Part shown: positions 1 to 64,000 of the stretch, in pieces | Layout of the letters: the number at the start of each line of letters is the position of its first letter | Numbering within the stretch: the stretch's first letter is position 1 | DNA from: Escherichia phage slur14 | Sequence record: NC_028448.1 | Length of the DNA stretch: 64,000 nucleotides | Strand: one strand, 5' to 3' | The notes under the pieces: model-generated | Told to the model about the DNA's origin: nothing | Seen by the model: the letters and a program-made list of their open reading frames with translations, nothing else | Database searches by the model: none | Made by a program: the position numbers and the translations under genes

Positions 1-393
1 AAGTTCTTTAGAACCTTCAAATAATTTTCCAGCGAAATCAGTCCTTAGTCCATAAGCCATAACAGGAACATTATATGTATCAACAATTCGGCTTAATTGA
101 TGCACTTGTTCAGTTTTTAAAAACTGAGCTTCATCTACAAATACACAATGAATATCTTTTTGTGCTTCAGCCCATTTATAGAACTCAAAAATATCCATAT
201 CATCCGTAATAATATTCGCTTCCTGTTTAATTCCAATGCGAGAAACGACTTCACAGACAGAATCGCGAGTATCAATAGCAGGCTTAAGAACTAATACACT
301 CATTCCACGTTCTTTATAATTATGCGCAGCAGTCAAAAGAGAAGCAGATTTTCCAGCATTCATTGCTGCATAAGTAAAAATTAAACTCGCCAT
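1..393 (-). CDS. tk: thymidine kinase, N-terminal 131 codons (3' end runs off the window start)
   Basis: Minus-strand ATG at 391-393; translation MASLIFTYAAMNAGKSASLL... with P-loop GKS; matches T4 Tk as recalled. Confidence 0.9.
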   Translation of the reverse strand, partial: MASLIFTYAAMNAGKSASLLTAAHNYKERGMSVLVLKPAIDTRDSVCEVVSRIGIKQEANIITDDMDIFEFYKWAEAQKDIHCVFVDEAQFLKTEQVHQLSRIVDTYNVPVMAYGLRTDFAGKLFEGSKEL

Positions 394-402
394 ATCACCT
401 TC

Positions 403-588
403 TTAAAGCGTATTCACATAAGCTATTAATTCATTTTCTTTCTTATCAAACCGATCAGCAAATTCTTCCTGCTGTTCAGGAGATAGCGGGCCGTATTCAT
501 CATAAAAGGTGTTTGCTTCTGTATGCTCATCTAGAAGTTCATGGATAAGCTCAAACAATTTATCTTTTTGTTCTTTGCTTAGGCTCAC
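403..588 (-). CDS. small acidic hypothetical protein (T4 tk.1 position)
   Basis: 61-codon ORF; first codon is GTG; stop 9 nt upstream of tk start. Confidence 0.5.
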   Translation of the reverse strand: MSLSKEQKDKLFELIHELLDEHTEANTFYDEYGPLSPEQQEEFADRFDKKENELIAYVNTL

Positions 589-761
589 AGTATGTCAATC
601 CCCAAAAGTTTTAAAATGACTCGTTTCTGATTCATAACTGCTACGATTGAATGACCGTTGGGGTCTTTTTGACCTGATCCAATTATAAATCCTTTTTGCG
701 CAGAAAGTTTAATCAAAACATCAAGTTCACGTAATAATTGATATTTTAAATCATCATTCAT
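585..761 (-). CDS. hypothetical small protein (58 aa), below the ORF-track cutoff
   Basis: Own translation MNDDLKYQLLRELDVLIKLSAQKGFIIGSG...; ATG overlaps upstream stop (ATGA) and its TGA overlaps the downstream GTG start. Confidence 0.35.
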   Translation of the reverse strand: MNDDLKYQLLRELDVLIKLSAQKGFIIGSGQKDPNGHSIVAVMNQKRVILKLLGIDIL

Positions 762-970
762 TTTGGTTTACCTTCTTTAACGAAATCAGGATAAGGATAA
801 AATCCTGAATAAAATCCTTCACCTTTATGATTGATGCATCCTTTATTAGAACAATAGCACCAATAATCGAAATCACAAGTCATTTCATCGTTGCATAAAG
901 CAAAAACAACCGGCCACTTACACTTTTCGCAGTGGGCATTTTTAAGAATACTAGTTTGGCTCATAACCAT
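758..970 (-). CDS. small Cys-rich hypothetical protein, probable zinc-binding
   Basis: ORF-track 758..985 begins at TTG; first ATG at 970 with AAAGG upstream; multiple Cys pairs (CEKC, C..C, CYC, C..H). Confidence 0.5.
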   Translation of the reverse strand: MVMSQTSILKNAHCEKCKWPVVFALCNDEMTCDFDYWCYCSNKGCINHKGEGFYSGFYPYPDFVKEGKPK

Positions 971-1173
971 GTAACCTTTAAGCAATATTCTTCTACATGT
1001 TGTTTACGACCTTTCTTATCAATAAAGGTATATTCAACGAATGTTCCAATGTAGTCTTTATCTACATCATGTGGACTATTAATTGGACATTTAGTACGGC
1101 AAATGCGTTCCCATTGACGAATAATTACTGCCTTATTCTTTGGGTCATACGGATGTGGATAATGTATATTCAT
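961..1173 (-). CDS. hypothetical protein
   Basis: ORF-track 961..1188 begins at TTG; first ATG at 1173 (MNIHYPHPYD...); ATGA overlap with upstream gene. Confidence 0.5.
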   Translation of the reverse strand: MNIHYPHPYDPKNKAVIIRQWERICRTKCPINSPHDVDKDYIGTFVEYTFIDKKGRKQHVEEYCLKVTWL

Positions 1174-1637
1174 AATAACGGTTCCCAATCAACAATCACA
1201 ATTTCTAATTTAGAGGAATATGTATCTAAAATCCCCTCAATAATATCCCAGTTCCCTTTACCTATGCCTGCACCAATCCTAGGCATATAGATTGTAGGTT
1301 TAATCAGTTTATTTTCACCAAACTCATTTAATTCTAACATACAATTCATTAAAGCGGAATACTCAAAATTTGGCCCCGGTTGAAATTGAGTATAAAGATT
1401 GAAGCAGTAAGCTTTATGAGTCCTAAAGTATTTTTCATAGACTGAGTAAGAACCGAGTTTAGTTACATCGCCCCATTCTGTCTGTAATTTATCAGCTTCC
1501 AAAATTTTAGGGAAAGCTTTAGTTAATTGACCTGCGACTCCAGCTTTCATCGTGTGAAAACAATTACATCCATGCGCAATATTTTTACCTTCAGCGAAAA
1601 GGGCGACAATATCGCCCTTGATATATTTTACAATCAT
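1170..1637 (-). CDS. macro-domain-like protein (ADP-ribose binding/processing fold), T4 tk.4 position
   Basis: 155 aa; N-terminal GDIV..IAHGCNC..AGVAG and C-terminal YMPRIGAGIGKG align by eye with the macro-domain pattern GDIT..IVNAAN..GGGV / FPAIStGvyG. Confidence 0.55.
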   Translation of the reverse strand: MIVKYIKGDIVALFAEGKNIAHGCNCFHTMKAGVAGQLTKAFPKILEADKLQTEWGDVTKLGSYSVYEKYFRTHKAYCFNLYTQFQPGPNFEYSALMNCMLELNEFGENKLIKPTIYMPRIGAGIGKGNWDIIEGILDTYSSKLEIVIVDWEPLL

Positions 1638-1981
1638 CTAGTACTCAATCCTCGATTATAAGAATCTACCAAACGGTCAACCATTGAATGACAAGCGGCT
1701 TTATCTTTTTCCTCCGCAACTGAACATTCTAAGGTATTCCACTTTTTAGCATATCGTTTTAACAATGTATCATTTTTGTATCTGCTTGATTTATCTCTTT
1801 CTCCGTCTTTATATGCATATATTAATTTCTGCGCAAATTCAGCTTGGCATGCTTTATTTTTCCCGCAATAATCCGCTGCAGTACGGTTTACATACTCTCT
1901 AATTTCAGTATATGATGTATCTGCTAACGCAGAAGCAGAAAATGAAATTAATCCTATACATAAAACCAAAATTTTAGTCAT
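1634..1981 (-). CDS. small exported protein (position and length of T4 vs)
   Basis: 115 aa; N-terminal signal peptide MTKILVLCIGLISFSASALA; ATGA overlap with downstream ORF. Confidence 0.5.
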   Translation of the reverse strand: MTKILVLCIGLISFSASALADTSYTEIREYVNRTAADYCGKNKACQAEFAQKLIYAYKDGERDKSSRYKNDTLLKRYAKKWNTLECSVAEEKDKAACHSMVDRLVDSYNRGLSTR

Positions 1982-2519
1982 TTACTATTTCCAAAAGTTT
2001 ATTATTTTTAAGGTAATTAGCCTTTTCTAGGACTTCAGAAGCATATTTAGAACCAGCTTTAACATTCCATCCCGAATTATAAGAGGATATTGCTTTTCTT
2101 ATATCGCCCTTATGTATATTTAACCAATAAGAAAGTTCAATGTACGCCCAGGAAGCTGAATTGGATCGTTTATTCAACATTCTTTTTATTTCAGCATCGG
2201 TCATATTATAACCAAGTTCCTTAACTCTCGCTCGCATAGTAGGCAAATAATTTTGGAACATTCCGTAGGCGTGATGCTTTGGTTTAGATTTTAAATTAAC
2301 TCCGCCAGAGCTTTCTTGCCATAAAATGGCTGCCATTATATGACCTAATCCGCTCTTGTGGATATTTTTGTGTGTTTTATATTTTCCATCCTTAGAAAAT
2401 TGTTCCCCGAATTGATACGCGTAACGCATGTTATCGAGTTGGACATTACTGAAAGTATGCTCGGAGCTATGCGCCATCATTGAAATGGCCAATAGACCAG
2501 CGAGTAGTGCTTTTCTCAT
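1974..2519 (-). CDS. exported lytic transglycosylase (SLT domain), T4 vs.1 position
   Basis: 181 aa; signal peptide MRKALLAGLLAISMMAHS; SLT family-1 motifs ES (LWQESSGG), GMFQ, SYNSG. Confidence 0.75.
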   Translation of the reverse strand: MRKALLAGLLAISMMAHSSEHTFSNVQLDNMRYAYQFGEQFSKDGKYKTHKNIHKSGLGHIMAAILWQESSGGVNLKSKPKHHAYGMFQNYLPTMRARVKELGYNMTDAEIKRMLNKRSNSASWAYIELSYWLNIHKGDIRKAISSYNSGWNVKAGSKYASEVLEKANYLKNNKLLEIVND

Positions 2520-2526
2520 GCTTACC

Positions 2527-2988
2527 TCATTGAGTTTTAATTACTGCTTTAGAAGCCTTTCCTGGTAAACGACGACTGTTAATAATTGCCATCCTACATT
2601 GAAGTGACGGGTCTTTGAACTTCGCGTTAGGTTTACAAACTGTAAATCCAAGCCAAAGATTTCCATCTGTGATTTCTAAACGTCCAGGACGATATTCAAC
2701 CCCATCAATAAAATCCTCGTCAATGTCAGGGCGCGGAGGCATACTCAGGAATTCATTAACTTCTAAAACATGGTCTTTTATTTTATGGAATAATTCAAAA
2801 ACATATGTCTCGTCAATTTCCCGTTGAATTGCACGATCAAGAAGATGCTGAGAATATTTTAGATGAAACGATGAGACCCCTGCTGCTTTTGATGCCTCAC
2901 GAATCTCATTGTTAATTTGACGAAACTCCGACTCAAAGTGACGACGAAGCTTATTTCGACGGATAAAAACTTCTGTATTGATAGTCAT
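2527..2988 (-). CDS. regB: RegB site-specific endoribonuclease
   Basis: 153 aa, MTINTEVFIRRNKLRRHFESEFRQ...; length and sequence match T4 RegB as recalled; canonical early promoter immediately upstream. Confidence 0.9.
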   Translation of the reverse strand: MTINTEVFIRRNKLRRHFESEFRQINNEIREASKAAGVSSFHLKYSQHLLDRAIQREIDETYVFELFHKIKDHVLEVNEFLSMPPRPDIDEDFIDGVEYRPGRLEITDGNLWLGFTVCKPNAKFKDPSLQCRMAIINSRRLPGKASKAVIKTQ

Positions 2989-3015
2989 GTTATTCTCCTC
3001 TTAACTGATAGAAAA

Positions 3016-3045
3016 ATTATACCACAGTCAAGAGGAAAAGTAAAC
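3016..3045 (-). promoter_or_regulatory. T4-type early promoter (-35 GTTTAC, extended -10 TGgTATAAT) for regB
   Basis: Minus strand reads GTTTAC-18nt-TATAAT ending about 30 nt upstream of the regB ATG. Confidence 0.7.
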
Positions 3046-3047
3046 AG

Positions 3048-3326
3048 TTATTCTTTAAATCTAATCAATTTATTCATAGACTTTGAAACTTCTGCACGAA
3101 CCTCATGTAGATTTTTGAGCTGTTCAAGACGCTGCTCATAGTAAGCAATTTCATCTTCTTCGAGACAGTCCTGTGAATCTTCTTTAAGATAACGTGCATA
3201 GTCCTGGAAAGCGTTACGAACTACTTCCTGGAAGTCATCAAGACTTTGAATTTTCTTAGGAGCAACAGATACACGACGAGGGGCAGTATAATACTCATAA
3301 CCAAACCCTGCGCTTAATTGAGCCAT
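3048..3326 (-). CDS. hypothetical protein (T4 vs.3 position)
   Basis: ORF-track 3048..3368 starts at GTG; ATG at 3326 preceded by GAGGAAA RBS ([13 protein letters not shown]...). Confidence 0.5.
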
Positions 3327-3592
3327 TAATATTTTTCCTCTGGTTGGAACACAGCACGACAAGCCCACATACTGGCTTCTTTGAGTTTCGTTTTAGCAAT
3401 AGTTAACTGATCGAGGCTTTCGGCGTAATTCTTCGCGAGTTCATCATCTTCACAGCTATCAAATGCTTCCCAAAATTCATCGTATAAAGCATCAAAGATA
3501 AGTCCTAAACGAACTTCAGCGTCTTTAATAGCATTTACTTTACCGATTTTTTCGTCGGTATGTGGCTTATAACCTTTAATATCTTCAATCAT
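3326..3592 (-). CDS. hypothetical acidic protein (T4 vs.4 position)
   Basis: ORF-track 3326..3628 starts at TTG; ATG at 3592 preceded by GAGGAAG RBS. Confidence 0.5.
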
Positions 3593-3806
3593 ATTTGACT
3601 TCCTCACCAGTACATAAATCGTATTCAACTAAACGAATAGGTTCATGAATGCCATATCCTTGAACAGAAATTTCTGTAGTAGGATAAATTCCATTAATAT
3701 CACCCATGTTCCATGCTTCGTTAAATTGCTGTTCGCCTGAATTACTAAACCATTCGGCGAAAGCATTTAGCACATCTTTAGAACCTTCAATAATTATCTT
3801 TGCCAT
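3585..3806 (-). CDS. hypothetical protein (T4 vs.5 position)
   Basis: 73-aa ORF with ATG start; 1-nt overlap with the upstream stop. Confidence 0.5.
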   Translation of the reverse strand: MAKIIIEGSKDVLNAFAEWFSNSGEQQFNEAWNMGDINGIYPTTEISVQGYGIHEPIRLVEYDLCTGEEVKYD

Positions 3807-4168
3807 TACAAACTCTCAGTAAAGGTACGAGCGATAACGTCGCGCTGCTGTTCCGGAGTCAGAGAGTTAAAGCGAACTGCATAACCGGATACACGGATGG
3901 TCAGCTGCGGATATTTTTCCGGATGCTTAACTGCATCTTCCAGAGTTTCACGACGCAGAACGTTAACGTTCAGGTGTTGACCACCTTCAATTTTAACTGT
4001 AGGCTGTTGCTCAATTTCAATTTCACGGGCATGCAAACCGTAGAAAATTTCTGGGTCTACAAAAGAGTCCTCTTTAAAGGTTTTAGAGACAATAATTCGT
4101 GCTTGAATACCATCTTCAAAATAAATAGTACCTTTATGTGTGCCTTCAAGAATTTGATATGCTTTCAT
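3806..4168 (-). CDS. autonomous glycyl-radical cofactor, GrcA/YfiD-like (T4 vs.6 position)
   Basis: 120 aa; C-terminal half ...[60 protein letters not shown] matches the glycyl-radical domain of E. coli GrcA / PFL C-terminus as recalled. Confidence 0.85.
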
Positions 4169-4175
4169 ATAAACC

Positions 4176-4556
4176 TCAATTAGAAAATAAATTTATCCAA
4201 GATTGTTCTTTGATTAAAAATGGCTCAGAATCATATGCCATTAAACTCTGTGTGATTAGTCCTTTAAAAGGCCCATCAATAAATTCCATGGTAAAATATG
4301 GAATTTTATTCATTAGCCGTGCATTAGGAGCAGTACACAAAACTCTGCATCCTTTGAATACGCCTTTTTGTAATTTGTATTGCTTAGGATAAAATTCGCT
4401 CAAGACGTTGTTATTTGCCAAAATTTCAAAATGATTCACCAATTTATTTTTAATAGTTTTTGGCGAAAAATAAAGATATTCGAAAAGCTGAGTGTCTGTC
4501 ATCATTGCATTCCGATTACGAAAAACTGTGGACGAGTAATACCACCAATGCAACAT
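4176..4556 (-). CDS. hypothetical protein (T4 vs.7 position)
   Basis: 126-aa ORF with ATG start; collinear position. Confidence 0.45.
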
Positions 4557-5089
4557 TTAATATTACAGCAGCAGTGTACAGTGTCAATATGGACACTATA
4601 AATCTTATCCATATCAGGAGATTTGACAGGCTCATCAATTATATACAAAATTCGCGAAAGCGATAAACCTCTGAACTTGCTTCCTTTATTACCAATAAAA
4701 CTGCGCACAGAATCAGTAAATAAACGAAAACGTATATCATCATTAGAATAACGCGAAAATTCCTTTTTAATGTTATTTGCAGAAATTTTAGCGTAAGCTG
4801 AAGTATTAGAAAGAACAATAACTGTTCCGCCATCATACAACCAATTAGCAGCAAAGTTAGTCACAGCAATTGATTTACCAGATTGACGTCCACCATCTAG
4901 TCGAAGTGTGCAGTACTGTTTAAGTAATTCTTCAAATGGCGGGATATAATCGTTTTTACAAATTTCTTCTACTCTAGCATCAGAATGGTGTGTAAAAGCA
5001 TTCATCAGGGATAGATAAGGACCAGTTAAAAATGTTCTCATTTTATTCTCTCTAAATTTGGGCCATTCCATGGCGCATGAATTGTCCAT
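4502..5089 (-). CDS. hypothetical P-loop protein (T4 vs.8 position)
   Basis: 195-aa ORF; Walker-A-like GGRQSGKS; start codon uncertain (ATGs at 5089, 5071, 5041). Confidence 0.5.
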   Translation of the reverse strand: MDNSCAMEWPKFRENKMRTFLTGPYLSLMNAFTHHSDARVEEICKNDYIPPFEELLKQYCTLRLDGGRQSGKSIAVTNFAANWLYDGGTVIVLSNTSAYAKISANNIKKEFSRYSNDDIRFRLFTDSVRSFIGNKGSKFRGLSLSRILYIIDEPVKSPDMDKIYSVHIDTVHCCCNIKCCIGGITRPQFFVIGMQ

Positions 5090-5194
5090 TTCTGTATTTA
5101 CCCATTACCGCACTTGGGCTCGACCTTATTACAGGTTGGCGGGAATCCCTCATAGAATCATGAGGTCCAGCTTGTTCCCATATTTCTTATTTGC

Positions 5195-5668
5195 TTATTT
5201 GAATGATTTGACGTACTGAATAGAACCTTTACTATTCACGAAAGCGATTTTACCATTTTTATTATACATGGTAGCAGTACGCTGATAGCCATAAGTTTGT
5301 TTACCAGATTGATAACCAACTAATGCGAAATTATCTTCACCCATTTTATTCTGTTTAGCGCGAATACGTTCATGACCGTGTGCCATAAGAACCTTAGCAT
5401 CACCAGTTGAAATTGATCTACGAGTTTTTTCATCTTCAACTGTATTAACAAAGTCGTCAAATGAATCAAATTTAGCATGGGATTTATTATACAGTTTTCC
5501 ATCTACTGCATAATTATATCCCTGTACATCCATCTCAACTTCTGTACCATCATCCAATACAGCAGTAATTTTTTGACCTTTTTTAAATTTCAAAAGATCA
5601 GTAAAAGATTCAGCAATAATTTGAGAATTAATAGCTGCTTCAGTGATAAATTCTTGATATGTTTTCAT
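5195..5668 (-). CDS. internal-protein-like protein with capsid targeting sequence
   Basis: 157 aa; N-terminus MKTYQEFITEA... with ITE|A and IAE|S motifs typical of gp21-processed T4 internal proteins. Confidence 0.6.
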   Translation of the reverse strand: MKTYQEFITEAAINSQIIAESFTDLLKFKKGQKITAVLDDGTEVEMDVQGYNYAVDGKLYNKSHAKFDSFDDFVNTVEDEKTRRSISTGDAKVLMAHGHERIRAKQNKMGEDNFALVGYQSGKQTYGYQRTATMYNKNGKIAFVNSKGSIQYVKSFK

Positions 5669-5677
5669 ATGTTTCCT

Positions 5678-6094
5678 TTAAATGTAAATATTTTTGCCGT
5701 AATACTTGTACCAGTGTGGCTTCATTAAAATTTTTTCATCGAGTCGTTGTTGACTCAATTTAATAGCTGATTTGCATGGATTATAATCATTTTTCCATTC
5801 TGCTGGAATATCGCTGATGTCAGGAACTTCAGTATCTTTTATACTAAACCCACGTTTTAAGCATTCCGTTATAATGTCTGATTGACGCTTTCGCAAAAAT
5901 TCTAACTTATCGTAAAAGAACTTAACATGACCAGAGCCTAAAATAAACTCGGAAGATATTTTAAAATCTTTAACCCGCTTACCATTTGCCACATGTTTAC
6001 GAACTATACCAAAAACACGCGGCAATTCACGATACTCAGCCATAAGATGTTGGTCGGTCAGTTCAGAAACAAGTGTTAAATTGATACGAGTCAT
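5678..6094 (-). CDS. denV: endonuclease V (pyrimidine-dimer DNA glycosylase)
   Basis: 138 aa from ATG 6094 (GGAGGAAA RBS); [29 protein letters not shown]... matches T4 DenV as recalled. Confidence 0.9.
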
Positions 6095-6121
6095 AATTTC
6101 CTCCAAGTAGTTGATGAATGT

Positions 6122-6151
6122 ATAGTATCAAAGTCCTTGGAGGAAGTAAAC
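6122..6151 (-). promoter_or_regulatory. T4-type early promoter upstream of denV
   Basis: Minus strand GTTTAC-18nt-TACTAT with TG at -14. Confidence 0.6.
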
Positions 6152-6152
6152 A

Positions 6153-7393
<1,241 letters not shown>

Positions 7394-7412
<19 letters not shown>

Positions 7413-7882
7413 TCAGTGATAAAGTTATTTAAATTTTGAGTGTATTTCTTTTCATCAAAAATCTTTTGTTGTCTGCGTAGCCGCCATGGCATTTCAATGA
7501 ACGTGTACCATATCCCAGATAATATTGCTGCTGTAAAAATATTAACAAGTATAATTAAAAGAATCCAATCTTCCGTTCTGCCTACTGGACTTTCTCCAAA
7601 GAAGCAAAATACAAATGATGTCACAGGAAAACTAATAATGTACCACAGAATCATAATTTTATCTGTGAACCAATTAGCGTTCGTTAACTTAGCGCGACCA
7701 TTATGAATACATACGAACTTATCATCTGTTATAGTAGATGGCTTAACTGGTTGATATCCCATTCTAAACTCCCTAATCAACAAATTTTTCATATCTTCGG
7801 AACAACCATTCCAGTCAACTCTATCAACTGAAATGCCATCATCCCCATCATCTAAATCATACCAGCGAGTTTTTAAAATCAT
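7394..7882 (-). CDS. predicted membrane protein, member of a tandem paralogous set
   Basis: 162 aa; two hydrophobic helices; C-terminus ...FITECRKLK shared with the neighbouring ORFs. Confidence 0.55.
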
Positions 7883-8253
7883 TTAATTTTCCTACAATCA
7901 CTCACAAACTCTTCCATTGATTCATTTTCAATATAAGACATGTAGTTATTATATTCTTTTAATTGTATTTTGTAATCCTTTTTTCTTTGCCAATTTATTT
8001 TAAAATTATCATAATGAAAATATAACATGGTACCAAAGAATGAAAATAATGAAATCGCTATAGTATAATGAAGTTCACTCCAAACTTCTATTATATCTAT
8101 TATACCGCTGACGTTACTACGGATGTTTAAAATAAAACAGTCAATTAACAATCCAATAAGACTACCTGCAAGAGCTGCAAATGCTGATACGGCAAGAATT
8201 AATAGTGCCTCTGGAAACGAATATTTAACTTTATTTAGTTTTGGCTTTTGCAT
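7879..8253 (-). CDS. predicted membrane protein, paralog
   Basis: 124 aa; hydrophobic segments; C-terminus EEFVSDCRKIK; ATGA overlap with downstream gene. Confidence 0.55.
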   Translation of the reverse strand: MQKPKLNKVKYSFPEALLILAVSAFAALAGSLIGLLIDCFILNIRSNVSGIIDIIEVWSELHYTIAISLFSFFGTMLYFHYDNFKINWQRKKDYKIQLKEYNNYMSYIENESMEEFVSDCRKIK

Positions 8254-8627
8254 CGTGATTCCTTAACAAATTTCATAATTTCATCAAATTCATACGCAGC
8301 AAGTTTAAGCTGGTGTTCCTTTTTAATCTTTTTACACTGAGCTTTCCATTCACGTACACGTTTACGATAATGTCTTCCTTGATACCAGTATCCTACCCAA
8401 TTTACAGGTACTAATAAAAATGGAACTATCATTGGAAGAATTAATGTTGACGCAAATATTATATTAGATTCAATATCAGTCATAACATCTATAACTATTC
8501 CAACCCCCAGTAGAATTACAAATGATACAGCTATTACAGGACCTATTAATACATCAGTAGAAATTAGCTGGCGCTTTAATTCATACTTCAACGGTTTACT
8601 TGGAAGATACATTGATGGCTTTGACAT
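8235..8627 (-). CDS. predicted membrane protein, paralog
   Basis: ORF-track start is TTG; ATG at 8627 preceded by TAAGGAAT; two TM segments; C-terminus MKFVKESRCK. Confidence 0.5.
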   Translation of the reverse strand: MSKPSMYLPSKPLKYELKRQLISTDVLIGPVIAVSFVILLGVGIVIDVMTDIESNIIFASTLILPMIVPFLLVPVNWVGYWYQGRHYRKRVREWKAQCKKIKKEHQLKLAAYEFDEIMKFVKESRCKSQN

Positions 8628-9204
8628 ATTCTCTACATTCCTTAACAAATTTTTCTAATAATAAATCGCTTTCAAAATTGAGATTTTCTACGAATTTATC
8701 AAAAAGATCATCAACAATATTCAAGATATTCTTTTTACTAAGAATACGTTTATTTTCATGCTTCGTTTCAGAATCAACTATAAGAGTAAAGAAATATTTC
8801 TTGCCCTGAAATTTTACAGTAGTATCAATATAAAATAAATTTGACTTTTGTAAATTACGTTTAAACCGTGCATCACTTAAACTATAAACGCCAAGATAAT
8901 CATAATCGTCGTTTAAATAACAGACCGTCCATTCAGGAGAAACAAAATCAGTAAATTCAACGTCAAAATCGCATGTTAATAAATGAATTGATTCAATACT
9001 GTTAATAAGTATTCCAGGACGTATTAAAGACTTTTTACCTCTAGAAAATCCTCTAGAAAGACTTTCATCAGTTTCATATGAAGAACCCCAATAATAATTA
9101 CGTCCTTCTGCCATACGTTTAAGAGCATTTAATAATTGATCTGGAACATCAACCTGTCTTTGGAACTCTTCAAACATTGAATTGAAATCACTTTGCATTT
9201 TCAT
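8596..9204 (-). CDS. hypothetical protein sharing the C-terminal FVKECR motif
   Basis: 202 aa soluble ORF; C-terminus ...EKFVKECREYVKAINVSSK. Confidence 0.5.
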   Translation of the reverse strand: MKMQSDFNSMFEEFQRQVDVPDQLLNALKRMAEGRNYYWGSSYETDESLSRGFSRGKKSLIRPGILINSIESIHLLTCDFDVEFTDFVSPEWTVCYLNDDYDYLGVYSLSDARFKRNLQKSNLFYIDTTVKFQGKKYFFTLIVDSETKHENKRILSKKNILNIVDDLFDKFVENLNFESDLLLEKFVKECREYVKAINVSSK

Positions 9205-9224
9205 TCCTACTTACTCCAAGTAAT

Positions 9225-9240
9225 AGGGGCCGAAGCCCCT
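9225..9240 (-). terminator. stable UUCG-tetraloop hairpin (minus strand GGGGC-UUCG-GCCCC) downstream of the 9246..9839 gene
   Basis: Perfect 5-6 bp GC stem with UUCG loop on the transcribed strand; weak T tract, so possibly an RNA-stability element rather than a terminator. Confidence 0.4.
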
Positions 9241-9245
9241 TATCA

Positions 9246-9839
9246 TTATTTCAGAGAATTAATATATTCCTGAACATCGGCAGAGGTAGTTTCAACCCCA
9301 GAAATATTACCATTAAAGGTTTCAACTCGGGCGAGAGTATCTTCAATATCAACTTTAGTTAGCGCTGCAATTTCAACTACATCATCAGCAGTACTAATTC
9401 CAAGGGCATTTGCTGCACGAGTTTCACGGATATATTCCAATTTAACTGCAAGTTCTTGGCGAGCATCATCCAATTCAACTACTTTCTTGGCGATTTCAAT
9501 TCGCATTTCAGCATAACCATCAGCTTTAGTAGTCAACTGTTCAGCTGTTCGACGATATAGCAAGCCGAGTTTAGCATGCATTGTTACATCTTGACCTTCA
9601 GAAAGAAGCTTGCGAATTTCACGCTCTTTTGATTCGGCCTGTCGATTCTTTTCGACAATAAGTTCACGAATACGTTTTTCTTCATTAATAGATTTAACAG
9701 AAGCAGTTTTTAGATCTTTAATCTTATCAAGTAGTTTTGCTGCCGCAGCAGTATACTGTTCTTCAACAGATAAATTTTTAGCCATAGCAGAACCAAGTTT
9801 AGTGCGAATAAACTCAACAATTTTCTTCAGCATGTTCAT
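9246..9839 (-). CDS. coiled-coil protein, possibly PspA/IM30-like
   Basis: 197 aa, almost entirely heptad-like charged helices; architecture reminiscent of PspA (tentative); canonical early promoter upstream. Confidence 0.5.
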
Positions 9840-9884
9840 AGCATTTCCTTTAGTTAATTAAGGGTTTTTATAATCCGTGGGAGT

Positions 9885-9914
9885 ATTATACTCTACTCCC
9901 AAGAGTTTGTAAAC
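9885..9914 (-). promoter_or_regulatory. T4-type early promoter
   Basis: Minus strand GTTTAC-18nt-TATAAT between the 9915 stop and the 9839 start. Confidence 0.65.
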
Positions 9915-10250
9915 TTATTCTTCGTCCAATTCATCAATAAATTTATCGATACTACTATTAATAGACTCATCGATGATTAACAAAGCATCATCATCATCCA
10001 TAATATTAATATTTTCTAAAGCATCAATATAAGCTTGATTGACTATAGACCATGCCCTTTGAAAATATGGGGCTTCATCATCAGGACTGAACCAACGTAC
10101 ACCTTCAAAGATACGTTTGGCATAATCTAACACCCATTGTACAGGCATGTTTTGAGAACGTTCGTTAAACTCTTTAAAGTCCTTAGATTCAAAAAGCTCT
10201 TCAGGATAATAATTTCTATTACAAAAAGCTTTACTAAAGTTACGTTTCAT
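9915..10250 (-). CDS. hypothetical acidic protein
   Basis: 111-aa ORF with ATG start; acidic C-terminus DDDDALLIIDES...DELDEE. Confidence 0.5.
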   Translation of the reverse strand: MKRNFSKAFCNRNYYPEELFESKDFKEFNERSQNMPVQWVLDYAKRIFEGVRWFSPDDEAPYFQRAWSIVNQAYIDALENINIMDDDDALLIIDESINSSIDKFIDELDEE

Positions 10251-10276
10251 AATGTTCTCCTCAAAGTTATAGGCTC

Positions 10277-10306
10277 ATAATATCTCAATCATGAGCCTGT
10301 GTAAAC
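10277..10306 (-). promoter_or_regulatory. T4-type early promoter
   Basis: Minus strand GTTTAC-18nt-TATTAT; overlaps inverted repeat aggctcat...atgagcct. Confidence 0.6.
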
Positions 10307-10570
10307 TTATTTCATATTATTGAAATATTCTTCTGCGATTTCATCGTTATCATGGTAAACTTTAGAAGACAGTTTAACATAACCTTCAGCAGTGAACATG
10401 TTAATCACAACCTTTACAGTATACCACTGACCATCTTCATTACCCATTACTGCGTAAGTTTCAAACATCGGATGATCAGGACCGATAACTTTAATATCAT
10501 TCACTGTACGACCAAAATCTTCTGAAACACATTTCATAAAGAAGTTGAACAGTTCGCCGTAATTATCCAT
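10307..10570 (-). CDS. hypothetical protein
   Basis: ORF-track start TTG; ATG at 10570 preceded by GGAGAA RBS; 87 aa. Confidence 0.5.
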   Translation of the reverse strand: MDNYGELFNFFMKCVSEDFGRTVNDIKVIGPDHPMFETYAVMGNEDGQWYTVKVVINMFTAEGYVKLSSKVYHDNDEIAEEYFNNMK

Positions 10571-10613
10571 TTCATTCTCCAAGTTGTTTTCTGTATCAGT
10601 AGTTGATAGTTGT

Positions 10614-10643
10614 ATAGTACCATGGAAGGGTAAGGATGTAAAC
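10614..10643 (-). promoter_or_regulatory. T4-type early promoter with A/T-rich upstream element
   Basis: Minus strand GGTTTAC-18nt-TGgTACTAT preceded by an AAAA/TTTT-rich stretch. Confidence 0.6.
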
Positions 10644-10774
10644 CGTTTTGTGAAAAAATTTTTAAAAAGTTTTGGGGAATTCTAGGGCAGGGAGGGGCAA
10701 TTAAAAGATAGGATAATATATTATAAAGGGTAGAAACTAAATGATGTCTAGAGAGGCCCGGAAAGGCCTAGATA

Positions 10775-10803
10775 CCAAAAAGCCCCAACCTTTTGGTCGG
10801 GGC
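10775..10803 (-). terminator. rho-independent terminator, copy A of a duplicated 31-bp element
   Basis: Minus strand GCCCCGACC-AAAA-GGTTGGGGC followed by TTTTTGG, directly 3' of the 10812..11285 gene. Confidence 0.75.
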
Positions 10804-10811
10804 TAAGAATG

Positions 10812-11285
10812 TTATTTGATTTGTTTAGCAGACCAAATGCGGTCTTTAATAATTTTTTGAATGTCTTCAACATACTCTAGGTCATGAGCATGTGGATTAT
10901 CTTTGAAACTATGAGCTCGCGCAAGTTTCTGGCCTTCGGTCTTAATTATCAAAAGTTCTTTAAGAATTGCTTCATACCTAGAGATAATTCCTTTAGCAAT
11001 ATTTTTTTCTTGTGCTGCTTTAGGGTCAGCCTTAGGAGCAGGTTTACCTGAAGCCTTTGCAAAAGCAGCTCCAGTAGCAACTAAACTTTTCCAAGCCATA
11101 CTAACTGCATTCCCTGTAAATCCTTCGGCTTTCATATCACGAGCAAATTGGAATCGTGATTCATCGGAAGCATCTTTATAGGAATATTTACCCGCGGCAA
11201 TGGCAGCTTTTGCGACAGCTTGAATTTCGGTGCTAGATGCTTCATTTAACACCGCTTCATTTAAAAATTGAGCATATGATTTCAT
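10812..11285 (-). CDS. internal-protein-like protein with capsid targeting sequence (cassette)
   Basis: 157 aa; MKSYAQFLNEAVLNEA... with two LNE|A motifs; own TATAAATA late promoter upstream and terminator downstream. Confidence 0.65.
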   Translation of the reverse strand: MKSYAQFLNEAVLNEASSTEIQAVAKAAIAAGKYSYKDASDESRFQFARDMKAEGFTGNAVSMAWKSLVATGAAFAKASGKPAPKADPKAAQEKNIAKGIISRYEAILKELLIIKTEGQKLARAHSFKDNPHAHDLEYVEDIQKIIKDRIWSAKQIK

Positions 11286-11325
11286 CTTATTTCCTGTTTT
11301 AATTCGTGGATTTAATATACTACTA

Positions 11326-11333
11326 TATTTATA
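11326..11333 (-). promoter_or_regulatory. late promoter TATAAATA for the internal-protein-like cassette
   Basis: Exact TATAAATA on minus strand about 40 nt upstream of ATG 11285. Confidence 0.6.
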
Positions 11334-11362
11334 CTAAAAAGCCCCAACCTTTCGGTCGGGGC
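11334..11362 (-). terminator. rho-independent terminator, copy B of the duplicated 31-bp element
   Basis: Minus strand GCCCCGACC-GAAA-GGTTGGGGC + TTTTTAG; 30/31 nt identical to copy A at 10775..10805. Confidence 0.75.
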
Positions 11363-11672
11363 TAAGCCTTGCGGCAACCTTGTCGGGGTTCCACCTGCTA
11401 AGGCAAGTGTTTGTACGAAACGCCGGGATTCGAACCCGGTTATTAAGCAGTTGACGCTACTCAATATTTTTAAAAGGCCATATCTCGACCATATCCGAAC
11501 GTTCCGTCAAAAACGCTACTCGGCTTACGGCAAAGATATTTCCTCGAATCGATAATTCGGTGCGCCGTTTCTGCTGTGATGTAAGAGGGCATCAATAAAC
11601 GCAAAGATTATTAACGCAATTCCTTACTCAGGGAACATCAGTCCGACGACTTACCGGTAGCGACCCGGTTTC
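11363..11672 (-). ncRNA. candidate small stable RNA region (position of T4 rnaC/rnaD)
   Basis: 310 nt with no ORF, between the 11673 stop and the terminator; minus strand has a tRNA-like T-arm CCGGG-TTCGAAT-CCCGG near 11421-11440. Confidence 0.4.
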
Positions 11673-12023
11673 TTAATATTCTTTTAAAGCATCAATCTGT
11701 TTACGGCGTTCACGCCATAAATCAATTGCTTCATACGCGGATTCAACATTTCGAATTGGACGGCATTTATATAAAGATTTGTGATTTTGATATTGCGTAG
11801 ATAACGGAATTTTATCTAAAAGGTCTTTACGTTCAAAGTATTCGTAACCATCTAAGCCAAATGAACGATTTTTGAGAAATTGCCAATGACCAAATTCGTT
11901 TTGAATATAAATATAATCCGCATGTTGATAAAGTAAATTAATTTCACGAAATGAGATATGTTTTTCATATTCATTGAAGTAAAATGTTAAATCATGAACT
12001 ACTAAATAAACATTACCTTTCAT
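11673..12023 (-). CDS. hypothetical protein
   Basis: 116-aa ORF with ATG start, 19 nt downstream of tRNA-Arg. Confidence 0.5.
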   Translation of the reverse strand: MKGNVYLVVHDLTFYFNEYEKHISFREINLLYQHADYIYIQNEFGHWQFLKNRSFGLDGYEYFERKDLLDKIPLSTQYQNHKSLYKCRPIRNVESAYEAIDLWRERRKQIDALKEY

Positions 12024-12041
12024 ATTTTCCTCACTTATAAT

Positions 12042-12117
12042 TGGTCGAGGCAGTAGGGATCGAACCTACGACCTAGGACTTAGAAGGTCCTTGCTCTTCC
12101 TTCTGAGCTATGCCCCG
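12042..12117 (-). tRNA. tRNA-Arg (anticodon UCU)
   Basis: Hand-folded cloverleaf; anticodon loop CUUCUAA; T-arm GTAGG-TTCGATC-CCTAC; CCA encoded. Confidence 0.85.
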
Positions 12118-12121
12118 TAAT

Positions 12122-12197
12122 TGGGGTGACCGATGGGAGTCGAACCCATGACTACGAGAATCACAATCTCGAGTTCTACCAACTGAACTACGGCCAC
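12122..12197 (-). tRNA. tRNA-His (anticodon GUG)
   Basis: Acceptor GTGGCCG/CGGTCAC, discriminator C73, anticodon loop UUGUGAU, T-loop TTCGACT, CCA encoded; no encoded G-1. Confidence 0.7.
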
Positions 12198-12311
12198 ATT
12201 AATACCTACTCCAACAATCAAGATGTCTTCACACGAAATTAAGAGAAGAGTGATCAGTTCAACCCCTATAATCGCGTCAAGTAGATATTAATGTGACAGT
12301 TGTCACAAATT

Positions 12312-12386
12312 TGGCGGACGTGATAGGATTCGAACCTATAACCAATCGCTTAACAGGCGATCGCTCTGCCATTGAGCTACACATCC
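12312..12386 (-). tRNA. tRNA-Asn (anticodon GUU)
   Basis: Anticodon stem-loop ATCGC-CUGUUAA-GCGAT; T-arm ATAGG-TTCGAAT-CCTAT; CCA encoded. Confidence 0.7.
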
Positions 12387-12390
12387 AAAT

Positions 12391-12477
12391 TGGTGGGGAG
12401 TGGTGGAGTCGAACCACCCGAGTCGCAATGACAATGAATTTACAGTCCACACCGCTACCTCTACGGGATAACTCCCC
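12391..12477 (-). tRNA. tRNA-Tyr (anticodon GUA), long variable arm
   Basis: 87 nt; anticodon loop CUGUAAA; 16-nt variable arm resembling bacterial tRNA-Tyr; anticodon stem has two G-U pairs. Confidence 0.55.
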
Positions 12478-12486
12478 AAATTAATT

Positions 12487-12561
12487 TGGTGGCCCTGGGT
12501 GGAATTGAACCACCATCTGGCGATTATGAGTCGCTTGCTTGAACCTTCCAGCTACAGGGCC
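12487..12561 (-). tRNA. tRNA with anticodon CAU (Ile2-type or Met)
   Basis: Acceptor GGCCCTG/CAGGGCC; anticodon loop CUCAUAA; T-arm GGTGG-TTCAATT-CCACC; one A-C mismatch in the anticodon stem. Confidence 0.65.
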
Positions 12562-12562
12562 T

Positions 12563-12638
12563 TGGTGCTGATTGACGGAATCGAACCGCCGACGTCCTCA
12601 TTACAAGTGAGGTGCTCTACCTACTGAGCTAAATCAGC
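12563..12638 (-). tRNA. tRNA-Thr (anticodon UGU)
   Basis: Anticodon stem-loop CCTCA-CUUGUAA-TGAGG; T-loop TTCGATT; CCA encoded. Confidence 0.8.
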
Positions 12639-12644
12639 AAAAAC

Positions 12645-12734
12645 TGGCGGAGGCGATAGGATTTGAACCTATGAGTCGCCGGAGCGACTGCCGGTTTTCA
12701 AGACCGGTGCATTAAACCACTCTGCCACGCCTCC
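12645..12734 (-). tRNA. tRNA-Ser (anticodon UGA), long variable arm
   Basis: 90 nt; anticodon stem-loop CCGGT-CUUGAAA-ACCGG; long variable arm; T-loop TTCAAAT; CCA encoded. Confidence 0.8.
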
Positions 12735-12736
12735 AG

Positions 12737-12810
12737 TCTCCATACAAGGATTTGAACCTTGGACCTCCTGATCCCAAATCAGGCGCTCTACCAAACTGAG
12801 CTACACGGAG
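12737..12810 (-). tRNA. tRNA-Pro (anticodon UGG), 3' CCA not encoded
   Basis: Anticodon stem-loop CCTGA-UUUGGGA-TCAGG; T-loop TTCAAAT; 2-nt spacer to tRNA-Ser, so CCA must be added after processing. Confidence 0.8.
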
Positions 12811-12820
12811 TAAATTAAAT

Positions 12821-12894
<74 letters not shown>

Positions 12895-12899
12895 AAATT

Positions 12900-12986
12900 T
12901 GGTGCGAGAAGTGGGACTCGAACCCACAAGGAAATCATTCCGCAGCATTTTAAGTGCTGTGCCTTTACCAATTTGACCATTCTCGC
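12900..12986 (-). tRNA. tRNA-Leu (anticodon UAA), long variable arm
   Basis: 87 nt; anticodon stem-loop CAGCA-CUUAAAA-TGCTG; long variable arm; T-arm GTGGG-TTCGAGT-CCCAC; CCA encoded. Confidence 0.8.
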
Positions 12987-12992
12987 TCTATA

Positions 12993-13601
12993 TTATTTAT
13001 TACGTGAAAAAGATTGTTCTATCAATTCTGGACACTTTCGTTCTATCCATTTTCTAGCTTTTTGTGGGCTTATACCTATTATTTTAGCAGCTTTACTAAC
13101 CCATCCAAATTTAGAATAATCGATTTTAACTAATTCTTCGTAAATTTCATCAGTTAAAATCTTTTCATTAATATTTACCAGTAAATGATATAATTTATTA
13201 TCATTAGCAATTTTAATGAATCTTTTATAGTTTCCGCCTTTACTTAAACCTAATGAAGTAATTGCAGATGATATAGTAGCCGAATTTAATAATGCGTTTA
13301 AAATTTCTTCATCACTAACATTATAACGCTTTTTATTATTTTTAATATTTTTACCAGCAAAAGTATCAGTTTGCGAATGGCAATTTGGACATAATAATCT
13401 TAAATTTGATTTAAGATGATTTTTATTATTTCCATCAATATGGTCTAATTGCAGAACAATATGCTTATTTTGCCATTTTGAAATTTTACAAATTGCACAC
13501 TCATATGGAAAAATATTTTCTTTTATTATTTTGTCTTTCAGCTTTCCTGTACTAAAATTTGGATGTTTTCCTTCAAAAATTTCAGCTAATTTAGTATCCA
13601 T
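12993..13601 (-). CDS. free-standing HNH homing endonuclease with C-terminal helix-turn-helix
   Basis: ATG at 13601 (ORF-track TTG at 13625); HNH zinc core CAICK...LDHIDGNNKNH...LLCPNCH; C-terminal HTH-like KAAKIIGISPQKARKWIERK; stop 7 nt from tRNA-Leu 5' end. Confidence 0.8.
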   Translation of the reverse strand: MDTKLAEIFEGKHPNFSTGKLKDKIIKENIFPYECAICKISKWQNKHIVLQLDHIDGNNKNHLKSNLRLLCPNCHSQTDTFAGKNIKNNKKRYNVSDEEILNALLNSATISSAITSLGLSKGGNYKRFIKIANDNKLYHLLVNINEKILTDEIYEELVKIDYSKFGWVSKAAKIIGISPQKARKWIERKCPELIEQSFSRNK

Positions 13602-13711
13602 AATATAATTCCCAATTATTAACAAAGGCTCTCAAACAAGAACCCTTGATGATAGAGGGTATTAATCAGTGCGGTATGAGTTAATAATAACAAATAATTC
13701 TTAAAGCATAT

Positions 13712-13999
13712 TTACCATTTATGATAATACATATTTACGATGCATTCAAGACCCAAAGGATTCTTGAAAATATCATATTCAAGAGGACCTTTTTCTGTTT
13801 CAATAAAGAAATCAAAATTTACTGTATTAAATTTACGGTCTTCCTTCACTAATTTAACTTGAGAAGATGAACGGTCAACATAAACCTTTTCAACTTCAAA
13901 ACATGTTAAAATGCCATAATCATCAATCAAGGCTTTAACTGCTTCTTGATCATATTTATATCCATTTTCAATGGATGATACTTTAGCATAAAGAATCAT
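13712..13999 (-). CDS. hypothetical protein
   Basis: 95 aa from ATG 13999 (ORF-track TTG at 14005). Confidence 0.45.
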   Translation of the reverse strand: MILYAKVSSIENGYKYDQEAVKALIDDYGILTCFEVEKVYVDRSSSQVKLVKEDRKFNTVNFDFFIETEKGPLEYDIFKNPLGLECIVNMYYHKW

Positions 14000-14001
14000 T
14001 A

Positions 14002-14385
14002 TCAACCTTCATCAACAATAGTATGAGTATGGGCATTTACAATTTGCCACCAATCAAAGCGATTAGAACCATACATCGGTTTGTTTTCATTTTCTTTGAT
14101 AATATCACGAAGTTCATCTTCAGTAGCGGCTTTCGCGATTAAATCAGCATATCCACCACGAGGATAATAATTATCACCTGCAAAAAGTAAAAAGTTTGGT
14201 TTAATGTTATTGAACTCTTCAAGAGTAATAACTGTTCCTGATGGTAGTTGAACAATCTCTACATATTTATATCCTAATTTTTGAGCAGCATCTACTGCTT
14301 CAAGCAAAGTATCATGAGCCCATCCAATTTGACAACCTGGCTTTTCAGATGGATTAGCCTGATAATCCGCGTACACTTTATACAT
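14002..14385 (-). CDS. hypothetical protein
   Basis: 127 aa from ATG 14385 with AAAGGTGA RBS (ORF-track TTG start at 14424). Confidence 0.5.
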   Translation of the reverse strand: MYKVYADYQANPSEKPGCQIGWAHDTLLEAVDAAQKLGYKYVEIVQLPSGTVITLEEFNNIKPNFLLFAGDNYYPRGGYADLIAKAATEDELRDIIKENENKPMYGSNRFDWWQIVNAHTHTIVDEG

Positions 14386-14386
14386 T

Positions 14387-14572
14387 CTATTCACCTTTAG
14401 AAATTTTATCCATAACGACAGCAATTAAACCAATTAAAAATGCTACTACAAGTGAAAACACATTTTCTGCTGTAGTTAATAATCCACATATAAATCCAAC
14501 AAACATTGAAAAACTAAAAGCAGAAGCAGAAATTGCAATAGCAACATTTCGAATTAATTCACAGCGTTTCAT
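14387..14572 (-). CDS. small predicted membrane protein
   Basis: 61 aa, two hydrophobic helices; ATG start; early promoter 30 nt upstream. Confidence 0.45.
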   Translation of the reverse strand: MKRCELIRNVAIAISASAFSFSMFVGFICGLLTTAENVFSLVVAFLIGLIAVVMDKISKGE

Positions 14573-14600
14573 TTTATTCTCCTCAGTAGTTGATAGGGTA

Positions 14601-14630
14601 ATAGTATCACAACTAAAACCCTATGTAAAC
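14601..14630 (-). promoter_or_regulatory. T4-type early promoter
   Basis: Minus strand GTTTAC-18nt-TGaTACTAT between the ipI stop and the 14572 start. Confidence 0.65.
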
Positions 14631-14648
14631 AACTTTGTGAAATATTTA

Positions 14649-14936
14649 TTACAAAAGATTTTTAGCAATAATCTTGAGATGTGCCGCAGAAATGTGTTTA
14701 GCTTTAAACAACGCAGTTTCTTCAGCAGGAGAGATAACGATTGTAGCACCATCCTTTTTAGCAGACCACCCATCACCTAGGTAAACAGTACCTTTGATTT
14801 CTTCGCCATCAACCAAACTAATCATTGGTTTACCTTCTCGTCCTTTATTTGCTTTAATAACTTCAGAAGTAAGAGTAGCTTCAGTAATAGTAGAAACCGG
14901 GGTAGTTGTAGAAGTAAATTCTTTGAAAGTTTTCAT
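14649..14936 (-). CDS. ipI: internal protein I (capsid-packaged, injected)
   Basis: 95 aa; MKTFKEFTSTTTPVSTITE|ATLTSEVIKANKGREGKPMISLVDG... matches T4 IPI as recalled. Confidence 0.85.
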   Translation of the reverse strand: MKTFKEFTSTTTPVSTITEATLTSEVIKANKGREGKPMISLVDGEEIKGTVYLGDGWSAKKDGATIVISPAEETALFKAKHISAAHLKIIAKNLL

Positions 14937-14966
14937 TTTATTTTCCTAATTAATTTTGATGAGATA

Positions 14967-14996
14967 ATAGTATCACTACCTCATCAACGTGTAAAC
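14967..14996 (-). promoter_or_regulatory. T4-type early promoter for ipI
   Basis: Minus strand GTTTAC-18nt-TGaTACTAT, 30 nt upstream of the ipI ATG; near-duplicate of the promoter at 14601..14630. Confidence 0.65.
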
Positions 14997-15008
14997 AACT
15001 TTGTGAAA

Positions 15009-15705
<697 letters not shown>

Positions 15706-15706
<1 letters not shown>

Positions 15707-16419
15707 TATAGTACCTTTAGTGTATTTTTAATTTTAGAAAAAAGTTCTTCAAGAGAACCATCGTTTGTAATTACTAAATCGCCATCACGAATTGGCAATC
15801 CAGCTTCTGTAATATGAGTATCATTGGATTTTTGACCAGGACGAACTACATGAATTACTGTAGCACCCATCGCCCTAGCCGCATCCATTTCATGATCTTG
15901 ACGAGTATCAGGAACGATATAATAATCATAACCTGAGTTAAATTTATCAAGATAATCTAAAGCAAATAATTTTACCCAATACATGCGGTCGAAGTTATTA
16001 ACAATCAAATCCGTACCTAGGGCTTGCATCAGACGACGGACTGACCATTGATCTTCAATATTATTTATAACGTCAGCAATCTTGTTAAATGCTACGAAAT
16101 TAACTGCGTCATCAAAAACAAACACACCTTTAATTGGGCTTTTACTATTAAGATAGCAAAATGCTTGTTCCATAATCGTAATTACTTCTAATTTAGTCAG
16201 ATTTAAATTAGTTTCACGATCATAGTCAATTCCTTCAAACTCTTTACGAGTTAAGCAAGGATAGTCAGTGTTTGCTGCAAATACTCCCCATGCATAAGCC
16301 AATGCATCCTTAATAGGACCAGCAAGTTGGTATTTAACTGCAGAATAATTGCTCATGATAAAATCAGCAGTAGTATCTTTTCCACTACGCTTTACACCGC
16401 TTAAAAAGATTAGTTTCAT
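15706..16419 (-). CDS. 1: deoxynucleoside monophosphate kinase
   Basis: ATG at 16419 with AGGAGA RBS (ORF-track start 16458 is upstream); MKLIFLSGVKRSGKDTTADFI... P-loop; matches T4 gp1. Confidence 0.9.
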
Positions 16420-16468
16420 GTGTTTCTCCTCAAATTTAATTAAGATTATAACACACAAAACTGAAGCA

Positions 16469-16999
16469 TTAAACTTCTGCTATAATTTTTCCATCTTTTT
16501 CTACTTGAAAATATGTGTAAGGAATCGTAGCTGTACATACTAAAGCCGGGTCTGAATCTTCTGTGTAGCTAAATTCTACTTCAGATAGGTCAGAAACCCA
16601 AGGCTTATAAAAATTTATTGACATCACGATTTCAGTTTTGCTATTATCTAAGATGTAAAGCGTAATGTATTCAGGACCTGTTTTTTGAGCAGTATTTTCA
16701 CCTGTAAGATAGTTGCTAGTTCCTAGCATCCATTCATACATTCCTATCCACGACTTAAGTTCTTCATCAACTATAAATCTCACAATGAGTGGATCATACT
16801 CAAATGTAACACCTGGACGCTGTGCTCGGCCCAGTCCAAACGGCCCAGTCACGGTATCAGTAACAGGTATTCTAATTCCTGGAATAGGAACTGACTGAGC
16901 ATTTAAAGTAAAAGCAGATGTAGTATTACTATGTGGTATTGATACTACAAAGTTAGTTGTATTTGCTTGGTTAAAAATTTGTTGCAGAGCTTGCGACAT
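16469..16999 (-). CDS. 3: gp3 tail completion / sheath stabiliser
   Basis: 176 aa from ATG 16999 (MSQALQQIFNQ...), length matches T4 gp3; collinear order 1-3-2-4. Confidence 0.8.
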   Translation of the reverse strand: MSQALQQIFNQANTTNFVVSIPHSNTTSAFTLNAQSVPIPGIRIPVTDTVTGPFGLGRAQRPGVTFEYDPLIVRFIVDEELKSWIGMYEWMLGTSNYLTGENTAQKTGPEYITLYILDNSKTEIVMSINFYKPWVSDLSEVEFSYTEDSDPALVCTATIPYTYFQVEKDGKIIAEV

Positions 17000-17105
17000 A
17001 TATTCCTCATAATGCTTTATAACTGTTGGTGGTATAATGGGTCTAAGTCCCTTCCATTCAATTCCATTTAGAACAAACAACAGAAAAGAATGGAAGATAA
17101 TAGAA

Positions 17106-17930
17106 TTAGATATTTGACCAGACTTTGTTTGCAGAGAAACGTTTTCCTTTTGAAACGAACTGCTGAAGTGGCATCAACACAACGTTCGCCCAGTCTTTCG
17201 GGGCGATTTCAACAAGGCTACCCATAATATTACCAGGTATATATGCCTTAATCATTTGGTCTGCACCCCTAAATCCTTTCACTTGACTCCAATCAATTTT
17301 TAATTTCGTTTTATTAGTAATAGTAGGTGTATTTGCATATTGCTTTAAAAGCTCTTCTAGGAATTGCTGACGAGCTTTAGGTGGAATATAGTGCAAGTTC
17401 AATCCGTACATTAAATTATGCTTACCTAAACCAAGGTAAATTATCAAAGGAAATTTATCCCAGTAAGGAAGAGTTTCCTTGTGTTTAGCATCATAAGCAA
17501 AAGCATATATTCGTCCCGGCTGCGGGCGAACAACTTTATGTCCTTTTACTTGCTTAATAGTTTCAGCAAACCACTTTCTGGTTTTATTATTAATTGCTGC
17601 GCCTTCATTACGAATTTTATCACGCAATGTTTGCCTGAATGAATTTATCATAAGCAGTTGTCTTTCTTGCTTATTGAGTTTATTCATTGGTTTTGATTCA
17701 AGCTTTTGAATCTTTTCAGCTGTTTTAATTCCTGAAGCATATTTTGACATTGCCGAAGTAAACGTAGAGTATTTGATTCCTCTTTCTTCAGCAAATTGCT
17801 TTCCTGTCATTCCTTTTGCTTTGGCCTTTTTATATTCAAGACCTATCTGAATCCATTTCTTTTCGTTTAATGATTGCTTAACCTTTGGAACTTGGGGAGT
17901 GCTTTCATTAATTATTTGAAAAATAGCCAT
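17106..17930 (-). CDS. 2: gp2 DNA end protector
   Basis: 274 aa, basic; length and position match T4 gp2. Confidence 0.8.
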
Positions 17931-18382
17931 TATGCCCCCTTAAAGCCAAGAGCTCGTAATCCATCTTCTGTTAGAATTCTAAATTTTATTCCACGCTTTT
18001 CAGCTAAAGCTTGCGCTGCTTTCCATTTGTCGGTATTAACGGAATATGTATAAATTTCATTCATAAATCTTTTCTTCGCTGCGGTTGTTAGATGTGCTGG
18101 TTTAACTGGTGGTTGTGTTTCTTTTTTAGGTTTTATTTCAATAAAAAATTCTTGTCCAGAAGAATCTTTCATCCAAATATCCATGAAGTATCTACGTTTT
18201 TTCCCTTCTGCATTACAAAAATAAGGAATTACTGCTGTTTCACTACCCCATGCAATAATTTCTGGATTTTTATCTAACCATTCAAAAAAGAATTTTTCCC
18301 AATTTGATCTATACGTAATTTTTTTAGGGTCACCTCTATATTTTGATATATTTTTAGGAACCCATTTTCCAGAATATGCCAT
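17930..18382 (-). CDS. 4: gp4 head completion protein
   Basis: 150 aa; length and position match T4 gp4; 1-nt overlap with gene 2. Confidence 0.8.
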
Positions 18383-18393
18383 TGGATTCTCCT

Positions 18394-18401
18394 TATAAAT
18401 A
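18394..18401 (+). promoter_or_regulatory. late promoter TATAAATA for gene 53
   Basis: Exact TATAAATA 29 nt upstream of ATG 18430. Confidence 0.65.
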
Positions 18402-18408
18402 GATAATA

Positions 18409-18416
18409 TATTTATA
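18409..18416 (-). promoter_or_regulatory. late promoter TATAAATA for gene 4 (divergent from the gene 53 promoter)
   Basis: Exact TATAAATA on minus strand 27 nt upstream of ATG 18382. Confidence 0.6.
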
Positions 18417-18429
18417 AACAGGAGGGCCC

Positions 18430-19020
18430 ATGCTCTTTACATTTTTTGATCCGATTGAATATGCGGCCAAAACGGTGAATAAAAACGCGCCGACTATTCC
18501 TATGACAGATATTTTTAGAAACTATAAAGACTATTTTAAACGCGCTCTTGCGGGATACCGCTTACGTACTTATTATATTAAAGGTTCACCACGCCCGGAA
18601 GAATTAGCAAATACTATATATGGAAATCCGCAGTTGTATTGGGTTTTATTGATGTGTAATGATAATTATGATCCGTATTATGGATGGATTACTTCGCAAG
18701 AAGCTGCTTATCAAGCATCTATACAAAAATACAAAAATGTAGGTGGAGACCAAATAGTATATCATGTGAATGAGAATGGTGAAAAATTTTATAATTTAAT
18801 ATCATACGATGATAATCCATATGTTTGGTATGACAAAGGTGATAAAGCTAGAAAATATCCTCAATATGAAGGAGCACTTGCTGCGGTCGATACGTATGAA
18901 GCTGCTGTTCTTGAAAATGAAAAACTTCGTCAAATAAAAATAATAGCAAAATCAGACATTAATTCATTTATGAACGACCTTATACGTATAATGGAGAAAT
19001 CTTATGGAAATGATAAGTAA
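18430..19020 (+). CDS. 53: gp53 baseplate wedge protein
   Basis: 196 aa; length and position match T4 gp53; GGAGGG RBS. Confidence 0.85.
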   Translation: MLFTFFDPIEYAAKTVNKNAPTIPMTDIFRNYKDYFKRALAGYRLRTYYIKGSPRPEELANTIYGNPQLYWVLLMCNDNYDPYYGWITSQEAAYQASIQKYKNVGGDQIVYHVNENGEKFYNLISYDDNPYVWYDKGDKARKYPQYEGALAAVDTYEAAVLENEKLRQIKIIAKSDINSFMNDLIRIMEKSYGNDK

Positions 19021-20731
19021 TAACCTTAATTGGTTTGTTGGTGTTGTTGAAGATAGAATGGACCCATTAAAATTAGGTCGTGTTCGTGTTCGTGTGGTTG
19101 GTCTGCATCCACCACAAAGAGCGCAAGGTGATGTAATGGGTATTCCAACTGAAAAATTACCATGGATGTCAGTTATTCAACCTATAACTTCTGCAGCAAT
19201 GTCTGGAATTGGAGGTTCTGTTACTGGACCGGTAGAAGGAACTAGAGTTTATGGTCATTTTTTAGACAAATGGAAAACTAACGGAATTGTCCTTGGCACG
19301 TATGGTGGAATAGTTCGCGAAAAACCGAATAGACTTGAAGGATTTTCTGACCCAACTGGGCAATATCCTAGACGTTTAGGAAATGATACGAACGTATTAA
19401 ACCAAGGTGGTGATGTAGGATATGATTCCTCTTCTAATGTTATTCAAGATAGTAACTTAGACACCGCAATAAATCCCGATGATAGACCACTATCAGAGAT
19501 TCCAACTGATGATAATCCAAATATGTCAATGGCTGAAATGCTTCGCCGTGATGAAGGATTAAGACTAAAAGTTTATTGGGATACTGAAGGATATCCGACA
19601 ATTGGTATTGGTCATCTTATCATGAAGCAGCCAGTTCGTGATATGGCTCAAATTAATAAAGTTTTATCGAAACAAGTTGGTCGTGAAATTACTGGAAACC
19701 CAGGTTCTATTACAATGGAAGAGGCGACGACTCTATTTGAACGTGATTTGGCTGATATGCAACGCGACATTAAATCACATTCTAAAGTAGGACCAGTCTG
19801 GCAAGCTGTCAACCGTTCTCGCCAAATGGCATTAGAAAATATGGCATTTCAGATGGGTGTTGGCGGTGTAGCTAAATTTAACACAATGTTAACTGCTATG
19901 TTAGCAGGAGATTGGGAAAAAGCATATAAAGCCGGTCGTGATTCATTGTGGTATCAACAAACAAAAGGCCGTGCATCCCGTGTTACCATGATTATTCTTA
20001 CGGGGAATTTGGAATCATATGGTGTTGAAGTGAAAACTCCAGCTAGGTCTTTATCGGCAATGGCTGCGACTGTAGCTAAATCTTCTGACCCTGCTGACCC
20101 TCCTATTCCAAATGACTCGAGAATTTTATTCAAAGAACCAGTTTCTTCATATAAAGGCGAATATCCTTATGTGCATACAATGGAAACTGAAAGTGGACAT
20201 ATTCAGGAATTTGATGATACCCCTGGGCAAGAACGATACAGATTAGTTCATCCAACTGGAACTTATGAAGAAGTATCACCGTCAGGAAGAAGAACAAGAA
20301 AAACTGTTGATAATTTGTATGATATAACCAATGCTGATGGTAATTTTTTGGTAGCCGGTGATAAAAAGACTAACGTCGGTGGATCAGAAATTTATTACAA
20401 CATGGATAATCGTCTTCACCAAATAGATGGAAGCAATACGATATTTGTTAGAGGCGATGAAACTAAGACGGTTGAAGGTAATGGAACTATCCTAGTTAAA
20501 GGTAATGTTACTATTGTAGTTGAAGGTAATGCTGACATTACAGTTAAAGGAGATGCTACCACTTTAGTTGAAGGTAATCAAACTAATACAGTAAATGGAA
20601 ATCTTTCTTGGAAAGTTGCTGGGACAGTTGATTGGGACGTTGGTGGTGATTGGACAGAAAAAATGGCATCTATGAGTTCTATTTCATCTGGTCAATACAC
20701 AATTGATGGATCGAGGATTGACATTGGCTAA
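19004..20731 (+). CDS. 5: gp5 baseplate hub / tail-associated lysozyme with beta-helix spike
   Basis: 575 aa; lysozyme domain MAEMLRRDEGLRLKVYWDTEGYPTIGIGHL; C-terminal VxGxxxxx repeats (VKGNVTIVVEGNADITVKGD...). Confidence 0.95.
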   Translation: MEMISNNLNWFVGVVEDRMDPLKLGRVRVRVVGLHPPQRAQGDVMGIPTEKLPWMSVIQPITSAAMSGIGGSVTGPVEGTRVYGHFLDKWKTNGIVLGTYGGIVREKPNRLEGFSDPTGQYPRRLGNDTNVLNQGGDVGYDSSSNVIQDSNLDTAINPDDRPLSEIPTDDNPNMSMAEMLRRDEGLRLKVYWDTEGYPTIGIGHLIMKQPVRDMAQINKVLSKQVGREITGNPGSITMEEATTLFERDLADMQRDIKSHSKVGPVWQAVNRSRQMALENMAFQMGVGGVAKFNTMLTAMLAGDWEKAYKAGRDSLWYQQTKGRASRVTMIILTGNLESYGVEVKTPARSLSAMAATVAKSSDPADPPIPNDSRILFKEPVSSYKGEYPYVHTMETESGHIQEFDDTPGQERYRLVHPTGTYEEVSPSGRRTRKTVDNLYDITNADGNFLVAGDKKTNVGGSEIYYNMDNRLHQIDGSNTIFVRGDETKTVEGNGTILVKGNVTIVVEGNADITVKGDATTLVEGNQTNTVNGNLSWKVAGTVDWDVGGDWTEKMASMSSISSGQYTIDGSRIDIG

Positions 20732-20765
20732 TATACTTCCAATGAGCGCTGATTTAGGAGAATCC

Positions 20766-21260
20766 ATGGAAGGTTCTTCTATCGACGTCACCTTTACCGC
20801 TCAATTAGAAACAGGTGAAACGTTAGTATCTATAAATATAACTAGTTACGAAGAAACTCCTGGGGTTTTAGTAGAAGAAAATCGCTTATACGGAACATAT
20901 GAATCTGTGTTTGGATTTGGAAATGACGCGTTGAAATATCGTTTAGGTGATGAATTTAAAACTGCTGCTTCATGGGAAGAACTTCCTACTGATTCTGACA
21001 CTCAGTTGTATTTGTGGAAAGCTCCTAAAAACCTCCAGAAGACATTCACTTACGAAGTAACATTAATATATGACTACCAAGAACAAAGTGAATCTGGAGG
21101 TTCTGGCAGTAATTCTAGGTCATCTTCTGATACTACTGAACCAACGGATCCTCCTGCTCCAATAAGAAAAACTCTCGTTAAAAATTATACTAAAACTATA
21201 GTTGGAAATTGGAGTCGTTGGGCTAATAAACTGAGAAGCTATGTGTATGAGAGGCCATAA
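20766..21260 (+). CDS. hypothetical protein (T4 5.1 position)
   Basis: ATG 20766 preceded by TAGGAG RBS; ORF-track 20703 start is TTG overlapping gene 5; start choice uncertain. Confidence 0.5.
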
Positions 21261-21554
21261 ATGTCAGGATTAAGTTATGATAAGTGTGTTACTGCTGGCC
21301 ATGAAGCGTGGCCTCCAACAGTTGTGAATGCTACACAAAGTAAAGTATTCACTGGAGGAATTGCTGTTCTAGTAGCAGGCGATCCAATTACAGAACATAC
21401 AGAAATTAAAAAGCCATATGAAACACATGGCGGAGTGACACAACCTAGAACTTCTAAGGTATATGTCACAGGAAAGAAAGCTGTTCAAATGGCTGATCCA
21501 ATATCATGCGGTGATACTGTGGCTCAGGCATCATCTAAAGTATTCATTAAATAG
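21261..21554 (+). CDS. 5.4: gp5.4 PAAR-repeat spike tip protein
   Basis: 97 aa; length and position match T4 gp5.4. Confidence 0.75.
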
Positions 21555-21562
21555 GATTTAAA

Positions 21563-23545
21563 ATGGCAAATACCCCTGTAAATTATCAATTAACAAGAAC
21601 AGCAAATGCTATTCCCGAGATATTCGTCGGGGGTACGTTTGCTGAAATAAAACAAAACCTCATTGAATGGCTTAATGGCCAAAATGAATTTTTGGATTAT
21701 GATTTTGAAGGCTCAAGATTAAACGTTCTGTGTGACCTTTTGGCTTATAATACGCTGTACATTCAGCAGTTTGGTAATGCTGCTGTGTATGAAAGCTTTA
21801 TGCGTACTGCTAACTTACGAAGTTCAGTTGTTCAAGCTGCGCAAGATAACGGATATTTACCTACTTCAAAATCCGCTGCGCAGACCGAAATTATGTTAAC
21901 ATGCACAGATGCATTGAATAGAAATTACATTACTATTCCTCGCGGAACTCGCTTTTTAGCATATGCAAAAGATACTTCTGTTAATCCATATAACTTCGTT
22001 TCTACCGAAGACGTTATTGCTATTCGTGATAAAAATAACCAATATTTTCCACGTTTAAAATTGGCCCAGGGACGTATAGTAAGAACTGAAATCATTTATG
22101 ATAAATTAACACCTATTATCATTTATGATAAAAATATTGATAGAAACCAGGTTAAATTATATGTTGATGGAGCGGAATGGATTAACTGGACGAGAAAGTC
22201 AATGGTTCATGCTGGTTCAACATCAACGATTTACTATATGCGTGAAACTATTGATGGAAACACTGAATTCTATTTTGGCGAAGGTGAAATTTCTGTTAAT
22301 GCTTCTGAAGGAGCTTTGACCGCTAATTATATCGGAGGTCTTAAACCTACCCAGAACTCTACGATTGTTATTGAGTACATCAGTACTAACGGTGCAGATG
22401 CGAATGGCGCAGTCGGATTTTCATATGCAGATACATTAACAAATATAACTGTCATCAATATTAATGAAAATCCAAACGACGACCCAGATTTTGTCGGAGC
22501 AGATGGCGGCGGTGATCCAGAAGATATTGAGCGTATTCGCGAATTGGGTACTATTAAACGCGAAACCCAGCAACGCTGCGTAACTGCGACTGATTATGAT
22601 ACATTCGTTTCAGAGAGATTTGGTTCTATTATTCAAGCTGTTCAGACTTTCACTGATTCTACTAAACCTGGGTATGCATTTATTGCTGCTAAACCTAAAT
22701 CAGGATTGTATTTAACTACTGTGCAACGTGAAGATATTAAAAATTATCTCAAAGACTATAATTTAGCTCCTATTACGCCATCAATTATTTCTCCTAATTA
22801 TCTTTTTATTAAGACTAATTTAAAAGTCACATACGCTTTAAATAAGCTGCAAGAATCCGAACAGTGGCTCGAAGGTCAAATAATTGATAAAATTGATCGT
22901 TATTATACTGAAGATGTAGAAATTTTTAACTCGTCTTTTGCCAAGTCTAAGATGTTGACGTATGTAGATGATGCAGATCATTCTATCATTGGTTCATCAG
23001 CGACAATTCAAATTGTTCGTGAAGTACAAAACTTCTATAAAACGCCTGAAGCAGGTATTAAATACAATAATCAAATAAAAGATCGTTCTATGGAATCTAA
23101 TACGTTTTCATTTAATTCTGGACGAAAGGTTGTAAATCCTGATACTGGTTTAGAAGAAGATGTATTATATGACGTTCGTATAGTATCAACAGACCGAGAT
23201 TCTAAAGGAATTGGTAAAGTTATTATTGGTCCATTTGCTTCTGGCGATGTTACAGAAAATGAAAACATTCAGCCGTATACAGGCAACGATTTTAACAAAT
23301 TAGCAAATTCTGATGGACGCGACAAATACTATGTTATCGGTGAAATAAATTATCCAGCTGACATGATTTATTGGAATATCGCTAAAATTAATTTAACATC
23401 TGAAAAATTTGAAGTTCAGACTATTGAATTATATTCTGACCCAACCGATGATGTTATCTTTACTCGCGATGGTTCACTGATTGTATTTGAAAATGACTTA
23501 CGTCCACAATACTTAACTATCGATTTGGAGCCTATATCACAATGA
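21563..23545 (+). CDS. 6: gp6 baseplate wedge protein
   Basis: 660 aa; length and order match T4 gp6. Confidence 0.85.
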   Translation: MANTPVNYQLTRTANAIPEIFVGGTFAEIKQNLIEWLNGQNEFLDYDFEGSRLNVLCDLLAYNTLYIQQFGNAAVYESFMRTANLRSSVVQAAQDNGYLPTSKSAAQTEIMLTCTDALNRNYITIPRGTRFLAYAKDTSVNPYNFVSTEDVIAIRDKNNQYFPRLKLAQGRIVRTEIIYDKLTPIIIYDKNIDRNQVKLYVDGAEWINWTRKSMVHAGSTSTIYYMRETIDGNTEFYFGEGEISVNASEGALTANYIGGLKPTQNSTIVIEYISTNGADANGAVGFSYADTLTNITVININENPNDDPDFVGADGGGDPEDIERIRELGTIKRETQQRCVTATDYDTFVSERFGSIIQAVQTFTDSTKPGYAFIAAKPKSGLYLTTVQREDIKNYLKDYNLAPITPSIISPNYLFIKTNLKVTYALNKLQESEQWLEGQIIDKIDRYYTEDVEIFNSSFAKSKMLTYVDDADHSIIGSSATIQIVREVQNFYKTPEAGIKYNNQIKDRSMESNTFSFNSGRKVVNPDTGLEEDVLYDVRIVSTDRDSKGIGKVIIGPFASGDVTENENIQPYTGNDFNKLANSDGRDKYYVIGEINYPADMIYWNIAKINLTSEKFEVQTIELYSDPTDDVIFTRDGSLIVFENDLRPQYLTIDLEPISQ

Positions 23546-26500
23546 CAGTAAAAGCACCTTCAGTCACTAGTCTCAGAATTTCCAAGTTATCCGCAAATCA
23601 GGTGCAAGTACGCTGGGATGACGTTGGTGCTAATTTCTACTATTTTGTAGAAATCGCTGAGACAAAAACAAACTCGGGGGAAAAACTCCCGAGTAATCAA
23701 TATCGTTGGATTAATTTAGGATATACTGCAAATAACAGCTTCTTTTTTGATGATGCTGATCCATTGACATCATACATTATTAGAGTAGCCACAGCTGCGC
23801 AAGATTTTGAGCAGTCTGATTGGATTTATACTGAAGAGTTTGAAACTTTTGCTACGAATGCTTACACATTTCAAAACATGATTGAAATGCAATTAGCTAA
23901 TAAATTCATTCAGGAAAAGTTCACTCTTAATAATTCTGATTATGTTAATTTTAATAATGACACCATAATGGCTGCATTGATGAATGAATCATTTCAATTC
24001 AGCCCATCGTATGTTGATGTTTCATCAATAAGTAATTTTATTATTGGTGAAAATGAGTATCATGAAATACAAGGTTCTATTCAGCAAGTATGTAAGGATA
24101 TTAACCGAGTTTATTTGATGGAATCAGAAGGAATTCTATATCTTTTTGAGCGCTATCAACCTGTAGTTAAAGTATCCAATGATAAAGGACAAACCTGGAA
24201 AGCTGTAAAGCTCTTCAATGACCGTGTAGGATATCCTTTATCTAAGACAGTATATTACCAATCTGCGAACACAACATACGTTCTAGGATACGACAAGATT
24301 TTCTATGGCCGCAAATCTACTGATGTTAGATGGTCAGCAGATGATGTCAGATTCAGTTCACAGGATATAACATTTGCTAAATTAGGAGACCAACTTCATT
24401 TAGGATTTGATGTAGAAATTTTTGCCACTTACGCGACTTTGCCAGCTAATGTATACCGCATTGCAGAAGCTATTACTTGCACCGATGATTACATTTACGT
24501 TGTCGCCAGAGACAAAGTTAGATACATAAAAACGAGTAATGCACCTATAGATTCTGATCCATTATCTCCAACATATTCGGAAAGACTTTTTGAACCTGAT
24601 ACCATGACTATAACCGGAAATCCTAAAGCAGTATGTTATAAAATGGATTCTATCGGTGATAAAGTTTTTGCTCTTATTATTGGTGAAGTTGAAACATTAA
24701 ATGCTAATCCTAGAACATCAAAAATAATTGATTCCGCTGATAAAGGAATATATGTTTTAAATCATGATGAAAAAACATGGAAAAGAGTTTTTGGTAATAC
24801 CGAAGAAGAAAGAAGACGTATTCAACCCGGATATGCGAATATGTCAACTGATGGTAAATTAGTTTCTCTGTCTTCGAGTAATTTTAAATTTTTAAGTGAT
24901 AACGTTGTTAATGACCCTGAAACTGCTGTAAAATACCAGTTAATCGGTGCTGTTAAATATGAATTTCCTCGTGAATGGTTAGCTGATAAACATTATCATA
25001 TGATGGCGTTTATAGCGGATGAAAAATCTGATTGGGAGACTTTTACTCCTCAACCGATGAAATACTACGCAGAACCGTTCTTTAATTGGTCTAAAAAATC
25101 TAACACACGTTGTTGGATAAACAACTCTGATAGAGCTGTAGTAGTTTATGCCGATTTAAAATACACTAAAGTTATAGAAAATATTCCGGAAACATCACCA
25201 GATAGATTAGTTCATGAATACTGGGATGATGGTGATTGCACTATAGTAATGCCAAATGTCAAATTCACTGGATTTAAAAAATACGCATCAGGAATGCTTT
25301 TCTACAAAGCCTCCGGTGAAATAATTTCTTACTATGATTTTAACTATCGTGTGAGAGATACAGTAGAAATTATTTGGAAGCCAACTGAAGTATTTTTAAA
25401 AGCATTTTTACAAAACCAAGAGCATGAGACTCCTTGGTCACCAGAAGAAGAGCGTGGATTAGCTGACCCTGATTTAAGACCATTAATTGGCACAATGATG
25501 CCTGATTCTTATTTGTTACAGGATTCGAATTTTGAAGCATTTTGCGAAGCATATATTCAATATCTTTCTGATGGATATGGAACTCAGTATAACAATTTAC
25601 GAAATTTAATTCGTAACCAATATCCACGAGAAGAGCATGCATGGGAATATTTGTGGTCAGAGATATATAAAAGAAACATTTATTTAAATGCTGACAAACG
25701 CGATGCTGTTGCGAGATTCTTTGAATCACGTAGCTATGATTTTTATTCTACTAAAGGAATTGAAGCATCATACAAATTTCTTTTTAAAGTTCTTTATAAT
25801 GAAGAAGTTGAAATTGAAATTGAATCTGGGGCTGGTACTGAATATGACATAATCGTTCAATCTGATTCTTTGACTGAAGATTTAGTAGGACAAACGATTT
25901 ATACGGCAACAGGAAGATGTAATGTTACTTATATAGAAAGAAGCTATTCTAATGGTAAATTGCAATGGACCGTAACTATTCATAATCTTTTAGGACGATT
26001 AATTGCTGGTCAAGAAGTTAAAGCAGAAAGACTCCCTAGTTTTGAAGGCGAAATTATTCGTGGGGTTAAAGGAAAGGATTTGCTTCAAAACAATATAGAC
26101 TATATTAATAGAAGTAGATCATACTATGTAATGAAAATTAAATCCAATTTACCTTCTTCCCGCTGGAAATCTGACGTTATTCGTTTTGTTCATCCAGTAG
26201 GATTTGGATTTATAGCAATTACCCTTTTAACAATGTTTATTAATGTTGGTTTAACTCTTAAACATACAGAGACTATAATTAATAAATACAAAAACTATAA
26301 ATGGGATTCTGGATTGCCTACTGAATATGCTGATAGAGTAGCTAAATTGACTCCAACTGGTGAAATTGAGCATGATTCGGTAACAGGCGAAGCAATTTAT
26401 GAGCCTGGCCCAATGGCTGGTGTAGAATATCCTCTTCCTGATGACTATAATGCTGAAAATAACAATTCAATATTTCAAGGTCAATTGCCGTCTGAACGAC

Positions 26501-26640
26501 GTAAATTAATGAGTCCTTTATTTGATGCATCTGGAACAACATTTGCGCAATTTAGAGATTTAGTTAATAAACGTCTAAAAGATAATATAGGAAATCCAAG
26601 AGACCCTGAAAATCCAACACAGGTTAAAATAGATGAATGA
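23542..26640 (+). CDS. 7: gp7 baseplate wedge protein
   Basis: 1032 aa; length and order match T4 gp7; ATGA overlap with gene 6. Confidence 0.85.
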   Translation: MTVKAPSVTSLRISKLSANQVQVRWDDVGANFYYFVEIAETKTNSGEKLPSNQYRWINLGYTANNSFFFDDADPLTSYIIRVATAAQDFEQSDWIYTEEFETFATNAYTFQNMIEMQLANKFIQEKFTLNNSDYVNFNNDTIMAALMNESFQFSPSYVDVSSISNFIIGENEYHEIQGSIQQVCKDINRVYLMESEGILYLFERYQPVVKVSNDKGQTWKAVKLFNDRVGYPLSKTVYYQSANTTYVLGYDKIFYGRKSTDVRWSADDVRFSSQDITFAKLGDQLHLGFDVEIFATYATLPANVYRIAEAITCTDDYIYVVARDKVRYIKTSNAPIDSDPLSPTYSERLFEPDTMTITGNPKAVCYKMDSIGDKVFALIIGEVETLNANPRTSKIIDSADKGIYVLNHDEKTWKRVFGNTEEERRRIQPGYANMSTDGKLVSLSSSNFKFLSDNVVNDPETAVKYQLIGAVKYEFPREWLADKHYHMMAFIADEKSDWETFTPQPMKYYAEPFFNWSKKSNTRCWINNSDRAVVVYADLKYTKVIENIPETSPDRLVHEYWDDGDCTIVMPNVKFTGFKKYASGMLFYKASGEIISYYDFNYRVRDTVEIIWKPTEVFLKAFLQNQEHETPWSPEEERGLADPDLRPLIGTMMPDSYLLQDSNFEAFCEAYIQYLSDGYGTQYNNLRNLIRNQYPREEHAWEYLWSEIYKRNIYLNADKRDAVARFFESRSYDFYSTKGIEASYKFLFKVLYNEEVEIEIESGAGTEYDIIVQSDSLTEDLVGQTIYTATGRCNVTYIERSYSNGKLQWTVTIHNLLGRLIAGQEVKAERLPSFEGEIIRGVKGKDLLQNNIDYINRSRSYYVMKIKSNLPSSRWKSDVIRFVHPVGFGFIAITLLTMFINVGLTLKHTETIINKYKNYKWDSGLPTEYADRVAKLTPTGEIEHDSVTGEAIYEPGPMAGVEYPLPDDYNAENNNSIFQGQLPSERRKLMSPLFDASGTTFAQFRDLVNKRLKDNIGNPRDPENPTQVKIDE

Positions 26641-27637
26641 TTCAAGTGTTATCTATCGTGCGATAGTTACTTCAAAATTTAGAACAGAAAAAATGTTGAA
26701 TTTTTATAATTCAATTGGAAGTGGTCCGGATAAAAACACTATCTTTATCACATTTGGAAGATCAGAACCATGGTCATCAAATGAAAATGAGGTGGGCTTT
26801 GCCCCACCTTATCCTACCGATTCTGTATTAGGCGTAACTGACATGTGGACGCATATGATGGGAACAGTAAAGGTTCTTCCATCAATGCTTGATGCTGTTA
26901 TTCCTCGTAGAGATTGGGGAGATACTAGATATCCGGATCCATACACATTTAGAATTAACGATATTGTAGTGTGTAACTCAGCTCCTTACAACGCTACTGA
27001 ATCAGGCGCAGGCTGGTTAGTATATCGTTGTTTAGATGTTCCTGATACCGGAATGTGTTCAATCGCATCTTTAACTGATAAGGATGAATGCCTTAAGTTA
27101 GGTGGAAAATGGACTCCTTCTGCTAGGTCAATGACTCCTCCTGAAGGTCGAGGAGATGCTGAAGGAACAATTGAACCTGGGGACGGATATGTTTGGGAAT
27201 ATCTTTTTGAGATTCCGCCTGATGTATCTATAAATAGATGTACGAATGAATATATCGTGGTTCCTTGGCCTGAGGAATTAAAAGAAGACCCGACTAGATG
27301 GGGGTATGAAGATAATCTCACTTGGCAACAAGATGATTTTGGATTAATTTACCGTGTTAAGGCAAATACTATCCGTTTTAAAGCATATTTAGATTCAGTT
27401 TATTTTCCTGAGGCTGCATTGCCGGGAAATAAAGGATTTAGACAAATATCAATAATCACGAATCCTCTTGAAGCTAAAGCTCATCCAAATGACCCAAACG
27501 TTAAAGCTGAAAAGGATTATTATGACCCGGAAGATTTAATGAGGCATTCGGGCGAAATGATTTATATGGAAAATAGGCCACCTATTATTATGGCAATGGA
27601 TCAAACAGAAGAAATCAATATTCTGTTTACATTTTAA
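26633..27637 (+). CDS. 8: gp8 baseplate wedge protein
   Basis: 334 aa; length and order match T4 gp8. Confidence 0.85.
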   Translation: MNDSSVIYRAIVTSKFRTEKMLNFYNSIGSGPDKNTIFITFGRSEPWSSNENEVGFAPPYPTDSVLGVTDMWTHMMGTVKVLPSMLDAVIPRRDWGDTRYPDPYTFRINDIVVCNSAPYNATESGAGWLVYRCLDVPDTGMCSIASLTDKDECLKLGGKWTPSARSMTPPEGRGDAEGTIEPGDGYVWEYLFEIPPDVSINRCTNEYIVVPWPEELKEDPTRWGYEDNLTWQQDDFGLIYRVKANTIRFKAYLDSVYFPEAALPGNKGFRQISIITNPLEAKAHPNDPNVKAEKDYYDPEDLMRHSGEMIYMENRPPIIMAMDQTEEINILFTF

Positions 27638-27642
27638 ATTAA

Positions 27643-27666
27643 GGGAGCCCATGGGCTCCCTTTTTC
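27643..27666 (+). terminator. rho-independent terminator after gene 8
   Basis: GGGAGC-CCATGG-GCTCCC hairpin followed by TTTTTCTTT. Confidence 0.7.
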
Positions 27667-27668
27667 TT

Positions 27669-27676
27669 TATAAATA
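27669..27676 (+). promoter_or_regulatory. late promoter TATAAATA for gene 9
   Basis: Exact TATAAATA 25 nt upstream of ATG 27701. Confidence 0.65.
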
Positions 27677-27700
27677 CTATAAACTCATAAGGAAACCGCT

Positions 27701-28567
27701 ATGTTCATTCAAGAACCAAAGAAATTGATTGATACCGGCGAAATTGGTAACGCTTCTACTGGTGATATCTTATTCGACGGTGGTAATAAAATTAATAGTG
27801 ATTTTAACGCAATTTATAATGCGTTTGGCGATCAGCGTAAAATGGCAGTAGCAAACGGCACTGGAGCAGATGGTCAAATTATTCATGCTACTGGATATTA
27901 TCAAAAACACTCTATTGCAGAGTACGCAACTCCAGTGAAAGTTGGCACTAGACATGATATTGATACCTCTACTGTAGGTGTTAAAGTTATCATTGAAAGA
28001 GGCGAACTCGGCGATTGTGTTGAATTCATTAACTCAAATGGATCAATATCAGTTACTAATCCTTTAACAATTCAAGCTATTGATTCAATTAAAGGTGTTT
28101 CGGGTAATTTAGTAGTAACTAGTCCATATAGTAAAGTAACTTTACGCTGTATTTCATCTGATAATTCTACGTCGGTTTGGAATTATTCTATTGAAAGTAT
28201 GTTTGGACAAAAGGAATCACCAGCTGAAGGTACATGGAATATTTCTACATCTGGATCAGTTGACATTCCATTATTTCATCGCACTGAATACAATATGGCT
28301 AAATTGCTAGTTACGTGCCAATCAGTAGATGGAAGAAAAATTAAAACGGCAGAAATAAATATTCTTGTGGATACTGTTAATTCAGAGGTCATTTCTTCTG
28401 AATATGCTGTCATGCGAGTTGGGAATGAAACCGAAGAAGACGAAATCGCTAATATTGCATTTAGTATTAAAGAAAATTATGTAACGGCGACTATAAGTTC
28501 TCCAACTGTCGGTATGAGAGCAGCAGTTAAAGTTATCGCTACGCAGAAAATCGGGGTGGCTCAATAA
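27701..28567 (+). CDS. 9: gp9 baseplate socket for long tail fibres
   Basis: 288 aa; MFIQEPKKLIDTGEIGNASTGDILFDGGNKINSDFNAIYN...; length matches T4 gp9. Confidence 0.9.
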   Translation: MFIQEPKKLIDTGEIGNASTGDILFDGGNKINSDFNAIYNAFGDQRKMAVANGTGADGQIIHATGYYQKHSIAEYATPVKVGTRHDIDTSTVGVKVIIERGELGDCVEFINSNGSISVTNPLTIQAIDSIKGVSGNLVVTSPYSKVTLRCISSDNSTSVWNYSIESMFGQKESPAEGTWNISTSGSVDIPLFHRTEYNMAKLLVTCQSVDGRKIKTAEINILVDTVNSEVISSEYAVMRVGNETEEDEIANIAFSIKENYVTATISSPTVGMRAAVKVIATQKIGVAQ

Positions 28568-30375
28568 TGAAACAAAATATTAATATCGGTAATGTTGTAG
28601 ATGATGGTACCGGTGACTACCTGCGTAAAGGTGGTATAAAAATAAATGAAAACTTTGATGAGCTTTATTATGAACTCGGTGATGGTGATGTTCCATATTC
28701 AGCTGGTGCCTGGAAAACTTATAATGCTTCATCAGGACAAACATTAACAGCAGAATGGGGAAAATCATACGCTATTAATACATCTTCTGGAAGAGTGACT
28801 ATAAATCTTCCAAAGGGTACAGTTAATGATTACAACAAGGTAATTAGAGCTAGAGACGTATTTGCTACATGGAACGTCAACCCAGTTACACTAGTAGCTG
28901 CTTCCGGCGATACGATTAAAGGGTCTGCAGTACCAGTTGAAATTAATGTTCAATTCAGCGATTTAGAACTAGTGTATTGTGCCCCAGGACGTTGGGAATA
29001 TGTCAAAAATAAACAAATTGACAAAATTACCAGTTCAGACATTAGTAATGTAGCTCGTAAAGAATTTTTAGTCGAAGTCCAAGGACAAACAGACTTTTTA
29101 GATGTTTTCCGTGGAACCAGTTATAATGTAAATAACATCAGAGTAAAACATCGTGGTAACGAATTGTATTACGGCGATGTGTTTAGCGAAAACAGCGATT
29201 TTGGCTCTCCGGGCGAAAATGAAGGAGAACTAGTTCCTCTTGATGGATTTAATATTCGATTAAGACAGCCTTGTAATATTGGTGACACTGTTCAAATTGA
29301 AACATTTATGGATGGTGTATCGCAGTGGAGAAGTTCATATACAAGACGTCAAATTAGATTGTTAGATTCAAAATTAACGTCAAAAACTTCTTTAGAAGGA
29401 AGTATTTACGTTACTGATTTATCAACAATGAAATCAATTCCATTTTCTGCTTTTGGATTAATTCCAGGAGAACCTATTAATCCTAATTCTCTTGAGGTTC
29501 GTTTTAACGGGATTTTGCAGGAATTGGCTGGAACAGTTGGAATGCCATTATTTCATTGTGTTGGTGCCGATTCAGACGATGAAGTAGAATGCTCTGTTTT
29601 AGGTGGAACTTGGGAACAATCTCATACCGATTATTCAGTTGAAACTGATGAAAACGGCATACCGGAAATTTTACATTTCGATAGAGTATTTGAGCATGGT
29701 GACATTATCAATATCACCTGGTTTAATAATGATTTGGGTACATTATTAACAAAAGATGAGATTATTGATGAAACTGATAATCTTTATGTATCGCAAGGAC
29801 CGGGAGTAGATATTTCTGGTGATGTAAATTTAACAGACTTCGATAAAATTGGTTGGCCAAATGTAGAAGCAGTTCAATCTTACCAACGCGAATTTAATGC
29901 TGTTTCAAATATCTTTGATACGATTTATCCTATTGGAACTATATATGAAAACGCTGTTAATCCAAATAACCCTGTTACATATATGGGATTCGGCTCATGG
30001 AAATTATTTGGGCAAGGAAAAGTTTTAGTTGGATGGAATGAAGATATTTCGGACCCTAACTTTGCTCTAAATAACAACGATTTAGATTCGGGTGGAAATC
30101 CTTCACATACTGCAGGTGGAACAGGTGGTTCTACTTCTGTTACATTGGAAAATGCTAATCTTCCTGCAACTGAAACAGATGAAGAAGTTCTAATAGTTGA
30201 TGAAAATGGATCAGTCATTGTTGGTGGGTGTCAATACGATCCAGATGAATCCGGTCCAATCTACACTAAATACCGTGAAGCTAAAGCATCTACTAACTCT
30301 ACTCACACTCCGCCAACATCAATAACTAACATTCAACCATATATTACAGTTTATCGTTGGATAAGGATTGCATAA
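28567..30375 (+). CDS. 10: gp10 baseplate wedge protein
   Basis: 602 aa; length and order match T4 gp10. Confidence 0.85.
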
Positions 30376-31034
30376 TGAGTTTACTTAATAATAAAGCGGG
30401 AGTTATTTCCCGCTTAGCCGATTTTCTTGGTTTTAGACCTAAAGCTGGTAATATAGATGTAATGAATCGTCAATCAGTTGGGTCAGTGACAATTTCTCAA
30501 TTAGCGAAAGGATTTTATGAACCAAACGTAGAATCAGCTATTAATGACGTTCATAATTTTTCTATAAAAGACGTTGGTACAATTATTACTAATAAAACTG
30601 GTGTTTCTCCTGAGGGCGTTTCTCAAACTGATTATTGGGCATTTTCAGGAACTGTGACAGATGATTCGCTTCCTCCTGGTTCTCCTGTTACTGTATTAGT
30701 ATTTGGTCTTCCAGTTTCAGCAACAACCGGAATGACAGCTATCGAGTTTGTTGCCAAAGTTCGTGTTGCACTACAAGAAGCTATTGCGTCATTTACTGCT
30801 ATCAATTCATATAAAGACCATCCAACAGATGGTAGTAAATTAGAAGTTACTTATTTAGACAATCAAAAACATGTATTAAGCACATATTCTACATATGGAA
30901 TAACTATTTCGCAGGAAATTATTTCTGAGTCTAAACCTGGCTATGGTACATGGAATTTATTAGGCGCACAAACTGTAACTTTAGATAATCAGCAGACTCC
31001 TACAGTACTTTATCATTTTGAGAGAACAGCATGA
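30375..31034 (+). CDS. 11: gp11 baseplate wedge / short-fibre attachment protein
   Basis: 219 aa from ATG 30375 (TAATG overlap with gene 10); ORF-track start 30357 is upstream non-ATG. Confidence 0.85.
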
Positions 31035-32614
31035 GTAATAATACATATCAACACGTTTCTAATGAATCTCGTTATGTAAAATTTGATCCAACTGGTACAA
31101 ATTTTCCGGAAGAGATTACTGATGTTCAAGCTGCTATAGCAGCCATTTCTCCTGCTGGCGTAAATGGAGTTCCTGATGCATCGTCAACAACAAAGGGAAT
31201 TTTATTTCTTGCCACTGAACAGGAAGTTATAGATGGAACTAATAATACCAAAGCAGTTACACCGGCAACGTTGGCAACAAGATTATCATATCCAAATGCT
31301 ACCGAAGAAGTTTATGGACTTACACGTTATTCAACAGACGATGAAGCTGTAGCTGGTGTTAATAATGAATCATCTATAACTCCGGCTAAATTTACTACAG
31401 CAATTAATCACATTTTTGATACACGAATTTCTTCTGAAAGTTCACTTGGCGTTATTAAGTTATCATCTCTACCGCAAGCATTAGCTGGTGCAGATGATAC
31501 TACTGCAATGACTCCATTAAAAACGCAGCAGTTAGCTATTAAATTAATTGCGCAAATTGCTCCTTCTGAAACCACAGCTACCGAATCGGACCAAGGTGTT
31601 GTTCAATTAGCAACAGTAGCGCAGGTTCGTCAGGGAACTTTAAGAGAAGGCTATGCAATTTCTCCTTATACGTTTATGAATTCATCTGCTACTGAAGAAT
31701 ATAAAGGCGTAATTAAATTAGGAACACAGTCAGAAGTTAACTCGAATAATGCTTCTGTTGCTGTTACTGGTGCAACTCTTAATGGTCGTGGTTCTACAAC
31801 GTCAATGAGAGGCGTAGTTAAATTAACTACAACTGCCGGCTCACAGAGTGGAGGTGATGCTTCATCAGCACTAGCTTGGAATGCTGACGTTATCCATCAA
31901 AGAGGCGGTCAAACTATTAATGGAACACTCCGCATTAATAACACGCTTACAATAGCTTCAGGTGGAGCAAATATTACCGGAACAGTTAACATGACCGGTG
32001 GTTATATTCAAGGTAAGCGTGTCGTAACACAAAATGAAATTGATAGAACTATTCCTGTCGGAGCTATTATGATGTGGGCCGCTGATAGTCTTCCTAGTGA
32101 TGCTTGGCGTTTTTGCCACGGTGGAACTGTTTCAGCATCAGATTGTCCATTATATGCTTCTAGAATTGGAACAAGATACGGCGGAAGTTCATCAAATCCT
32201 GGATTACCTGATATGCGTGGTCTTTTTGTTCGCGGCTCTGGTCGTGGCTCTCACTTAACAAATCCAAATGTTAATGGTAATGACCAGTTTGGTAAGCCTA
32301 GATTAGGTGTAGGTTGTACTGGTGGATATGTTGGTGAAGTACAGAAACAACAGATGTCTTATCATAAACATGCTGGCGGATTTGGTGAGCATGATGATTC
32401 TGGAGCATTCGGTAATACCCGTAGATCAAATTTTGTTGGTACACGTAAAGGACTTGACTGGGATAACCGTTCATACTTCACCAATGACGGATATGAAATT
32501 GACCCGGCATCACAACGAAATTCCAAATATACATTAAATCGTCCTGAATTAATTGGAAATGAAACACGTCCATGGAACATTTCTTTAAACTACATAATTA
32601 AGGTAAAAGAATGA
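31031..32614 (+). CDS. 12: gp12 short tail fibre
   Basis: 527 aa; length and order match T4 gp12. Confidence 0.85.
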
Positions 32615-34074
32615 CAGATATTGTACTGAATGACTTACCATTCGTTGACGGCCCTCCTGCAGAGGGCCAGAGCCGCATTTCCTGGATTAAAAACGGCGAA
32701 GAAATATTAGGAGCTGACACACAATATGGAAGTGAAGGTTCAATGAATAGACCTACAGTTTCTGTACTAAGAAATGTTGAAGTTCTTGATAAAAACATTG
32801 GAATACTTAAAACATCTTTAGAAACCGCAAATAGTGATATTAAAACCATCCAGGGCATCTTAGATGTATCTGGTGATATAGAAGCTTTAGCACAAATAAG
32901 TATCAATAAAAAGGATATTTCTGACCTCAAAACGCTAACCAGTGAACATACAGAAATATTAAATGGAACTAATAATACGGTTGACAGTATTCTTGCAGAT
33001 ATTGGTCCATTTAACTCCGAGGCCAACTCTGTATACAGAACGATCAGAAATGATTTACTGTGGATAAAGCGTGAACTTGGACAATACACAGGTCAAGATA
33101 TTAATGGTCTTCCTGTTGTAGGAAATCCTAGCACAGGAATGAAGCATCGCATCATTAATAATACTGATGTCATCACTTCACAGGGAATACGTTTAAGCGA
33201 ATTAGAAACAAAATTCATTGAATCTGATGTAGGTTCTTTAACTATTGAAGTTGGTAATCTTCGCGAAGAGCTTGGACCGAAACCACCGTCATTTTCACAA
33301 AACATCTACAGTCGTTTAAATGAAATTGACACTAAACAGACAACATTCGAATCTGACATTAGTGCTATTAAGACCTCAATAGGATATCCAGGAAATAATT
33401 CGATTATCACGAGTGTTAATACAAACACTGATAATATTGCATCTATTAATTTAGAGCTAAATCAAAGTGGAGGTATTAAACAGCGTTTAACAGTTATTGA
33501 AACTTCCATTGGTTCAGATGATATTCCTTCGAGTATTAAAGGACAAATTAAAGATAATACAACTTCAATCGAATCTCTGAATGGAATCGTCGGTGAAAAC
33601 ACTTCATCTGGTTTAAGAGCGAATGTTTCATGGTTAAACCAAATTGTTGGAACTGATTCTAGCGGTGGACAACCGTCTCCTCCTGGGTCTCTTTTAAACC
33701 GAGTTTCTACAATTGAAACTTCTGTTTCAGGCTTGAATAACGATGTTCAAAACCTACAGGTAGAAATTGGTAATAACAGCACAGGAATTAAAGGGCAAGT
33801 TGTAGCGTTAAATACTTTAGTAAATGGAACTAACCCAAACGGTTCAACTGTCGAAGAACGCGGATTAACCAATTCAATAAAAGCTAACGAAACCAACATT
33901 GCATCAGTTACACAAGAAGTGAATACAGCCAAAGGTAGTATATCTTCTCTGCAAGGTGATGTTCAAGCTCTACAAGAAGCAGGTTATATTCCTGAAGCTC
34001 CAAAAGATGGTCAAGCTTACGTTCGTAAAGACGGCGAATGGGTATTACTTTCTACCTTTTTATCACCAGCATAA
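32611..34074 (+). CDS. wac: fibritin (whisker antigen control)
   Basis: 487 aa; long coiled-coil heptad region; length matches T4 Wac. Confidence 0.85.
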
Positions 34075-34077
34075 CAT

Positions 34078-34105
34078 GGGGCCGCAAGGCCCCAAAGGAT
34101 TTTTA
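34078..34105 (+). terminator. hairpin after wac, possible terminator
   Basis: GGGGCC-GCAA-GGCCCC GNRA-loop hairpin; T tract (ATTTTT) begins 6 nt after the stem. Confidence 0.45.
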
Positions 34106-34106
34106 A

Positions 34107-35808
<1,702 letters not shown>

Positions 35809-35849
35809 TAAATATTATAAACTAATTAAAGCCCAGATTAGGAGAAATC

Positions 35850-38990
<3,141 letters not shown>

Positions 38991-39018
38991 TATTAAAGCA
39001 TATTAAAGAGGATTAAAA

Positions 39019-40998
39019 ATGACTTTATTATCTCCGGGCATTGAGCTCAAAGAAACTACGGTTCAAAGCACCGTGGTTAATAACTCTACTGGTACAGCAG
39101 CTTTGGCCGGTAAATTCCAGTGGGGTCCTGCTTTTCAAATTAAACAGGTTACAAATGAAGTAGATTTAGTTAATACTTTTGGTCAACCAACCGCTGAAAC
39201 TGCTGACTATTTTATGTCTGCGATGAATTTCTTGCAGTATGGAAATGACTTACGAGTTGTTCGTGCTGTTGATAGAGATACCGCTAAAAACTCATCGCCA
39301 ATTGCTGGTAATATTGAATACACAATTTCTACCCCAGGTAGTAACTATGCAGTTGGAGATAAAATCACGGTCAAATATGTTTCAGATGATATTGAAACTG
39401 AAGGTAAAATTACCGAAGTAGACGCAGATGGAAAAATTAAGAAAATTAATATTCCTACTGCAAAAATTATCGCTAAAGCGAAAGAAGTCGGTGAATATCC
39501 AGCACTAGGTTCTAACTGGACTGCAGAAATTTCTTCGTCTTCCTCTGGTTTAGCTGCAGTAATAACTCTTGGAAAAATTATTACTGATTCTGGTATTTTA
39601 TTAGCTGAAATTGAAAATGCTGAAGCTGCTATGACAGCGGTTGACTTTCAAACAAATCTTAAAAAATACGGAATTCCAGGAGTAGTAGCTCTTTATCCAG
39701 GCGAATTAGGCGATAAAATTGAAATTGAAATCGTATCTAAAGCTGACTACGCAAAAGGAGCTTCTGCATTACTCCCAATTTATCCAGGTGGTGGTACTCG
39801 TGCATCTACTGCTAAAGCAGTGTTTGGATATGGACCACAAACTGATTCACAGTATGCTATTATAGTTCGTCGTAATGATGCTATTGTTCAAAGCGTTGTT
39901 CTTTCAACGAAGCGTGGTGAAAAAGATATTTACGATAGTAACATCTATATTGATGACTTTTTCGCAAAAGGTGGTTCAGAATATATTTTCGCAACTGCAC
40001 AAAACTGGCCAGAAGGCTTCTCTGGAATTTTAACTCTGTCTGGTGGTTTATCATCAAATGCTGAAGTAACAGCAGGAGATTTGATGGAAGCTTGGGACTT
40101 CTTTGCTGACCGCGAATCTGTTGATGTTCAGTTGTTTATTGCGGGTTCTTGTGCCGGTGAATCTTTAGAAACAGCATCTACTGTCCAAAAACACGTCGTT
40201 TCAATTGGGGATGCTCGCCAGGATTGCTTAGTACTGTGCTCACCACCGCGTGAAACTGTAGTTGGAATTCCTGTAACTCGTGCAGTAGATAATTTAGTTA
40301 ACTGGAGAACTGCGGCAGGTTCATACACTGATAATAACTTTAATATCAGTTCAACCTACGCAGCAATTGATGGTAACTACAAGTATCAGTATGACAAATA
40401 TAATGATGTGAATCGTTGGGTTCCATTAGCAGCTGATATTGCTGGTTTATGCGCAAGAACCGATAACGTATCTCAGACTTGGATGTCTCCAGCTGGTTAT
40501 AATCGTGGCCAGATTCTTAACGTTATTAAACTGGCTATTGAAACTCGCCAGGCTCAGCGCGACCGTTTATACCAAGAAGCTATCAACCCGGTAACTGGTA
40601 CAGGTGGTGATGGTTACGTATTGTATGGTGATAAAACAGCTACTTCTGTTCCTTCTCCATTTGATCGTATTAACGTTCGTCGTCTGTTTAATATGTTGAA
40701 AACGAACATCGGACGTAGTTCAAAATATCGTTTGTTCGAATTAAACAACGCGTTTACTCGTTCATCATTCCGCACAGAAACTGCCCAGTACTTACAGGGA
40801 ATTAAAGCTCTCGGTGGAATTTATGAATATCGTGTAGTTTGCGATACAACAAATAACACTCCGTCAGTAATTGATAGAAATGAGTTTGTTGCAACATTCT
40901 ACATCCAACCGGCTAGAAGCATTAACTACATTACCTTAAACTTCGTAGCAACTGCTACTGGTGCAGATTTCGATGAGTTAACTGGTCTTGCAGGTTAA
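39019..40998 (+). CDS. 18: gp18 contractile tail sheath protein
   Basis: 659 aa; length and order match T4 gp18. Confidence 0.9.
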   Translation: MTLLSPGIELKETTVQSTVVNNSTGTAALAGKFQWGPAFQIKQVTNEVDLVNTFGQPTAETADYFMSAMNFLQYGNDLRVVRAVDRDTAKNSSPIAGNIEYTISTPGSNYAVGDKITVKYVSDDIETEGKITEVDADGKIKKINIPTAKIIAKAKEVGEYPALGSNWTAEISSSSSGLAAVITLGKIITDSGILLAEIENAEAAMTAVDFQTNLKKYGIPGVVALYPGELGDKIEIEIVSKADYAKGASALLPIYPGGGTRASTAKAVFGYGPQTDSQYAIIVRRNDAIVQSVVLSTKRGEKDIYDSNIYIDDFFAKGGSEYIFATAQNWPEGFSGILTLSGGLSSNAEVTAGDLMEAWDFFADRESVDVQLFIAGSCAGESLETASTVQKHVVSIGDARQDCLVLCSPPRETVVGIPVTRAVDNLVNWRTAAGSYTDNNFNISSTYAAIDGNYKYQYDKYNDVNRWVPLAADIAGLCARTDNVSQTWMSPAGYNRGQILNVIKLAIETRQAQRDRLYQEAINPVTGTGGDGYVLYGDKTATSVPSPFDRINVRRLFNMLKTNIGRSSKYRLFELNNAFTRSSFRTETAQYLQGIKALGGIYEYRVVCDTTNNTPSVIDRNEFVATFYIQPARSINYITLNFVATATGADFDELTGLAG

Positions 40999-41033
40999 TA
41001 CGGTGCATTCTAAAGGCCTGTTTCGGCAGGCCA

Positions 41034-41041
41034 TATAAATA
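41034..41041 (+). promoter_or_regulatory. late promoter TATAAATA (distal) for gene 19
   Basis: Exact TATAAATA directly after a GGCCTG-N6-CAGGCC hairpin. Confidence 0.55.
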
Positions 41042-41092
41042 CACTATATCCTTAATTCTTTAATTCTATATGCCCTAGGTTAAACATAGGGA

Positions 41093-41100
41093 TATAAATA
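41093..41100 (+). promoter_or_regulatory. late promoter TATAAATA (proximal) for gene 19
   Basis: Exact TATAAATA 15 nt upstream of ATG 41115. Confidence 0.6.
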
Positions 41101-41114
41101 CTACAGAGGCTAAT

Positions 41115-41606
41115 ATGTTTGTAGATGATGTAACACGCGCGTTTGAATCGGGTGATTTTGCGCGACCTAACTTATTCCAAGTAGAAATTTCTTATCTTGG
41201 ACAAAATTTTACGTTTCAATGTAAAGCCACTGCTTTACCAGCTGGTATTGTAGAAAAAATTCCAGTCGGATTTATGAACCGTAAAATTAACGTAGCAGGC
41301 GATCGTACATTCGATGACTGGACTGTTACAGTAATGAACGATGAAGCTCATGATGCTCGCCAGAAGTTCGTTGATTGGCAAAGCATTGCTGCGGGACAAG
41401 GAAACGAAATTACTGGTGGAAAACCTGCAGAGTATAAAAAGAGCGCTATCGTTCGTCAATATGCTCGTGACGCTAAAACAGTAACAAAAGAAATTGAAAT
41501 TAAAGGTCTGTGGCCTACTAACGTGGGTGAACTTCAATTAGATTGGGATTCAAACAATGAAATCCAAACCTTTGAAGTAACTCTTGCTCTCGATTATTGG
41601 GAATAA
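41115..41606 (+). CDS. 19: gp19 tail tube protein
   Basis: 163 aa; length and order match T4 gp19. Confidence 0.9.
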   Translation: MFVDDVTRAFESGDFARPNLFQVEISYLGQNFTFQCKATALPAGIVEKIPVGFMNRKINVAGDRTFDDWTVTVMNDEAHDARQKFVDWQSIAAGQGNEITGGKPAEYKKSAIVRQYARDAKTVTKEIEIKGLWPTNVGELQLDWDSNNEIQTFEVTLALDYWE

Positions 41607-41638
41607 AATGAATGGGGAGAAATCCCCATCCTGCTTAA

Positions 41639-43263
<1,625 letters not shown>

Positions 43264-43264
<1 letters not shown>

Positions 43265-43512
43265 TGGAAGGTTTAATTGAAGCTATTAAATCAAACGACC
43301 TCGTAGCCGCTCGTAAATTATTTGCTGAAGCCATGGCTGCAAGAACGATTGATTTAATTAAAGAAGAAAAAATTGCTATCGCTCGTAATTTCTTAATTGA
43401 AGGTGAAGAACCTGATGACGAGGATGATGACGAAGACGAAGATAGTGATGATAAAGACGACAAAAAAGACAAAGACTCTGATGAAGATGACGAAGACGAG
43501 GATGATGAATAA
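43264..43512 (+). CDS. 67: gp67 prohead core protein with acidic C-terminal tail
   Basis: 82 aa ending in a D/E-rich tract; position after portal as T4 gene 67. Confidence 0.8.
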
Positions 43513-43937
43513 TGCTTCTGATCCCTGAAACTCATGAATTAGTTCTCGAGAATGTCGAAGCACTTATTCCTGAAGCACAGGGTCGCTTCGACGAATTGTC
43601 TTCTGCTTTAAATAAAGACGATATAAATACAATTGTCGAGAATATGCTTGATGATGAAACTGATTTAGCGGTTGCATTAGCTTCTATTAATGAAAATATG
43701 CCGTTAAATGAATTTATCGTTAAACATGTTTCCGCCCGTGGTGAAATTACTCGCACTAAAGACCGCAAAACGCGTGAACGTAATGCATTTCAAACCACTG
43801 GGCTGTCTAAAGCAAAACGTAGACAAATTGCTCGTAAAGCTACCAAAACGAAGATTGCCAATCCAGCAGGTCAATCTCTTGCTCAGCGTAAGCGTAAAAA
43901 AGCTCTTAAACGCCGTAAAGCATTAGGATTAAGCTAA
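43512..43937 (+). CDS. 68: gp68 prohead core protein
   Basis: 141 aa; length and order match T4 gp68. Confidence 0.8.
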
Positions 43938-44575
43938 TGAATGAACCCCAATTACTAATTGAAACTTGGGGTCAACCTGGCGAAATTATTGATGGCGTGC
44001 CAATGCTTGAATCTCATGATGGAAAAGACCTAGGTTTAAAACCTGGTTTATACATCGAAGGAATATTCATGCAAGCGGAAGTCGTCAATAGAAATAAACG
44101 TCTTTATCCAAAACGCATATTAGAAAAAGCGGTAAAAGACTATATCAATGAGCAAGTTTTAACTAAACAAGCTCTCGGAGAATTAAATCATCCTCCACGC
44201 GCTAATGTTGACCCGATGCAAGCCGCTATCATTATAGAAGATATGTGGTGGAAAGGAAATGACGTATACGGACGAGCTCGTGTTATTGAAGGTGACCATG
44301 GTCCTGGAGATAAATTAGCAGCTAATATTCGTGCCGGATGGATTCCAGGAGTTTCTTCTCGTGGATTAGGTTCATTGACTGACACAAATAAAGGTTATCG
44401 TATCGTAAACGAAGGATTCAAATTAACTGTAGGTGTTGATGCAGTATGGGGTCCAAGTGCTCCAGATGCATGGGTAACTCCTAAGGAAATTACCGAATCA
44501 CAGACGGCGGAAGCCGATACAAGTGCCGATGACGCCTATATGGCTCTCGCAGAGGCCATGAAAAAAGCGTTATAA
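43937..44575 (+). CDS. 21: gp21 prohead core protease
   Basis: 212 aa; length and order match T4 gp21. Confidence 0.85.
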   Translation: MNEPQLLIETWGQPGEIIDGVPMLESHDGKDLGLKPGLYIEGIFMQAEVVNRNKRLYPKRILEKAVKDYINEQVLTKQALGELNHPPRANVDPMQAAIIIEDMWWKGNDVYGRARVIEGDHGPGDKLAANIRAGWIPGVSSRGLGSLTDTNKGYRIVNEGFKLTVGVDAVWGPSAPDAWVTPKEITESQTAEADTSADDAYMALAEAMKKAL

Positions 44576-44578
44576 ATA
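44571..44578 (+). promoter_or_regulatory. late promoter TATAAATA for gene 22
   Basis: Exact TATAAATA overlapping the gene 21 stop, 28 nt upstream of ATG 44606. Confidence 0.6.
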
Positions 44579-44605
44579 TTATTATCTAAACAACAGGACT
44601 ACAAA

Positions 44606-45415
44606 ATGCTTAAAGAACAACTGATTGCCGAAGCGCAGAAAATTGATGCTTCCGTTGCTCTTGATAGTATTTTCGAATCAGTTAATATTTCTCCGGAAGC
44701 AAAAGAAACTTTCGGCACTGTATTCGAAGCTACCGTCAAGCAGCACGCCGTTAAATTAGCTGAATCTCATATCGCTAAAATTGCTGAAAAAGCAGAAGAA
44801 GAAGTAGAAAAAAATAAAGAAGAAGCCGAAGAAAAAGCTGAGAAGAAAATCGCTGAGCAAGCTTCTAAATTCATTGACCATCTTGCGAAAGAATGGCTCG
44901 CTGAAAATAAATTAGCAGTTGATAAAGGCATCAAAGCCGAACTGTTTGAATCCATGCTTGGTGGATTAAAAGAGCTCTTTGTTGAACACAACGTTGTTGT
45001 TCCAGAAGAATCAGTTGATGTTGTAGCTGAAATGGAAGAAGAGCTGCAAGAACATAAAGAAGAATCAGCTCGTCTGTTCGAAGAACTCAATAAGCGTGAC
45101 GCATATATCAATTATGTGCAGCGTGAAGTGGCATTGAGCGAAAGTACTAAAGATCTGACTGAGTCTCAAAAAGAAAAAGTCTCTGCTCTGGTCGAAGGTA
45201 TGGATTATTCAGATGCATTCTCAAGTAAATTGAGTGCAATCGTAGAAATGGTGAAGAAATCTAATAAAGATGAAAGCACTATTACTGAGAGTATAAATAC
45301 TCCTGATACTGAAGCAGCCGGACTGAATTTCGTCACTGAAGCTGTAGAAGATAAAGCTGCACAGGGTGCAGAAGATATTGTAAGTGTATATGCGAAAGTC
45401 GCATCTCGTTTCTAA
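44606..45415 (+). CDS. 22: gp22 prohead core scaffold protein
   Basis: 269 aa, highly helical and E/K-rich; length matches T4 gp22. Confidence 0.85.
   Translation: MLKEQLIAEAQKIDASVALDSIFESVNISPEAKETFGTVFEATVKQHAVKLAESHIAKIAEKAEEEVEKNKEEAEEKAEKKIAEQASKFIDHLAKEWLAENKLAVDKGIKAELFESMLGGLKELFVEHNVVVPEESVDVVAEMEEELQEHKEESARLFEELNKRDAYINYVQREVALSESTKDLTESQKEKVSALVEGMDYSDAFSSKLSAIVEMVKKSNKDESTITESINTPDTEAAGLNFVTEAVEDKAAQGAEDIVSVYAKVASRF
45292..45299 (+). promoter_or_regulatory. candidate late promoter TATAAATA inside gene 22, upstream of gene 23
   Basis: Exact TATAAATA about 135 nt upstream of ATG 45434. Confidence 0.4.
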
Positions 45416-45433
45416 TTTTAAAGGTTAACACAA

Positions 45434-46999
45434 ATGACTATCAAAACTAAAGCTGAACTTTTGAACAAATGGAAGCCATTACTGGAAGGTGAAGGTTTAC
45501 CGGAAATTGCTAATAGCAAACAAGCGATTATCGCTAAAATCTTTGAAAACCAGGAAAAAGATTTCCAGACAGCTCCGGAATATAAAGACGAAAAAATTGC
45601 TCAGGCATTTGGTTCTTTCTTAACAGAAGCTGAAATCGGCGGTGACCATGGTTACAATGCTACTAACATCGCTGCAGGTCAGACTTCTGGCGCAGTAACT
45701 CAGATTGGCCCAGCTGTTATGGGTATGGTACGTCGTGCTATTCCTAACCTGATTGCTTTCGATATTTGTGGTGTTCAGCCGATGAACAGCCCGACTGGCC
45801 AGGTATTCGCACTGCGCGCAGTATATGGTAAAGACCCGGTCGCTTCCGGTGCTAAAGAAGCATTCCACCCAATGTATGGTCCAGATGCAATGTTCTCTGG
45901 TCAGGGTGCTGCTAAGAAATTCGCTGCTTTGAAAGCAAGTGATACTCTTGAAGTTGGAACTATTTACACCCACTTCTTCCAGGACACTGGTACTGTATAT
46001 CTGCAAGCTACAGAAGTTAAGCAAATTGATACTAGTGCATCTGACGCAGCTAAATTAGATGCTGAAATTAAGAAACAAATGGAAGCTGGTGTACTGGTAG
46101 AAATCGCTGAAGGTATGGCTACTTCTATCGCTGAACTCCAGGAAGGTTTCAATGGTTCTACCGATAACCCATGGAATGAAATGGGCTTCCGTATCGATAA
46201 GCAAGTTATCGAAGCTAAATCTCGCCAGCTGAAAGCTGCTTACTCTATCGAATTAGCACAAGACCTCCGCGCTGTTCACGGTATGGATGCTGATGCTGAA
46301 CTGTCTGGTATTCTGGCTACAGAAATTATGCTGGAAATCAACCGTGAAGTTGTTGATTGGATTAACTACTCAGCTCAGGTTGGTAAATCTGGTATGACCC
46401 TGACTCCGGGTTCTAAAGCTGGTGTATTTGACTTCCAGGATCCGATTGATATTCGTGGTGCTCGCTGGGCGGGTGAATCCTTTAAAGCTCTGTTGTTCCA
46501 GATTGACAAAGAAGCAGTTGAAATTGCTCGTCAGACCGGTCGTGGTGAAGGTAACTTCATTATCGCTTCCCGTAACGTAGTTAACGTTCTGGCTTCAGTT
46601 GATACCGGCATTTCTTATGCTGCACAAGGTCTGGCTACCGGCTTTAACACTGATACTACCAAGTCAGTATTTGCTGGTGTTCTGGGTGGTAAATACCGCG
46701 TATATATTGACCAGTATGCTAAACAAGATTATTTCACTGTAGGTTATAAAGGTCCGAACGAAATGGATGCTGGTATTTACTATGCTCCATATGTAGCTCT
46801 GACTCCGCTGCGTGGTTCCGATCCGAAGAACTTCCAACCGGTAATGGGATTCAAAACTCGTTACGGTATCGGTATCAACCCATTTGCAGAATCCGCTGCT
46901 CAGGCTCCGGCTTCTCGCATCCAGAGCGGTATGCCTTCTATTCTGAATAGCCTTGGTAAAAACGCTTACTTCCGCCGTGTATATGTTAAAGGTATCTAA
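45434..46999 (+). CDS. 23: gp23 major capsid protein
   Basis: 521 aa; length and order match T4 gp23; high-expression codon usage; strong terminator downstream. Confidence 0.93.
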   Translation: MTIKTKAELLNKWKPLLEGEGLPEIANSKQAIIAKIFENQEKDFQTAPEYKDEKIAQAFGSFLTEAEIGGDHGYNATNIAAGQTSGAVTQIGPAVMGMVRRAIPNLIAFDICGVQPMNSPTGQVFALRAVYGKDPVASGAKEAFHPMYGPDAMFSGQGAAKKFAALKASDTLEVGTIYTHFFQDTGTVYLQATEVKQIDTSASDAAKLDAEIKKQMEAGVLVEIAEGMATSIAELQEGFNGSTDNPWNEMGFRIDKQVIEAKSRQLKAAYSIELAQDLRAVHGMDADAELSGILATEIMLEINREVVDWINYSAQVGKSGMTLTPGSKAGVFDFQDPIDIRGARWAGESFKALLFQIDKEAVEIARQTGRGEGNFIIASRNVVNVLASVDTGISYAAQGLATGFNTDTTKSVFAGVLGGKYRVYIDQYAKQDYFTVGYKGPNEMDAGIYYAPYVALTPLRGSDPKNFQPVMGFKTRYGIGINPFAESAAQAPASRIQSGMPSILNSLGKNAYFRRVYVKGI

Positions 47000-47013
47000 T
47001 CTTTGACGATTTA

Positions 47014-47043
47014 AGGGACCTTCGGGTCCCTTTAGTTGTTTTT
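47014..47043 (+). terminator. rho-independent terminator after gene 23
   Basis: GGGACC-TTCG-GGTCCC hairpin followed by TTTAGTTGTTTTT. Confidence 0.75.
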
Positions 47044-47047
47044 ATGG

Positions 47048-47055
47048 TATAAATA
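47048..47055 (+). promoter_or_regulatory. late promoter TATAAATA for gene 24
   Basis: Exact TATAAATA 28 nt upstream of ATG 47083. Confidence 0.65.
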
Positions 47056-47082
47056 AATCATATAAACCAAAAGGAAAGCGCA

Positions 47083-48366
47083 ATGGCTAAAATCAACGAA
47101 CTTCTGCGCGAATCAACCACAACGAATAGCAACTCAATCGGTCGCCCAAATCTCGTTGCTTTGACTCGCGCTACCACTAAATTAATATATTCTGACATTG
47201 TAGCAACGCAAAGAACTAATCAACCTGTTGCTGCTTTTTATGGTATCAAATACCTTAACCCAGACAATGAATTTACATTTAAAACTGGTGCTACTTATGC
47301 TGGCGAAGCTGGATATGTAGACCGAGAACAAATCACAGAATTAACAGAAGAGTCTAAATTAACTCTCAATAAAGGCGATTTATTCAAATATAATAATATC
47401 GTTTATAAAGTATTAGAAGATACACCATTTGCTGATATTGAAGAAAGCGACTTAGAGTTAGCTCTTCAGATTGCAATTGTTCTTTTAAAGGTTCGTCTAT
47501 TTTCTGATGCAGCGTCAACAAGCAAATTTGAAAGCTCTGATAGTGAAATTGCGGATGCTAGATTCCAGATTAATAAATGGCAAACCGCAGTTAAATCTCG
47601 TAAACTTAAAACTGGCATCACAGTTGAATTAGCACAAGATTTAGAAGCAAATGGATTCGATGCTCCTAATTTCTTGGAAGATTTGCTTGCAACTGAAATG
47701 GCAGATGAAATCAATAAAGACATTCTGCAGTCTTTGATTACAGTGTCAAAACGCTATAAAGTTACAGGAATTACTGATACTGGATTCATCGATTTGAGTT
47801 ATGCATCTGCTCCTGAAGCTGGTCGTTCATTATACCGAATGGTATGTGAAATGGTTTCGCATATCCAAAAAGAATCAACTTATACGGCAACGTTCTGTGT
47901 TGCTTCAGCTCGTGCCGCTGCGATTCTTGCTGCATCAGGTTGGTTAAAACATAAACCAGAAGATGACAAATATCTTTCACAAAATGCCTACGGGTTCTTA
48001 GCTAATGGTTTACCGCTTTATTGCGATACTAACAGCCCATTAGATTATGTAATCGTTGGCGTAGTAGAAAATATCGGTGAAAAAGAAATTGTTGGATCAA
48101 TTTTCTATGCTCCGTATACAGAAGGTCTTGACTTAGATGACCCTGAACATGTAGGTGCATTTAAAGTTGTAGTTGACCCAGAAAGTTTGCAGCCATCTAT
48201 CGGTTTATTAGTTAGATATGCTTTATCAGCAAATCCTTACACCGTAGCAAAAGATGAAAAAGAAGCAAGAGTAATTGATGGTGGAGACATGGATAAAATG
48301 GCGGGTCGTTCAGATTTGTCTGTTTTATTAGGTGTTAAGCTACCAAAAATTATCATTGATGAATAA
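47083..48366 (+). CDS. 24: gp24 capsid vertex protein
   Basis: 427 aa; length and order match T4 gp24. Confidence 0.9.
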   Translation: MAKINELLRESTTTNSNSIGRPNLVALTRATTKLIYSDIVATQRTNQPVAAFYGIKYLNPDNEFTFKTGATYAGEAGYVDREQITELTEESKLTLNKGDLFKYNNIVYKVLEDTPFADIEESDLELALQIAIVLLKVRLFSDAASTSKFESSDSEIADARFQINKWQTAVKSRKLKTGITVELAQDLEANGFDAPNFLEDLLATEMADEINKDILQSLITVSKRYKVTGITDTGFIDLSYASAPEAGRSLYRMVCEMVSHIQKESTYTATFCVASARAAAILAASGWLKHKPEDDKYLSQNAYGFLANGLPLYCDTNSPLDYVIVGVVENIGEKEIVGSIFYAPYTEGLDLDDPEHVGAFKVVVDPESLQPSIGLLVRYALSANPYTVAKDEKEARVIDGGDMDKMAGRSDLSVLLGVKLPKIIIDE

Positions 48367-48371
48367 AACAA

Positions 48372-48397
48372 AGGGACCTTTCGGTCCCTTTTTATTT
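48372..48397 (+). terminator. bidirectional rho-independent terminator between gene 24 and rnlB
   Basis: GGGACC-TTTC-GGTCCC followed by TTTTTATTT on plus; T-rich on minus as well; overlaps the rnlB stop. Confidence 0.75.
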
Positions 48398-49400
48398 AAC
48401 TTACCAATTCAATCCAAGCCGGACGAAGTACATCTTGTACCATTTTAACTAATTCCTTTTTAATCAAAGAAGGATTATCCGCTTGAGTTAGAGTAATACC
48501 TTCACGAGAAGTTTCTTCCAAAATATCTTGAACAGTTAGTCCCATCACCTTTCCAAAATCTTTTGGACCAATTTCGCCAATTTTAGAAATAACGTTATTT
48601 ACTCGGTTTAGTGTAACGTAACAAGCTAAAATCCCCACCAATTTGTTATCAGCTTCTGACAGTTCAACTTTAGCTTTAATAGGCTTATCAGACTTTTTCT
48701 TTTCACTAAATTTAGAATTCTTGCATTTGATGGCTACACGATTGCGATTAGGCAGCCAAGAAGGATAACAAGGTTTCAATACATATCCTTCAGCGGTAAA
48801 TACTTCGCCTTTGGCTTCAGCTTTCCAAACACATTTGTTAGCGTCAATTAAACCTGCATTATCTACGGTAAAATTATAAGACGGAACAACAGAATCCAAA
48901 TCATTTGGAAGTTTAATAAGATCTTCAAATTTACCACGACCCAAAAGTGGAGCGATTTTAAACCCAAATGAATTACAAAACGATTCCATCATGTAATCAT
49001 CAACATAAGTTACATCACCACTTTCGGTAGTAACAATAATGTCAAATACATAAAAATCTTTATCGCCATAATCGACATTCTTCTGAATGCCAGGTCCAGC
49101 GAATTCGCCAAAAACTTGATAAGTCACAACAGCTGAAGTTTCCATAATTTCTTGGACAGCTTTAATAGAATCTTCGTAATTCTTTAAAATAATTTCATAA
49201 CCGAAGAAATCTTCAGCAGGAAGAATTGGTCCAGTACGTTTAGCGCAAGTTACTTTATCACGCTCAATAATCAATGAGAAATTTGTGCCGTGAATCTTTT
49301 CACGAGCTACCCATTCGCCGCCAGTCAATCCCAAGCTATAAAGTTTTTCAATAAATTTAGAGTTGTAATGATTTTCAAGACTGCTATACTTTTTAAACAT
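48396..49400 (-). CDS. rnlB: RNA ligase 2
   Basis: 334 aa; [42 protein letters not shown]... nucleotidyltransferase KxHG motif; matches T4 Rnl2. Confidence 0.9.
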
Positions 49401-49409
49401 AATTAATCC

Positions 49410-49688
49410 TCAAAATGTAATTTCTAACCAATCACCATCACGCTGATCACTATTAACTTTAAAGCTGAATCCTTCTTTTCTCAGCCAATCACCAATTTCT
49501 TCAGTAATCAATTTATCGCGAGCAGTACAATAATAATTAAAATGTGTTTTACCTTGTTCAGCTGCTTTATTAGCAAGTTCCGAAAAATCTTTAATAAAAC
49601 ACTCTAGCTTAAACTGTTTACTTTTGAATGCTTTTTCGCGTAATTGATTAGCAAAAGATTCATTTTCATAAAGATCATACTGTTCCAT
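49410..49688 (-). CDS. hypothetical protein (T4 24.2 position)
   Basis: 92-aa ORF with ATG start. Confidence 0.5.
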   Translation of the reverse strand: MEQYDLYENESFANQLREKAFKSKQFKLECFIKDFSELANKAAEQGKTHFNYYCTARDKLITEEIGDWLRKEGFSFKVNSDQRDGDWLEITF

Positions 49689-49890
49689 TTTTCACCTTTT
49701 TATTAATATGTCTTTTTCTATAGACAACTTTTTCTCGAGTTTCAAATTTATTCTTAGCAGTCATAGCTCGAGCCCATAATACAGCCACTTCTTTTGCCTG
49801 TAAGTTCAATTCACGAGCAATTTCAATGAATGACTTTCCAGACTCATGGAGAGTAAACACCACAACCTCAGTTCTCATAATCAATCTCAT
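49675..49890 (-). CDS. hypothetical basic protein (T4 24.3 position)
   Basis: 71-aa ORF with ATG start. Confidence 0.5.
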   Translation of the reverse strand: MRLIMRTEVVVFTLHESGKSFIEIARELNLQAKEVAVLWARAMTAKNKFETREKVVYRKRHINKKVKNGTV

Positions 49891-49949
49891 GTTATCGAGT
49901 TGGTGCCATTATATACATCATTTTCTGAGTGTGTTTTGTGTGCTTTCAA

Positions 49950-49974
49950 AATGAAGAAAGGGGCCGAAGCCCCT
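49950..49974 (-). terminator. terminator hairpin after hoc
   Basis: Minus strand GGGGC-UUCG-GCCCC then TTTCTTCATTTT; same 14-nt hairpin as at 9226..9239. Confidence 0.6.
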
Positions 49975-49979
49975 TATGA

Positions 49980-51974
49980 TTATGGATAGGTATAGATGAT
50001 ACCAGTTTCTAAAGCAGTTTTATGAATGATGTATCCATTACGCGATTCTTGGACATCAACTTCTGGATAGTCTTTCATCATCTTCTGAAGAGTGTAACGA
50101 TGCAGGTAGTATTTACTATCTGGATCTTCAGTTTTCCAATCTTTACCTTCTTCGGTCATTTTTTGGATTTCATCCATAACCCACCAACCGCACCAGATGT
50201 AAGCTGAAGTGCGATGTGGAAGAGGATGAACATAAGGCAATTCACCTTCTGGTTCTGGAGCAACTTTATCAGTTACCTGAACTTGACCTTCTGCTGTGAT
50301 AGTTTTGCTATCATAATCAGTAGCAGTAACAGTTGCAGTAACTTCAATAGTTTGACTTCCAATAGATGATGTATCAACAGTGTATACATTAGTTGACCCT
50401 TCTACTGGAGAAGAATCTTTCTTCCATGAATATTCGATTTGTGCTTCTTCTGGAGCATCCGTAACATTAGCAGTAAATGTAGCCGAAGCATCTTGCTGAA
50501 CGTTAATAGAAGGAGGAGTCAATGTAACCCGTGGATTCATTGTTTTCTTATTAACAGTCAATGATACTTCATTAGAAGTAACTTCCTTTTCATTGTAATT
50601 TTCTGCAGTTACTTGCGCTACACACTTAACTGTTTTAGCTCCAACTGTGGTAGGAGTATAGTTAAATGTAGTAGTAGTTTCTCCATCGACCAGAGAACCG
50701 TCAACATACCACTGATACGTAGCAGACGCTCCTGGTGGCTGTGAAGCCAAGGCAGCAGTAAATTGAACTGGGGTTCCAATTACTGCTGCAGCAGGATTAG
50801 CAGGAGTTACGGCTAACGTAGTTGTCTGTGTTTTCTTATTAACTGTTAATGATACTTCATTAGAAGTAACTGTTTTTGCGTCATAATCTGTTGCTGTTAC
50901 TTGCGCTACGCATTTAATTCTTTTTACTCCACTTGTAGTTGGAGTATAGCTAAATGTAGCAGAAGTCGCTTCACCAATTTGAGAATCATCTACATACCAC
51001 TGATACGTAGCAGATGCCCCATCAGGTTGAGAAGCTAAGGCAGCAGTAAATTCAACAGCTGTTCCGATTACTCCGGCAGCAGGATTAGCAGGAGTTACAG
51101 ATAGGGTAGTCGTTTGTGTTTTCTTGTTAACAGTCAAAGATACTTCATTCGAAGTAACTTCCTTTTCATTGTAATTTTCAGCAGTTACTTGGGCTACGCA
51201 TTTAATTCTTTTAACCCCACTTGTAGTTGGAGTGTAATTGAACGTAGCATTAGTTTCTCCACCAACTTGTGAATCATCTACATACCACTGATACGTAGCA
51301 GATGCTCCTAGCGGCTGCGAAGCTAAGGCAGCAGTAAATTGAACTGGGGTTCCAATTACTCCTGCTGGAGGACTATCAGGAGTTACTGCCAAAGTAGTTG
51401 TCTGCTCCTTTTTATTAACAGTCAGTGATACTTCATTAGAAGTAACGCTTAGTGCATCATAATCTGTCGCAGTTACTTGAGCCACACACTTAATTCTTTT
51501 TACCCCGCTTTCGGCAGGAGTGTAATTGAACGTAGCGTTAGTTGCTTCGTCTACAGGAGAACCGTCAACGTGCCATTGATACGTAGCGTTTGCACCTGAT
51601 GGCTGTGAAGCTAAGGCAGCGGTAAATTCAATTGGAGTTCCAATCACTCCAGCATCAGGGCTATCAGGAGTTACTGCCAACGTAGTTGACTGAGTTTTAT
51701 TTTTAACCGTGATAGTCGTAGTAATTTCTGCTGTTTCGGGACTACTATCGGCAACTTGATTTGTTGCAACAACTTTAATTGTTTTTGTTCCAGCAGGTCC
51801 TTTTAATACATAATTAAAAGTTGCTTCAGCTCCATCTTGTGGAACATCATCTACGCTCCAAGCATATGTAATAGGTCCATCTCCAGTTTGACCACTGGGT
51901 GTAGCAGTAAACTGCTGAGTCTGATCTATAACTCCAGTGGTGTTTTTAGGAGTTATATCAACTGTAAAAGTCAT
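49980..51974 (-). CDS. hoc: Hoc highly immunogenic outer capsid protein, expanded (six Ig-like domains)
   Basis: 664 aa; C-terminal capsid-binding region ...GELPYVHPLPHRTSAYIWCGWWVMDEI...; four tandem 96-aa repeats TTTLAVTP...SLTVNKK; 288 aa longer than T4 Hoc (376 aa). Confidence 0.85.
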   Translation of the reverse strand: MTFTVDITPKNTTGVIDQTQQFTATPSGQTGDGPITYAWSVDDVPQDGAEATFNYVLKGPAGTKTIKVVATNQVADSSPETAEITTTITVKNKTQSTTLAVTPDSPDAGVIGTPIEFTAALASQPSGANATYQWHVDGSPVDEATNATFNYTPAESGVKRIKCVAQVTATDYDALSVTSNEVSLTVNKKEQTTTLAVTPDSPPAGVIGTPVQFTAALASQPLGASATYQWYVDDSQVGGETNATFNYTPTTSGVKRIKCVAQVTAENYNEKEVTSNEVSLTVNKKTQTTTLSVTPANPAAGVIGTAVEFTAALASQPDGASATYQWYVDDSQIGEATSATFSYTPTTSGVKRIKCVAQVTATDYDAKTVTSNEVSLTVNKKTQTTTLAVTPANPAAAVIGTPVQFTAALASQPPGASATYQWYVDGSLVDGETTTTFNYTPTTVGAKTVKCVAQVTAENYNEKEVTSNEVSLTVNKKTMNPRVTLTPPSINVQQDASATFTANVTDAPEEAQIEYSWKKDSSPVEGSTNVYTVDTSSIGSQTIEVTATVTATDYDSKTITAEGQVQVTDKVAPEPEGELPYVHPLPHRTSAYIWCGWWVMDEIQKMTEEGKDWKTEDPDSKYYLHRYTLQKMMKDYPEVDVQESRNGYIIHKTALETGIIYTYP
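50544..51695 (-). repeat. four tandem ~288-bp coding repeats (Ig-like domain units) within hoc
   Basis: Recurring nucleotide block ttcttattaacagtcaatgatacttcattagaagtaac at about 50546, 50832, 51117, 51405; protein repeats 94-189, 190-285, 286-381, 382-477. Confidence 0.8.
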
Positions 51975-51983
51975 AAGTTATCC

Positions 51984-52664
51984 TTATTTTAATGTTACGA
52001 AAGAAGAATTGCGTGTTTCACGAATTAAAACTGATCCGTCACGGTTAATGTAATAAATTAAGCTAAATAAAGTTTGGTGTGCTGACGCATGCTCAAAACT
52101 TGTTGGGTGAGATTTCCAATCCGGAGTTTCAGCTATCCATTGATAAATCCACCAAGGAACAGTGCAGAATCCTGGATTTTTTCCAATCAGCTGAAGATTC
52201 GGACTAAAGTTTTCCGGAAGAGTAAATACAGACGGCTTTTCAGATTCAATAATCTCAGCTACAGCCTGCTCGAATTTTTCTTCAACAAAAGGAGTATCTT
52301 CAATCAAAACATCGGTATTTTCAGGAATTTTATCCGTTTCTACTACTTCAATTTTAATGTCAGATTTAACCGGAGAATCAATCAGAAGTGCTGCTTCTGG
52401 ATTGACTTCTTCATCGTCATATTTTAACCCCTCTGCAGCATCAGCAGCATCAATTAAGTCTTTAATAGATAACCCATCAGTCTCTGGCATAGGTTCACTA
52501 GCGAGCTTCTGGAGGGCTTCTTCAATATCATTAACGATATTATCAAAAGATTTATTCTTTTTGACCTTTATACCAAACTGTTCAGCATATTCAGCTAATT
52601 TAGCTTTAGCTTCTTTATTATCATCAAGAGCCTTCAGCTCTGCAATATAATCTTTATCTATCAT
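51984..52664 (-). CDS. inh: Inh inhibitor of prohead protease
   Basis: 226 aa; length and position (between hoc and uvsW) match T4 Inh. Confidence 0.75.
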   Translation of the reverse strand: MIDKDYIAELKALDDNKEAKAKLAEYAEQFGIKVKKNKSFDNIVNDIEEALQKLASEPMPETDGLSIKDLIDAADAAEGLKYDDEEVNPEAALLIDSPVKSDIKIEVVETDKIPENTDVLIEDTPFVEEKFEQAVAEIIESEKPSVFTLPENFSPNLQLIGKNPGFCTVPWWIYQWIAETPDWKSHPTSFEHASAHQTLFSLIYYINRDGSVLIRETRNSSFVTLK

Positions 52665-52677
52665 AATATTTCCTCAG

Positions 52678-52685
52678 TATAAATA
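52678..52685 (+). promoter_or_regulatory. late promoter TATAAATA for uvsW
   Basis: Exact TATAAATA 30 nt upstream of ATG 52715. Confidence 0.6.
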
Positions 52686-52714
52686 TAGATATATTTATTA
52701 CATGGTATTTAGAC

Positions 52715-54226
52715 ATGACTGACATTAAAGTACATTTTTATGATTTTAGTCACGTGAGAATTGATTGTGAAGAAAGTACATTTCATGAACTCCGTGATTT
52801 CTTTAGCTTTGAAGCTGATGGGTATCGTTTTAATCCGAAGTACAGATATGGCCACTGGGATGGACGAATCCGTCTTTTAGATTATAATCGTCTTCTTCCA
52901 TTCGGCTTAGTCGGGCAAATTAAAAAGTTCTGTGATAACTTTGGCTATAAAGCCTGGATTGACCCACAAATTAATGAAAAAGAAGAATTATCAAGAAAAG
53001 ATTTTGATGAATGGCTTTCTAAATTAGAAATCTATTCAGGAAATAAAAGAATTGAACCACACTGGTATCAAAAAGATGCAGTGTTCGAAGGATTAGTTAA
53101 TCGTCGTAGAATTCTTAATCTTCCAACATCCGCTGGTAAATCGTTAATTCAAGCTTTGCTTGCGCGATATTATTTGGAAAATTATGAAGGTAAAATTCTT
53201 ATCATTGTTCCAACAACTGCTCTGACAACTCAGATGGCTGATGACTTCGTCGACTATCGTCTATTCAGTCATGCAATGATAAAGAAAATTGGTGGCGGAG
53301 CATCAAAAGATGATAAATATAAAAATGATGCACCAGTCGTTGTTGGTACATGGCAAACTGTAGTAAAACAACCGAAAGAATGGTTCTCACAGTTTGGAAT
53401 GATGATGAATGATGAATGCCATCTTGCTACAGGAAAAAGTATTTCATCTATCATATCAGGTTTAAATAACTGTATGTTTAAATTTGGTTTGTCTGGTTCA
53501 TTACGTGACGGCAAAGCCAATATCATGCAGTATGTTGGAATGTTTGGTGAAATATTTAAGCCAGTAACGACCTCTAAATTAATGGAAGATGGACAAGTAA
53601 CTGAGTTAAAAATTAATAGTATTTTTCTTCGCTATCCCGATGAGTTCACTACTAAATTAAAGGGAAAAACTTACCAAGAAGAAATAAAAATTATTACTGG
53701 GCTCAGTAAAAGAAATAAATGGATCGCTAAATTAGCTATTAAGCTTGCACAAAAAGATGAAAACGCTTTTGTCATGTTTAAACATGTATCGCATGGTAAA
53801 GCTATTTTCGATTTAATTAAAAATGAATACGATAAAGTTTATTACGTATCAGGGGAAGTTGATACCGAAACCCGCAATATAATGAAAACCTTAGCTGAAA
53901 ATGGTAAAGGAATAATTATAGTAGCTAGTTATGGTGTATTTTCTACTGGTATTTCAGTTAAAAATCTACATCACGTTGTTTTAGCGCACGGTGTTAAATC
54001 AAAAATCATTGTATTACAAACAATCGGTCGTGTATTACGTAAGCATGGTTCTAAGACAATAGCAACAGTCTGGGATCTTATAGATGACGCGGGCGTTAAG
54101 CCAAAATCTGCTAATACGAAAAAGAAATATGTTCATTTGAACTATCTTTTAAAACACGGCATTGATCGTATTCAGCGCTACGCAGATGAAAAATTTAATT
54201 ACGTAATGAAAACAGTTAATTTATAA
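52715..54226 (+). CDS. uvsW: UvsW DNA/RNA helicase (SF2)
   Basis: 503 aa; MTDIKVHFYDFSHVRIDCEESTFHELRDFF...; Walker A PTSAGKS, DECH box; matches T4 UvsW. Confidence 0.92.
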   Translation: MTDIKVHFYDFSHVRIDCEESTFHELRDFFSFEADGYRFNPKYRYGHWDGRIRLLDYNRLLPFGLVGQIKKFCDNFGYKAWIDPQINEKEELSRKDFDEWLSKLEIYSGNKRIEPHWYQKDAVFEGLVNRRRILNLPTSAGKSLIQALLARYYLENYEGKILIIVPTTALTTQMADDFVDYRLFSHAMIKKIGGGASKDDKYKNDAPVVVGTWQTVVKQPKEWFSQFGMMMNDECHLATGKSISSIISGLNNCMFKFGLSGSLRDGKANIMQYVGMFGEIFKPVTTSKLMEDGQVTELKINSIFLRYPDEFTTKLKGKTYQEEIKIITGLSKRNKWIAKLAIKLAQKDENAFVMFKHVSHGKAIFDLIKNEYDKVYYVSGEVDTETRNIMKTLAENGKGIIIVASYGVFSTGISVKNLHHVVLAHGVKSKIIVLQTIGRVLRKHGSKTIATVWDLIDDAGVKPKSANTKKKYVHLNYLLKHGIDRIQRYADEKFNYVMKTVNL

Positions 54227-54240
54227 GGGCTTCGGCCCTT
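54225..54240 (+). terminator. UUCG-tetraloop hairpin after uvsW, overlapping the uvsW.1 RBS
   Basis: AAGGGC-TTCG-GCCCTT then TGGAG; short T tract, so more likely an RNA-stability/processing hairpin. Confidence 0.35.
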
Positions 54241-54251
54241 TGGAGAAAAAG

Positions 54252-54482
54252 ATGTTACTAGGATTTAAACAATTTCTTTATGAAGCTTCTATTGATGAAT
54301 TTATGGGTAAAATTGCCTCTTGTCAAACATTAGAAGGTTTAGAAGAACTTGAAGCTTATTATAAGAAAAGAGTCAAAGAAACTGAATTAAAAGATACTGA
54401 TGACATCTCTGTAAGAGATGCTTTGGCAGGAAAAAGAGCTGAATTAGAAGATTCAGACGATGAAGTAGAAGAAAGCTTTTAA
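54252..54482 (+). CDS. uvsW.1: UvsW.1
   Basis: 76 aa from ATG 54252 (GGAGAAAAAG RBS); ORF-track 54240 start is TTG; acidic C-terminus. Confidence 0.7.
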   Translation: MLLGFKQFLYEASIDEFMGKIASCQTLEGLEELEAYYKKRVKETELKDTDDISVRDALAGKRAELEDSDDEVEESF

Positions 54483-54733
54483 ATTAAAAAAGGCCCAACC
54501 AAAAAGGAAGGGCCAAAACTATAGACTAAAGGTCACACTATAGCAAAAGTTGTGTTTCATTTAATTGTTCTTCCGAACTTTCTGAAACTGGTAGTTCTTT
54601 AATGTAATTATAGCAAGGCCCAGGATGTACAGGACCTTTGTCTGTTTCAACAACCAATGCAGAATCGATTGGAGTTTTACAGACAACACAAATCTTATCT
54701 GACATGATTGTCTCCTCTGAATTATATATCTAT

Positions 54734-54958
54734 TTATACAACTCTCATATGCATATCAATGCCCATATCTTTAGAATAAAAATATTCATCAAGATATCCG
54801 GCAAATTTTCCTTTAATATAAAGGACATCTTCACCACACGGGTGGTCGGCCAGGATACGAATATCCTGACGCTTAAGATTATGCTTTTTCATTAAGAATT
54901 GAATTTCCGTTTCAAATTCTTCTTCATAATTAAAAGCATCATCAATGCTATATCTCAT
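54734..54958 (-). CDS. hypothetical protein (T4 uvsY.-2 position)
   Basis: 74-aa ORF; start overlaps the uvsY stop. Confidence 0.55.
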   Translation of the reverse strand: MRYSIDDAFNYEEEFETEIQFLMKKHNLKRQDIRILADHPCGEDVLYIKGKFAGYLDEYFYSKDMGIDMHMRVV

Positions 54959-55371
54959 TATTTTCCAGCCTCAAATGCTCGCATGTCTTGAATATGCTTA
55001 ATAGCAAATCCGCGTGATTTAATAGCATCAAGAGCTCCGCTACAGAAATCCAATAAAATTCCCCAATATTGCAATGAAGTATCAACCTTTAAAACATCCT
55101 TATCAGCTGATAGAACTGTCTTCATTTCTGATTTCTCGTAACGATCCATACTAAATTCATCACCATCTCCTCGTCCCGAGTAGTAGTCTAATCTAGCTTT
55201 AAGAGCAACTTTTTTCTGTGCGTCAATTCTAAGCATTTCCTTTTTAATACTTGAATGCTTATTAAGCCATTTACTATATAACATCACATTATTAGCTGCT
55301 TCATACTGTAATTTAGTCGAATCTATAAACACATCTTTCTTCAATTCTTCTTGAAGATCTTCTAATCTCAT
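54958..55371 (-). CDS. uvsY: UvsY recombination mediator
   Basis: 137 aa; MRLEDLQEELKKDVFIDSTKLQYEAANNVMLYSKWLNKH...; matches T4 UvsY. Confidence 0.92.
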   Translation of the reverse strand: MRLEDLQEELKKDVFIDSTKLQYEAANNVMLYSKWLNKHSSIKKEMLRIDAQKKVALKARLDYYSGRGDGDEFSMDRYEKSEMKTVLSADKDVLKVDTSLQYWGILLDFCSGALDAIKSRGFAIKHIQDMRAFEAGK

Positions 55372-55437
55372 ATTGTTCTCTATTCAATTGTTATTGGATG
55401 GACTTAGATTCATTATACCACGTTTTAACGTGAAGCA

Positions 55438-55836
55438 TTATACCCTATTACTCGAAGCCAGTTGCAGTTTTATCTGCTCAATATCATCAGGGTTATCGAT
55501 GACCGAAAAGCGTATTTCTACTATCAGAGTATAATCATCATAAACTGGTATCACATTAACTGATAATTTATCAATACGTGGCTCATAGTTTCTTACTGCG
55601 CTTTCAATATTGCGCTCAACTGTGTCAGCAGTAAGAGGAGTCATATTTTCAAAAAGCTGGTCTGATAAATCACATCCAAATTCAGGGTCAAACGGTCTTG
55701 AACCTTTTCTTGTTGTAATAATTCCCAAAAGACTGTTTTTAATTGACCTTAATCCAAGTGATCTGGAAACATCTTTGTTCCAATCCATTTTCATTTCCGG
55801 GTCAATATCAGAATAAAGCTTATTAATATTTGCCAT
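55438..55836 (-). CDS. 25: gp25 baseplate wedge (sheath initiator)
   Basis: 132 aa; length and order match T4 gp25. Confidence 0.85.
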   Translation of the reverse strand: MANINKLYSDIDPEMKMDWNKDVSRSLGLRSIKNSLLGIITTRKGSRPFDPEFGCDLSDQLFENMTPLTADTVERNIESAVRNYEPRIDKLSVNVIPVYDDYTLIVEIRFSVIDNPDDIEQIKLQLASSNRV

Positions 55837-56462
55837 TATAGTAACTCAAAGAACTCTTTGAGGCCTCTTATTACGTGAGCATGGGTTTTTCCACACTCTG
55901 GACACTTAATTGGAACAGCCAAATAAACGGTAGGTTTTAAAAGCATATCTTTTATAGCTACAATATCTGACTCTGTGATGATAGAATATAAATCTTCTAG
56001 TTCCTTTTCATTTAAGTCTTCAACTGGAATGCTTTCCCCGTTAGCATGAATCGTTTCTATGCATGATACTATCATATGGGCTATATTTTTATCATCAAAA
56101 ATTTTAGGGTATCGGAATTTAATTTTAATGTCACCCAGTGTATACCAGAGGTCTTCTGGTGCATCTATTTGTGTATGTAATAAATTTATATGGGTTGGTA
56201 TTTCAGTTCCACAGGTGCACTTCCAGGAGTTTTCGTGATTAACTTCACCGAGAGAATGCGCCCATAAATGAATCAACAATAGTTCTGATTCTTGGCGGTT
56301 TAAATCTTTTGCATTTGTGCAGTCTTTGATTAGCTTTTTAACAATTACTTCTACAGAACCATTATTTTTGGCAGTAATAAGTTCTAGATATTCTTTAAGC
56401 GTGAATGCGCGACAATTGATTATTTTAGAACCAACTCTCACATCAAATTTGTATTCATACAT
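55836..56462 (-). CDS. 26: gp26 baseplate hub protein
   Basis: 208 aa; length and order match T4 gp26; 1-nt overlap with gene 25. Confidence 0.8.
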
Positions 56463-56483
56463 ATTTAGCTCCTTTATTTATCA

Positions 56484-56491
56484 TATTTATA
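56484..56491 (-). promoter_or_regulatory. late promoter TATAAATA for gene 26, overlapping the gene 51 promoter
   Basis: Minus-strand TATAAATA 22 nt upstream of ATG 56462. Confidence 0.55.
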
Positions 56492-56495
56492 AATA
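56488..56495 (+). promoter_or_regulatory. late promoter TATAAATA for gene 51
   Basis: Exact TATAAATA 18 nt upstream of ATG 56513; shares 4 bp with the minus-strand promoter. Confidence 0.6.
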
Positions 56496-56512
56496 GAATA
56501 AAAGGAGCATCT

Positions 56513-57262
56513 ATGGCAAACATTATTCGTTGTAAATTACCAGATGGTGTTCATCGTTTTAAACCATTTACGGTAGAAGATTATCGAGATTTTTTGTTAG
56601 TTCGAAACGATATAGAACATCGGTCACCACAAGAACAAAAAGAAATAATTGCTGATTTAATTGCTGATTATTTTGGAGACTATCCGAAGACTTGGCAACC
56701 ATTTATATTTTTGCAGGTATTTGTAGGGTCGATAGGTAAAACTAAAGTACCGGTCACATTTGTATGTCCAAAATGTAAAAAAGAAAAGACAGTTCCATTT
56801 GAAATATACCAAAAAGAATTAAAGGAACCTGTTTTTGATGTAGCTAATGTTAAAATTAAATTAAAGTTTCCTTCTGAGTTTTATGAAAATAAAGCAAAGA
56901 TGATTACTGAAAATATTCATTCTGTTCAAGTAGATGAAATGTGGTATGATTGGAATGAAATTAGCGAATCAAGTCAAATAGAATTTGTTGATGCCATCGA
57001 GATAGAAACATTAGAAAAAATTCTCGATGCAATGAATCCTATTAATTTAACATTGCATATGTCATGCTGTAATAAATATGTAAAAAAATACACTGATATA
57101 GTAGATGTGTTTAAGCTATTAGTTAACCCAGATGAAATATTTACTTTTTATCAAATCAATCACACGCTCGTAAAAAGTAATTATAGCTTAAATTCAATAA
57201 TGAAAATGATTCCTGCTGAGCGCGGATTCGTATTAAAACTGATTGAGAAGGATAAACAATAA
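56513..57262 (+). CDS. 51: gp51 baseplate hub assembly catalyst
   Basis: 249 aa; AAAGGAG RBS; length and order match T4 gp51. Confidence 0.8.
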
Positions 57263-58437
57263 TGAGTATGTTGCAACGCCCCGGATATCCAAATCTCAGC
57301 GTTAAATTATTTGATAGCTACGACGCTTGGAGTAATAATAGATTTGTTGAATTAGCTGCTACTATTACCACATTAACTATGCGGGATTCTCTTTATGGCC
57401 GAAATGAAGGAATGCTGCAGTTTTATGATTCTAAAAATATCCATACAAAAATGGATGGAAATGAAATAATTCAGATTTCTGTAGCTAATGCAAACGATAT
57501 TAATAATGTTAAAACACGAATTTATGGATGTAAGCATTTTTCCGTGTCAGTAGATTCAAAAGGTGATAACATCATTGCTATTGAATTGGGAACTATTCAT
57601 TCTATAGAAAATCTTAAATTTGGTAGACCATTTTTCCCTGATGCAGGCGAATCTATAAAAGAAATGCTTGGTGTCATTTATCAGGACCGCACATTATTAA
57701 CTCCAGCAATAAATGCTATAAATGCTTATGTTCCTGATATTCCATGGACTAGCACATTTGAAAACTATTTGTCGTATGTTAGAGAAGTTGCTCTAGCTGT
57801 AGGAAGTGACAAATTTGTATTTGTGTGGCAAGACATCATGGGAGTTAACATGATGGACTATGATATGATGATAAATCAAGAACCGTATCCAATGATTGTC
57901 GGTGAGCCATCTTTAATAGGTCAATTCATCCAAGAATTAAAATATCCATTAGCATATGATTTCGTTTGGTTGACTAAATCGAATCCTCATAAACGCGACC
58001 CAATGAAAAACGCTACTATCTATGCTCATTCATTTTTAGATTCTTCATTGCCAATGATTACTACAGGAAAGGGAGAAAACTCTATTGTAGTGTCAAGGTC
58101 AGGTGCTTATTCTGAAATGACTTATAGGAATGGATATGAAGAAGCTATTCGTCTTCAAACTATGGCGCAATATGATGGCTATGCTAAATGTTCTACTGTC
58201 GGTAATTTTAACTTGACTCCTGGTGTTAAAATTATTTTTAATGATAGTAAAAACCAATTTAAAACAGAATTTTACGTTGATGAAGTTATCCATGAATTAT
58301 CCAATAATAATTCAGTAACTCATCTATATATGTTCACTAATGCAACGAAACTGGAAACAATAGACCCAGTTAAGGTTAAAAATGAATTTAAATCTGATAC
58401 TACCACTGAAGAAAGTAGTTCTTCCAATAAGCAATAA
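57262..58437 (+). CDS. 27: gp27 baseplate hub protein
   Basis: 391 aa; length and order match T4 gp27. Confidence 0.85.
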
Positions 58438-58915
58438 AGAAGTTTCTATTCCTAAAATGGGTCTTAAACATTATAATATTTTAAAAGATGTTAAAGGTCC
58501 TGATGAAAATTTAAAACTTCTTATTGATTCTATTTGTCCGAATTTATCACCGGCAGAAGTTGATTTCGTTTCTATTCATTTATTGGAATTTAATGGAAAG
58601 ATTAAATCTCGTAAAGAAATAGATGGCTATACTTATGACATAAATGATGTTTATGTATGCCAAAGATTAGAGTTTCAATACCAAGGAAATACATTTTATT
58701 TTAGACCTCCTGGAAAATTTGAACAATTTTTAACGGTGAGCGATATGTTATCCAAATGCTTGCTTAAGGTCAATGATGAAGTTAAAGAAATTAATTTTCT
58801 TGAGATGCCAGCATTCGTTTTAAAATGGGCAAATGATATTTTTACAACTTTAGCAATTCCTGGCCCTAATGGTCCAATAACTGGAATTGGCAATATTATT
58901 GGATTATTTGAATGA
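58382..58915 (+). CDS. 28: gp28 baseplate hub distal subunit
   Basis: 177 aa; starts inside the 3' end of gene 27 in another frame; length matches T4 gp28. Confidence 0.75.
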
Positions 58916-60684
58916 AAAAGCCACAAGAAATGCAAACGATGCGTAGAAAAGTTATTTCAGATAATAAACCAACACAGGAAGCGGCTAAATCCGCTTCTAA
59001 TACTTTATCTGGGCTTAATGACATTTCTACGAAATTGGATGATGCTCAAGCTGCTTCTGAATTAATAGCTCAAACTGTCGAAGAAAAATCGAATGAAATA
59101 ATTGGAGCAATTGATAACGTAGAAAGCGCAGTGAGTGATACTACTGCTGGTTCTGAGTTAATTGCTGAAACTGTCGAAATTGGCAACAATATTAATAAAG
59201 AAATCGGTGAATCACTCGGAAGCAAATTAGATAAATTAACAAGTTTACTAGAGCAAAAAATTCAGACAGCTGGAATTCAACAGACGGGAACTAGTTTAGC
59301 CACGGTTGAAAGCGCTATTCCTGTTAAAGTCGTTGAGGATGATACTGCCGAATCTGTGGGTCCTTTATTACCAGCTCCCGAAGCAGTTAATAATGATCCT
59401 GACGCTGATTTTTTCCCTACCCCTCAACCAGTTGAACCCAAACAAGAATCACCAGAAGAAAAACAGAAAAAAGAAGCATTTAACTTAAAATTATCTCAAG
59501 CTTTAGATAAATTAACAAAGACAGTTGATTTTGGATTTAAGAAATCTATTTCAATTACTGATAAAATATCAAGCATGCTATTTAAGTATACCGTTAGTGC
59601 TGCTATTGAAGCTGCTAAAATGACTGCAATGATATTGGCTGTTGTTGTTGGAATAGACCTGTTGATGGTTCATTTTAAATACTGGTCAGATAAATTTTCA
59701 AAAGCCTGGGATTTATATAGTACTGATTTTACTAAATTCTCTAGCGAAACCGGAACATGGGGTCCTTTATTACAGAGCATCTTTGATTCTATTGATAAAA
59801 TTAAACAACTTTGGGAAGCGGGAGATTGGGGTGGATTGACAACAGCTATCATAGAAGGACTTGGAAGTGTTCTTTTTAATTTAGGAGAGCTTATTCAATT
59901 AGGTATGGCTAAATTATCTGCAGCAATTCTTCGAGTCATTCCTGGTATGAAGGATACTGCTGATGAAGTAGAAGGAAGAGCATTGGAAAATTTCCAAAAT
60001 TCTACTGGAGCATCTCTCAATAAAGAAGACCAAGAAAAAGTTGCAAATTATCAATATAAAAGAATGAATGACGATCTTGGTCCAATAGCAAAAGGGCTAG
60101 ACAAAATTGCGAACTGGAAAACTCGTGCATCTAATTGGATTCGTGGGGTTGATAATAAAGAAGCACTAACTACCGACGAAGAACGCGCAGCAGAAGAAGA
60201 AAAATTAAAGCAACTTTCACCTGAAGAAAGAAAAAATGCTTTAATGAAGGCTAATGAAGCCCGTGCCGCAATGATTCGCTTTGAAAAATATGCTGATTCA
60301 GCTGATATGAGTAAAGACTCAACGGTTAAATCTGTTGAATCTGCCTATGAAGACCTTAAAAAACGAATGGATGACCCGGATTTAAACAATTCACCGGCAG
60401 TTAAAAAAGAACTTGCTGCTAGATTTTCTAAAATTGATGCTACTTATCAAGAGCTCAAGAAAAATCAGCCTAATGCCAAACCTGAAACTTCTGCTAAATC
60501 GCCAGAAGCGAAACAGGTCCAGGTTATTGAAAAGAACAAAGCACAGCAAGCTCCTGTTCAGCAAGCATCTCCTTCAATCAATAATACTAATAATGTTATT
60601 AAGAAAAATACTGTCGTTCATAATATGACACCCGTAACGAGCACGACTGCTCCTGGTGTATTTGATGCGACTGGAGTTAATTAA
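58912..60684 (+). CDS. 29: gp29 tail tube tape-measure protein
   Basis: 590 aa, extended helical, low complexity; length and order match T4 gp29. Confidence 0.85.
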   Translation: MKKPQEMQTMRRKVISDNKPTQEAAKSASNTLSGLNDISTKLDDAQAASELIAQTVEEKSNEIIGAIDNVESAVSDTTAGSELIAETVEIGNNINKEIGESLGSKLDKLTSLLEQKIQTAGIQQTGTSLATVESAIPVKVVEDDTAESVGPLLPAPEAVNNDPDADFFPTPQPVEPKQESPEEKQKKEAFNLKLSQALDKLTKTVDFGFKKSISITDKISSMLFKYTVSAAIEAAKMTAMILAVVVGIDLLMVHFKYWSDKFSKAWDLYSTDFTKFSSETGTWGPLLQSIFDSIDKIKQLWEAGDWGGLTTAIIEGLGSVLFNLGELIQLGMAKLSAAILRVIPGMKDTADEVEGRALENFQNSTGASLNKEDQEKVANYQYKRMNDDLGPIAKGLDKIANWKTRASNWIRGVDNKEALTTDEERAAEEEKLKQLSPEERKNALMKANEARAAMIRFEKYADSADMSKDSTVKSVESAYEDLKKRMDDPDLNNSPAVKKELAARFSKIDATYQELKKNQPNAKPETSAKSPEAKQVQVIEKNKAQQAPVQQASPSINNTNNVIKKNTVVHNMTPVTSTTAPGVFDATGVN

Positions 60685-60692
60685 GGAATAAT

Positions 60693-61787
60693 ATGGCAAT
60701 TGTTAAAGAAATAACTACTGATTTAATTAAAAAGTCCGGTGAGAAAATTTCAGCCGGACAGAGCACTAAATCAGAAGTAGTAACTAAAACATACACTGCC
60801 CAGTTTCCAACTGGGCGTGCTAGTGGTAATGACACTACAGGGGACTTCCAGGTAACAGATCTATATAAGAATGGATTATTATTTACTGCATACAATATGT
60901 CATCTAGGGATTCTGGAAGTCTTAGATCGATGAGATCTAACTACTCTTCTTCATCTTCGAGTATTTTAAGTACAGCTAGAAACACTATTAGTAGTACAGT
61001 ATCAAAACTATCAAATGGATTAATATCAAATAATAATTCAGGAACAATAAGTAAAGCTCCTGTCGCAAACATTCTTTTACCGAGATCTAAATCTGATGTT
61101 GACACATCATCACATAGATTTAATGATGTTCAAGAAAGCCTTATCAGTAGAGGCGGAGGTACTGCTACTGGTGTGCTAAGTAATGTTGCTTCAACTGCAG
61201 TATTTGGGGCACTGGAAAGTATAACACAAGGTATAATGGCTGATAATAATGAACAGATTTATACGACAGCCAGAAGTATGTATGGTGGTGCTGAAAATAG
61301 AACTAAAGTGTTTACATGGGATTTGACTCCACGTTCAACAGAAGATTTAATGGCTATTATTAATATCTATCAATATTTTAACTATTTTTCTTATGGTGAA
61401 ACAGGTAAATCTCAATACGCTGCTGAAATAAAGGGGTATTTAGATGATTGGTATCGTTCTACGTTAATTGAACCTTTATCTCCGGAAGACGCAGCTAAAA
61501 ATAAAACACTATTTGAGAAAATGACAGCAAGTTTAACGAACGTTCTTGTAGTTTCAAACCCGACAGTTTGGATGGTGAAAAACTTTGGTGCAACATCTAA
61601 GTTTGATGGAAAAACGGAAATATTTGGTCCATGCCAAATACAGAGCATTAGATTTGATAAAACACCTAATGGTAACTTTAACGGATTAGCTATTGCTCCA
61701 AACCTCCCTAGTACATTTACTCTCGAGATTACTATGAGAGAAATTATCACGTTAAACCGTGCTTCTTTATATGCGGGGACTTTTTAA
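60693..61787 (+). CDS. 48: gp48 baseplate tail-tube junction protein
   Basis: 364 aa; length and order match T4 gp48. Confidence 0.85.
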   Translation: MAIVKEITTDLIKKSGEKISAGQSTKSEVVTKTYTAQFPTGRASGNDTTGDFQVTDLYKNGLLFTAYNMSSRDSGSLRSMRSNYSSSSSSILSTARNTISSTVSKLSNGLISNNNSGTISKAPVANILLPRSKSDVDTSSHRFNDVQESLISRGGGTATGVLSNVASTAVFGALESITQGIMADNNEQIYTTARSMYGGAENRTKVFTWDLTPRSTEDLMAIINIYQYFNYFSYGETGKSQYAAEIKGYLDDWYRSTLIEPLSPEDAAKNKTLFEKMTASLTNVLVVSNPTVWMVKNFGATSKFDGKTEIFGPCQIQSIRFDKTPNGNFNGLAIAPNLPSTFTLEITMREIITLNRASLYAGTF

Positions 61788-62752
61788 TGTATTCTTTAGA
61801 GGAATTTAATAATCAAGCAATAAACGCAGATTTCCAACGTAATAATATGTTTAGCTGCGTTTTTGCAACAACTCCATCAACTAAAAGCTCTTCGTTGATA
61901 AGTTCAATTAGCAACTTTTCTTATAATAACTTGGGCCTAAATTCAAATTGGTTAGGATTAACTCAAGGTGATATTAATCAGGGAATTACCACGCTAATTA
62001 CAGCTGGCACACAAAAACTGATAAGAAAATCAGGGATTAGTAAATATCTTATTGGTGCCATGAGTCAACGTACAGTTCAAAGTTTATTAGGCTCATTTAC
62101 AGTTGGTACATATTTAATTGACTTCTTTAACATGGCATATAACTCATCTGGATTGATGATATACTCTGTAAAAATGCCAGAGAATAGATTATCCTATGAA
62201 ACTGACTGGAACTATAATTCTCCTAATATTCGTATAACTGGGAGAGAATTAGACCCTTTGGTTATTTCATTTAGAATGGATTCAGAAGCTTGTAACTATC
62301 GTGCAATGCAAGACTGGGTTAACTCTGTTCAAGACCCAGTAACTGGACTACGTGCTTTGCCGCAAGATGTCGAGGCAGATATTCAGGTTAATCTTCATTC
62401 TCGCAATGGATTGCCTCATACTGCGGTGATGTTCACCGGATGCATTCCAATATCAGTGAGCGCTCCTGAGCTATCATATGATGGAGATAACCAAATAACT
62501 ACATTTGATGTTACTTTTGCGTATAGAGTGATGCAGGCTGGAGCAGTTGATAGGCAAGCTGCGCTTGAATGGCTTGAATCTGCTGCTATAAATGGTATTC
62601 AAAGCGTTCTCGGAAATAGTGGAGGTGTTACTGGACTATCTAATTCGCTTTCACGACTCAGTAGATTAGGTGGAACTGCAGGAAGCATTTCAAACATTAA
62701 TACTATGACAGGAATTGTCAATTCGCAAAGTAAAATATTAGGAGCAATATAA
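61787..62752 (+). CDS. 54: gp54 baseplate tail-tube initiator
   Basis: 321 aa; length and order match T4 gp54. Confidence 0.85.
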   Translation: MYSLEEFNNQAINADFQRNNMFSCVFATTPSTKSSSLISSISNFSYNNLGLNSNWLGLTQGDINQGITTLITAGTQKLIRKSGISKYLIGAMSQRTVQSLLGSFTVGTYLIDFFNMAYNSSGLMIYSVKMPENRLSYETDWNYNSPNIRITGRELDPLVISFRMDSEACNYRAMQDWVNSVQDPVTGLRALPQDVEADIQVNLHSRNGLPHTAVMFTGCIPISVSAPELSYDGDNQITTFDVTFAYRVMQAGAVDRQAALEWLESAAINGIQSVLGNSGGVTGLSNSLSRLSRLGGTAGSISNINTMTGIVNSQSKILGAI

Positions 62753-62756
62753 CAAT

Positions 62757-62786
62757 GGGGACCGAAAGGTCCCCATATTTTTATTT
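62757..62786 (+). terminator. bidirectional rho-independent terminator after gene 54
   Basis: GGGGACC-GAAA-GGTCCCC followed by ATATTTTTATTT; overlaps the stop of the minus-strand 62781..63071 ORF. Confidence 0.75.
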
Positions 62787-63071
62787 ACGGAATGAAATGA
62801 AAGCAGCAACTGAAGCAACTAAACCGTCTTCAATATAAACTTCAATTTTTACAGGAGCTTCTGACTCAAATTTACCTGTTACTACACCCTGAAAAATACT
62901 TTCAGTCTGTTCTGGCTTTGAAAAATTTTCAGAAGGAAAAATTCCAAACTTTTTATCTGTTCCGAAAATTTTGATAAATTCATCGTAAACCGCTTCGTTA
63001 AAAGCATTATCAGCAGGAATAACGCCTTCAACTACAAGTTCTTGACCTAAAAAGCGTAAAGAAGATTTCAT
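62781..63071 (-). CDS. hypothetical protein (T4 alt-region position)
   Basis: 96-aa ORF with ATG start. Confidence 0.5.
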   Translation of the reverse strand: MKSSLRFLGQELVVEGVIPADNAFNEAVYDEFIKIFGTDKKFGIFPSENFSKPEQTESIFQGVVTGKFESEAPVKIEVYIEDGLVASVAAFISFRK

Positions 63072-63103
63072 TTTGTGTTCCTCATGTTATGTCAGTAAGA
63101 CTA

Positions 63104-63307
63104 CTATAACACAACACGAGGGACTTGTAAACTACATTTTGAACTTTTTAGTACGCGGAATAGGCATGCGTCGATTTTATACTGTTTCATTGTTTGAAGA
63201 GCAGTATCAAAAACAGCATTAATGACACCAATTGGATTTCCACTCAAGTTTTTAAGCTTAACTAATGATAGTTTCTCATTAACACCTATCATTACGATAT
63301 GCATCAT
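63104..63307 (-). CDS. hypothetical protein
   Basis: 67-aa ORF with ATG start. Confidence 0.45.
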   Translation of the reverse strand: MMHIVMIGVNEKLSLVKLKNLSGNPIGVINAVFDTALQTMKQYKIDACLFRVLKSSKCSLQVPRVVL

Positions 63308-63492
63308 TTTGTCGCCTGGTTTAACGTTTTATCTGTATCACCGCCAGAGGTGTATGTACAAAATCTAAATCCAGGAAGCACGCTTTCTTCGCCGGCTTGA
63401 ATAGCAAAAATTTGTGGTATTTTATGCTTAGGATTTAAGTTAACAACCGGCGCCGAAGCGCCGTCAAATAATTATGTAATAAGTTCCATGAT

Positions 63493-64000
63493 TTATCCTT
63501 GAACGAACTTGTAAGGCATGTTTGCAATATCTATGCAAGACGCAATAATTCCAAGAGATGATTCTACTTTCTGTTTAACATTTGATGAAACAAATGATGC
63601 AAAGTCAACTCTGTCTTCTATTTCAATATCACCTGTCATTGCAACCAATTCACCAGTTTCCATTAAATGGTCTCCATCATAGATTACCGATTCGGTGAGC
63701 TCTTCCGTGGTCATAACTTCAGCTTGAATGAGTTTTGTATTATTAGATGTTGTTCCGTCATTATTAGAAGCATCAGTTATTTTATTAACTTTGACCATCA
63801 ATCCACGCGGTAGAATAACTTCAGCTTCTGTTGCTATTCCGAGACTTCCTGGATATACAACATTAACTTTATGAGCTCCATCAATTGCCCATCCTATTTG
63901 AACTTTAACGTATTCAGGATTTTCTTTATACGCTCTTATTTCGTTTGGATTAATAGTTATTCCTTCTTCATTTTTATCAACTGTTAATTCATTGCGAGCT
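63493..64000 (-). CDS. hypothetical protein, 3' portion (frame stays open to the window end)
   Basis: ORF-track 63493..63801 begins at TTG; the same frame continues without a stop to 64000, so the gene probably starts beyond the window; ATG at 63798 is an alternative internal start. Confidence 0.5.
   Translation of the reverse strand, partial: ARNELTVDKNEEGITINPNEIRAYKENPEYVKVQIGWAIDGAHKVNVVYPGSLGIATEAEVILPRGLMVKVNKITDASNNDGTTSNNTKLIQAEVMTTEELTESVIYDGDHLMETGELVAMTGDIEIEDRVDFASFVSSNVKQKVESSLGIIASCIDIANMPYKFVQG

What the first reader, a model, noticed from the sequence alone, without database searches (positions are those of the whole stretch)
1170..1637. Macro-domain protein in the tk-vs early region
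The 155-aa product shows, by eye, the hallmark macro-domain elements (N-terminal GDI[TV]...I..[NH]..N..; glycine-rich GVAG; C-terminal P-x-IG-x-G-x-G). T-even phages encode ADP-ribosyltransferases (Alt, ModA, ModB), and several bacterial defence and toxin systems act by ADP-ribosylation. A phage macro domain could reverse self-inflicted or host-inflicted ADP-ribosylation, or process an ADP-ribose-derived signal.
Basis: inference. Interest (0 to 1): 0.5.

Follow-up and report, generated by a model that had tools for sequence, protein, structure and literature searches.

The report
T4 tk.4 macrodomain, anti-DarTG2 factor AdfM
The gene is a real macro-domain protein, but it is the already annotated T4 gene tk.4, which a 2025 preprint showed protects T4 against DarTG2, a bacterial defence that ADP-ribosylates phage DNA.

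Summary
Window 1170-1637 (minus strand) encodes a 155-aa protein that passes Pfam's Macro cut-off. It folds with pLDDT 96 into a macrodomain, and its best structural matches all belong to the TARG1/DarG/Poa1p/SCO6735 (ALC1-like) class.

The window is Escherichia phage slur03. The protein is T4 Tk.4 with two substitutions, and GenBank records already call it "macro domain protein" or "phosphatase".

A 2025 preprint (HIDEN-SEQ) found tk.4 to be the only T4 gene that becomes essential on DarTG2 hosts and renamed it AdfM. It inferred, but did not show, that the protein removes ADP-ribose from thymidine in phage DNA.

What I add:
- The Tk.4 family has an invariant Gln (261/261) where DarG, TARG1 and the PhiKZ "AdfM" have the catalytic Lys. 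SCO6735, which does cleave thymidine-ADPr, has the same Gln.
- Tk.4 is therefore not a captured DarG. It is only remotely related to PhiKZ AdfM.
- Within Tequatrovirus, tk.4 is a sharply bounded divergence cassette: 55% identity between flanks that are 93-100% identical.

Verdict: correct, but already known. Low interest.

The parts
1170..1637 (-). tk.4 / adfM coding sequence (155 aa plus TGA stop), a single macrodomain with no extra domain
   Evidence: ORF list. Pfam Macro. 153/155 identical to T4T Tk.4. Annotated 'phosphatase' in slur03 RefSeq and 'Macro domain protein' in slur08.
1530..1574 (-). Residues 22-36, HGCNCFHTMKAGVAG: first ADP-ribose-binding loop. It holds near-invariant H22, G23, N25 and G33 and invariant A35. 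K31-A32 are the only two differences from T4 (G31-S32).
   Evidence: Column counts over 261 family members: N25 260, G33 260, A35 261, but G31 only 217, with K in 10. Aligns with SCO6735 H24/V25/N27 and with the N23 mutated in PhiKZ AdfM.
1386..1394 (-). Y82-T83-Q84. Q84 sits in the position of the catalytic Lys of TARG1 (K84), DarG (K80) and PhiKZ gp104 (K78), and of Gln85 in SCO6735.
   Evidence: Q84 and Y82 are present in 261/261 members. Alignments. The role of SCO6735 Gln85 is from PMC9411070 and PMC9967889.
1248..1283 (-). Residues 119-130, PRIGAGIGKGNW: second (diphosphate-binding) glycine-rich loop. G126 occupies the position of TARG1 D125 and Poa1p F152.
   Evidence: P119, I121, G122 and G124 are near-invariant. 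Alignments with TARG1, SCO6735 and DarG. The Poa1p alignment is, and PDB entry titles name the F152A mutant.
1634..1981 (-). Upstream gene vs (valyl-tRNA synthetase modifier). Its TGA overlaps the tk.4 ATG as ATGA.
961..1173 (-). Downstream gene tk.3 (70 aa, DUF7202). Its ATG overlaps the tk.4 TGA as ATGA.

Best explanation
The gene is the slur03 orthologue of T4 tk.4, recently renamed adfM (anti-DarT factor, macrodomain). It is a free-standing macrodomain hydrolase of the ALC1/TARG1-like class. It sits in a run of overlapping genes on the same strand, between vs and tk.

The most likely mechanism is as follows. The host toxin DarT2 attaches ADP-ribose to thymidines in single-stranded phage DNA. 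Tk.4 binds that ADP-ribose in its cleft, cleaves the thymine-ribose bond and releases free ADP-ribose, so replication can go on.

Catalysis is probably of the SCO6735 type. An invariant Gln84 would position the distal ribose and the transition state, and an activated water would do the chemistry. This differs from the catalytic lysine of DarG and TARG1.

What is shown and what is inferred:
- Shown here: macrodomain identity, class, conserved residues and orthology to T4 Tk.4.
- Shown by others, in T4: tk.4 is required for growth on DarTG2 hosts.
- Inferred: the hydrolase activity on DNA and the Gln-based mechanism.
For: - Macrodomain.
- Orthology: 153/155 identical to T4 Tk.4, with the same gene order.
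- Genetics in T4: tk.4 was the only significant hit on DarTG2, and the clean knockout is sensitised.
- Gln84 is invariant in 261/261 family members. It aligns with SCO6735 Gln85 and with the catalytic Lys of DarG, TARG1 and PhiKZ gp104.
- SCO6735 cleaves thymidine-ADPr on DNA and rescues DarT toxicity, and its Q85A/E mutants are inactive (PMC9411070).
- A different macrodomain, PhiKZ gp104, removes DarT2 marks from DNA in vitro (PMC13309987).
- Relatives are fused to NADAR (the anti-DarT1 fold) and to NUDIX.
Against: - No biochemical assay exists for Tk.4. The preprint says only that enzymatic removal 'seems likely'.
- Tk.4 lacks the catalytic Lys that DarG needs.
- It also lacks the 5-residue longer, Lys-bearing 'mobile loop' that the SCO6735 authors link to DNA processivity.
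- It scores only 29.7 bits on the PADLOC DarG model, against 132.9 for PhiKZ gp104.
- Catalytically dead SCO6735 still inhibits DarT, so a non-enzymatic contribution is possible.
- The genetic evidence comes from a preprint and from T4, not from slur03. The slur03 protein carries K31-A32 in the binding loop where T4 has G31-S32.
Confidence: 0.75

Rival explanations
1. Tk.4 is an ADP-ribose-1''-phosphate phosphatase like yeast Poa1p, as the database label 'phosphatase' implies. It would clear a by-product of 2'-phosphate removal during RNA repair.
For: - PHROG 335 is labelled 'phosphatase', and the T4T record notes an 'A1pp phosphatase motif'.
- H22 and the C-N-C motif match Poa1p H23 and C-N-C, and invariant D49 aligns with an Asp in Poa1p.
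- In distant T4-like phage contigs the gene lies next to RNA ligase 1, with PNKP a few genes away.
Against: - The only phenotype found in a genome-wide screen is specific to DarTG2.
- Poa1p F152 corresponds to Gly/Ala in the family. Poa1p S30 corresponds to a variable position, with T in 145 of 261 members.
- Poa1p has Ser where the family has invariant Gln84.
- Neither T4 nor this window's annotation shows a KptA/Tpt1 gene that would make the substrate.
- Many macrodomains show this activity in vitro without it being their biological role (general knowledge).
Confidence: 0.1
2. Tk.4 blocks DarT2 mainly without catalysis. It would bind the toxin or shield ADP-ribosylated DNA, as seen with catalytically dead SCO6735, DarG and TARG1.
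For: SCO6735 Q85A, DarG K80A and TARG1 K84A all still reduce DarT activity in vitro, and SCO6735 is the strongest of the three. T. aquaticus DarG with a mutated K80 still counteracts DarT.
Against: - Tk.4 lacks the C-terminal DarT-binding domain of DarG. It is a single domain of 155 aa.
- Strict conservation of the active-site residues N25, Q84, G33, G122 and G124 across 261 diverse members points to an enzyme.
- A stoichiometric binder would have to recognise many different DarT2 variants.
Confidence: 0.08
3. Tk.4 removes ADP-ribose from proteins or RNA, or degrades a soluble ADP-ribose-derived immune signal. Possible substrates include marks left by the phage's own Alt/ModA/ModB enzymes, uracil-ADPr on RNA, O-acetyl-ADP-ribose and Thoeris-type signals.
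For: - Iyer et al. 2022 argued that phage ADPr-processing domains mostly act on soluble derivatives, and noted Macro, NADAR and DUF4326 fusions.
- Such fusions occur in this family.
- SCO6735, TARG1 and DarG also cleave uracil-ADPr on RNA, and SCO6735 also acts on Asp/Glu-linked protein ADPr.
Against: - Alt and Mod enzymes modify arginine, a linkage that ARH-type enzymes cleave and that macrodomains are not known to cleave (general knowledge, not tested here).
- tk.4 is dispensable on E. coli K-12 and is required only with DarTG2.
- No signal-degrading activity has been reported for this macrodomain class.
Confidence: 0.07

Closest known systems
T4 Tk.4 / AdfM (anti-DarT factor macrodomain; HIDEN-SEQ preprint 10.1101/2025.11.20.689424)
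   Same: It is the same gene. The proteins are 153/155 identical, with the same neighbours vs and tk.3 and the same overlapping start and stop codons.
   Different: Residues 31-32 are K-A here and G-S in T4. This lies in the first binding loop but within family variation. The anti-DarTG2 phenotype was measured in T4, not in slur03.
Streptomyces coelicolor SCO6735 (PDB 5E3B) and Bacteroides Bt_1257 (PDB 2FG1): Gln-type ALC1-like macrodomains
   Different: Identity is only 20-29%. Tk.4 lacks the 5-6 residue mobile-loop insertion that carries SCO6735 Lys89. Tk.4 has its own invariant residues, D49 and Y82, which SCO6735 lacks. The Tk.4 family was found on phage contigs in every case checked.
DarG antitoxin of DarTG2 (T. 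aquaticus 5M31/5M3E, M. tuberculosis 5M3I)
   Different: Tk.4 has Gln in place of catalytic K80, no equivalent of W83, no C-terminal DarT-binding domain and no adjacent darT. It scores NCBIfam DarG 25 bits against a cut-off of 250, and PADLOC DarG 29.7 bits.
PhiKZ gp104 'AdfM' (Morgan et al., Cell Rep 2026, PMC13309987)
   Same: It is a phage-encoded single macrodomain that counters DarTG2, and it carries the same name.
   Different: It belongs to a different lineage. gp104 is clearly DarG-like (E 9e-25 to M. tuberculosis DarG, F-P-T-K motif, PADLOC DarG 132.9 bits). BLASTP between Tk.4 and gp104 aligns only 23 residues at E 0.018. The relationship shows only at profile level, with 96.9% probability. 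gp104 has in-vitro proof of activity and is imported into the phage nucleus.
Human TARG1/OARD1 and yeast Poa1p
   Different: TARG1 K84 and D125 correspond to Q84 and G126 in Tk.4. Poa1p has Ser at the Gln position and Phe152 where Tk.4 has Gly.

Membership tests
Macro domain (Pfam PF01661) | Profile score above the curated gathering cut-off | tested here: met
   25 bits against a cut-off of 22, E 1.9e-5, covering profile positions 2-113 of 118.
Macro domain (Pfam PF01661) | Three-layer alpha/beta macro fold with two glycine-rich loops lining the ADP-ribose cleft | tested here: met
ALC1/TARG1-like macrodomain class | Closer in structure and sequence to TARG1, DarG, SCO6735 and Poa1p than to MacroD, viral or PARG types | tested here: met
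T4 AdfM (Tk.4) orthologue group | Near-identical sequence in the conserved vs - tk.4 - tk.3 position of a Tequatrovirus genome | tested here: met
   153/155 identical, with the same gene order.
T4 AdfM (Tk.4) orthologue group | Required for phage growth on DarTG2-expressing hosts | not testable with these tools
   Reported for T4 only, in a preprint.
DarG antitoxin (DarTG2) | Catalytic lysine (K80) after the conserved Thr | tested here: not met
   Gln84 occupies this position, as it does in all 261 family members. The K80 requirement is described.
DarG antitoxin (DarTG2) | C-terminal DarT-binding domain and an adjacent darT gene | tested here: not met
   The protein is a single 155-aa domain. 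Its neighbours are vs and tk.3. It scores 25 bits on NCBIfam DarG, whose cut-off is 250.
SCO6735/Bt_1257 Gln-type subclass | Gln at the catalytic-Lys position | tested here: met
   Q84 aligns with SCO6735 Q85 and with the Bt_1257 Gln.
SCO6735/Bt_1257 Gln-type subclass | Mobile loop five residues longer than in DarG/TARG1, carrying Lys89 | tested here: not met
   Bt_1257 and SCO6735 carry a 5-6 column insertion relative to the Tk.4 family, and Tk.4 has no Lys there. The feature is described.
Poa1p-type ADP-ribose-1''-phosphate phosphatase | Equivalents of the residues probed in the Poa1p structures (H23, S30, F152) | tested here: inconclusive
   The H23 equivalent is present (H22, 249/261). The S30 equivalent is T29, but that position is variable (T in 145/261). 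The F152 equivalent is Gly/Ala. Enzyme activity was not testable.

The most novel reading that the evidence does not exclude
T-even phages did not capture a DarG antitoxin. Their AdfM would instead belong to a large, mostly phage-borne macrodomain lineage: about 1,300 clusters at 50% identity with E <= 1e-30, carrying invariant Y82, Q84 and D49. This lineage would use Gln- and water-based chemistry, as SCO6735 does. Anti-DarT2 macrodomains would then have arisen at least twice in phages, once as the T4 type and once as the PhiKZ DarG type. The cassette-like replacement of tk.4 alleles between otherwise near-identical Tequatroviruses would reflect selection by different DarT2 variants or by host sensors of the protein.
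Probability: 0.5. Interest if true: 0.4.

Novelty: already known. Interest (0 to 1): 0.2.

Why it matters
It matters little as a discovery. The gene is named, many GenBank records annotate it as a macrodomain, and a preprint gives it a genetic function.

It has some value as a refinement:
- The common RefSeq/PHROG label "phosphatase" is probably misleading.
- Two unrelated phage macrodomain lineages now share the name AdfM.
- The T4-type lineage lacks the DarG catalytic lysine, so its mechanism should be tested against the SCO6735 model rather than assumed from DarG.
- The discrete tk.4 alleles in T4-like phages could affect which DarTG2-carrying hosts a therapeutic phage can infect.

Tried and rejected
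- Promoter and terminator scan of window 1-6000: 24 promoter-like sites against 23.2 expected and 4 terminator-like sites against 3.5 expected. This says nothing about expression.
- One literature search used the term 'macro' and was swamped by 'macrophage' papers.
- The DarTG1 counter-defence paper turned out to concern gene 30.3/AdfN (a NADAR protein), not tk.4.
- I looked for bacterial Tk.4-type genes next to darT, which would be a toxin-antitoxin origin. The three homologues labelled as bacterial MAG proteins all sit on T4-like phage contigs carrying Rnl1, a Dda-like helicase, PNKP and dCMP deaminase, so no such context was found. I did not scan the genome collection.
- I checked whether the K31-A32 change relative to T4 disrupts the G-x-G motif. 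I rejected this as a defect, because position 31 is Gly in only 217 of 261 members and Lys occurs in 10.
I could not measure how close Q84, D49 and Y82 lie to a docked ADP-ribose.

Full report
**1. The observation**

Window 1170-1637 holds an ORF on the minus strand. It starts at the ATG at 1637, ends at the TGA at 1170-1172 and encodes 155 aa.

The macro-domain call is statistically sound:
- Pfam Macro scores 25 bits against a gathering cut-off of 22.
- PHROG 335 scores E 1.4e-64.
- The single sequence hits solved macrodomains: Bt_1257 at 2e-8, and also Poa1p, TARG1 and DarG.
- A profile of 80 homologues raises these hits to 6e-19 through 4e-12.
- AlphaFold2 on that alignment gives pLDDT 96.2 and pTM 0.91, with the expected alternating strand/helix order.

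**2. Identity of the gene**

The first 4 kb of the window are 100% identical to Escherichia phage slur03 and slur08 (Tequatrovirus). The protein is 153/155 identical to T4 Tk.4 and differs only at residues 31-32, which are K-A here and G-S in T4.

The gene order is that of T4: vs.1, vs, tk.4, tk.3, then the small tk ORFs and tk. ATGA start/stop overlaps occur on both sides of tk.4.

Existing records already label the gene in several ways: "Macro domain protein", "macro domain-containing protein", "Poa1p_like family protein", "phosphatase", or "contains A1pp phosphatase motif". tblastn finds a homologue in 2,732 phage records.

**3. What is known about its function**

The HIDEN-SEQ preprint (10.1101/2025.11.20.689424) screened a T4 transposon library on a DarTG2-expressing host. 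tk.4 was the single significant hit, and a clean knockout became sensitive to DarTG2. The authors renamed the gene adfM. [quoted passage not shown] They reported no biochemistry.

A separate paper (Cell Rep 2026, PMC13309987) gave the same name to PhiKZ gp104. It showed in vitro that gp104 removes DarT2-made ADP-ribose from a TNTC oligonucleotide.

T4's anti-DarTG1 factor is a different gene, 30.3/AdfN, which is a NADAR protein.

**4. What kind of macrodomain it is**

Within that class, Tk.4 is not a DarG:
- It scores 25 bits on the NCBIfam DarG model, whose cut-off is 250.
- On the PADLOC DarG model it scores 29.7 bits. SCO6735 scores about the same (34.5), whereas PhiKZ gp104 scores 132.9.
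- gp104 matches M. tuberculosis DarG at E 9e-25 and keeps the F-P-T-K motif.
- Tk.4 and gp104 align by BLASTP over only 23 residues at E 0.018. They are related only at profile level, with 96.9% probability.

**5. The catalytic position**

Three independent alignments were used: hhalign, hmmsearch and MAFFT with reference sequences. In all three, Tk.4 Q84, in the motif Y-T-Q, falls on the catalytic Lys of TARG1 (K84), DarG (K80) and gp104 (K78). TARG1 D125 corresponds to G126.

I examined 261 family members, including 150 representatives of 50%-identity clusters. Conservation is as follows:

| Residue | Members with this residue (of 261) |
|---|---|
| Q84 | 261 |
| Y82 | 261 |
| A35 | 261 |
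| N25 | 260 |
| D49 | 260 |
| G33 | 260 |

The literature gives a precedent. SCO6735 (PDB 5E3B) and Bt_1257 have Gln at this position. SCO6735 cleaves thymidine-linked ADP-ribose on DNA and rescues DarT toxicity, and its Q85A and Q85E mutants are dead. The authors proposed a water-mediated mechanism in which Gln positions the distal ribose (PMC9411070; PMC9967889).

I recovered the SCO6735 sequence from a PDB search and confirmed that its Q85 lines up with Tk.4 Q84.

Tk.4 differs from SCO6735 and Bt_1257 in two ways. It lacks their 5-6 residue longer "mobile loop", which carries Lys89. It also has its own invariant D49 and Y82, whose roles I could not determine because model coordinates are not exposed.

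**6. Size and context of the family**

The family profile finds 1,322 cluster representatives at E <= 1e-30 and 9,700 at E <= 1e-10.

Three homologues are labelled as bacterial MAG proteins. All three lie on T4-like phage contigs, next to RNA ligase 1, a Dda-like helicase, PNKP and dCMP deaminase.

Some relatives are fusion proteins: Macro+NADAR+DUF4326, DUF4326+Macro and Macro+NUDIX. These partners fit nucleic-acid de-ADP-ribosylation followed by disposal of the released ADP-ribose. They also fit the earlier prediction that phage macrodomains act on soluble ADP-ribose derivatives (PMC9503650).

**7. Mechanism and rival explanations**

The best-supported account is that Tk.4/AdfM is a Gln-type ALC1-class hydrolase that strips DarT2-made ADP-ribose from thymidines in phage DNA. 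I put my confidence in the whole chain at about 0.75. It is near certain for "macrodomain, T4 tk.4 orthologue", good for "anti-DarTG2", and moderate for "enzymatic, Gln/water chemistry".

The rivals are:
- A Poa1p-like ADP-ribose-1''-phosphate phosphatase, as the current database label implies. H22 and D49 match Poa1p, but the F152 and S30 equivalents do not, and the only known phenotype is specific to DarTG2.
- Non-catalytic inhibition of DarT2, for which dead SCO6735 is a precedent.
- Action on protein, RNA or soluble ADP-ribose derivatives.

**8. Novelty**

This is already known. The added points are refinements: Tk.4 is Gln-type rather than Lys-type, the two proteins named AdfM belong to different lineages, and tk.4 shows cassette-like allelic turnover. 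None of them is a new kind of system.

Noticed in passing
window 1171-1640 (tk.4) compared with L003 (Escherichia phage PP01, LC348379) 3501-3980: tk.4 is a sharply bounded divergence cassette within Tequatrovirus. Against PP01, the flanking proteins from vs.6 to vs are 94-100% identical, Tk.3 is 93% and Tk.2 is 97%, but Tk.4 is only 55% identical. Nucleotide identity falls from 97-100% to 50-77% across the gene and recovers to 95-98% soon after its end. tblastn identities across phage records fall into discrete bands (>=95%, 80-90%, <60%). This points to replacement of whole alleles by recombination, as expected for a gene in an arms race.
   Followed up: partly
window 1539-1545 (codons 31-32 of tk.4) and about 40 nt around them: The only two amino-acid differences from T4 are adjacent (K31-A32 here, G31-S32 in T4). 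They sit inside a cluster of synonymous differences, which looks like a short gene-conversion patch rather than point mutations. Lys at position 31 also occurs in 10 of 261 family members.
   Followed up: partly
P0225, P0227 and P0236 (family representatives); L004 41-343; L005 69-371: Tk.4-type macrodomains occur fused to NADAR plus DUF4326, to DUF4326 alone, and to NUDIX. A separate DUF4326 gene lies two to three genes upstream of the macro gene in two distant T4-like phage contigs. A Macro+NADAR fusion would combine the folds of T4's two anti-DarT factors, AdfM and AdfN.
   Followed up: partly
window 6957-7397 (-): A NUDIX hydrolase, annotated 'nudix hydrolase' and in the position of T4 nudE, lies about 5.3 kb from tk.4. 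PMC9503650 reports that T4 NudE uses ADP-ribose as a substrate, and ADP-ribose is the expected product of the macrodomain reaction. I did not test any functional link.
   Followed up: no
tk.4 residues D49 (window 1491-1493) and Y82 (window 1392-1394): Two residues are invariant or nearly so across the family (D49 260/261, Y82 261/261) but are absent from SCO6735, DarG and TARG1. D49 aligns with an Asp in yeast Poa1p. Their roles are unexplained.
   Followed up: no
window 1974-2519 (-), vs.1: The 181-aa Vs.1 protein, annotated hypothetical in T4 and slur03, has an N-terminal signal-like hydrophobic segment and passes the Pfam SLT (lytic transglycosylase) cut-off at 25.1 bits against 21.3. One GenBank record already calls it a lytic transglycosylase.
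   Followed up: no
literature, not the window: The name AdfM is now used for two macrodomains that are only remotely related: T4 Tk.4 (Gln type) and PhiKZ gp104 (DarG-like, Lys type). In addition, a 2026 preprint on T2 describes tk.4 as a 'putative thymidine kinase', which is an annotation slip.
   Followed up: yes

What the first reader, a model, noticed from the sequence alone, without database searches (positions are those of the whole stretch)
1634..2519. Adjacent early genes for two exported proteins, one a soluble lytic transglycosylase
ORF 1974..2519 has a signal peptide and the three SLT family-1 motifs (ES, GMFQ, SYNSG), and the overlapping upstream ORF 1634..1981 also has a cleavable signal peptide. 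This is a periplasmic murein-cleaving activity separate from the e lysozyme and the gp5 tail lysozyme, and it is expressed early. An early periplasmic transglycosylase could remodel peptidoglycan during infection rather than take part in lysis.
Basis: partly seen in the sequence, partly recalled or inferred. Interest (0 to 1): 0.35.

Follow-up and report, generated by a model that had tools for sequence, protein, structure and literature searches.

The report
T4 vs.1–vs exported gene pair
These are the T4 genes vs.1 and vs: a known but untested cell-wall-cutting enzyme gene, followed almost always by a small exported protein that databases label as a modifier of a cytoplasmic tRNA synthetase, a label that fits poorly with its export signal.

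Summary
The window is a T4-type phage, 100% identical to Escherichia phage slur03. Both ORFs lie on the minus strand, so 1634..1981 is downstream of 1974..2519, not upstream.

ORF 1974..2519 is T4 vs.1. It passes the Pfam SLT threshold, has an invariant Glu69 that aligns with the catalytic Glu of MltE and Slt70, and has a confident lysozyme-like model. Its SLT similarity was published in 2006, so that part is not new.

New here:
- In 49 of 50 distinct viral loci with a vs.1 relative, the next ORF (gap −8 to +3 nt) is a Vs-family protein.
- Those Vs proteins have a signal peptide (a lipoprotein box in five loci), and all but two short ORFs keep four Cys.
- Published T4 screens show fitness costs for both genes.

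Best reading: an early-transcribed, translationally coupled periplasmic module, a lytic transglycosylase plus an 11-kDa disulfide-stapled four-helix partner. Enzyme activity, export and the interaction are all untested. The cytoplasmic synthetase label for Vs conflicts with its predicted export, and I could not resolve this.

The parts
3016..3044 (-). T4-type early promoter upstream of regB (gTTTACt, 17-nt spacer, TGgTATAAT). It is the likely start of the regB-vs.1-vs-tk.4 transcript.
   Evidence: Best sigma-70-like match on the minus strand in 1000..3600: 10 of 12 positions, with an extended -10 TG. Sequence read. No MotA box or late promoter lies downstream of it. The promoter count for the region as a whole is no higher than in shuffles, so this rests on position and on the T4 consensus.
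2527..2988 (-). regB endoribonuclease gene. Context only: the first gene of the unit.
   Evidence: Pfam REGB_T4, E = 1.4e-68. Annotated as regB in slur03 and T4.
1974..2519 (-). vs.1: 181-aa precursor of an exported GH23/SLT-family lytic transglycosylase. The predicted mature protein is 163 aa, 18.8 kDa, pI 9.7, with no Cys.
   Evidence: Pfam SLT 25.1 bits, above the 21.3 cut-off. phrog_600 E = 2e-68. AF2 mean pLDDT 87.8. Foldseek top hits are MltD, Slt, a GH23 chitinase and the phi6 lysin. 100% identical to T4 ORF 61.4.
2466..2519 (-). vs.1 signal peptide, residues 1-18 (MRKALLAGLLAISMMAHS|SE).
   Evidence: Heuristic n/h/c scan. Kept in 75 of 77 homologues. AF2 pLDDT is about 50 over residues 1-20.
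2313..2315 (-). Codon of the predicted catalytic Glu69 (WQES motif).
   Evidence: Invariant in 25 diverse homologues. hhalign places it on MltE Glu64 and on the Slt70 RQES Glu. An xES motif is also kept in the Felixounavirus, Ackermannviridae and Aeromonas-phage relatives.
2058..2339 (-). SLT (GH23) core, residues 61-154, containing ES, GMFQ and SYNSG.
   Evidence: Extent of the Pfam match. Invariant columns G86, F88, Q89, Y147, N148, G150.
1974..1981 (-). 8-nt overlap ATGACTAA: the vs start codon lies inside the end of vs.1 (translational coupling).
   Evidence: Sequence read. The same tight junction (gap -8 to +3 nt) occurs in 49 of 49 paired loci.
1634..1981 (-). vs: 115-aa precursor of a small exported four-helix protein. 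The predicted mature protein is 95 aa, 11.0 kDa, with 4 Cys. It is annotated 'valyl-tRNA synthetase modifier'.
   Evidence: phrog_1256 E = 1.6e-39. Annotated vs in T4 and slur03. AF2 gives four helices over 22-112, with pLDDT about 80 for residues 21-30 and 86-97 for the later 10-residue blocks. No fold match in the PDB, and only its own family in BFVD.
1922..1981 (-). vs signal peptide, residues 1-20 (MTKILVLCIGLISFSASALA|DT).
   Evidence: Heuristic scan. Kept in 12 of 12 full-length homologues and in 49 loci, five of which carry a lipobox LSGC instead. AF2 pLDDT is below 50 over 1-20.
1170..1637 (-). tk.4 macro-domain gene. Context only: the next gene, with an ATGA overlap onto the vs stop codon.
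   Evidence: Pfam Macro E = 1.9e-5. Overlap read. T4 tk.4 has been named AdfM, an anti-DarTG2 factor, in 10.1101/2025.11.20.689424.

Best explanation
The two ORFs are the orthologues of T4 vs.1 and vs. They work as one early-transcribed, translationally coupled module that delivers two proteins to the periplasm by the Sec pathway.

Vs.1 is a GH23/SLT-family lytic transglycosylase. It would cut the glycan strands of the host sacculus using a single catalytic Glu (Glu69).

Vs is an 11-kDa four-helix protein. Each of its two helical hairpins is predicted to be closed by a disulfide (Cys39-Cys45 and Cys86-Cys97). It is made in fixed proportion to Vs.1 and acts with it in the envelope. Most likely it is a bound regulator or partner that keeps the enzyme's activity limited or directed, so that the wall is altered before lysis without bursting the cell.

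Shown here:
- gene identity;
- signal-peptide-like N-termini and their conservation;
- SLT motifs and fold;
- the near-obligate vs.1-to-vs adjacency.

Taken from published T4 data: early transcription, and fitness costs for both genes.

Inferred, not shown:
- actual export;
- enzymatic activity;
- disulfide formation;
- a physical Vs.1-Vs interaction, and its sign (inhibitor or activator).
For: Identity.
- The region is 100% identical to slur03 and 97.9-99.6% identical to the other listed T4-type records.
- The ORFs correspond to T4p112 (vs.1) and T4p111 (vs).

Vs.1 as an enzyme.
- Pfam SLT is above the gathering score.
- Glu69, GxFQ and YNxG are invariant.
- Glu69 aligns to MltE Glu64 and to the Slt70 catalytic Glu.
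- The AF2 model has pLDDT 87.8. Its best PDB matches are lytic transglycosylases MltD and Slt, a GH23 chitinase and the phi6 lysin, with Foldseek probability 0.97-1.0 for the MltD, Slt and chitinase entries and 0.54-0.85 for the phi6 lysin.

Export.
- These are the only 2 of 122 window ORFs that pass the signal-peptide filter.
- The feature is conserved while the signal sequences diverge.
- Vs keeps 4 Cys in 47 of 49 loci; the two exceptions are shorter ORFs of 85 and 65 aa.
- Five Vs orthologues have a lipoprotein box LSGC, which only makes sense for an exported protein.
- Full-length His-tagged Vs is insoluble in the E. coli cytoplasm.

Coupling.
- In 49 of 50 distinct loci with a vs.1 relative, down to 39% identity and including the vs.1 relative of Pseudomonas phage PspYZU05, the next ORF (gap -8 to +3 nt) is a Vs-family protein.
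- Separately, annotated records of Klebsiella, Acinetobacter and Pseudomonas phages show the same arrangement.
- Flanking genes differ between these phages.

Timing.
- An early promoter lies before regB, with no middle or late promoter inside the unit.
- T4 omics class both genes as early RNA / middle protein, and both proteins were detected.

Shared phenotype in T4.
- Transposon read counts in LB are 26.6 for vs and 22.6 for vs.1, against 178.6-652.1 for the neighbours regB, tk.4 and vs.3.
- LB to M9-glucose: vs log2FC -2.19 (adj. p = 0); vs.1 -0.87 (p = 0.0055).
- On clinical strain CFE299: vs.1 -1.20 (adj. p = 0.015); vs -1.04.
- CRISPRi-ART classes vs.1 as 'Semi-Fit'.
Against: - No experiment in the accessible literature shows export, muralytic activity or a Vs-Vs.1 complex.
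- Vs is annotated as the factor that binds cytoplasmic ValRS. From memory, unverified here: classical vs mutants had in vivo phenotypes on valS(ts) hosts, which would require a cytoplasmic product.
- The SLT match is modest: 25 bits for Pfam, Foldseek E about 6e-3 with TM about 0.45-0.54, and no significant PDB sequence or profile hit.
- Signal peptides were judged with a home-made heuristic, not SignalP.
- The shared transposon phenotype could partly be polarity of vs.1 insertions on vs.
- vs.1 relatives exist without a recognisable vs: Aeromonas phage 31, Ackermannviridae and Felixounavirus. The partner is therefore not indispensable to the enzyme.
- The Vs fold resembles no known lysozyme or transglycosylase inhibitor.
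Confidence: 0.55

Rival explanations
1. The annotation is right and complete. Vs is the cytoplasmic 'tau' factor that binds host valyl-tRNA synthetase. Its hydrophobic N-terminus is not a working export signal, or only part of the protein is exported. Its position next to vs.1 is a matter of genome packing, not function.
For: - The annotation is universal.
- Published citations say the factor binds ValRS and changes its properties (Muller and Marchin 1975 and 1977, as cited in PMC8076793).
- The Delta-vs plaque defect in minimal medium was read this way by its authors.
- From memory: classical vs mutants were defined by phenotypes on valS(ts) hosts, and tau was about 10 kDa.
Against: - The Sec-type signal peptide is conserved across the whole family.
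- Four conserved Cys sit in hairpin-staple positions.
- Five orthologues have a lipobox.
- The gene sits immediately after vs.1 in 49 of 50 loci, including in phages of Acinetobacter and Pseudomonas.
- The only Met codons are M1 and M100, so no internal start could give a cytoplasmic 10-kDa form.
- A 10-kDa tau fits the cleaved 11.0-kDa form better than the 13.1-kDa precursor, and cleavage implies export.
- I could not retrieve the papers that tie the genetic vs locus to this ORF. The 1986 sequence record calls it only 'ORF 60.9'.
Confidence: 0.25
2. Vs.1 is an auxiliary lysis enzyme. It helps the e endolysin degrade the wall at the end of infection, as Nolan et al. suggested ('some role in cell lysis').
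For: - It has a muralytic fold and motifs.
- Felixounavirus relatives are annotated 'lysin'.
- The published suggestion is in PMC1524935.
- The fitness cost is larger where lawns grow slowly.
Against: - Early transcription plus its own signal peptide would place it in the periplasm long before the holin fires.
- It is not next to t, e or the spanin genes.
- Established knowledge, from memory: T4 e mutants do not lyse, so Vs.1 cannot lyse the cell by itself.
- In Felixounavirus the gene sits after rIIA-rIIB, about 1 kb upstream of the i-spanin/o-spanin pair and separated from it by a polynucleotide-kinase gene and a hypothetical ORF, so it is near but not inside the lysis genes there.
Confidence: 0.15
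3. The pair is an envelope defence or exclusion device, like Spackle and Imm. Vs would block muralytic enzymes of superinfecting phages (or of the host), and Vs.1 would alter the wall to hinder secondary infection.
For: - Vs is a small, helical, disulfide-containing periplasmic protein made early, the same general description as the T4 Spackle inhibitor of gp5 lysozyme (from memory).
- In Acinetobacter phage Mokit the pair is followed by two more ORFs with export-type N-termini (one signal peptide, one possible membrane anchor) and then the rI antiholin gene.
- vs.1 insertions are significantly depleted on a clinical strain.
Against: - No fold similarity to Spackle or any known inhibitor.
- The fitness cost appears in single-phage screens without deliberate superinfection.
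- The idea does not explain why an inhibitor must be coupled to a transglycosylase.
Confidence: 0.1

Closest known systems
Bacteriophage T4 genes vs.1 (T4p112, ORF 61.4) and vs (T4p111, ORF 60.9)
   Same: Vs.1 is 100% identical to the T4 protein. The best vs match in the phage collection is 100% (phage PBM-1), and many T4-type records score 97.4-99.1%; identity to T4 Vs itself was not measured. Same gene order regB-vs.1-vs-tk.4 and the same 8-nt overlap.
   Different: Nothing material. This is another Tequatrovirus copy of the same genes.
Family 1 lytic transglycosylases (GH23 / Pfam SLT): E. coli Slt70 and MltE, P. aeruginosa MltD and Slt
   Same: Lysozyme-like helical fold; a catalytic Glu in an E-S motif; GLMQ-like and AYNxG motifs; periplasmic location.
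   Different: - Very divergent: 13-16% identity to the MltD, Slt and GH23-chitinase structures, TM 0.44-0.54, and no significant sequence hit in the PDB.
- Single domain with its own about 40-residue N-terminal extension.
- Phage-encoded and early.
- Activity untested.
Virion-associated or lysis transglycosylases of phages (T7 gp16 N-terminal domain, phi6 P5 lysin)
   Same: They appear among the structural matches. Phage-encoded GH23-type enzymes.
   Different: Those travel in the virion or act at lysis. Vs.1 is made early with a cleavable signal peptide and is exported by the host Sec system.
T4 Spackle (gene sp/61.3), periplasmic inhibitor of gp5 lysozyme; periplasmic lysozyme or transglycosylase inhibitors such as Ivy
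   Same: Functional analogy only: small, early, signal-peptide-bearing, disulfide-containing periplasmic proteins that bind a muralytic enzyme (from memory).
   Different: No sequence or fold similarity was found for Vs. Binding of Vs to Vs.1 is not demonstrated.
Secretion-system transglycosylases controlled by a partner protein (for example EtgA-EscI, MltE-TssM)
   Same: A concept recalled from memory: a transglycosylase whose activity is switched or localised by a specific partner.
   Different: No homology, and no secretion apparatus here. This is a lead, not a test.

Membership tests
Pfam SLT (PF01464) / GH23 family-1 lytic transglycosylases | Sequence score above the curated family threshold | tested here: met
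   25.1 bits against a cut-off of 21.3, E = 1.4e-5, residues 61-154. The margin is small.
Pfam SLT (PF01464) / GH23 family-1 lytic transglycosylases | Catalytic Glu in the E-S motif, conserved and alignable to a proven catalytic Glu | tested here: met
   Glu69 is invariant in 25 homologues. It aligns to MltE Glu64 and to Slt70 precursor Glu505, which is mature Glu478. The hhalign E-values are themselves weak (0.12-0.13).
Pfam SLT (PF01464) / GH23 family-1 lytic transglycosylases | Motifs II (GLMQ-like) and III (AYNxG) | tested here: met
   GMFQ 86-89 and SYNSG 146-150. G86, F88, Q89, Y147, N148 and G150 are invariant. YNAG is kept in all 23 diverse loci and GxFQN in 22 of 23; L061 has GPYQN.
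Pfam SLT (PF01464) / GH23 family-1 lytic transglycosylases | Lysozyme-like alpha-helical fold | tested here: met
   AF2 pLDDT 87.8. The top Foldseek PDB hits are all GH23 or lysozyme-superfamily proteins, but with E only 6e-3 to 0.3 and TM about 0.45-0.54.
Pfam SLT (PF01464) / GH23 family-1 lytic transglycosylases | Non-hydrolytic cleavage giving 1,6-anhydroMurNAc ends | not testable with these tools
   Needs purified mature Vs.1 on sacculi with muropeptide analysis.
Sec-exported (signal peptidase I) periplasmic proteins | Positively charged n-region, hydrophobic h-region of at least 10 residues, small residues at -3/-1 | tested here: met
   Both ORFs pass, as the only 2 of 122 in the window. 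The feature is conserved in homologues. This is a heuristic; SignalP was not available.
Sec-exported (signal peptidase I) periplasmic proteins | Demonstrated cleavage and periplasmic location | not testable with these tools
   Needs cell fractionation, N-terminal mass spectrometry or PhoA fusions.
T4 Vs family (PF26829 / phrog_1256, 'valyl-tRNA synthetase modifier') | Sequence membership | tested here: met
   phrog_1256 E = 1.6e-39. All homologues carry PF26829.
T4 Vs family (PF26829 / phrog_1256, 'valyl-tRNA synthetase modifier') | Cytoplasmic location, as required to bind ValRS in vivo | tested here: not met
   By prediction only. A signal peptide or lipobox is present throughout the family, and four conserved Cys are kept in 47 of 49 loci.
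T4 Vs family (PF26829 / phrog_1256, 'valyl-tRNA synthetase modifier') | Binding to and modification of valyl-tRNA synthetase | not testable with these tools
   The original biochemical and mapping papers could not be retrieved.
Periplasmic inhibitors of muralytic enzymes (Spackle, Ivy, PliC/MliC, PliG) | Fold or sequence similarity to a known inhibitor | tested here: not met
   Foldseek PDB best E = 2.1, with nothing relevant. BFVD matches only the Vs family itself. phmmer against the PDB found nothing.

The most novel reading that the evidence does not exclude
The protein labelled 'valyl-tRNA synthetase modifier' in T4, and by propagation in hundreds of phage genomes including phages of Acinetobacter and Pseudomonas, is really the secreted, disulfide-bonded partner of a periplasmic lytic transglycosylase. 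On this reading the ValRS label is one of three things:
- a mis-assignment of the genetic vs locus to ORF 60.9;
- an association formed only after cell breakage;
- a minor side activity.

The recently reported requirement for vs in minimal medium would then be a cell-envelope phenotype, not a translation phenotype.
Probability: 0.35. Interest if true: 0.6.

Novelty: already known. Interest (0 to 1): 0.35.

Why it matters
The finding as stated adds little. It describes T4 genes catalogued since 1986, and the SLT similarity of vs.1 has been in print since at least 2006.

The follow-up does give a concrete, testable lead in the best-studied phage.
- Two genome-wide screens from 2025 flag these genes. 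CRISPRi-ART calls vs.1 'Semi-Fit' and of unknown function, and HIDEN-SEQ finds vs to be the gene most depleted in minimal medium.
- The HIDEN-SEQ authors explain the vs result through valyl-tRNA synthetase.
- The sequence evidence says instead that vs and vs.1 are an almost inseparable pair of exported proteins.

If that is right, three things follow:
- T4 has an unstudied early periplasmic wall-modifying module.
- A widely propagated annotation is misleading.
- A few simple experiments (cell fractionation, clean single and double deletions, enzyme assays with and without Vs) would settle it.

Tried and rejected
- **PDB sequence searches.** phmmer of Vs.1 and of Vs found nothing meaningful. 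A profile of 25 Vs.1 homologues gave only a g-type lysozyme at E = 0.73.
- **NCBIfam.** No hit for either protein.
- **Local Pfam copy.** It gave no family for Vs, only a chance Cauli_AT match at E = 0.08, although the protein database tags the family PF26829.
- **Fold searches for Vs.** Nothing in the PDB (best E = 2.1). Only its own family in BFVD, plus a weak 'lipoprotein' hit at E = 0.18. I therefore dropped the idea that Vs belongs to a known inhibitor fold.
- **Scan of 1.84 billion representative proteins with the Vs profile.** Only 8 hits. This under-counted the family, because the divergent B-type members score weakly against the A-type profile. They were recovered by looking directly downstream of vs.1.
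- **Aeromonas phage 31.** I tested whether the ORFs downstream of vs.1 are Vs-like. They are not (E above 1); one is a predicted lipoprotein.
- **Other promoters.** I looked for MotA-box middle promoters and late promoters inside the unit and found none.
- **Primary literature.** I tried to retrieve Miller 2003, Muller and Marchin 1975 and the 1977 JBC paper. None is held. The basis for equating the genetic vs locus with this ORF could not be checked.
- **Complex prediction.** A prediction of mature Vs.1 plus Vs was not possible.
Full report
**What the region is**

Positions 1000-3500 of the window are 100% identical to Escherichia phage slur03 and 97.9-99.6% identical to the other listed T4-type (Tequatrovirus) records.

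All genes here lie on the minus strand. In the direction of transcription the order is:
- regB (2988..2527)
- vs.1 (2519..1974)
- vs (1981..1634)
- tk.4 (1637..1170)

The finding's larger ORF is T4 vs.1. It is 100% identical to 'ORF 61.4' of the 1986 T4 sequence record. The smaller ORF is the classical T4 gene vs, annotated 'valyl tRNA synthetase modifier'.

**Check of the observation**

The three motifs are present as described: WQE69S, G86MFQ89 and S146YNSG150. Evidence that Vs.1 is an SLT-type enzyme:
- Pfam SLT is matched above the curated threshold, though not by much: 25.1 against 21.3 bits, E = 1.4e-5.
- In an alignment of 25 homologues down to 41% identity, E69, G86, F88, Q89, Y147, N148 and G150 are invariant. 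So are Y159 and V163 of a fourth SLT-like motif.
- Profile comparison places Glu69 on Glu64 of E. coli MltE and on the RQES glutamate of Slt70 (precursor 505, mature 478). The E-values of these comparisons are weak, at 0.12-0.13.
- An AlphaFold model built on the alignment is confident: mean pLDDT 87.8, low only over residues 1-20 and the last few residues.
- Its best PDB matches are all from the GH23/lysozyme superfamily: MltD and Slt of P. aeruginosa, a GH23 chitinase, the phi6 lysin and T7 core protein. The E-values are 6e-3 to 0.5 and TM is about 0.45-0.54.
- Plain sequence or profile searches of the PDB find nothing significant.

Vs.1 is therefore a real but very divergent member of the SLT fold.

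SignalP was not available, so I wrote a simple filter: net positive n-region, uncharged hydrophobic stretch of at least 10 residues, and small residues at -3/-1.
- Of 122 ATG-ORFs of at least 60 aa in the 64-kb window, only these two pass.
- Predicted cleavage gives a mature Vs.1 of 163 aa (18.8 kDa, pI 9.7, no Cys) and a mature Vs of 95 aa (11.0 kDa, four Cys).
- The signal-like N-terminus is kept in 75 of 77 Vs.1 homologues; the two exceptions are truncated. It is kept in 12 of 12 full-length Vs homologues, although the actual residues vary freely. That pattern is expected of a working signal peptide.

**Timing**

- The best sigma-70-type site on the minus strand lies just upstream of regB. 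It has the T4 early-promoter form (GTTTAC, 17-nt spacer, TGgTATAAT).
- No MotA box or late promoter lies between it and the end of vs.
- vs.1 has a good Shine-Dalgarno sequence (GAGG).
- vs starts within the vs.1 stop region, and tk.4 overlaps the vs stop codon by ATGA.
- In T4 itself, time-resolved RNA-seq and proteomics class both vs.1 and vs as 'early RNA / middle protein', and both proteins were detected (PMC9697503 supplements).

'Expressed early' is therefore supported.

**What was already known**

Nolan et al. 2006 (PMC1524935) reported that vs.1 orthologues in six T4-like genomes match the SLT domain. They suggested 'some role in cell lysis' and cited earlier PSI-BLAST matches for T4 vs.1. 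Several GenBank records already call it 'SLT domain-containing protein'. The core of the finding is thus not new. I found no paper in the searchable library that tests vs.1 or mentions a signal peptide on Vs.

**New observation 1: vs.1 and vs are a nearly obligate pair**

A direct tblastn search suggested that vs is much rarer than vs.1: 794 against 2044 phage records. This turned out to be a sensitivity problem.
- In Klebsiella phage Roth51, Acinetobacter phage Mokit and Pseudomonas phage PspYZU05, the ORF directly after vs.1 is a divergent Vs relative. HMM E-values are 3e-30, 2.5e-16 and 7.5e-14.
- I fetched 50 distinct viral-contig loci encoding a Vs.1 relative at 31-100% identity and scanned the downstream ORFs with a Vs profile.
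- In 49 of the 50, the very next ORF is a Vs-family protein, with a gap of -8 to +3 nt.
- Every one has a signal-type N-terminus.
- 47 have four Cys beyond residue 25. The other two are shorter ORFs of 85 and 65 aa.
- Five carry a lipoprotein box (LSGC) in place of the signal-peptidase-I site.

The family has two sequence subtypes and evolves faster than Vs.1: 23-57% identity where Vs.1 is 43-83%. All members found are 61-122 aa; the full-length ones are about 95-122 aa. All carry PF26829, and those with a long contig on record come from contigs of T4-like genome size.

Flanking genes differ between these phages. In Mokit, a homing endonuclease replaces regB, and further ORFs with export-type N-termini plus rI follow vs. 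The junction itself is what is conserved.

More distant Vs.1 relatives keep the signal peptide and the xES motif but lack a recognisable Vs next door. These are in Aeromonas phage 31, Ackermannviridae (Det7) and Felixounavirus.

**New observation 2: what Vs looks like**

The AlphaFold model gives four helices (22-39, 43-63, 70-86, 91-112). pLDDT is about 80 for residues 21-30 and 86-97 in the later 10-residue blocks, and below 50 for residues 1-20. Cys39/Cys45 flank the first helix-loop-helix turn and Cys86/Cys97 the second. That is the arrangement expected for two disulfide staples; this is an inference, as I could not measure distances. The fold matches nothing in the PDB (best E = 2.1) and only its own family among predicted viral structures.

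**Published functional data that bear on the pair**

- In the T4 transposon screen HIDEN-SEQ (10.1101/2025.11.20.689424), both genes are formally non-essential.
- Their mean insertion read counts in the LB liquid control are 26.6 (vs) and 22.6 (vs.1). The neighbours score 178.6 (regB), 289.6 (tk.4) and 652.1 (vs.3).
- Moving to M9-glucose depletes vs most strongly of all genes: log2FC -2.19, adjusted p = 0. It also depletes vs.1: -0.87, p = 0.0055, adjusted 0.155.
- On clinical strain CFE299, vs.1 is significantly depleted (-1.20, adjusted p = 0.015) and vs follows (-1.04, not significant).
- A clean vs knockout makes poorer plaques on M9-glucose.
- Independently, CRISPRi-ART classes vs.1 as 'Semi-Fit', one of five such T4 genes 'with purely unknown function' (PMC11879866 supplement).

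The parallel behaviour fits a shared function. However, polarity of vs.1 insertions or knock-downs on the coupled vs cannot be excluded.

**The conflict with the annotation**

Vs is said to bind host valyl-tRNA synthetase (Muller and Marchin, as cited in PMC8076793). Valyl-tRNA synthetase is cytoplasmic. Against a purely cytoplasmic role:
- The signal peptide is conserved.
- Some orthologues are lipoproteins.
- The Cys pattern is conserved.
- The gene is coupled to an exported enzyme.
- The family is kept in phages of distant hosts.
- No internal start codon could give a cytoplasmic form; the only Met residues are M1 and M100.
- Full-length His-tagged Vs goes to inclusion bodies in E. coli.

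From memory, and unverified here:
- The factor was sized at about 10 kDa. That fits the cleaved 11.0-kDa form better than the 13.1-kDa precursor.
- The classical vs mutants had in vivo phenotypes on valS(ts) hosts. That argues for a cytoplasmic product of the genetic locus.

I could not retrieve the mapping or biochemical papers, and the 1986 record names the ORF only 'ORF 60.9'. Three possibilities remain open:
- the genetic locus was assigned to the wrong ORF;
- the ValRS association forms when compartments mix on cell breakage;
- a fraction of the precursor stays in the cytoplasm.

**Most likely mechanism**

The early regB transcript carries vs.1 and vs, and ribosomes finishing vs.1 re-initiate on vs. 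Both products are exported by Sec and cleaved. Vs.1 then cuts glycan strands using Glu69. No second acidic residue is conserved between E69 and GMFQ. That is the pattern of transglycosylases rather than goose-type lysozymes, which is an inference. Vs, oxidised in the periplasm, acts with Vs.1.

I lean towards Vs as a bound regulator that limits or directs the enzyme, for two reasons:
- A freely active exported transglycosylase made early would be dangerous. T4 e mutants nevertheless do not lyse (from memory).
- Loss of vs is more harmful in minimal medium than insertions in vs.1.

However, vs.1 loss itself is costly, so Vs is not a mere antidote. My confidence by part:
- both proteins exported: about 0.85;
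- Vs.1 has the SLT fold: about 0.85;
- Vs.1 is an active transglycosylase: about 0.6;
- Vs works with Vs.1: about 0.55;
- Vs acts as an inhibitor rather than an activator: about 0.3.

**Verdict**

The worthwhile residue is the conserved vs.1-vs coupling and the export/ValRS contradiction. Both are cheap to test in T4.

Noticed in passing
window 1170..1637 (-): tk.4 is a macro-domain protein (Pfam Macro, E = 1.9e-5). RefSeq annotates it 'phosphatase', but a 2025 preprint names the T4 orthologue AdfM, an anti-DarTG2 factor that removes ADP-ribose from DNA.
   Followed up: partly
window 3806..4168 (-): vs.6 encodes a 120-aa stand-alone glycyl-radical domain (Pfam Gly_radical, E = 2.5e-18), annotated as a GrcA-like autonomous glycyl radical cofactor. 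It may be a spare part for the phage anaerobic ribonucleotide reductase.
   Followed up: no
L014 (Edwardsiella phage PEi20, NC_028683) 2236..2400 versus L035 3553..3900: The GenBank record annotates vs as a 54-aa fragment that starts 183 nt after vs.1. The copy of what appears to be the same genome (both records are 177,643 bp) has an intact 115-aa ORF with a signal peptide starting directly after vs.1. The annotated start looks wrong.
   Followed up: partly
L012 (Klebsiella phage Roth51) 2363..2755; L013 (Acinetobacter phage Mokit) 2324..2749, 2749..3048 and 3045..3347: In these phages the vs.1-vs pair is followed by another signal-peptide protein of 130-141 aa. The two proteins look related to each other by eye (both end in an NEY.TYK motif), but no alignment was run. 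In Mokit a membrane-anchored ORF and the rI antiholin come next. This is a run of envelope-directed genes of unknown function.
   Followed up: partly
L006 (Aeromonas phage 31) 2656..3096: Between vs.1 and tk.4, where vs sits in T4, this phage has a 146-aa predicted lipoprotein (MKKSIATLIAIGMYGC...) that is not detectably related to Vs. It could be a non-homologous exported replacement.
   Followed up: partly
L008 (Escherichia phage garuso, Felixounavirus) 2501..3049: A 31%-identical Vs.1 relative with a signal peptide and a QES motif is annotated 'putative lysin'. It sits directly after rIIA-rIIB, and the spanin genes lie about 1 kb downstream. The 'lysin' label may be as untested as in T4.
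   Followed up: no
L012 (Klebsiella phage Roth51) 1036..1493 and 1501..2046: regB is split into two annotated CDSs (a frameshift or sequencing error). The Vs.1 orthologue is labelled 'C-type lysozyme/alpha-lactalbumin family protein', which does not match the SLT/GH23 assignment.
   Followed up: no
protein P0130: A 99-aa Vs-family protein is named 'sensor histidine kinase YesM' by its JGI source. This is an evident annotation error.
   Followed up: no
HIDEN-SEQ supplement, LB versus M9 table: In M9-glucose, insertions in nrdA, nrdB and td become less harmful (log2FC +1.4 to +2.3), and regB insertions rise (+1.17). These are medium-dependent shifts unrelated to this finding.
   Followed up: no

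Follow-up and report, generated by a model that had tools for sequence, protein, structure and literature searches.

The window analysed here is a stretch of 64,000 nucleotides from Escherichia phage slur14 (sequence record NC_028448.1). A homologue of T4 vs.6 lies near its start, as a member of a tightly packed array of minus-strand genes. The features of the locus, numbered by position in the window, are listed below.

3585-3806, minus strand: vs.5-like gene, directly downstream of vs.6 (open reading frame list and slur03 annotation)
3806-4168, minus strand: vs.6 (Y06I) coding sequence, 120 amino acids plus stop codon (open reading frame list), predicted autonomous glycyl-radical cofactor
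3806-3815, minus strand: 3' end of vs.6, the last three codons and the stop codon, GAG AGT TTG TAA
3816-3990, minus strand: host-identical tract of 175 nt, corresponding to gene nt 179-353 and codons 60-118, which encode the structured glycyl-radical domain
3881-3895, minus strand: RVSGY motif, residues 92-96 (motif scan), with the codon for G95 at 3884-3886
3992-4168, minus strand: 5' half of vs.6, AT-rich (34% GC), with ~50% nucleotide identity to E. coli grcA
4174-4177, minus strand: Shine-Dalgarno sequence GAGG, 5 nt before the vs.6 ATG and overlapping the vs.7 stop codon (read from the sequence)
4176-4505, minus strand: vs.7-like gene, directly upstream of vs.6 with a 7 nt gap (open reading frame list and slur03 annotation)
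4560-4587, minus strand: sigma-70-like promoter match, TTGACA-16-TAATAT, upstream of vs.7-vs.6-vs.5 (a consensus match only)
5195-5668, minus strand: 157-residue open reading frame lying between the vs.8-like gene and denV; slur03 annotation 'internal virion protein'

The stop codon of vs.6 overlaps the start codon of vs.5 as TAATG. The promoter match upstream of the three genes scores 10 out of 12, and sites of this kind are no more numerous in the region than expected from shuffles. More generally, a promoter and terminator scan of the region returned consensus-level matches only, without enrichment over shuffles, and an Rfam search gave no match near vs.6. The 2.2 kb surrounding vs.6 are 100% identical to the corresponding region of the Escherichia phages slur03 and slur08 (Tequatrovirus), in which the gene is annotated as 'autonomous glycyl radical cofactor GrcA'. 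The exact protein has been recorded from 167 contigs, and homologues are found in 1,587 phage records. Elsewhere in the window, at 12042-12986 on the minus strand, lies a cluster of ten tRNA genes (Arg-TCT, His, Asn, Tyr, Met/Ile-CAT, Thr, Ser, Pro, Gly, and Leu), nine of which are recovered by Rfam. Within this cluster, the tRNA-Tyr region (12388-12480) has an 88% identical counterpart in the tRNA-Tyr of an E. coli plasmid record, and 219 plasmid matches were counted in the search.

The product of vs.6 resembles GrcA (also known as YfiD). Pfam PF01228 (Gly_radical) matches residues 60-101 with E=2.5e-18, and the best PDB match is 6OWR, E. coli GrcA/YfiD (E=9e-42, residues 22-120). The pyruvate formate-lyase (PFL) structure 1H16 is also matched (E=5e-26), with residues 58-120 aligned to PFL 697-759. 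An earlier note on this DNA had placed a GrcA/YfiD-like glycyl-radical protein at these coordinates, with no strand given, and the open reading frame, the Pfam match, and the structural match agree on this. The same note described the C-terminal ~60 residues as the conserved domain, which is borne out by alignment: residues 61-120 are identical (60/60) to E. coli GrcA 68-127, and the C-terminal domain shares 49 of 63 residues with PflB 697-759. The radical glycine is retained within RVSGY as G95, which aligns with GrcA G102 and PflB G734 (residue numbers from PMC12338860). The 25-residue peptide quoted in the earlier note corresponds to residues 92-116.

The N-terminal half is far more divergent, at ~30% identity to GrcA, and is nevertheless homologous: residues 21-59 reach 16 bits with an HMM built from the N-terminal halves of bacterial GrcA proteins, where 500 shuffled sequences score at most 4.6. 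Because of this divergence, the NCBIfam equivalog model TIGR04365 ('spare_glycyl'), which aligns to residues 20-120, gives 154.9 bits and falls below its trusted cutoff of 170. PFL-type models match just through their last ~65 positions; TIGR01255 (PFL), for example, has a cutoff of 994 bits, of which the protein reaches 89, and is covered at model positions 680-744 only. PHROG 1209 (phrog_1209) matches the full length of the protein and carries no function. A single-sequence AlphaFold2 model has a mean pLDDT of 34.8, too low for the model to be of use. Upstream of the host-derived tract, codons 50-55 (window 4003-4020) encode an acidic EIEIE linker. Its length varies by phage, from REIEIEQQP in the window to REIEIEIETQP in VIPECOOM03 and REIETQP in OES_C-2 (loci L084 and L184), which suggests slippage in GAAATT repeats.

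Taken as a whole, the protein has what is expected of GrcA: it is small and stand-alone, has no glycyl-radical-enzyme barrel, and combines a C-terminal Gly_radical domain containing RVSGY with a homologous N-terminal region. The C-terminal domain of PflB (693-759) is the same module of beta-strand, Gly loop, and helix, and is cleaved off by oxygen. Vs.6 differs from PflB in lacking the ~760-residue ten-stranded catalytic barrel with Cys418/Cys419. Nor does it show BLASTP similarity to the C-terminal radical domain of NrdD, the anaerobic (class III) ribonucleotide reductase, with its RRTCGYLG context and preceding Cys-rich region. Its identity with the glycyl-radical family is far beyond chance and, judged by sequence, it is the orthologue of T4 vs.6/Y06I and a GrcA/YfiD-type autonomous glycyl-radical cofactor, the gene itself being already known. 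Across phage records the gene has been labelled 'pyruvate formate-lyase', '2-ketobutyrate formate-lyase', 'ribonucleotide reductase subunit', 'putative acetyltransferase-related protein', and 'hypothetical', and PHROG 1209 is still listed as of unknown function despite biochemistry dating from 2001. The 'pyruvate formate-lyase' labels are misnomers. The gene call is routine in that it confirms a known accessory gene of the T4 family, and it sets right the many records that loosely call the gene a 'pyruvate formate-lyase' or a 'ribonucleotide reductase subunit'.

As the earlier note recognised, a gene of this kind is already known from T4-type genomes, the one in T4 being vs.6, or Y06I (UniProt P13316). 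The T4 protein is identical to the window protein at 118 of 120 residues, and its gene occupies the same position in the vs-regB-vs.3-vs.4-vs.5-vs.6-vs.7-vs.8-denV block and also has a 3' tract of E. coli grcA DNA. The two substitutions in T4 are Q54P and R73H, so the radical domain of the window protein resembles GrcA even more than its T4 counterpart does. E. coli GrcA (6OWR) is likewise a small stand-alone protein, with the same C-terminal 60 residues, the radical glycine in RVSGY, and a homologous N-terminal half; the window protein is seven residues shorter. The two also differ in expression: vs.6 belongs to a phage early transcription unit, whereas grcA is under the host's own regulation, which is FNR- and acid-controlled. 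vs.6 is non-essential in the laboratory, and we know of no vs.6 mutant with a phenotype in vivo.

Wagner et al. (2001), as reported in PMC8683613, found that PFL activase activates both E. coli YfiD and T4 Y06I and that oxygen-cleaved PFL is thereby reconstituted; that account describes YfiD and T4 Y06I as the only two validated spare-part proteins. In YfiD, residues 61-127 form the structured domain, a duplicate of PFL 693-759, while residues 1-60 are disordered yet required for binding and activation. As the N-terminal half matters for the binding of YfiD to cleaved PFL, the phage protein could differ from it in detail. The radical passes from GrcA G102 to PflB C419 (PMC12338860). During T4 infection, vs.6 (P13316) is represented by early RNA and a middle-class protein (PMC9697503 supplements).

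A role for Vs.6 in infection may be proposed on this basis. The protein would be made early, with a C-terminal domain of beta-strand, Gly loop, and helix that amounts, at the protein level, to the GrcA domain of the host. When oxygen cleaves host PFL at Gly734, Vs.6 would dock onto its cleaved form, and G95 would receive a radical from PflA, the activase of the host, which would then pass to Cys419 of PflB. PFL activity would thus return and restore the fermentative supply of acetyl-CoA and ATP. Since T4-type shutoff of host expression would stop the synthesis of new GrcA, the phage would supply its own copy. The in vitro steps were demonstrated by others for T4 Y06I; we infer the benefit during infection. 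The best explanation of the locus overall, and one that we consider highly probable, is a PFL spare part of the GrcA/YfiD type whose 3' 175 nt have been repeatedly overwritten by host grcA. Such a spare part would be aimed at a central fermentation enzyme of the host and not at a phage reductase, and PFL as a target would suit a phage replicating in the oxygen-fluctuating gut after host expression has been shut off.

Two other functions were weighed against this one. The earlier note had suggested that the client is the phage's own anaerobic ribonucleotide reductase, whose gene it correctly placed outside the window (tblastn of the window). Vs.6, possibly activated by NrdG, would then serve the phage class III NrdD as spare part or radical donor and would sustain dNTP synthesis under micro-oxic conditions. 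NrdD is also a glycyl-radical enzyme and is likewise cleaved by oxygen at its radical glycine. GrcA-like genes, moreover, lie inside nrd clusters in two distant phage lineages. In Aeromonas phage Ah1 (L176:2367-5666) the order is nrdA-nrdB-x-nrdD-nrdG-vs.6-nrdC-nrdH, with the start of vs.6 overlapping the stop of nrdG. The jumbo Yersinia phage fHe-Yen9-04 (L179:2779-7043) has nrdD-x-GrcA-like-x-x-nrdG, an arrangement of nrdD, GrcA-like gene, and nrdG that is shared by its IMG/VR relatives. Further GrcA-like vs.6 homologues within nrd clusters were observed at L118, L120, L121, and L135. Among the phages whose annotations were inspected, T4, Ah1, fHe-Yen9-04, and STG2 all encode NrdD besides a vs.6-like gene, and the same suggestion was made by Nolan et al. 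(2006). The sequences themselves point elsewhere. BLASTP of Vs.6 against the C-terminal 166 residues of T4 NrdD detects no similarity (E=23), whereas the Vs.6 domain is 100% identical to that of GrcA and 78% identical to that of PflB, and the radical domains remain PFL/GrcA-like even in the nrd-cluster homologues, where nrdD is adjacent. In T4, as in the present phage, vs.6 lies ~17 kb from nrdD/nrdG, in the T5-like phage STG2 the vs.6-like gene is far from nrdD, and in Vibrio phage QD01 it has no nrd neighbours; the domain is PFL/GrcA-like in STG2 and QD01 too. The clustering may instead reflect a co-regulated set of anaerobic genes, and we read it as an 'anaerobic toolkit' association. The biochemistry reported for Y06I in PMC8683613, moreover, concerns PFL and PFL activase. 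Service to NrdD is therefore weakly supported, by nrd-cluster context in other phages and not by similarity, and we regard it as unlikely; the earlier note was probably wrong about the client enzyme, though the nrd-cluster context leaves room for some connection with the anaerobic module.

The other possibility is that Vs.6 acts against the host as a decoy, soaking up PflA or occupying PFL and so redirecting pyruvate and formate metabolism. The divergent N-terminal half corresponds to the region of YfiD needed for binding and activation, and binding could accordingly differ from that of GrcA. Against this, the catalytic glycine and the entire radical domain are identical to those of a functional host protein, and Y06I is reported in PMC8683613 to reconstitute PFL, not to inhibit it. 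A decoy function seems to us very improbable, and repair of PFL stays the preferred role.

The nucleotide sequence of vs.6 is a mosaic, a feature that the earlier note had missed. Gene nt 1-178 align with E. coli grcA at ~50% identity, and at nt 179 there is an abrupt switch: gene nt 179-353 and E. coli grcA nt 200-374 share 100% identity, the longest exact run being 175 nt. Beyond this tract, the last three codons, GAG AGT TTG in the phage and GAA AGC CTG in E. coli, differ at synonymous positions only. The GC content of the last 186 nt is 48%, against 34% in the 5' half. When the 64-kb window is compared with E. coli chromosomes by megablast, the tract is the sole match. All 5,426 complete E. 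coli genomes (5,426/5,426) match it, at 97-98% over 185 nt, and a grcA allele identical to its core is found in roughly two-fifths of evenly sampled E. coli rows.

Several origins for this tract were considered. The 3' end of pflB, which encodes the same type of domain, is only 80% identical to the tract, so grcA and not pflB is the donor. Contamination during assembly was rejected, as the tract is present in 637 independent records, T4 included. Transfer from phage to host was likewise rejected: the divergence of E. coli grcA from that of other enterobacteria is equal in both halves of the gene, and the tract is nearer to E. coli grcA than the Citrobacter (92.5%) or Salmonella (84.4%) genes are. 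This uniform divergence, together with the position of the tract nearest to E. coli grcA, points to the E. coli chromosome as donor and the phage as recipient, and we also counted the host-like GC content of the tract in favour of this direction. As the N-terminal half is still that of a GrcA homologue, vs.6 would be an old phage copy of the gene whose 3' part has been overwritten.

The E. coli-type tract was counted in phage records at >=95% identity. The 637 records that carry it (95.1-99.5% identity to E. coli) share the same 5' boundary, and the match always covers grcA nt 200-384 and never extends beyond. Between slur03 and a Mosigvirus-like phage (L099) there are 17 differences in the 5' 177 nt of the gene and none in the tract, the L099 tract having zero differences from both slur03 and E. 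coli. Comparison of slur03 with Mosigvirus G2285 gives 70-73% identity in the flanking genes, 90% in the 5' half of vs.6, and 98.3% in the tract, which is thus decoupled from the divergence of the phage DNA around it. The differences in the 5' half comprise 11 synonymous and 7 non-synonymous changes; next to 11 such synonymous changes, the zero seen in the 58 tract codons of L099 has a Poisson probability of ~2e-5 under common descent. At the other edge, the three terminal synonymous sites show mixed combinations of phage and host states in T4, L095, L097, OES_C-2, and G2285, and in OES_C-2 the host-like sequence extends to the stop codon.

There is also variation within the tract. Six synonymous changes are private to PD112, which is closely related to slur03. 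An IMG/VR Tequatrovirus contig (L096:778-963) has 213G and 240C, each of which is an E. coli polymorphism; the two were seen in different strains (O157:H7 NE1127 and HS-01), and none of the 5,426 E. coli genomes has both. The use of distinct E. coli alleles as donors for different E. coli phages is suggestive only. Conversion does not appear to be universal, since no Salmonella-derived tract was found at >90% identity in the phages tested, and Slopekvirus (Matisse), Karamvirus (CC31), RB43-like, Aeromonas, and T5-like phages are 72-84% identical to any host and have no recent tract.

Klebsiella phages provide a second instance. A first comparison with the grcA loci of 80 GTDB species, a set that did not include K. 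pneumoniae, gave the impression that these phages are unconverted. This was overturned by a degenerate-pattern scan of metagenomes, which recovered grcA loci from bacteria (64) as well as phage loci (5), and in which the commonest bacterial allele encodes exactly the K. pneumoniae GrcA protein (GRCA_KLEP7). With this commonest K. pneumoniae-type allele, three Jiaodavirus-type phages have exact runs of 158 nt (L200), 146 nt (L168), and 140 nt (L119), compared with 31-32 nt for E. coli grcA. The 5' edge of their tracts is the same as in the E. coli phages. In the tract region the grcA genes of E. coli and K. pneumoniae diverge by 12% at the nucleotide level, and the encoded proteins read LEDAVKH in E. 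coli and LLDAVEH in Klebsiella. The donor allele also appears to vary between sister phages. AM_K5 departs from the commonest allele at six sites, at five of which it agrees with another Klebsiella allele, and L200 and KP179 differ at 2 positions in the 5' half and at 11 in the tract. Two metagenome contigs, OIEZ01001054.1 and OIEZ01000100.1 (L261 and L210), contain bacterial grcA copies with aberrant 3' ends; the copy in L261 ends in a PflB-like C-terminus (…NSLTKEQQQDVITRTFTQTM), from either gene conversion between grcA and pflB in the bacterium or an assembly chimera.

Read from these alignments, the pattern indicates repeated gene conversion from host to phage at the 3' tract of vs.6. The donors would be E. 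coli for Tequatrovirus and Mosigvirus and the K. pneumoniae complex for Jiaodavirus, with different Klebsiella alleles in sister phages. A single old acquisition, held by strong selection and spread by recombination between phages, would explain the shared 5' boundary of the 637 records at grcA nt 200 and the private changes in some phages (six in PD112; 95.1% identity to E. coli at the lowest). T-even phages recombine freely in co-infection, which would assist such spread. The shared boundary is expected in any case, because homology with the host gene ends there. Identity with the host extends to synonymous sites, and selection on the protein cannot explain this, given that the E. coli and Klebsiella domains are nearly the same despite 12% nucleotide divergence. 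Two phage genera that have accumulated 17 substitutions in the adjacent 177 nt, moreover, both show zero relative to E. coli in the tract, and Klebsiella phages have Klebsiella-type tracts, with different alleles in sister phages. We therefore consider a single acquisition improbable. Exchange of the tract between co-infecting phages could still explain part of the pattern within a host genus.

Repeated conversion, the reading that we prefer, has a plausible route. T4 recombination acts on short homologies, and markers can be rescued from plasmids. Fragments of the host chromosome would be present early in infection and could recombine with vs.6. The homology between phage and host is confined to the conserved radical domain, which would give a fixed 5' edge and a ragged 3' edge at the stop codon. 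A tract identical to that of the host is in turn a better substrate for recombination, so the phage copy would tend to stay in step with the current host. We are much less sure that the matching to the host is adaptive, since it may follow neutrally from homology. A literature search, whose reach stopped short of the primary papers of 2001 and 2003, returned no account of a host-identical tract in vs.6. We lean modestly towards the joint proposition that vs.6 is a recurrent recombination target, its glycyl-radical half being overwritten from the grcA gene of the current host, and that this has not been described before.

A parallel is found in the photosynthesis genes psbA and psbD of cyanophages, which undergo intragenic recombination between host and phage. 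Like vs.6, these are host metabolic genes carried by a phage that trade patches with host alleles. Unlike the cyanophage case, the recipient here belongs to a lineage of virulent coliphages that contain hydroxymethylcytosine and degrade host DNA, and the patch corresponds to one structural domain and follows the host genus, E. coli or Klebsiella. The tract and its Klebsiella counterpart would mean that T-even phages in nature continue to recombine with the chromosome of the host, whose DNA they degrade, at any site with ~150-200 nt of homology. The rate, tract length, and host-tracking of conversion would thereby become directly measurable and, if this is true, the tract could mark the recent natural host of a phage isolate.

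What the first reader, a model, noticed from the sequence alone, without database searches (positions are those of the whole stretch)
7394..9204. Tandem array of paralogous small membrane proteins sharing a C-terminal F-V-x-E/D-C-R-K motif and a repeated junction sequence
Four consecutive minus-strand genes end with closely related C-termini ([36 protein letters not shown]), and three have two predicted transmembrane helices. At the nucleotide level the gene junctions repeat aaatttgttaaggaat immediately upstream of the next start codon, so the conserved protein tail is encoded by a conserved ribosome-binding region. This looks like serial duplication of a gene plus its translational coupling signal. 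Small early membrane proteins in T-even phages include superinfection-exclusion and lysis-inhibition factors, so the set may act at the inner membrane, but function is unknown.
Basis: seen in the sequence. Interest (0 to 1): 0.5.

Follow-up and report, generated by a model that had tools for sequence, protein, structure and literature searches.

The report
Shared C-terminal tail on T4 e.2–e.5
Four neighbouring early genes of a T4-type phage (T4 e.5, e.4, e.3, e.2), of unknown function and mostly unrelated in sequence, all end in the same short conserved helix, which evolution preserves as protein and which probably docks them to a common partner at the inner face of the cell membrane.

Summary
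The window is a Tequatrovirus, 100% identical to phage slur03. The four genes are the orthologues of T4 e.5, e.4, e.3 and e.2.

All four end in h-x-x-F-[IV]-x-x-[C/S]-R. The strict form F[IV]xxC[RK] occurs three times in the whole 167-kb genome, only at these C-termini.

The tail is not a by-product of the ribosome-binding site:
- Across 47 distinct tails from 15 protein families in about 10 T4-like lineages, Phe, Ile/Val, Cys and Arg are kept while codons vary. Arg uses AGA, AGG, CGT, CGC, CGA and CGG.
- The AAGGA Shine-Dalgarno sequence lies on the variable residues.
- Some tail-bearing genes have no overlapping downstream gene.

The "paralogous array" reading holds only in part. e.3 and e.4 are distant paralogues in a small two-transmembrane (2-TM) family confined to T4-like phages. 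e.2 shares only the layout and the tail. e.5 is soluble and shares only the tail, whose F, C and R are three of its four invariant non-start residues.

The exact 16-nt repeat occurs at two junctions, not all. Junction repeats do mark precise deletions of e.2 and e.4 in related phages.

Function remains unknown. My inference is a cytoplasmic docking helix.

The parts
8596..9204 (-). e.5 orthologue (202 aa), soluble, ends ...LLLEKFVKECREYVKAINVSSK
   Evidence: ORF and annotation in slur03/RB3. PHROG 2607 at E = 1e-105. No TM segment. In the family alignment the only invariant residues beyond Met1 are N98, F186, C190 and R191.
8235..8627 (-). e.4 orthologue (130 aa), 2 TM, N-in/C-in, ends ...EIMKFVKESRCKSQN
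   Evidence: PHROG 2604. TM segments 31-49 and 56-74, with K+R concentrated at both termini. The start MSKPSMYLPSKP is conserved in RB69 and VR20.
7879..8253 (-). e.3 orthologue (124 aa), 2 TM, ends ...ESMEEFVSDCRKIK
   Evidence: PHROG 2330. The AF2 model has pLDDT 84.8, with helix 16-49 and one continuous helix 62-123 that carries the motif at its tip.
7394..7882 (-). e.2 orthologue (162 aa): a 75-aa soluble N-terminal domain, 2 TM, and a tail ending ...[13 protein letters not shown]
   Evidence: PHROG 2203. TM segments 76-94 and 106-124. The Dhakavirus homologue is 31% identical and keeps ...NTLNSFIKECRK.
8632..8649 (-). Codons of the e.5 tail core FVKECR, upstream of the e.4 ATG at 8627
   Evidence: Lies within the 16-nt repeat at 8637-8652.
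8253..8270 (-). Codons of the e.4 tail core FVKESR. The last base is the A of the e.3 ATG.
   Evidence: The 16-nt repeat lies at 8258-8273.
7891..7908 (-). Codons of the e.3 tail core FVSDCR. AGGAAA (R-K) serves as SD for e.2, and stop and start overlap as ATGA.
7406..7423 (-). Codons of the e.2 tail core FITECR. AGGAAA (R-K) serves as SD for nudE, and stop and start overlap as ATGA.
   Evidence: The tail of RB69 ORF133c hits here in tblastn.
9246..9839 (-). e.6 orthologue (197 aa), a highly conserved helical protein always immediately upstream of the e.5-type gene. Candidate partner (inference).
   Evidence: PHROG 1203. 60-98% identical in 16 loci. Present in 1105 phage records.
9225..9240 (-). 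GGGGC-UUCG-GCCCC hairpin between e.6 and e.5
   Evidence: Annotated as a stem_loop in the T4 record L13089.
9885..9913 (-). Promoter-like TTTACA-17-TATAAT upstream of e.6; likely early promoter of the e.6-e.1 unit
   Evidence: The equivalent -35/-10 signals are annotated in L13089.
6957..7397 (-). nudE (e.1) Nudix hydrolase, the last gene coupled to the array
   Evidence: Pfam NUDIX at E = 1e-13. Annotation.

Best explanation
**Shown**
- e.5, e.4, e.3 and e.2 form one early, translationally coupled gene string downstream of e.6.
- Their products share a C-terminal module with consensus (D/E/N)-(S/T)-h-x-x-F-(I/V)-(K/R)-x-(C or other hydrophobic)-(R/K).
- The spacing i, i+3, i+4, i+7 places L/I/M, F, I/V and C on one face of a helix.
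- By the positive-inside rule, the tail of the 2-TM proteins lies in the cytoplasm.
- The tail is under purifying selection at the protein level and occurs on at least 15 body families found only in T4-like phages.
- e.3 and e.4 are distant paralogues of one small 2-TM family. e.2 and e.5 carry the tail on unrelated bodies.
- Each tail overlaps the SD and start of the next gene, so gene boundaries are short direct repeats. Precise in-register deletions of e.2 and e.4 in relatives have their end points in those repeats.

**Inferred**
- The tail is a docking helix. It ties the soluble e.5-type protein and the 2-TM proteins to one common partner or complex at the cytoplasmic face of the inner membrane.
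- The most obvious candidate partner is the invariably adjacent, highly conserved e.6 protein. A host protein is the alternative.
- The basic residues after the Arg are co-opted as, or shaped by, the downstream SD.
For: **Identity of the genes.**

**Motif specificity.**
- 3 of 3 strict hits in the whole genome are at these C-termini.

**Protein-level selection.**
- In 47 unique tails from 15 families: F 45/47 (TTT 36, TTC 9), C 36 (TGT 19, TGC 17), R 43 (AGA 19, AGG 7, CGT 10, CGC 4, CGA 2, CGG 1). AAG at position 3 occurs in only 12 of 47.
- In e.5 orthologues at 15-46% identity, the only invariant residues beyond Met1 are N98, F186, C190 and R191.
- In the 2-TM superfamily, the motif Phe is the only nearly invariant residue beyond Met1.
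- Position 5 is C, I, V, M or L in remote members, such as ALDFIRGIRS and SLKFVKEVRKL.
- The motif is kept without a downstream overlap in the FLEYCR family and in L021 7345-7653.

**Homology.**
- hhalign: e3-e4 P = 1.3e-5; e3 against the L018 duplicates 94% over 106 columns.
- Tail-less HMMs give reciprocal e3/e4 hits ahead of the decoys.
- The superfamily has only 19 representatives among 1.84 billion proteins.

**Structure and topology.**
- Topology.
- The AF2 model of e.3 has TM2 continuing as one helix to residue 123 (pLDDT 84.8), which places the motif far from the membrane.

**Synteny.**
- The order e.6, then an e.5-type gene with the tail, is kept in all 16 IMG/VR loci, in IME13 and in RB43.

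**Deletions at junction repeats.**
Against: - No partner has been identified, and no multimer modelling or experiment was possible.
- The e.5 model is poor (pLDDT 56.5), so I cannot say whether its tail is free or packed against the body.
- The hydrophobic moment of the tails is only moderately above shuffled controls, 0.45-0.73 for most tails and 0.23 for one. The fraction of shuffles reaching the observed value ranges from 0.01 to 0.73.
- In e.4 of Tequatroviruses the Cys position is Ser.
- Stalk length between TM2 and the tail varies from about 20 to 48 residues. That fits a soluble partner but is not evidence for one.
- Some similarity between tails of adjacent genes could be maintained by recombination between junctions rather than by independent selection.
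Confidence: 0.5

Rival explanations
1. The shared C-terminus is only a by-product of the overlapping ribosome-binding region of the next gene. Under this reading, nucleotide-level selection for a U-rich tract plus SD happens to translate into F-V-K-E-C-R-K.
For: - All four window junctions carry the next gene's SD inside the tail codons (AAGGAA or AGGAAA), and the start lies 0-9 nt after the Arg codon.
- K, E, R and G, the residues that follow or fill the motif, are encoded by purine-rich, SD-like codons.
Against: - The SD falls on different motif positions in e.5/e.4 and in e.3/e.2.
- Arg is encoded by both AGR (26) and CGN (17). Cys, Phe and Ile all vary synonymously.
- AAG-GAA is present in only 12 of 47 tails.
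- The motif is kept where the next start is about 40 nt away (VR20 e.5) or where an intergenic spacer follows (FLEYCR family, L021 7345-7653).
- F, C and R are the invariant residues of e.5 across 15-46% identity.
Confidence: 0.04
2. All four genes descend from one ancestral small membrane-protein gene by serial tandem duplication of the gene together with its coupling signal.
For: - e.3 and e.4 are reciprocal best hits without their tails (E = 3-5e-3). They share the N-terminal KP motif, two TM segments, the juxtamembrane Y-[RK]-x-x-h-x-[EK]-[WY] motif and the tail.
- L018 (Pectobacterium phage PM2 type) has three such genes in tandem.
- e.2 has the same 2-TM-plus-tail layout.
Against: - e.5 has no TM segment, and its body matches none of the others.
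- The e.2 body gives no hit above noise. Only 19 tail columns align.
- The four genes fall in four separate PHROGs.
Confidence: 0.15
3. The tail is a membrane-targeting amphipathic helix, like the C-terminal helices of MinD or FtsA. It would bind lipid directly and bring e.5 to the membrane on its own.
For: - The pattern is amphipathic, with basic residues flanking it. The hydrophobic moment reaches 0.5-0.7 in most tails.
- The tail is present on soluble proteins encoded next to membrane proteins.
Against: - Mean hydrophobicity is negative, and acidic residues are common at positions -1, 0 and 4.
- In the e.3 model the motif sits at the end of a rigid helix of about 40 cytoplasmic residues, pointing away from the bilayer.
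- The hydrophobic face is only four residues long.
Confidence: 0.12
4. The tails bind each other. In this model e.2, e.3, e.4 and e.5 assemble through their C-terminal helices into one hetero-oligomeric membrane complex, helped by coupled and therefore stoichiometric translation.
For: - The genes are co-transcribed and coupled.
- A long solitary helix in a monomer model usually means oligomerisation.
- In all Tevenvirinae lineages sampled, an e.5-type gene is followed by 1-4 tail-bearing 2-TM genes.
Against: - In IME13 the e.5-position gene keeps the tail, but none of the annotated genes in the ~3.5 kb fetched downstream of e.6 ends in the tail motif.
- Stalk lengths differ by up to about 28 residues.
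- e.2 and e.4 are dispensable in natural relatives.
Confidence: 0.15
5. The tail is selectively neutral. It would be spread and homogenised only because recombination between junction repeats copies the 3' end of one cassette onto another.
For: - Deletion end points lie in the junction repeats.
- Hybrid tails exist: the e.3 of L006 ends CRKLK like e.2, and the e.5 of L010 ends EVRNV like e.4.
- There is an exact 16-nt identity between two junctions.
Against: - The motif is kept between genera in which the flanking nucleotides have diverged completely and the codons differ.
- It is the most conserved part of e.5.
- It is kept in an e.2 homologue located kilobases away from the array.
Confidence: 0.04

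Closest known systems
T4 genes e.5, e.4, e.3, e.2 (msp4-msp7 of GenBank L13089; PHROGs 2607, 2604, 2330, 2203)
   Same: Direct orthologues: 90% nucleotide identity to T4 over the whole segment, with the same order and overlaps.
   Different: The window has an intact 162-aa e.2, whereas T4 carries a frameshifted one of 102 aa. No function is recorded for any of them in the sources I could read.
Capsid-targeting sequence (CTS) of T4 internal proteins IPI/IPII/IPIII and Alt (own knowledge)
   Same: A short terminal amphipathic peptide shared by otherwise unrelated phage proteins, acting as an address tag. Two CTS-type ORFs lie in this window (6153-6449 and 10812-11285).
   Different: The CTS is N-terminal, is cleaved at L-x-E by the prohead protease, and sits on late or packaged proteins. 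The tail here is C-terminal, has no cleavage motif, and sits on early and partly membrane proteins.
Cargo-loading or encapsulation peptides of encapsulins and bacterial microcompartments (own knowledge)
   Same: A conserved terminal helix on unrelated proteins that are encoded next to the partner that binds it.
   Different: There is no shell protein here, and the partner is unknown.
T4 small early membrane proteins Imm, Sp and rI
   Same: Small early proteins of the inner membrane or periplasm.
   Different: No sequence similarity. The genome's own imm, sp and rI are elsewhere. Those proteins do not carry the tail.
PeSL cassettes (promoter-early stem-loop) that mediate modular shuffling in T4-type phages (PMC2839356, PMC4122927)
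   Same: Short repeated boundary sequences in hyperplastic regions, at which genes are gained and lost by recombination.
   Different: PeSLs are intergenic promoter-plus-terminator motifs. Here the repeats are coding, being the tail codons plus the SD and start of the next gene, and there is no intergenic space.

Membership tests
T4 e.2/e.3/e.4/e.5 orthologous groups | Full-length, significant match to the family profile, and the same position between e.6 and nudE | tested here: met
   PHROG 2607, 2604, 2330 and 2203 at E = 1e-105 to 2e-61, all full length. Synteny with RB3 and T4 annotation.
2-TM plus tail superfamily of T4-like phages (defined here) | N-terminal basic stretch with a K-P motif, two TM helices, juxtamembrane Y-[RK]-x-x-h-x-[EK]-[WY], and a C-terminal h-x-x-F-[IV]-[KR]-x-h-[RK] | tested here: met
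   This applies to e.3 and e.4: alignments A2 and A6, hhalign and tail-less HMM searches, and a single profile that recovers all subfamilies full length. For e.2 only the TM count and the tail are met. e.5 does not qualify.
Superinfection exclusion or lysis-inhibition proteins (Imm, Sp, rI) | Sequence similarity to those families | tested here: not met
   No Pfam or PHROG hit to them at E <= 1. imm, sp and rI are annotated elsewhere in slur03.
Translationally coupled gene string | The stop of the upstream gene overlaps or abuts the start of the downstream gene, with the SD inside the upstream coding sequence | tested here: met
   Overlaps of 32, 19, 4 and 4 nt. AAGGAA or AGGAAA lies 6-11 nt before each ATG. 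Actual coupling of translation cannot be tested with these tools.
PeSL mobile regulatory cassette | An intergenic early promoter followed by a stem-loop, flanking the variable ORF | tested here: not met
   There is no intergenic space between e.5 and nudE. The only hairpin (9225-9240) and the strong promoter-like site (9885-9913) flank e.6.
PspA/IM30 (considered for the neighbour e.6) | Match to PF04012 or to E. coli PspA | tested here: not met
   No Pfam hit.
Terminal targeting or docking peptide (functional class) | The peptide is necessary and sufficient for binding a defined partner | not testable with these tools
   Only indirect support is available: the tail is conserved on unrelated bodies and has an amphipathic pattern.

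The most novel reading that the evidence does not exclude
The tail is a previously unrecognised C-terminal address tag of T4-like phages. On this reading, a family of at least 15 unrelated early proteins, both soluble and membrane-anchored, is recruited through the same 10-residue helix to one hub at the inner membrane. The hub would be the ubiquitous e.6 protein or a conserved host target. The coding overlap of tag and next-gene start makes every gene a self-contained cassette that can be inserted or deleted in register, so the phage can swap effectors on a fixed docking platform.
Probability: 0.25. Interest if true: 0.7.

Novelty: new variant of a known kind. Interest (0 to 1): 0.45.

Why it matters
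- T4 is the best-studied phage, yet about half of its genes, including e.2 to e.8, have no known function.
- A short tail shared by unrelated neighbours and kept by selection is a concrete experimental handle. A tail peptide or tail-GFP fusion could identify the partner. Tail point mutants could reveal what the whole cluster does.
- The cluster also gives a clear example of gene boundaries in a hyperplastic phage region that are coding repeats. These allow in-register loss, and presumably gain, of genes without breaking translational coupling.
- The cluster is dispensable in natural relatives and restricted to T4-like phages, so the biological impact may be modest.

Tried and rejected
- **Pfam, NCBIfam and PDB sequence searches** of all four proteins and e.6 gave nothing above threshold.
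- **AF2 of e.5** with a 16-sequence alignment gave a poor model (pLDDT 56.5). A Foldseek search against PDB gave no hit with TM above 0.25, so there is no fold assignment.
- **Foldseek of the e.3 model** against viral structures returned only uncharacterised T4-like proteins.
- **e.6 as a PspA-like protein** was rejected.
- **The search for homologous proteins** with single e.3, and with the mixed 2-TM alignment, returned almost only close relatives. Diversity came instead from e.6-anchored loci and the representative-library search.
- **Literature searches** for e.2-e.6 and msp3-msp5 found nothing relevant. Miller et al. 2003 is not held.
- **Body homology of the IME13 and RB43 e.5-position proteins** to e.5 is not significant. 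Only the tail aligns, plus a weak match around the invariant Asn in IME13.
- **The exact 16-nt identity as evidence of recent gene conversion** is not needed. The same pentapeptide KFVKE, AT-rich codon bias and the SD explain most of it, and RB3 already differs at the Val codon.
Full report
**What the window is.** The segment 7394-9204 is 100% identical to Escherichia phage slur03 (Tequatrovirus) and about 90% identical to T4. Annotation in slur03, RB3 and the original T4 deposit L13089 (msp1-msp8) identifies the four minus-strand genes:
- e.5: 8596-9204, 202 aa
- e.4: 8235-8627, 130 aa
- e.3: 7879-8253, 124 aa
- e.2: 7394-7882, 162 aa

They lie between e.6 (9246-9839) and nudE/e.1 (6957-7397). 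A promoter-like site, TTTACA-17-TATAAT, lies upstream of e.6. A GGGGC-UUCG-GCCCC hairpin separates e.6 from e.5. From e.5 to nudE there is no intergenic base: the overlaps are 32, 19, 4 and 4 nt.

**Checking the observation.**
- The quoted C-termini are exact.
- Hydropathy gives two strong TM segments in e.4 and e.2. e.3 has one strong and one weaker segment, and e.5 has none. K+R residues are concentrated in both termini of the three membrane proteins, which implies an N-in/C-in topology with a cytoplasmic tail.
- The strict pattern F[IV]xxC[RK] occurs three times among 270 six-frame ORFs of the window, all at the ends of e.2, e.3 and e.5. It does not occur in the remaining 103 kb of the slur03 genome.
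- A relaxed pattern within the last 14 residues recovers the four genes plus one spurious ORF.
- The 16-mer AAATTTGTTAAGGAAT is exact at only two junctions. The other two junctions share TG(T/C)AGGAAA(A)TTAAA(A)TGA.

**Are the four genes paralogues?** The evidence supports this for e.3 and e.4 only.
- The four proteins fall into four separate PHROGs, with no cross-hit even at E <= 1.
- Pairwise BLASTP aligns only the tails.
- I collected 20 related loci, 16 of them by using the conserved e.6 as an anchor. I then clustered all tail-bearing ORFs by their bodies, which gave 15 body families.
- Profile comparisons link e.3 and e.4 to each other: P = 1.3e-5, and through the PM2-type triplet with probabilities up to 94% over 106 columns.
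- HMMs built without the tail find the other family at E = 3-5e-3, ahead of every decoy among 763 six-frame ORFs.
- The multiple alignment shows a common plan: an N-terminal K-P motif, TM1, TM2, a juxtamembrane Y-[RK]-x-x-h-x-[EK]-[WY], a variable linker and the tail.
- e.2 matches the superfamily profile only over 19 tail columns. e.5 matches over 11. Their bodies hit nothing.
- A profile search of 1.84 billion representative proteins finds only 19 members. The family is therefore tiny, and every member whose source I could trace is from a T4-like phage.

**Is the tail just the ribosome-binding site?** No.
- In e.5 and e.4 the SD (AAGGA) is encoded by K-E. In e.3 and e.2 it (AGGA) is encoded by R-K. 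These are different positions of the aligned motif.
- Codon usage in 47 non-identical tails from 15 families:

| Residue | Count | Codons |
|---|---|---|
| Phe | 45/47 | TTT 36, TTC 9 |
| Position 2 | 29 Ile, 11 Val, 6 Leu, 1 Ala | nine different codons |
| Cys | 36 | TGT 19, TGC 17 |
| Arg | 43 | AGA 19, AGG 7, CGT 10, CGC 4, CGA 2, CGG 1 |

- AAG at position 3 is present in only 12 of the 47 tails.
- The motif persists where the next start is about 40 nt away or where an intergenic spacer follows.
- In e.5 orthologues that are 15-46% identical, the only invariant residues beyond Met1 are N98, F186, C190 and R191.
- In the 2-TM superfamily, the motif Phe is the only nearly invariant residue beyond Met1.
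- In remote members position 5 is I, V, M or L. It is therefore a hydrophobic position rather than a reactive cysteine.
- The SD does appear to shape the residues around the core.

**What the tail looks like.**
- L/I/M at -2, F at 1, I/V at 2 and C/h at 5 follow an i, i+3, i+4, i+7 spacing. They are preceded by helix-capping D, E, N, S or T and followed by basic residues.
- Hydrophobic moments are 0.45-0.73 for most tails (one is 0.23), with negative mean hydrophobicity.
- The AF2 model of e.3 (pLDDT 84.8) has TM2 running on as one helix to residue 123, so the motif sits at the tip of a stalk of about 40 cytoplasmic residues.
- This geometry and the acidic residues argue against simple lipid binding. 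They fit a protein-docking helix.

**Distribution.**
- The order e.6, then an e.5-type gene with the tail, then 1-4 tail-bearing 2-TM genes, is kept in every Tevenvirinae lineage sampled: Tequatro-, Mosig-, Gapriver- and Dhakavirus, plus Marfa-, PM2- and KPV15-like phages.
- Additional tail-bearing soluble proteins of 94-116 aa occur nearby. An e.2 homologue in Dhakavirus, kilobases away from the array, keeps ...NTLNSFIKECRK at 31% identity.
- In Tulanevirus IME13 and Pseudotevenvirus RB43, the gene after e.6 also carries IEMFVDYCRR or LEKFIHSCKK. Body homology to e.5 is not significant there.
- In IME13, none of the annotated genes in the ~3.5 kb fetched downstream of e.6 ends in the tail motif. 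For this reason I favour a common partner over tail-tail pairing.
- e.6 is 60-98% identical across these phages and occurs in 1105 phage records. It is the obvious candidate partner, but this is inference only.

**Junction repeats and gene loss.**
- Three Tequatroviruses lack e.2. Their e.3/nudE junction is the e.3 left side joined to the e.2/nudE right side, with the crossover inside TGCAGGAAA. Their e.3 proteins consequently end ...CRKLK, as e.2 does.
- The Dhakavirus-type loci L010, L011 and L013 lack e.4. Their e.5 tail is fused in register to the e.3 start, and L010 carries a hybrid tail...EYAKEVRNV.
- The boundaries therefore behave as short direct repeats. Cassettes are removed at them without breaking either the upstream tail or the downstream coupling.
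- This resembles the PeSL-mediated shuffling described for T4-type phages (PMC2839356, PMC4122927). Here, however, the repeats are coding rather than intergenic.

**Verdict.**
- The feature is real and wider than first described.
- The RBS-by-product reading is refuted.
- The paralogue-array reading is confirmed for e.3 and e.4 only.
- The function is unknown. My best-supported mechanism is a cytoplasmic docking tail shared by unrelated early proteins, with overall confidence about 0.5. The descriptive parts are much more secure than the functional inference.
- I found no published description of the motif, but the literature available to me was limited.

Noticed in passing
L005 2811-3298 (T4); L028 2927-3235 (L13089 msp7); window 7394-7882: The e.2 of T4 itself is split by a frameshift into a 102-aa ORF and an unannotated 63-aa ORF that carries TM2 and the tail. 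The window, RB3 and many relatives have an intact 162-aa gene. The existence of PHROGs 35263 and 35580, which cover only the N-terminal and C-terminal parts of e.2, suggests the split may have been propagated as fragment families.
   Followed up: partly
L003 2857-3652 (RB69 ORF139c-136c); L004 3691-4957 (VR20 gp134-gp130); similar in L009-L020: A second tandem family lies just downstream of e.3 in non-Tequatrovirus relatives. It consists of 3-5 small soluble ORFs that all end in W-x-(x)-S-S-x-x-C at the very C-terminus. A conserved ORF of about 319 aa lies a little further downstream, in some phages after one or two intervening small ORFs. The family is absent from this window.
   Followed up: partly
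window 9246-9839 (e.6): e.6 is far more conserved (60-98% identity) and more widespread (1105 phage records, including Klebsiella, Aeromonas and RB43-type phages) than its neighbours. Some records call it 'host specificity protein'. It has no Pfam, PDB or PspA similarity.
   Followed up: partly
window 8599-8631 (e.5 residues 192-202); L004 e.5 tail: After FVKECR, e.5 carries what looks like a second, degenerate copy of the motif: E-YVKAIN here, and YAKGVQN in VR20, where the e.4 tail is FIKEVRN. This may be a scar of an earlier junction recombination.
   Followed up: no
P0007, P0017, P0032 (e.3 homologues): Some NCBI records name e.3 homologues 'sulfurtransferase' or 'DNA primase'. Nothing in the sequence supports either name, so this is probably annotation carry-over.
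   Followed up: no
window 6153-6449 and 10812-11285: Two ORFs begin with the T4 capsid-targeting-sequence pattern ([16 protein letters not shown] and MKSYAQFLNEAVLNEA), so they are internal-protein-type genes. The first sits between e and denV, where T4 has ipII and ipIII.
   Followed up: no
L006 5136-5751; L008 6101-6200: Other natural damage occurs in the array. e.5 is frameshifted in the IMG/VR Tequatrovirus L006, and e.3 is largely deleted in the Mosigvirus-type L008. The cluster is therefore dispensable in nature.
   Followed up: no
P0069-P0080 (e.5 homologues): The protein database carries a precomputed Pfam hit, PF26876.1, on Tequatro- and Mosigvirus e.5 proteins. This model is not in the local Pfam copy, so I could not read its description.
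   Followed up: no

What the first reader, a model, noticed from the sequence alone, without database searches (positions are those of the whole stretch)
9246..9839. Early coiled-coil protein with PspA/IM30-like architecture next to the membrane-protein array
The 197-aa product is almost wholly charged amphipathic helix with heptad periodicity, as in the phage-shock protein PspA family that stabilises stressed inner membranes. It has its own canonical early promoter and a UUCG hairpin downstream, and lies directly upstream of the paralogous membrane-protein genes. The assignment is tentative, from composition and length only.
Basis: inference. Interest (0 to 1): 0.4.

Follow-up and report, generated by a model that had tools for sequence, protein, structure and literature searches.

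The report
Phage T4 e.6: a PspA/Vipp1 homologue
The 197-residue early protein is the orthologue of phage T4 gene e.6, so far of unknown function, and it turns out to be a divergent relative of the bacterial membrane-repair proteins PspA and Vipp1, so T4-like phages probably carry their own membrane-stabilising polymer.

Summary
The ORF at 9246-9839 (minus strand) is real. It is 99% identical to T4 e.6, which is still annotated "conserved hypothetical" (PHROG 1203, unknown function).

- A profile of 43 e.6 relatives finds Vipp1 as the best solved-structure sequence (E 7e-5), aligned in register from residue 1 to about 147.
- Two distant family members pass Pfam's own cut-off for PspA_IM30.
- hhalign against a PspA/Vipp1 alignment gives 90-92% probability. 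It scores 46, against at most 19 for reversed and shuffled controls.
- Two AlphaFold models (pLDDT 73 and 81) show an N-terminal helix, a long hairpin and short C-terminal helices. The top 11-12 Foldseek PDB hits for each are all Vipp1.

The promoter (GTTTACA-17-TATAAT) and the GGGGC-UUCG-GCCCC hairpin are present. In T4 the RNA is early, the protein is detected, and knock-down costs no fitness.

New lead: the ORF immediately after e.6 in 35 of 37 related loci, and all four genes after it here, end in a tail motif F-[IV]-x-x-C-[RKI]. The motif was never seen in same-strand ORFs upstream. It may be a docking peptide.

The function (membrane protection) is inferred, not tested.

The parts
9246..9839 (-). 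e.6 coding sequence, 197 aa; a divergent member of the PspA/IM30 (ESCRT-III superfamily) proteins
   Evidence: ORF. 99% identical to T4 e.6. PHROG 1203. Homology to PspA/Vipp1.
9774..9836 (-). Residues 2-22: predicted N-terminal amphipathic helix alpha0 ([21 protein letters not shown]), the likely membrane anchor
   Evidence: Helix 2-22 in the second model. Hydrophobic moment of residues 2-19 is 0.46, against 0.42 for PspA and 0.57 for Vipp1, with net charge +3. Aligns column for column with Vipp1 residues 1-22.
9600..9767 (-). Residues 25-80: helix alpha1, first arm of the hairpin
   Evidence: AlphaFold models, pLDDT 88-98. Aligned to PspA/Vipp1 alpha1.
9405..9584 (-). Residues 86-145: helix alpha2/3, second arm of the hairpin. 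It carries the family's most conserved stretches, [10 protein letters not shown] and KLEYIRET
   Evidence: AlphaFold models. Conserved columns. Aligned to PspA LARAALIEKQ and following residues.
9252..9389 (-). Residues 151-196: short C-terminal helices (alpha4, ARVETF segment, alpha5 [11 protein letters not shown]), with lower model confidence
   Evidence: ARVETF aligns with PspA ARFESF. The C-terminus aligns with PspA/Vipp1 ...EQLAQLKAK in the global hhalign.
9885..9914 (-). Early-type promoter GTTTACA-17-TATAAT
   Evidence: 11/12 consensus match, the best in the region. Sequence read directly. T4 e.6 RNA is classed as early (PMC9697503).
9844..9851 (-). Shine-Dalgarno AAAGGAAA, with its GGA core six bases before the ATG
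   Evidence: Read directly from the sequence. Conserved in T4.
9226..9239 (-). GGGGC-UUCG-GCCCC hairpin between e.6 and e.5
   Evidence: Conserved in T4, and kept in Klebsiella phage pzk-kv8 with changed stem bases and the same UUCG loop.
8596..9204 (-). e.5, 202 aa, no predicted TM segment. Tail motif FVKECR at 8632-8649
   Evidence: PHROG 2607, unknown function.
8235..8648 (-). e.4, a two-TM protein. Variant tail motif FVKESRC at 8250-8270
   Evidence: PHROG 2604.
7879..8253 (-). e.3, a membrane protein. Tail motif FVSDCR at 7891-7908
   Evidence: PHROG 2330.
7394..7882 (-). e.2, a two-TM protein with a 75-aa N-terminal soluble part. Tail motif FITECR at 7406-7423
   Evidence: PHROG 2203, 'membrane protein'.

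Best explanation
The gene is the orthologue of T4 e.6. It encodes a compact (197 aa), highly divergent member of the PspA/IM30(Vipp1)/LiaH family, the bacterial branch of the ESCRT-III superfamily.

**Shown**
- Sequence-profile and predicted-fold homology covers the whole protein: N-terminal amphipathic helix alpha0, the alpha1-alpha2/3 hairpin, and short alpha4/alpha5 helices.
- The gene has an early-type promoter. In T4, the RNA is early and the protein is detected.
- The gene is conserved across Straboviridae.
- It is always followed by genes whose products end in F-[IV]-x-x-C-[RKI].

**Inferred**
- Like its cellular relatives, e.6 binds the cytoplasmic face of the inner membrane through alpha0 and the hairpin. 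There it polymerises into rings, rods or carpets that seal or reshape damaged bilayer. This would keep the proton-motive force up during infection.
- A phage copy makes sense for a known reason. T4 shuts off host transcription within minutes (established knowledge). The host's sigma-54-dependent psp induction therefore cannot respond to damage caused by DNA injection, superinfection, holin accumulation or membrane-depolarising abortive-infection systems.
- More speculatively, the cytoplasmic tails of the neighbouring membrane proteins e.2-e.4 and of soluble e.5 recruit or regulate the polymer. PspB/C do this for PspA, and LiaI does it for LiaH.
For: **Identity**
- The window is 100% identical to phage slur03 over the queried 1.1-kb stretch containing e.6.
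- The protein is 99% identical to T4 e.6.

**Homology**
- A1 (28 sequences) against PDB gives in-register but non-significant Vipp1 hits.
- A2 (43 sequences, including distant representatives from the exhaustive search of 1.84 billion proteins) gives Vipp1 chains as eight of the nine best hits. E ranges from 7e-5 to 2e-3, with columns 1-146 against 1-147.
- P0185 (35.1 bits) and P0187 (39.0 bits) exceed the PF04012 cut-off of 33.9.
- P0187 lies on a T4-like contig with UvsX and a DnaB-type helicase (Pfam DnaB_C; gene 41 in T4 terms). It aligns full length with the window protein at E 1e-12.
- hhalign gives probability 92.4% (E 5e-7) and 89.9% (E 1.7e-6, 167 columns). The global alignment gives 91.9%.
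- The reversed template and 40 shuffled templates score at most 19.4, against 46.2 for the real one.
- BLASTP against E. coli PspA is in register, 38-183 against 38-179.

**Fold**
- Helices at 2-22, 25-80, 86-145, 151-160, 166-175 and 186-196; pLDDT 80.7.
- The Foldseek PDB top 12 and top 11 are all Vipp1. Next come archaeal CdvB2, PspA and CHMP1B.
- Hairpin-only chains superpose at 3.2 Å over 123 columns.
- Alpha0 amphipathicity is comparable to PspA and Vipp1.

**Expression**
- Promoter. RNA early and protein detected in T4.

**Neighbourhood**
- Strict tail motif: 110 of 608 downstream same-strand ORFs, 0 of 559 upstream same-strand ORFs, 3 of 739 opposite-strand ORFs, in 37 loci.
- In 35 of 37 loci the adjacent ORF carries the motif.
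- Only 3 of 174 ORFs in the whole window carry it: e.5, e.3 and e.2.
- Synonymous codons vary at the motif, so the constraint acts on the protein.
Against: - The window protein itself gives no Pfam PspA_IM30 hit even at E 10 and no NCBIfam PspA or LiaH hit.
- Only 5 of 43 family members touch PF04012 at all. The two that pass do so by 1-5 bits.
- The A1 profile found no cellular PspA among 1.84 billion representatives at E 1e-3 or better.
- Foldseek E-values are modest (about 2e-4). Global rmsd is large, because the models are closed monomers while the Vipp1 chains are open polymer conformers.
- Long helical hairpins are prone to false similarity.
- The PspA template profile was shallow (Neff about 2).
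- The alpha0 amphipathicity test is marginal: 5.5% of shuffles reach the observed value.
- Nothing here tests membrane binding, polymerisation or any physiological effect.
- Knock-down of T4 e.6 gave no fitness defect in standard culture (PMC11879866 supplement).
- No PspB, PspC or PspF relatives lie nearby.
- The link between e.6 and the tail motif could reflect conserved gene order alone. The 37 loci are related phages, not independent samples.
Confidence: 0.65

Rival explanations
1. e.6 is a PspA homologue, but it works as a mimic aimed at the host Psp system rather than at the membrane. It might bind PspF, PspB or PspC, or co-polymerise with host PspA, to silence or redirect the host envelope-stress response.
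For: The homology covers alpha1-alpha3. By established knowledge, E. coli PspA uses this region for regulator and partner contacts. The protein is made early.
Against: - Identity to E. coli PspA is only about 24%, so specific host interfaces are unlikely to be preserved.
- T4 shuts off host transcription anyway, so repressing PspF would gain little (established knowledge).
- The family is kept in phages of Aeromonas, Klebsiella, Edwardsiella and Morganella, whose hosts have different Psp repertoires.
- The amphipathic alpha0 is retained.
Confidence: 0.12
2. e.6 is an ESCRT-III-like polymer used for active membrane remodelling or lysis control rather than repair. One example would be working with e.2-e.5 to time holin triggering or maintain lysis inhibition.
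For: - The fold and family are the same as those of membrane-remodelling polymers.
- The gene sits in the lysozyme (e) gene neighbourhood, with small membrane proteins.
- It is dispensable in ordinary culture, as lysis-inhibition genes are.
Against: - The RNA is early, whereas lysis genes act late.
- No known lysis protein shares the tail motif, and none is adjacent in the distant phages.
- In RB43 and GAP161 the gene sits between nrdD and nrdG, not near lysis genes.
Confidence: 0.12
3. The resemblance to PspA is convergent. On this view e.6 is an unrelated coiled-coil hairpin acting as a scaffold or adaptor for something else. The database label 'host specificity protein' would be one such reading.
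For: - There is no direct Pfam hit for the window protein.
- Many weak coiled-coil matches appear, such as HAUS6 and Seryl_tRNA_N.
- UniRef and RAST name it 'host specificity protein'.
Against: - The alignment to PspA/Vipp1 is in register from residue 1 through about 171 and at the C-terminus.
- Reversed, shuffled and heptad-block-shuffled controls fail.
- Among all PDB sequences, coiled coils included, Vipp1 ranks first.
- Two relatives pass the curated Pfam cut-off.
- An early gene is unlikely to encode a virion specificity protein. No tail-fibre similarity was found.
Confidence: 0.08

Closest known systems
E. coli PspA (phage shock protein A, PF04012)
   Same: - Similar length class (197 against 222 aa).
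- N-terminal amphipathic helix, alpha1-alpha2/3 hairpin with a G...A..AL tip, the ARFESF/ARVETF segment, and the ...L..LK C-terminus.
- hhalign probability is about 90% over 167-198 columns.
   Different: - Only about 24% identity.
- About 25 residues shorter in the alpha4-alpha5 region.
- Encoded by a lytic phage and driven by an early sigma-70-type promoter, instead of sigma-54/PspF.
- No PspB, PspC or PspF nearby.
- Below the Pfam threshold.
Vipp1/IM30 of cyanobacteria and chloroplasts (for example Synechocystis sll0617, PDB 7o3w; Nostoc, PDB 6zvr)
   Same: - Best sequence-profile hit in the PDB (E 7e-5).
- Best fold hits.
- Same helix order, including alpha0.
   Different: - e.6 lacks the Vipp1-specific C-terminal extension (alpha6).
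- There are no thylakoids in the hosts.
- Ring or filament assembly has not been shown for e.6.
B. subtilis LiaH with its membrane anchor LiaI
   Same: - A PspA-family protein encoded next to small membrane proteins that, for LiaI, recruit it to the membrane (review PMC7619361).
- The distant e.6 relative P0187 gives a weak in-register LiaH hit (E 0.005).
   Different: - There is no sequence relation between e.2-e.5 and LiaI.
- The phage neighbours share a Cys-containing tail motif unknown from Lia or Psp systems.
- The interaction is hypothetical.
ESCRT-III proper (archaeal CdvB/CdvB2, eukaryotic CHMP1B/Snf7; Snf7-family proteins of giant viruses)
   Same: - Same superfamily fold.
- CdvB2 and CHMP1B appear after the Vipp1 block in the fold searches.
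- A Megaviridae Snf7-family protein appears in the viral fold search at E 0.11.
   Different: - No sequence-level match.
- e.6 has the bacterial-type N-terminal alpha0.
- No Vps4-type ATPase or MIM motif was identified.

Membership tests
PspA/IM30 family (Pfam PF04012) | The protein itself matches the Pfam model at or above the gathering score (33.9 bits) | tested here: not met
   No PF04012 hit for the window protein even at E 10.
PspA/IM30 family (Pfam PF04012) | Clear relatives of the protein match the Pfam model at or above the gathering score (a transitive link) | tested here: met
   - P0187 scores 39.0 bits and P0185 scores 35.1 bits, both over model positions 2-143.
- Both were found by the e.6 profile, at E 4e-20 and 1e-21.
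- P0187 aligns full length with the window protein (E 1e-12) and lies on a T4-like contig.
PspA/IM30 family (Pfam PF04012) | Profile-level sequence similarity to bona fide members, in register along alpha0-alpha3, exceeding composition controls | tested here: met
   - A2 profile against PDB: Vipp1 at E 7e-5, 1-146 against 1-147.
- hhalign 90-92%.
- Controls score at most 19.4, against 46.2 for the real template.
PspA/IM30 family (Pfam PF04012) | ESCRT-III-type helix order: alpha0, long alpha1-alpha2/3 hairpin, then alpha4 and alpha5 | tested here: met
   This rests on prediction only. Two AlphaFold models have helices at 2-22, 25-80, 86-145, 151-160, 166-175 and 186-196. The top 11-12 Foldseek PDB hits are all Vipp1.
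PspA/IM30 family (Pfam PF04012) | Amphipathic N-terminal helix able to insert into membrane | tested here: inconclusive
   The hydrophobic moment is 0.46 (PspA 0.42, Vipp1 0.57) and net charge is +3. However, 5.5% of shuffles reach the same moment. The family median is 0.43.
PspA/IM30 family (Pfam PF04012) | Self-assembly into large rings, rods or carpets, and binding and protection of membranes | not testable with these tools
   This needs purified protein, EM, liposome assays or in vivo imaging.
Proteobacterial Psp system (PspA with PspB, PspC, PspF) | Partner genes pspB, pspC and pspF in the neighbourhood, with sigma-54 control | tested here: not met
   - The neighbours are e.7, e.8 and e.5-e.2, all PHROGs of unknown function. 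Only e.5 was scanned against NCBIfam, with no hit; the neighbours were not scanned against Pfam.
- The promoter is of sigma-70 early type.
ESCRT-III/Snf7 family proper | Sequence or fold match to Snf7, CHMP or CdvB better than to other helical proteins | tested here: inconclusive
   No sequence hit was found. The fold hits are weak (E 0.09-0.4) and come behind the Vipp1 block: CdvB2 (9s97) and CHMP1B (6tz5, 6tz9).

The most novel reading that the evidence does not exclude
e.6 and the genes that follow it form a phage-specific membrane module with no described counterpart. In this reading a viral ESCRT-III/PspA-like polymer is recruited, capped or regulated through one short cytoplasmic peptide, F-[IV]-x-x-C-[RKI]. 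That peptide is appended to the C-termini of otherwise unrelated proteins: the two-TM proteins e.2-e.4 and soluble e.5-like proteins. The module would let T4-like phages keep the inner membrane energised after host shut-off, and possibly neutralise defence systems that kill by depolarising the membrane.
Probability: 0.3. Interest if true: 0.8.

Novelty: new member of a known kind. Interest (0 to 1): 0.6.

Why it matters
T4 is the reference lytic phage, yet about half of its genes have no function. As late as 2025, e.6 was listed as 'unknown function' (PMC11879866 supplement). In ten capped full-text searches and the five papers opened on PspA/ESCRT-III evolution, jumbo phages and T4 functional genomics, I found no description of a phage-encoded PspA, Vipp1 or ESCRT-III relative in tailed phages.

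If the assignment is right, several things follow:
- The ESCRT-III superfamily has a widespread viral branch in bacteria, present in more than 1000 sequenced Straboviridae genomes.
- A long-standing question becomes directly testable with one deletion mutant: how a phage that has destroyed the host's ability to induce its own envelope-stress response keeps the membrane sealed and energised. This covers the period through injection, superinfection and hours of lysis inhibition.
- The conserved tail motif supplies a short list of candidate partners.
- The same module is a plausible counter-measure to membrane-depolarising abortive-infection systems. That is relevant to therapeutic T4-like phages.

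Tried and rejected
**Searches that gave nothing or too little**
- Single-sequence searches gave nothing useful. Pfam returned only weak coiled-coil noise, PDB phmmer returned nothing, and NCBIfam returned nothing relevant.
- The 28-sequence profile A1 found only e.6-type phage proteins, no cellular PspA, in the exhaustive scan of 1.84 billion representatives. Its Vipp1 hits in the PDB were non-significant.
- Searching the word-indexed 5.8-billion database with the broad profile A2 added no PspA.
- P0187 alone against the PDB gave nothing.
- The scan of bacterial genomes for PspA returned only enterobacterial sequences (78-100% identity). The PspA template profile therefore stayed shallow.
- A2 was too diverse for the viral-contig scan, so A1 was used instead.

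**Ideas rejected**
- *The tail motif is a by-product of a nucleotide element (ribosome-binding site or translational coupling) for the overlapping downstream gene.* Every motif position uses several synonymous codons, and the distance to the stop varies from 12 to 78 nt.
- *'Host specificity protein'.* This is an automatic label with no supporting similarity, and it sits on an early gene.
- *The hairpin is an intrinsic terminator for e.6.* There is no U-run on the coding strand.

**Literature**
None turned up work on e.6 function or on phage PspA homologues.

Full report
**What is there**

The window is a Tequatrovirus genome segment. The queried 1.1-kb stretch containing the ORF is 100% identical to Escherichia phage slur03. 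The ORF at 9246-9839 on the minus strand starts with ATG and encodes 197 aa. It differs from T4 gene e.6 at 2 of 197 residues.

T4's reference record calls e.6 a 'conserved hypothetical protein'. PHROGs files it under phrog_1203, 'unknown function' (E 8e-88). Other databases call it hypothetical or, through automatic annotation, 'host specificity protein'.

tblastn finds the gene in 1098 of 50,697 phage records. Their hosts include Escherichia, Shigella, Klebsiella, Enterobacter, Aeromonas, Yersinia, Citrobacter, Salmonella, Cronobacter and Edwardsiella, and identity goes down to about 32%.

**The observation**

Promoter and ribosome-binding site:
It matches 11 of 12 consensus positions and is the best site in 8500-10700.
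- A Shine-Dalgarno sequence, AAAGGAAA, has its GGA core six bases before the ATG.
- T4 keeps the -35 element and has TATTAT at -10.

Hairpin:
- GGGGC-UUCG-GCCCC lies at 9226-9239. The 46-nt stretch containing it, which also forms a second small hairpin, has a minimum free energy of -14.5 kcal/mol.
- It is identical in T4. A Klebsiella phage keeps it with changed stem bases and the same UUCG loop.
- No U-run follows it on the coding strand, so it is a stable intercistronic hairpin rather than a demonstrated terminator.

Experimental data on the T4 orthologue:
- The RNA is classed as early, and the protein is detected with 'middle' kinetics (PMC9697503 supplement).
- Knock-down causes no fitness loss. 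The same holds for e.2-e.8 (PMC11879866 supplement).

Two details of the finding need correction:
- Charged residues are 34% of the protein, not 'almost wholly'.
- The gene directly downstream is e.5, a 202-aa protein without predicted transmembrane segments. The membrane-protein genes e.4, e.3 and e.2 follow it.

**Is it PspA-like?**

On its own the protein matches nothing. Pfam gives only weak coiled-coil noise, and the PDB sequence search gives nothing. The relationship appears when the family is used.

Sequence evidence:
- The 5.8-billion-protein search gave 47 relatives. An exhaustive profile search of 1.84 billion representatives gave 45, all phage-type proteins of about 200 aa, reaching E 3e-6.
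- A profile of 28 close relatives already placed Vipp1 (Synechocystis sll0617) among the weak PDB hits. The alignment was in register (4-141 against 4-143) but the E-values were only 1.4-3.
- Adding the distant representatives (43 sequences, alignment A2) made Vipp1 chains eight of the nine best PDB sequences. E ranged from 7e-5 to 2e-3, with profile positions 1-146 aligned to residues 1-147.
- Scanned one by one, five of the 43 members touch Pfam PspA_IM30. Two pass its curated cut-off of 33.9 bits: P0187 at 39.0 and P0185 at 35.1.
- P0187 lies on a T4-like contig next to UvsX and a DnaB-type helicase. It aligns with the window protein over its full length at 24% identity and E 1e-12.
- Profile-profile comparison of A2 with a PspA/Vipp1 alignment gives 92.4% probability (E 5e-7). 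With 80 enterobacterial PspA sequences plus Vipp1 it gives 89.9% (E 1.7e-6, 167 columns).
- The global alignment (91.9%) also pairs ARVETF with PspA ARFESF. It pairs the C-terminal [13 protein letters not shown] with DDAISEQLAQLKAK.

Controls: the reversed template scores 19.4. Twenty column-shuffled and twenty heptad-block-shuffled templates score at most 19.3. The real template scores 46.2. Composition and heptad periodicity therefore do not explain the match.

**Predicted fold**

AlphaFold2 with A1 gave pLDDT 73. With A2 it gave pLDDT 80.7 and pTM 0.65.

The helices fall at 2-22, 25-80, 86-145, 151-160, 166-175 and 186-196. This is an N-terminal helix, a 56+60-residue hairpin with pLDDT above 90, and short C-terminal helices of lower confidence. 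It is the helix order of PspA, Vipp1 and ESCRT-III.

Foldseek against the PDB:
- The top 12 hits (first model) and top 11 hits (second model) are exclusively Vipp1 chains, with E from 2e-4 to 5e-2.
- Archaeal CdvB2, E. coli and Synechocystis PspA, and CHMP1B follow.
- Global rmsd values are large. The models are closed monomers, while the Vipp1 chains are open polymer conformers.
- Hairpin-only chains fit at 3.2 Å over 123 columns.

Residues 2-19 have a helical hydrophobic moment of 0.46, against 0.42 for PspA and 0.57 for Vipp1, with net charge +3. The shuffle test is only marginal.

In the viral structure library, the hits below E 1e-5 are other uncharacterised phage proteins. These include Citrobacter phage vB_CfrM_CfP1, Erwinia phage phiEa2809, Klebsiella phage UPM 2146 and Serratia phage Muldoon.

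I put the probability that e.6 is a true, very divergent PspA/IM30-family protein at about 0.85-0.9.

**Surroundings: a conserved tail motif**

The four genes after e.6 all end in a common peptide:
- e.5: ...EKFVKECREYVKAINVSSK
- e.4: ...MKFVKESRCKSQN
- e.3: ...EEFVSDCRKIK
- e.2: ...[11 protein letters not shown]

In this window:
- The strict pattern F[IV]xxC[RKI] occurs in only 3 of the 174 ORFs of at least 55 aa on both strands. All three are these tails. The expectation is about 3e-4 per tail.
- e.2, e.3 and e.4 have hydrophobic segments. By the positive-inside rule (my inference) they are N-in/C-in, so the tails would be cytoplasmic.

In related phages:
- The same tail sits on the ORF or ORFs directly after e.6 in T4, RB43, GAP161, Aeromonas phages 65 and AS-zj, Klebsiella phage pzk-kv8 and Enterobacter phage myPSH1140.
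- In 37 IMG/VR loci with an e.6 relative (49-98% identity), the strict motif is found in 110 of 608 same-strand ORFs within 6 kb downstream. It is found in 0 of 559 same-strand ORFs within 6 kb upstream, and in 3 of 739 ORFs on the other strand.
- In 35 of those 37 loci, the ORF starting within 150 nt of the e.6 stop carries the motif.

Nature of the constraint:
- The bodies of these proteins are mostly unrelated by BLAST.
- Every motif position uses several synonymous codons, and the distance to the stop varies from 12 to 78 nt.
- The constraint is therefore on the peptide, not on a ribosome-binding or coupling element.

The loci are related phages with conserved gene order, so these counts are not independent events. 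The persistence of the tail while the rest of the proteins diverges beyond recognition is the informative part.

**How it most likely works**

Shown:
- family-level homology and predicted fold;
- an early-type promoter, with early expression and detected protein in the T4 orthologue;
- conservation across Straboviridae;
- the invariant neighbourhood.

Inferred from what PspA, LiaH and Vipp1 do (PMC8281802; PMC7619361):
- e.6 binds the inner membrane through alpha0 and the hairpin. It polymerises there to seal or reshape damaged bilayer and preserve the proton-motive force.
- T4 abolishes host transcription early (established knowledge), so the sigma-54/PspF-dependent host response cannot be induced during infection. 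An early phage copy would fill that gap.
- The tails may dock e.6 onto e.2-e.4, analogous to PspB/C with PspA or LiaI with LiaH. Equally, they may serve something unrelated to e.6.

Dispensability in rich culture fits an accessory, condition-dependent role.

Rival explanations:
- a decoy aimed at the host Psp system;
- an active role in lysis control or membrane remodelling;
- convergence of an unrelated coiled coil.

**Comparison and novelty**

- The closest known proteins are Vipp1/IM30 and PspA. The closest system-level analogy is LiaH-LiaI.
- e.6 differs in several ways. It is phage-encoded, shorter in the alpha4-alpha5 region, below Pfam's threshold, under an early sigma-70-type promoter, without PspB/C/F, and followed by tail-motif proteins.
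- I found no paper in the held library that links e.6, or any tailed-phage protein, to PspA, Vipp1 or ESCRT-III.
- Two 2022-2025 T4 functional-genomics data sets still list e.6 as unknown.
- I file it as a new member of a known kind: a viral branch of the PspA/IM30 family. The tail-motif module is a possible new variant that remains to be tested.

**Limits**

- No experiment or multimer prediction was possible.
- The PspA template profile was shallow.
- The Pfam passes in relatives are narrow.
- Foldseek E-values are modest.

Noticed in passing
window 7406-7423, 7891-7908, 8250-8270, 8632-8649 (minus strand); also L086-L091 and L093-L130 downstream of the e.6 homologue: A C-terminal peptide motif F-[IV]-x-x-C-[RKI] ends e.2, e.3 and e.5, with the variant FVKESRC in e.4. 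It also ends the ORFs that follow e.6 in distantly related phages. The counts are 110 of 608 downstream ORFs, against 0 of 559 upstream ORFs. The bodies of these proteins are otherwise mostly unrelated, and synonymous codons vary at the motif.
   Followed up: yes
L085 (T4 NC_000866) 3653-3961, compared with window 7394-7882: T4's own e.2 is only 102 aa. It ends after the first hydrophobic segment and lacks the tail motif. This phage has a 162-aa e.2 with two TM segments and the motif. The T4 reference gene therefore looks truncated.
   Followed up: partly
L090 5067-6117 and 6441-6638; L091 4772-5325; L088 220-759: A second, different family of small proteins lies near e.6 in Klebsiella, Enterobacter and Aeromonas phages. 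They all end in W-x-S-S-S-x-x-C at the very C-terminus, for example ...GAWVSSSEMC and ...GVWLSSSDMC. None is present in this window.
   Followed up: partly
window 9879-9900 (minus strand): An inverted repeat, GGGAGTA-N8-TACTCCC, encloses the -10 hexamer of the e.6 promoter. As RNA the stretch has a minimum free energy of -14 kcal/mol, z -4.1, with 0 of 200 shuffles folding as well. It would form in read-through transcripts from e.7. It is absent from T4 at this position.
   Followed up: partly
window 9205-9224 (minus strand): Just after the UUCG hairpin, a second small predicted stem (UUACUUG/UAAGUAG) pairs the GGAG Shine-Dalgarno of e.5. This could couple e.5 translation to RNA structure.
   Followed up: no
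window 12993-13625 (minus strand): A 210-aa ORF with an HNH-type signature (CAICK...HIDGNNKNH...CPNCH) lies next to the tRNA cluster, where T4 carries the GIY-YIG homing endonuclease segB. It is probably a different mobile endonuclease.
   Followed up: no
window 10812-11285 (minus strand): A 157-aa Ala/Lys-rich ORF (annotated RB32ORF133c in slur03) lies between e.8 and the tRNA genes. T4 has no protein-coding gene annotated between e.8 and its first tRNA gene; it carries the small RNAs rnaC and rnaD there.
   Followed up: no
database labels for e.6 homologues: Many records and UniRef clusters name this protein 'host specificity protein', and one names it 'tail completion protein'. Nothing found here supports either label, and the T4 orthologue's RNA is classed as early. 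These look like propagated automatic annotations.
   Followed up: partly
L086 3654-3947 (RB43): The RB43 reference annotates e.6 as a 97-aa fragment. tblastn matches residues 52-197 of the query there, and the sister phage GAP161 has an intact 198-aa gene. The RB43 gene may be disrupted or mis-called.
   Followed up: no
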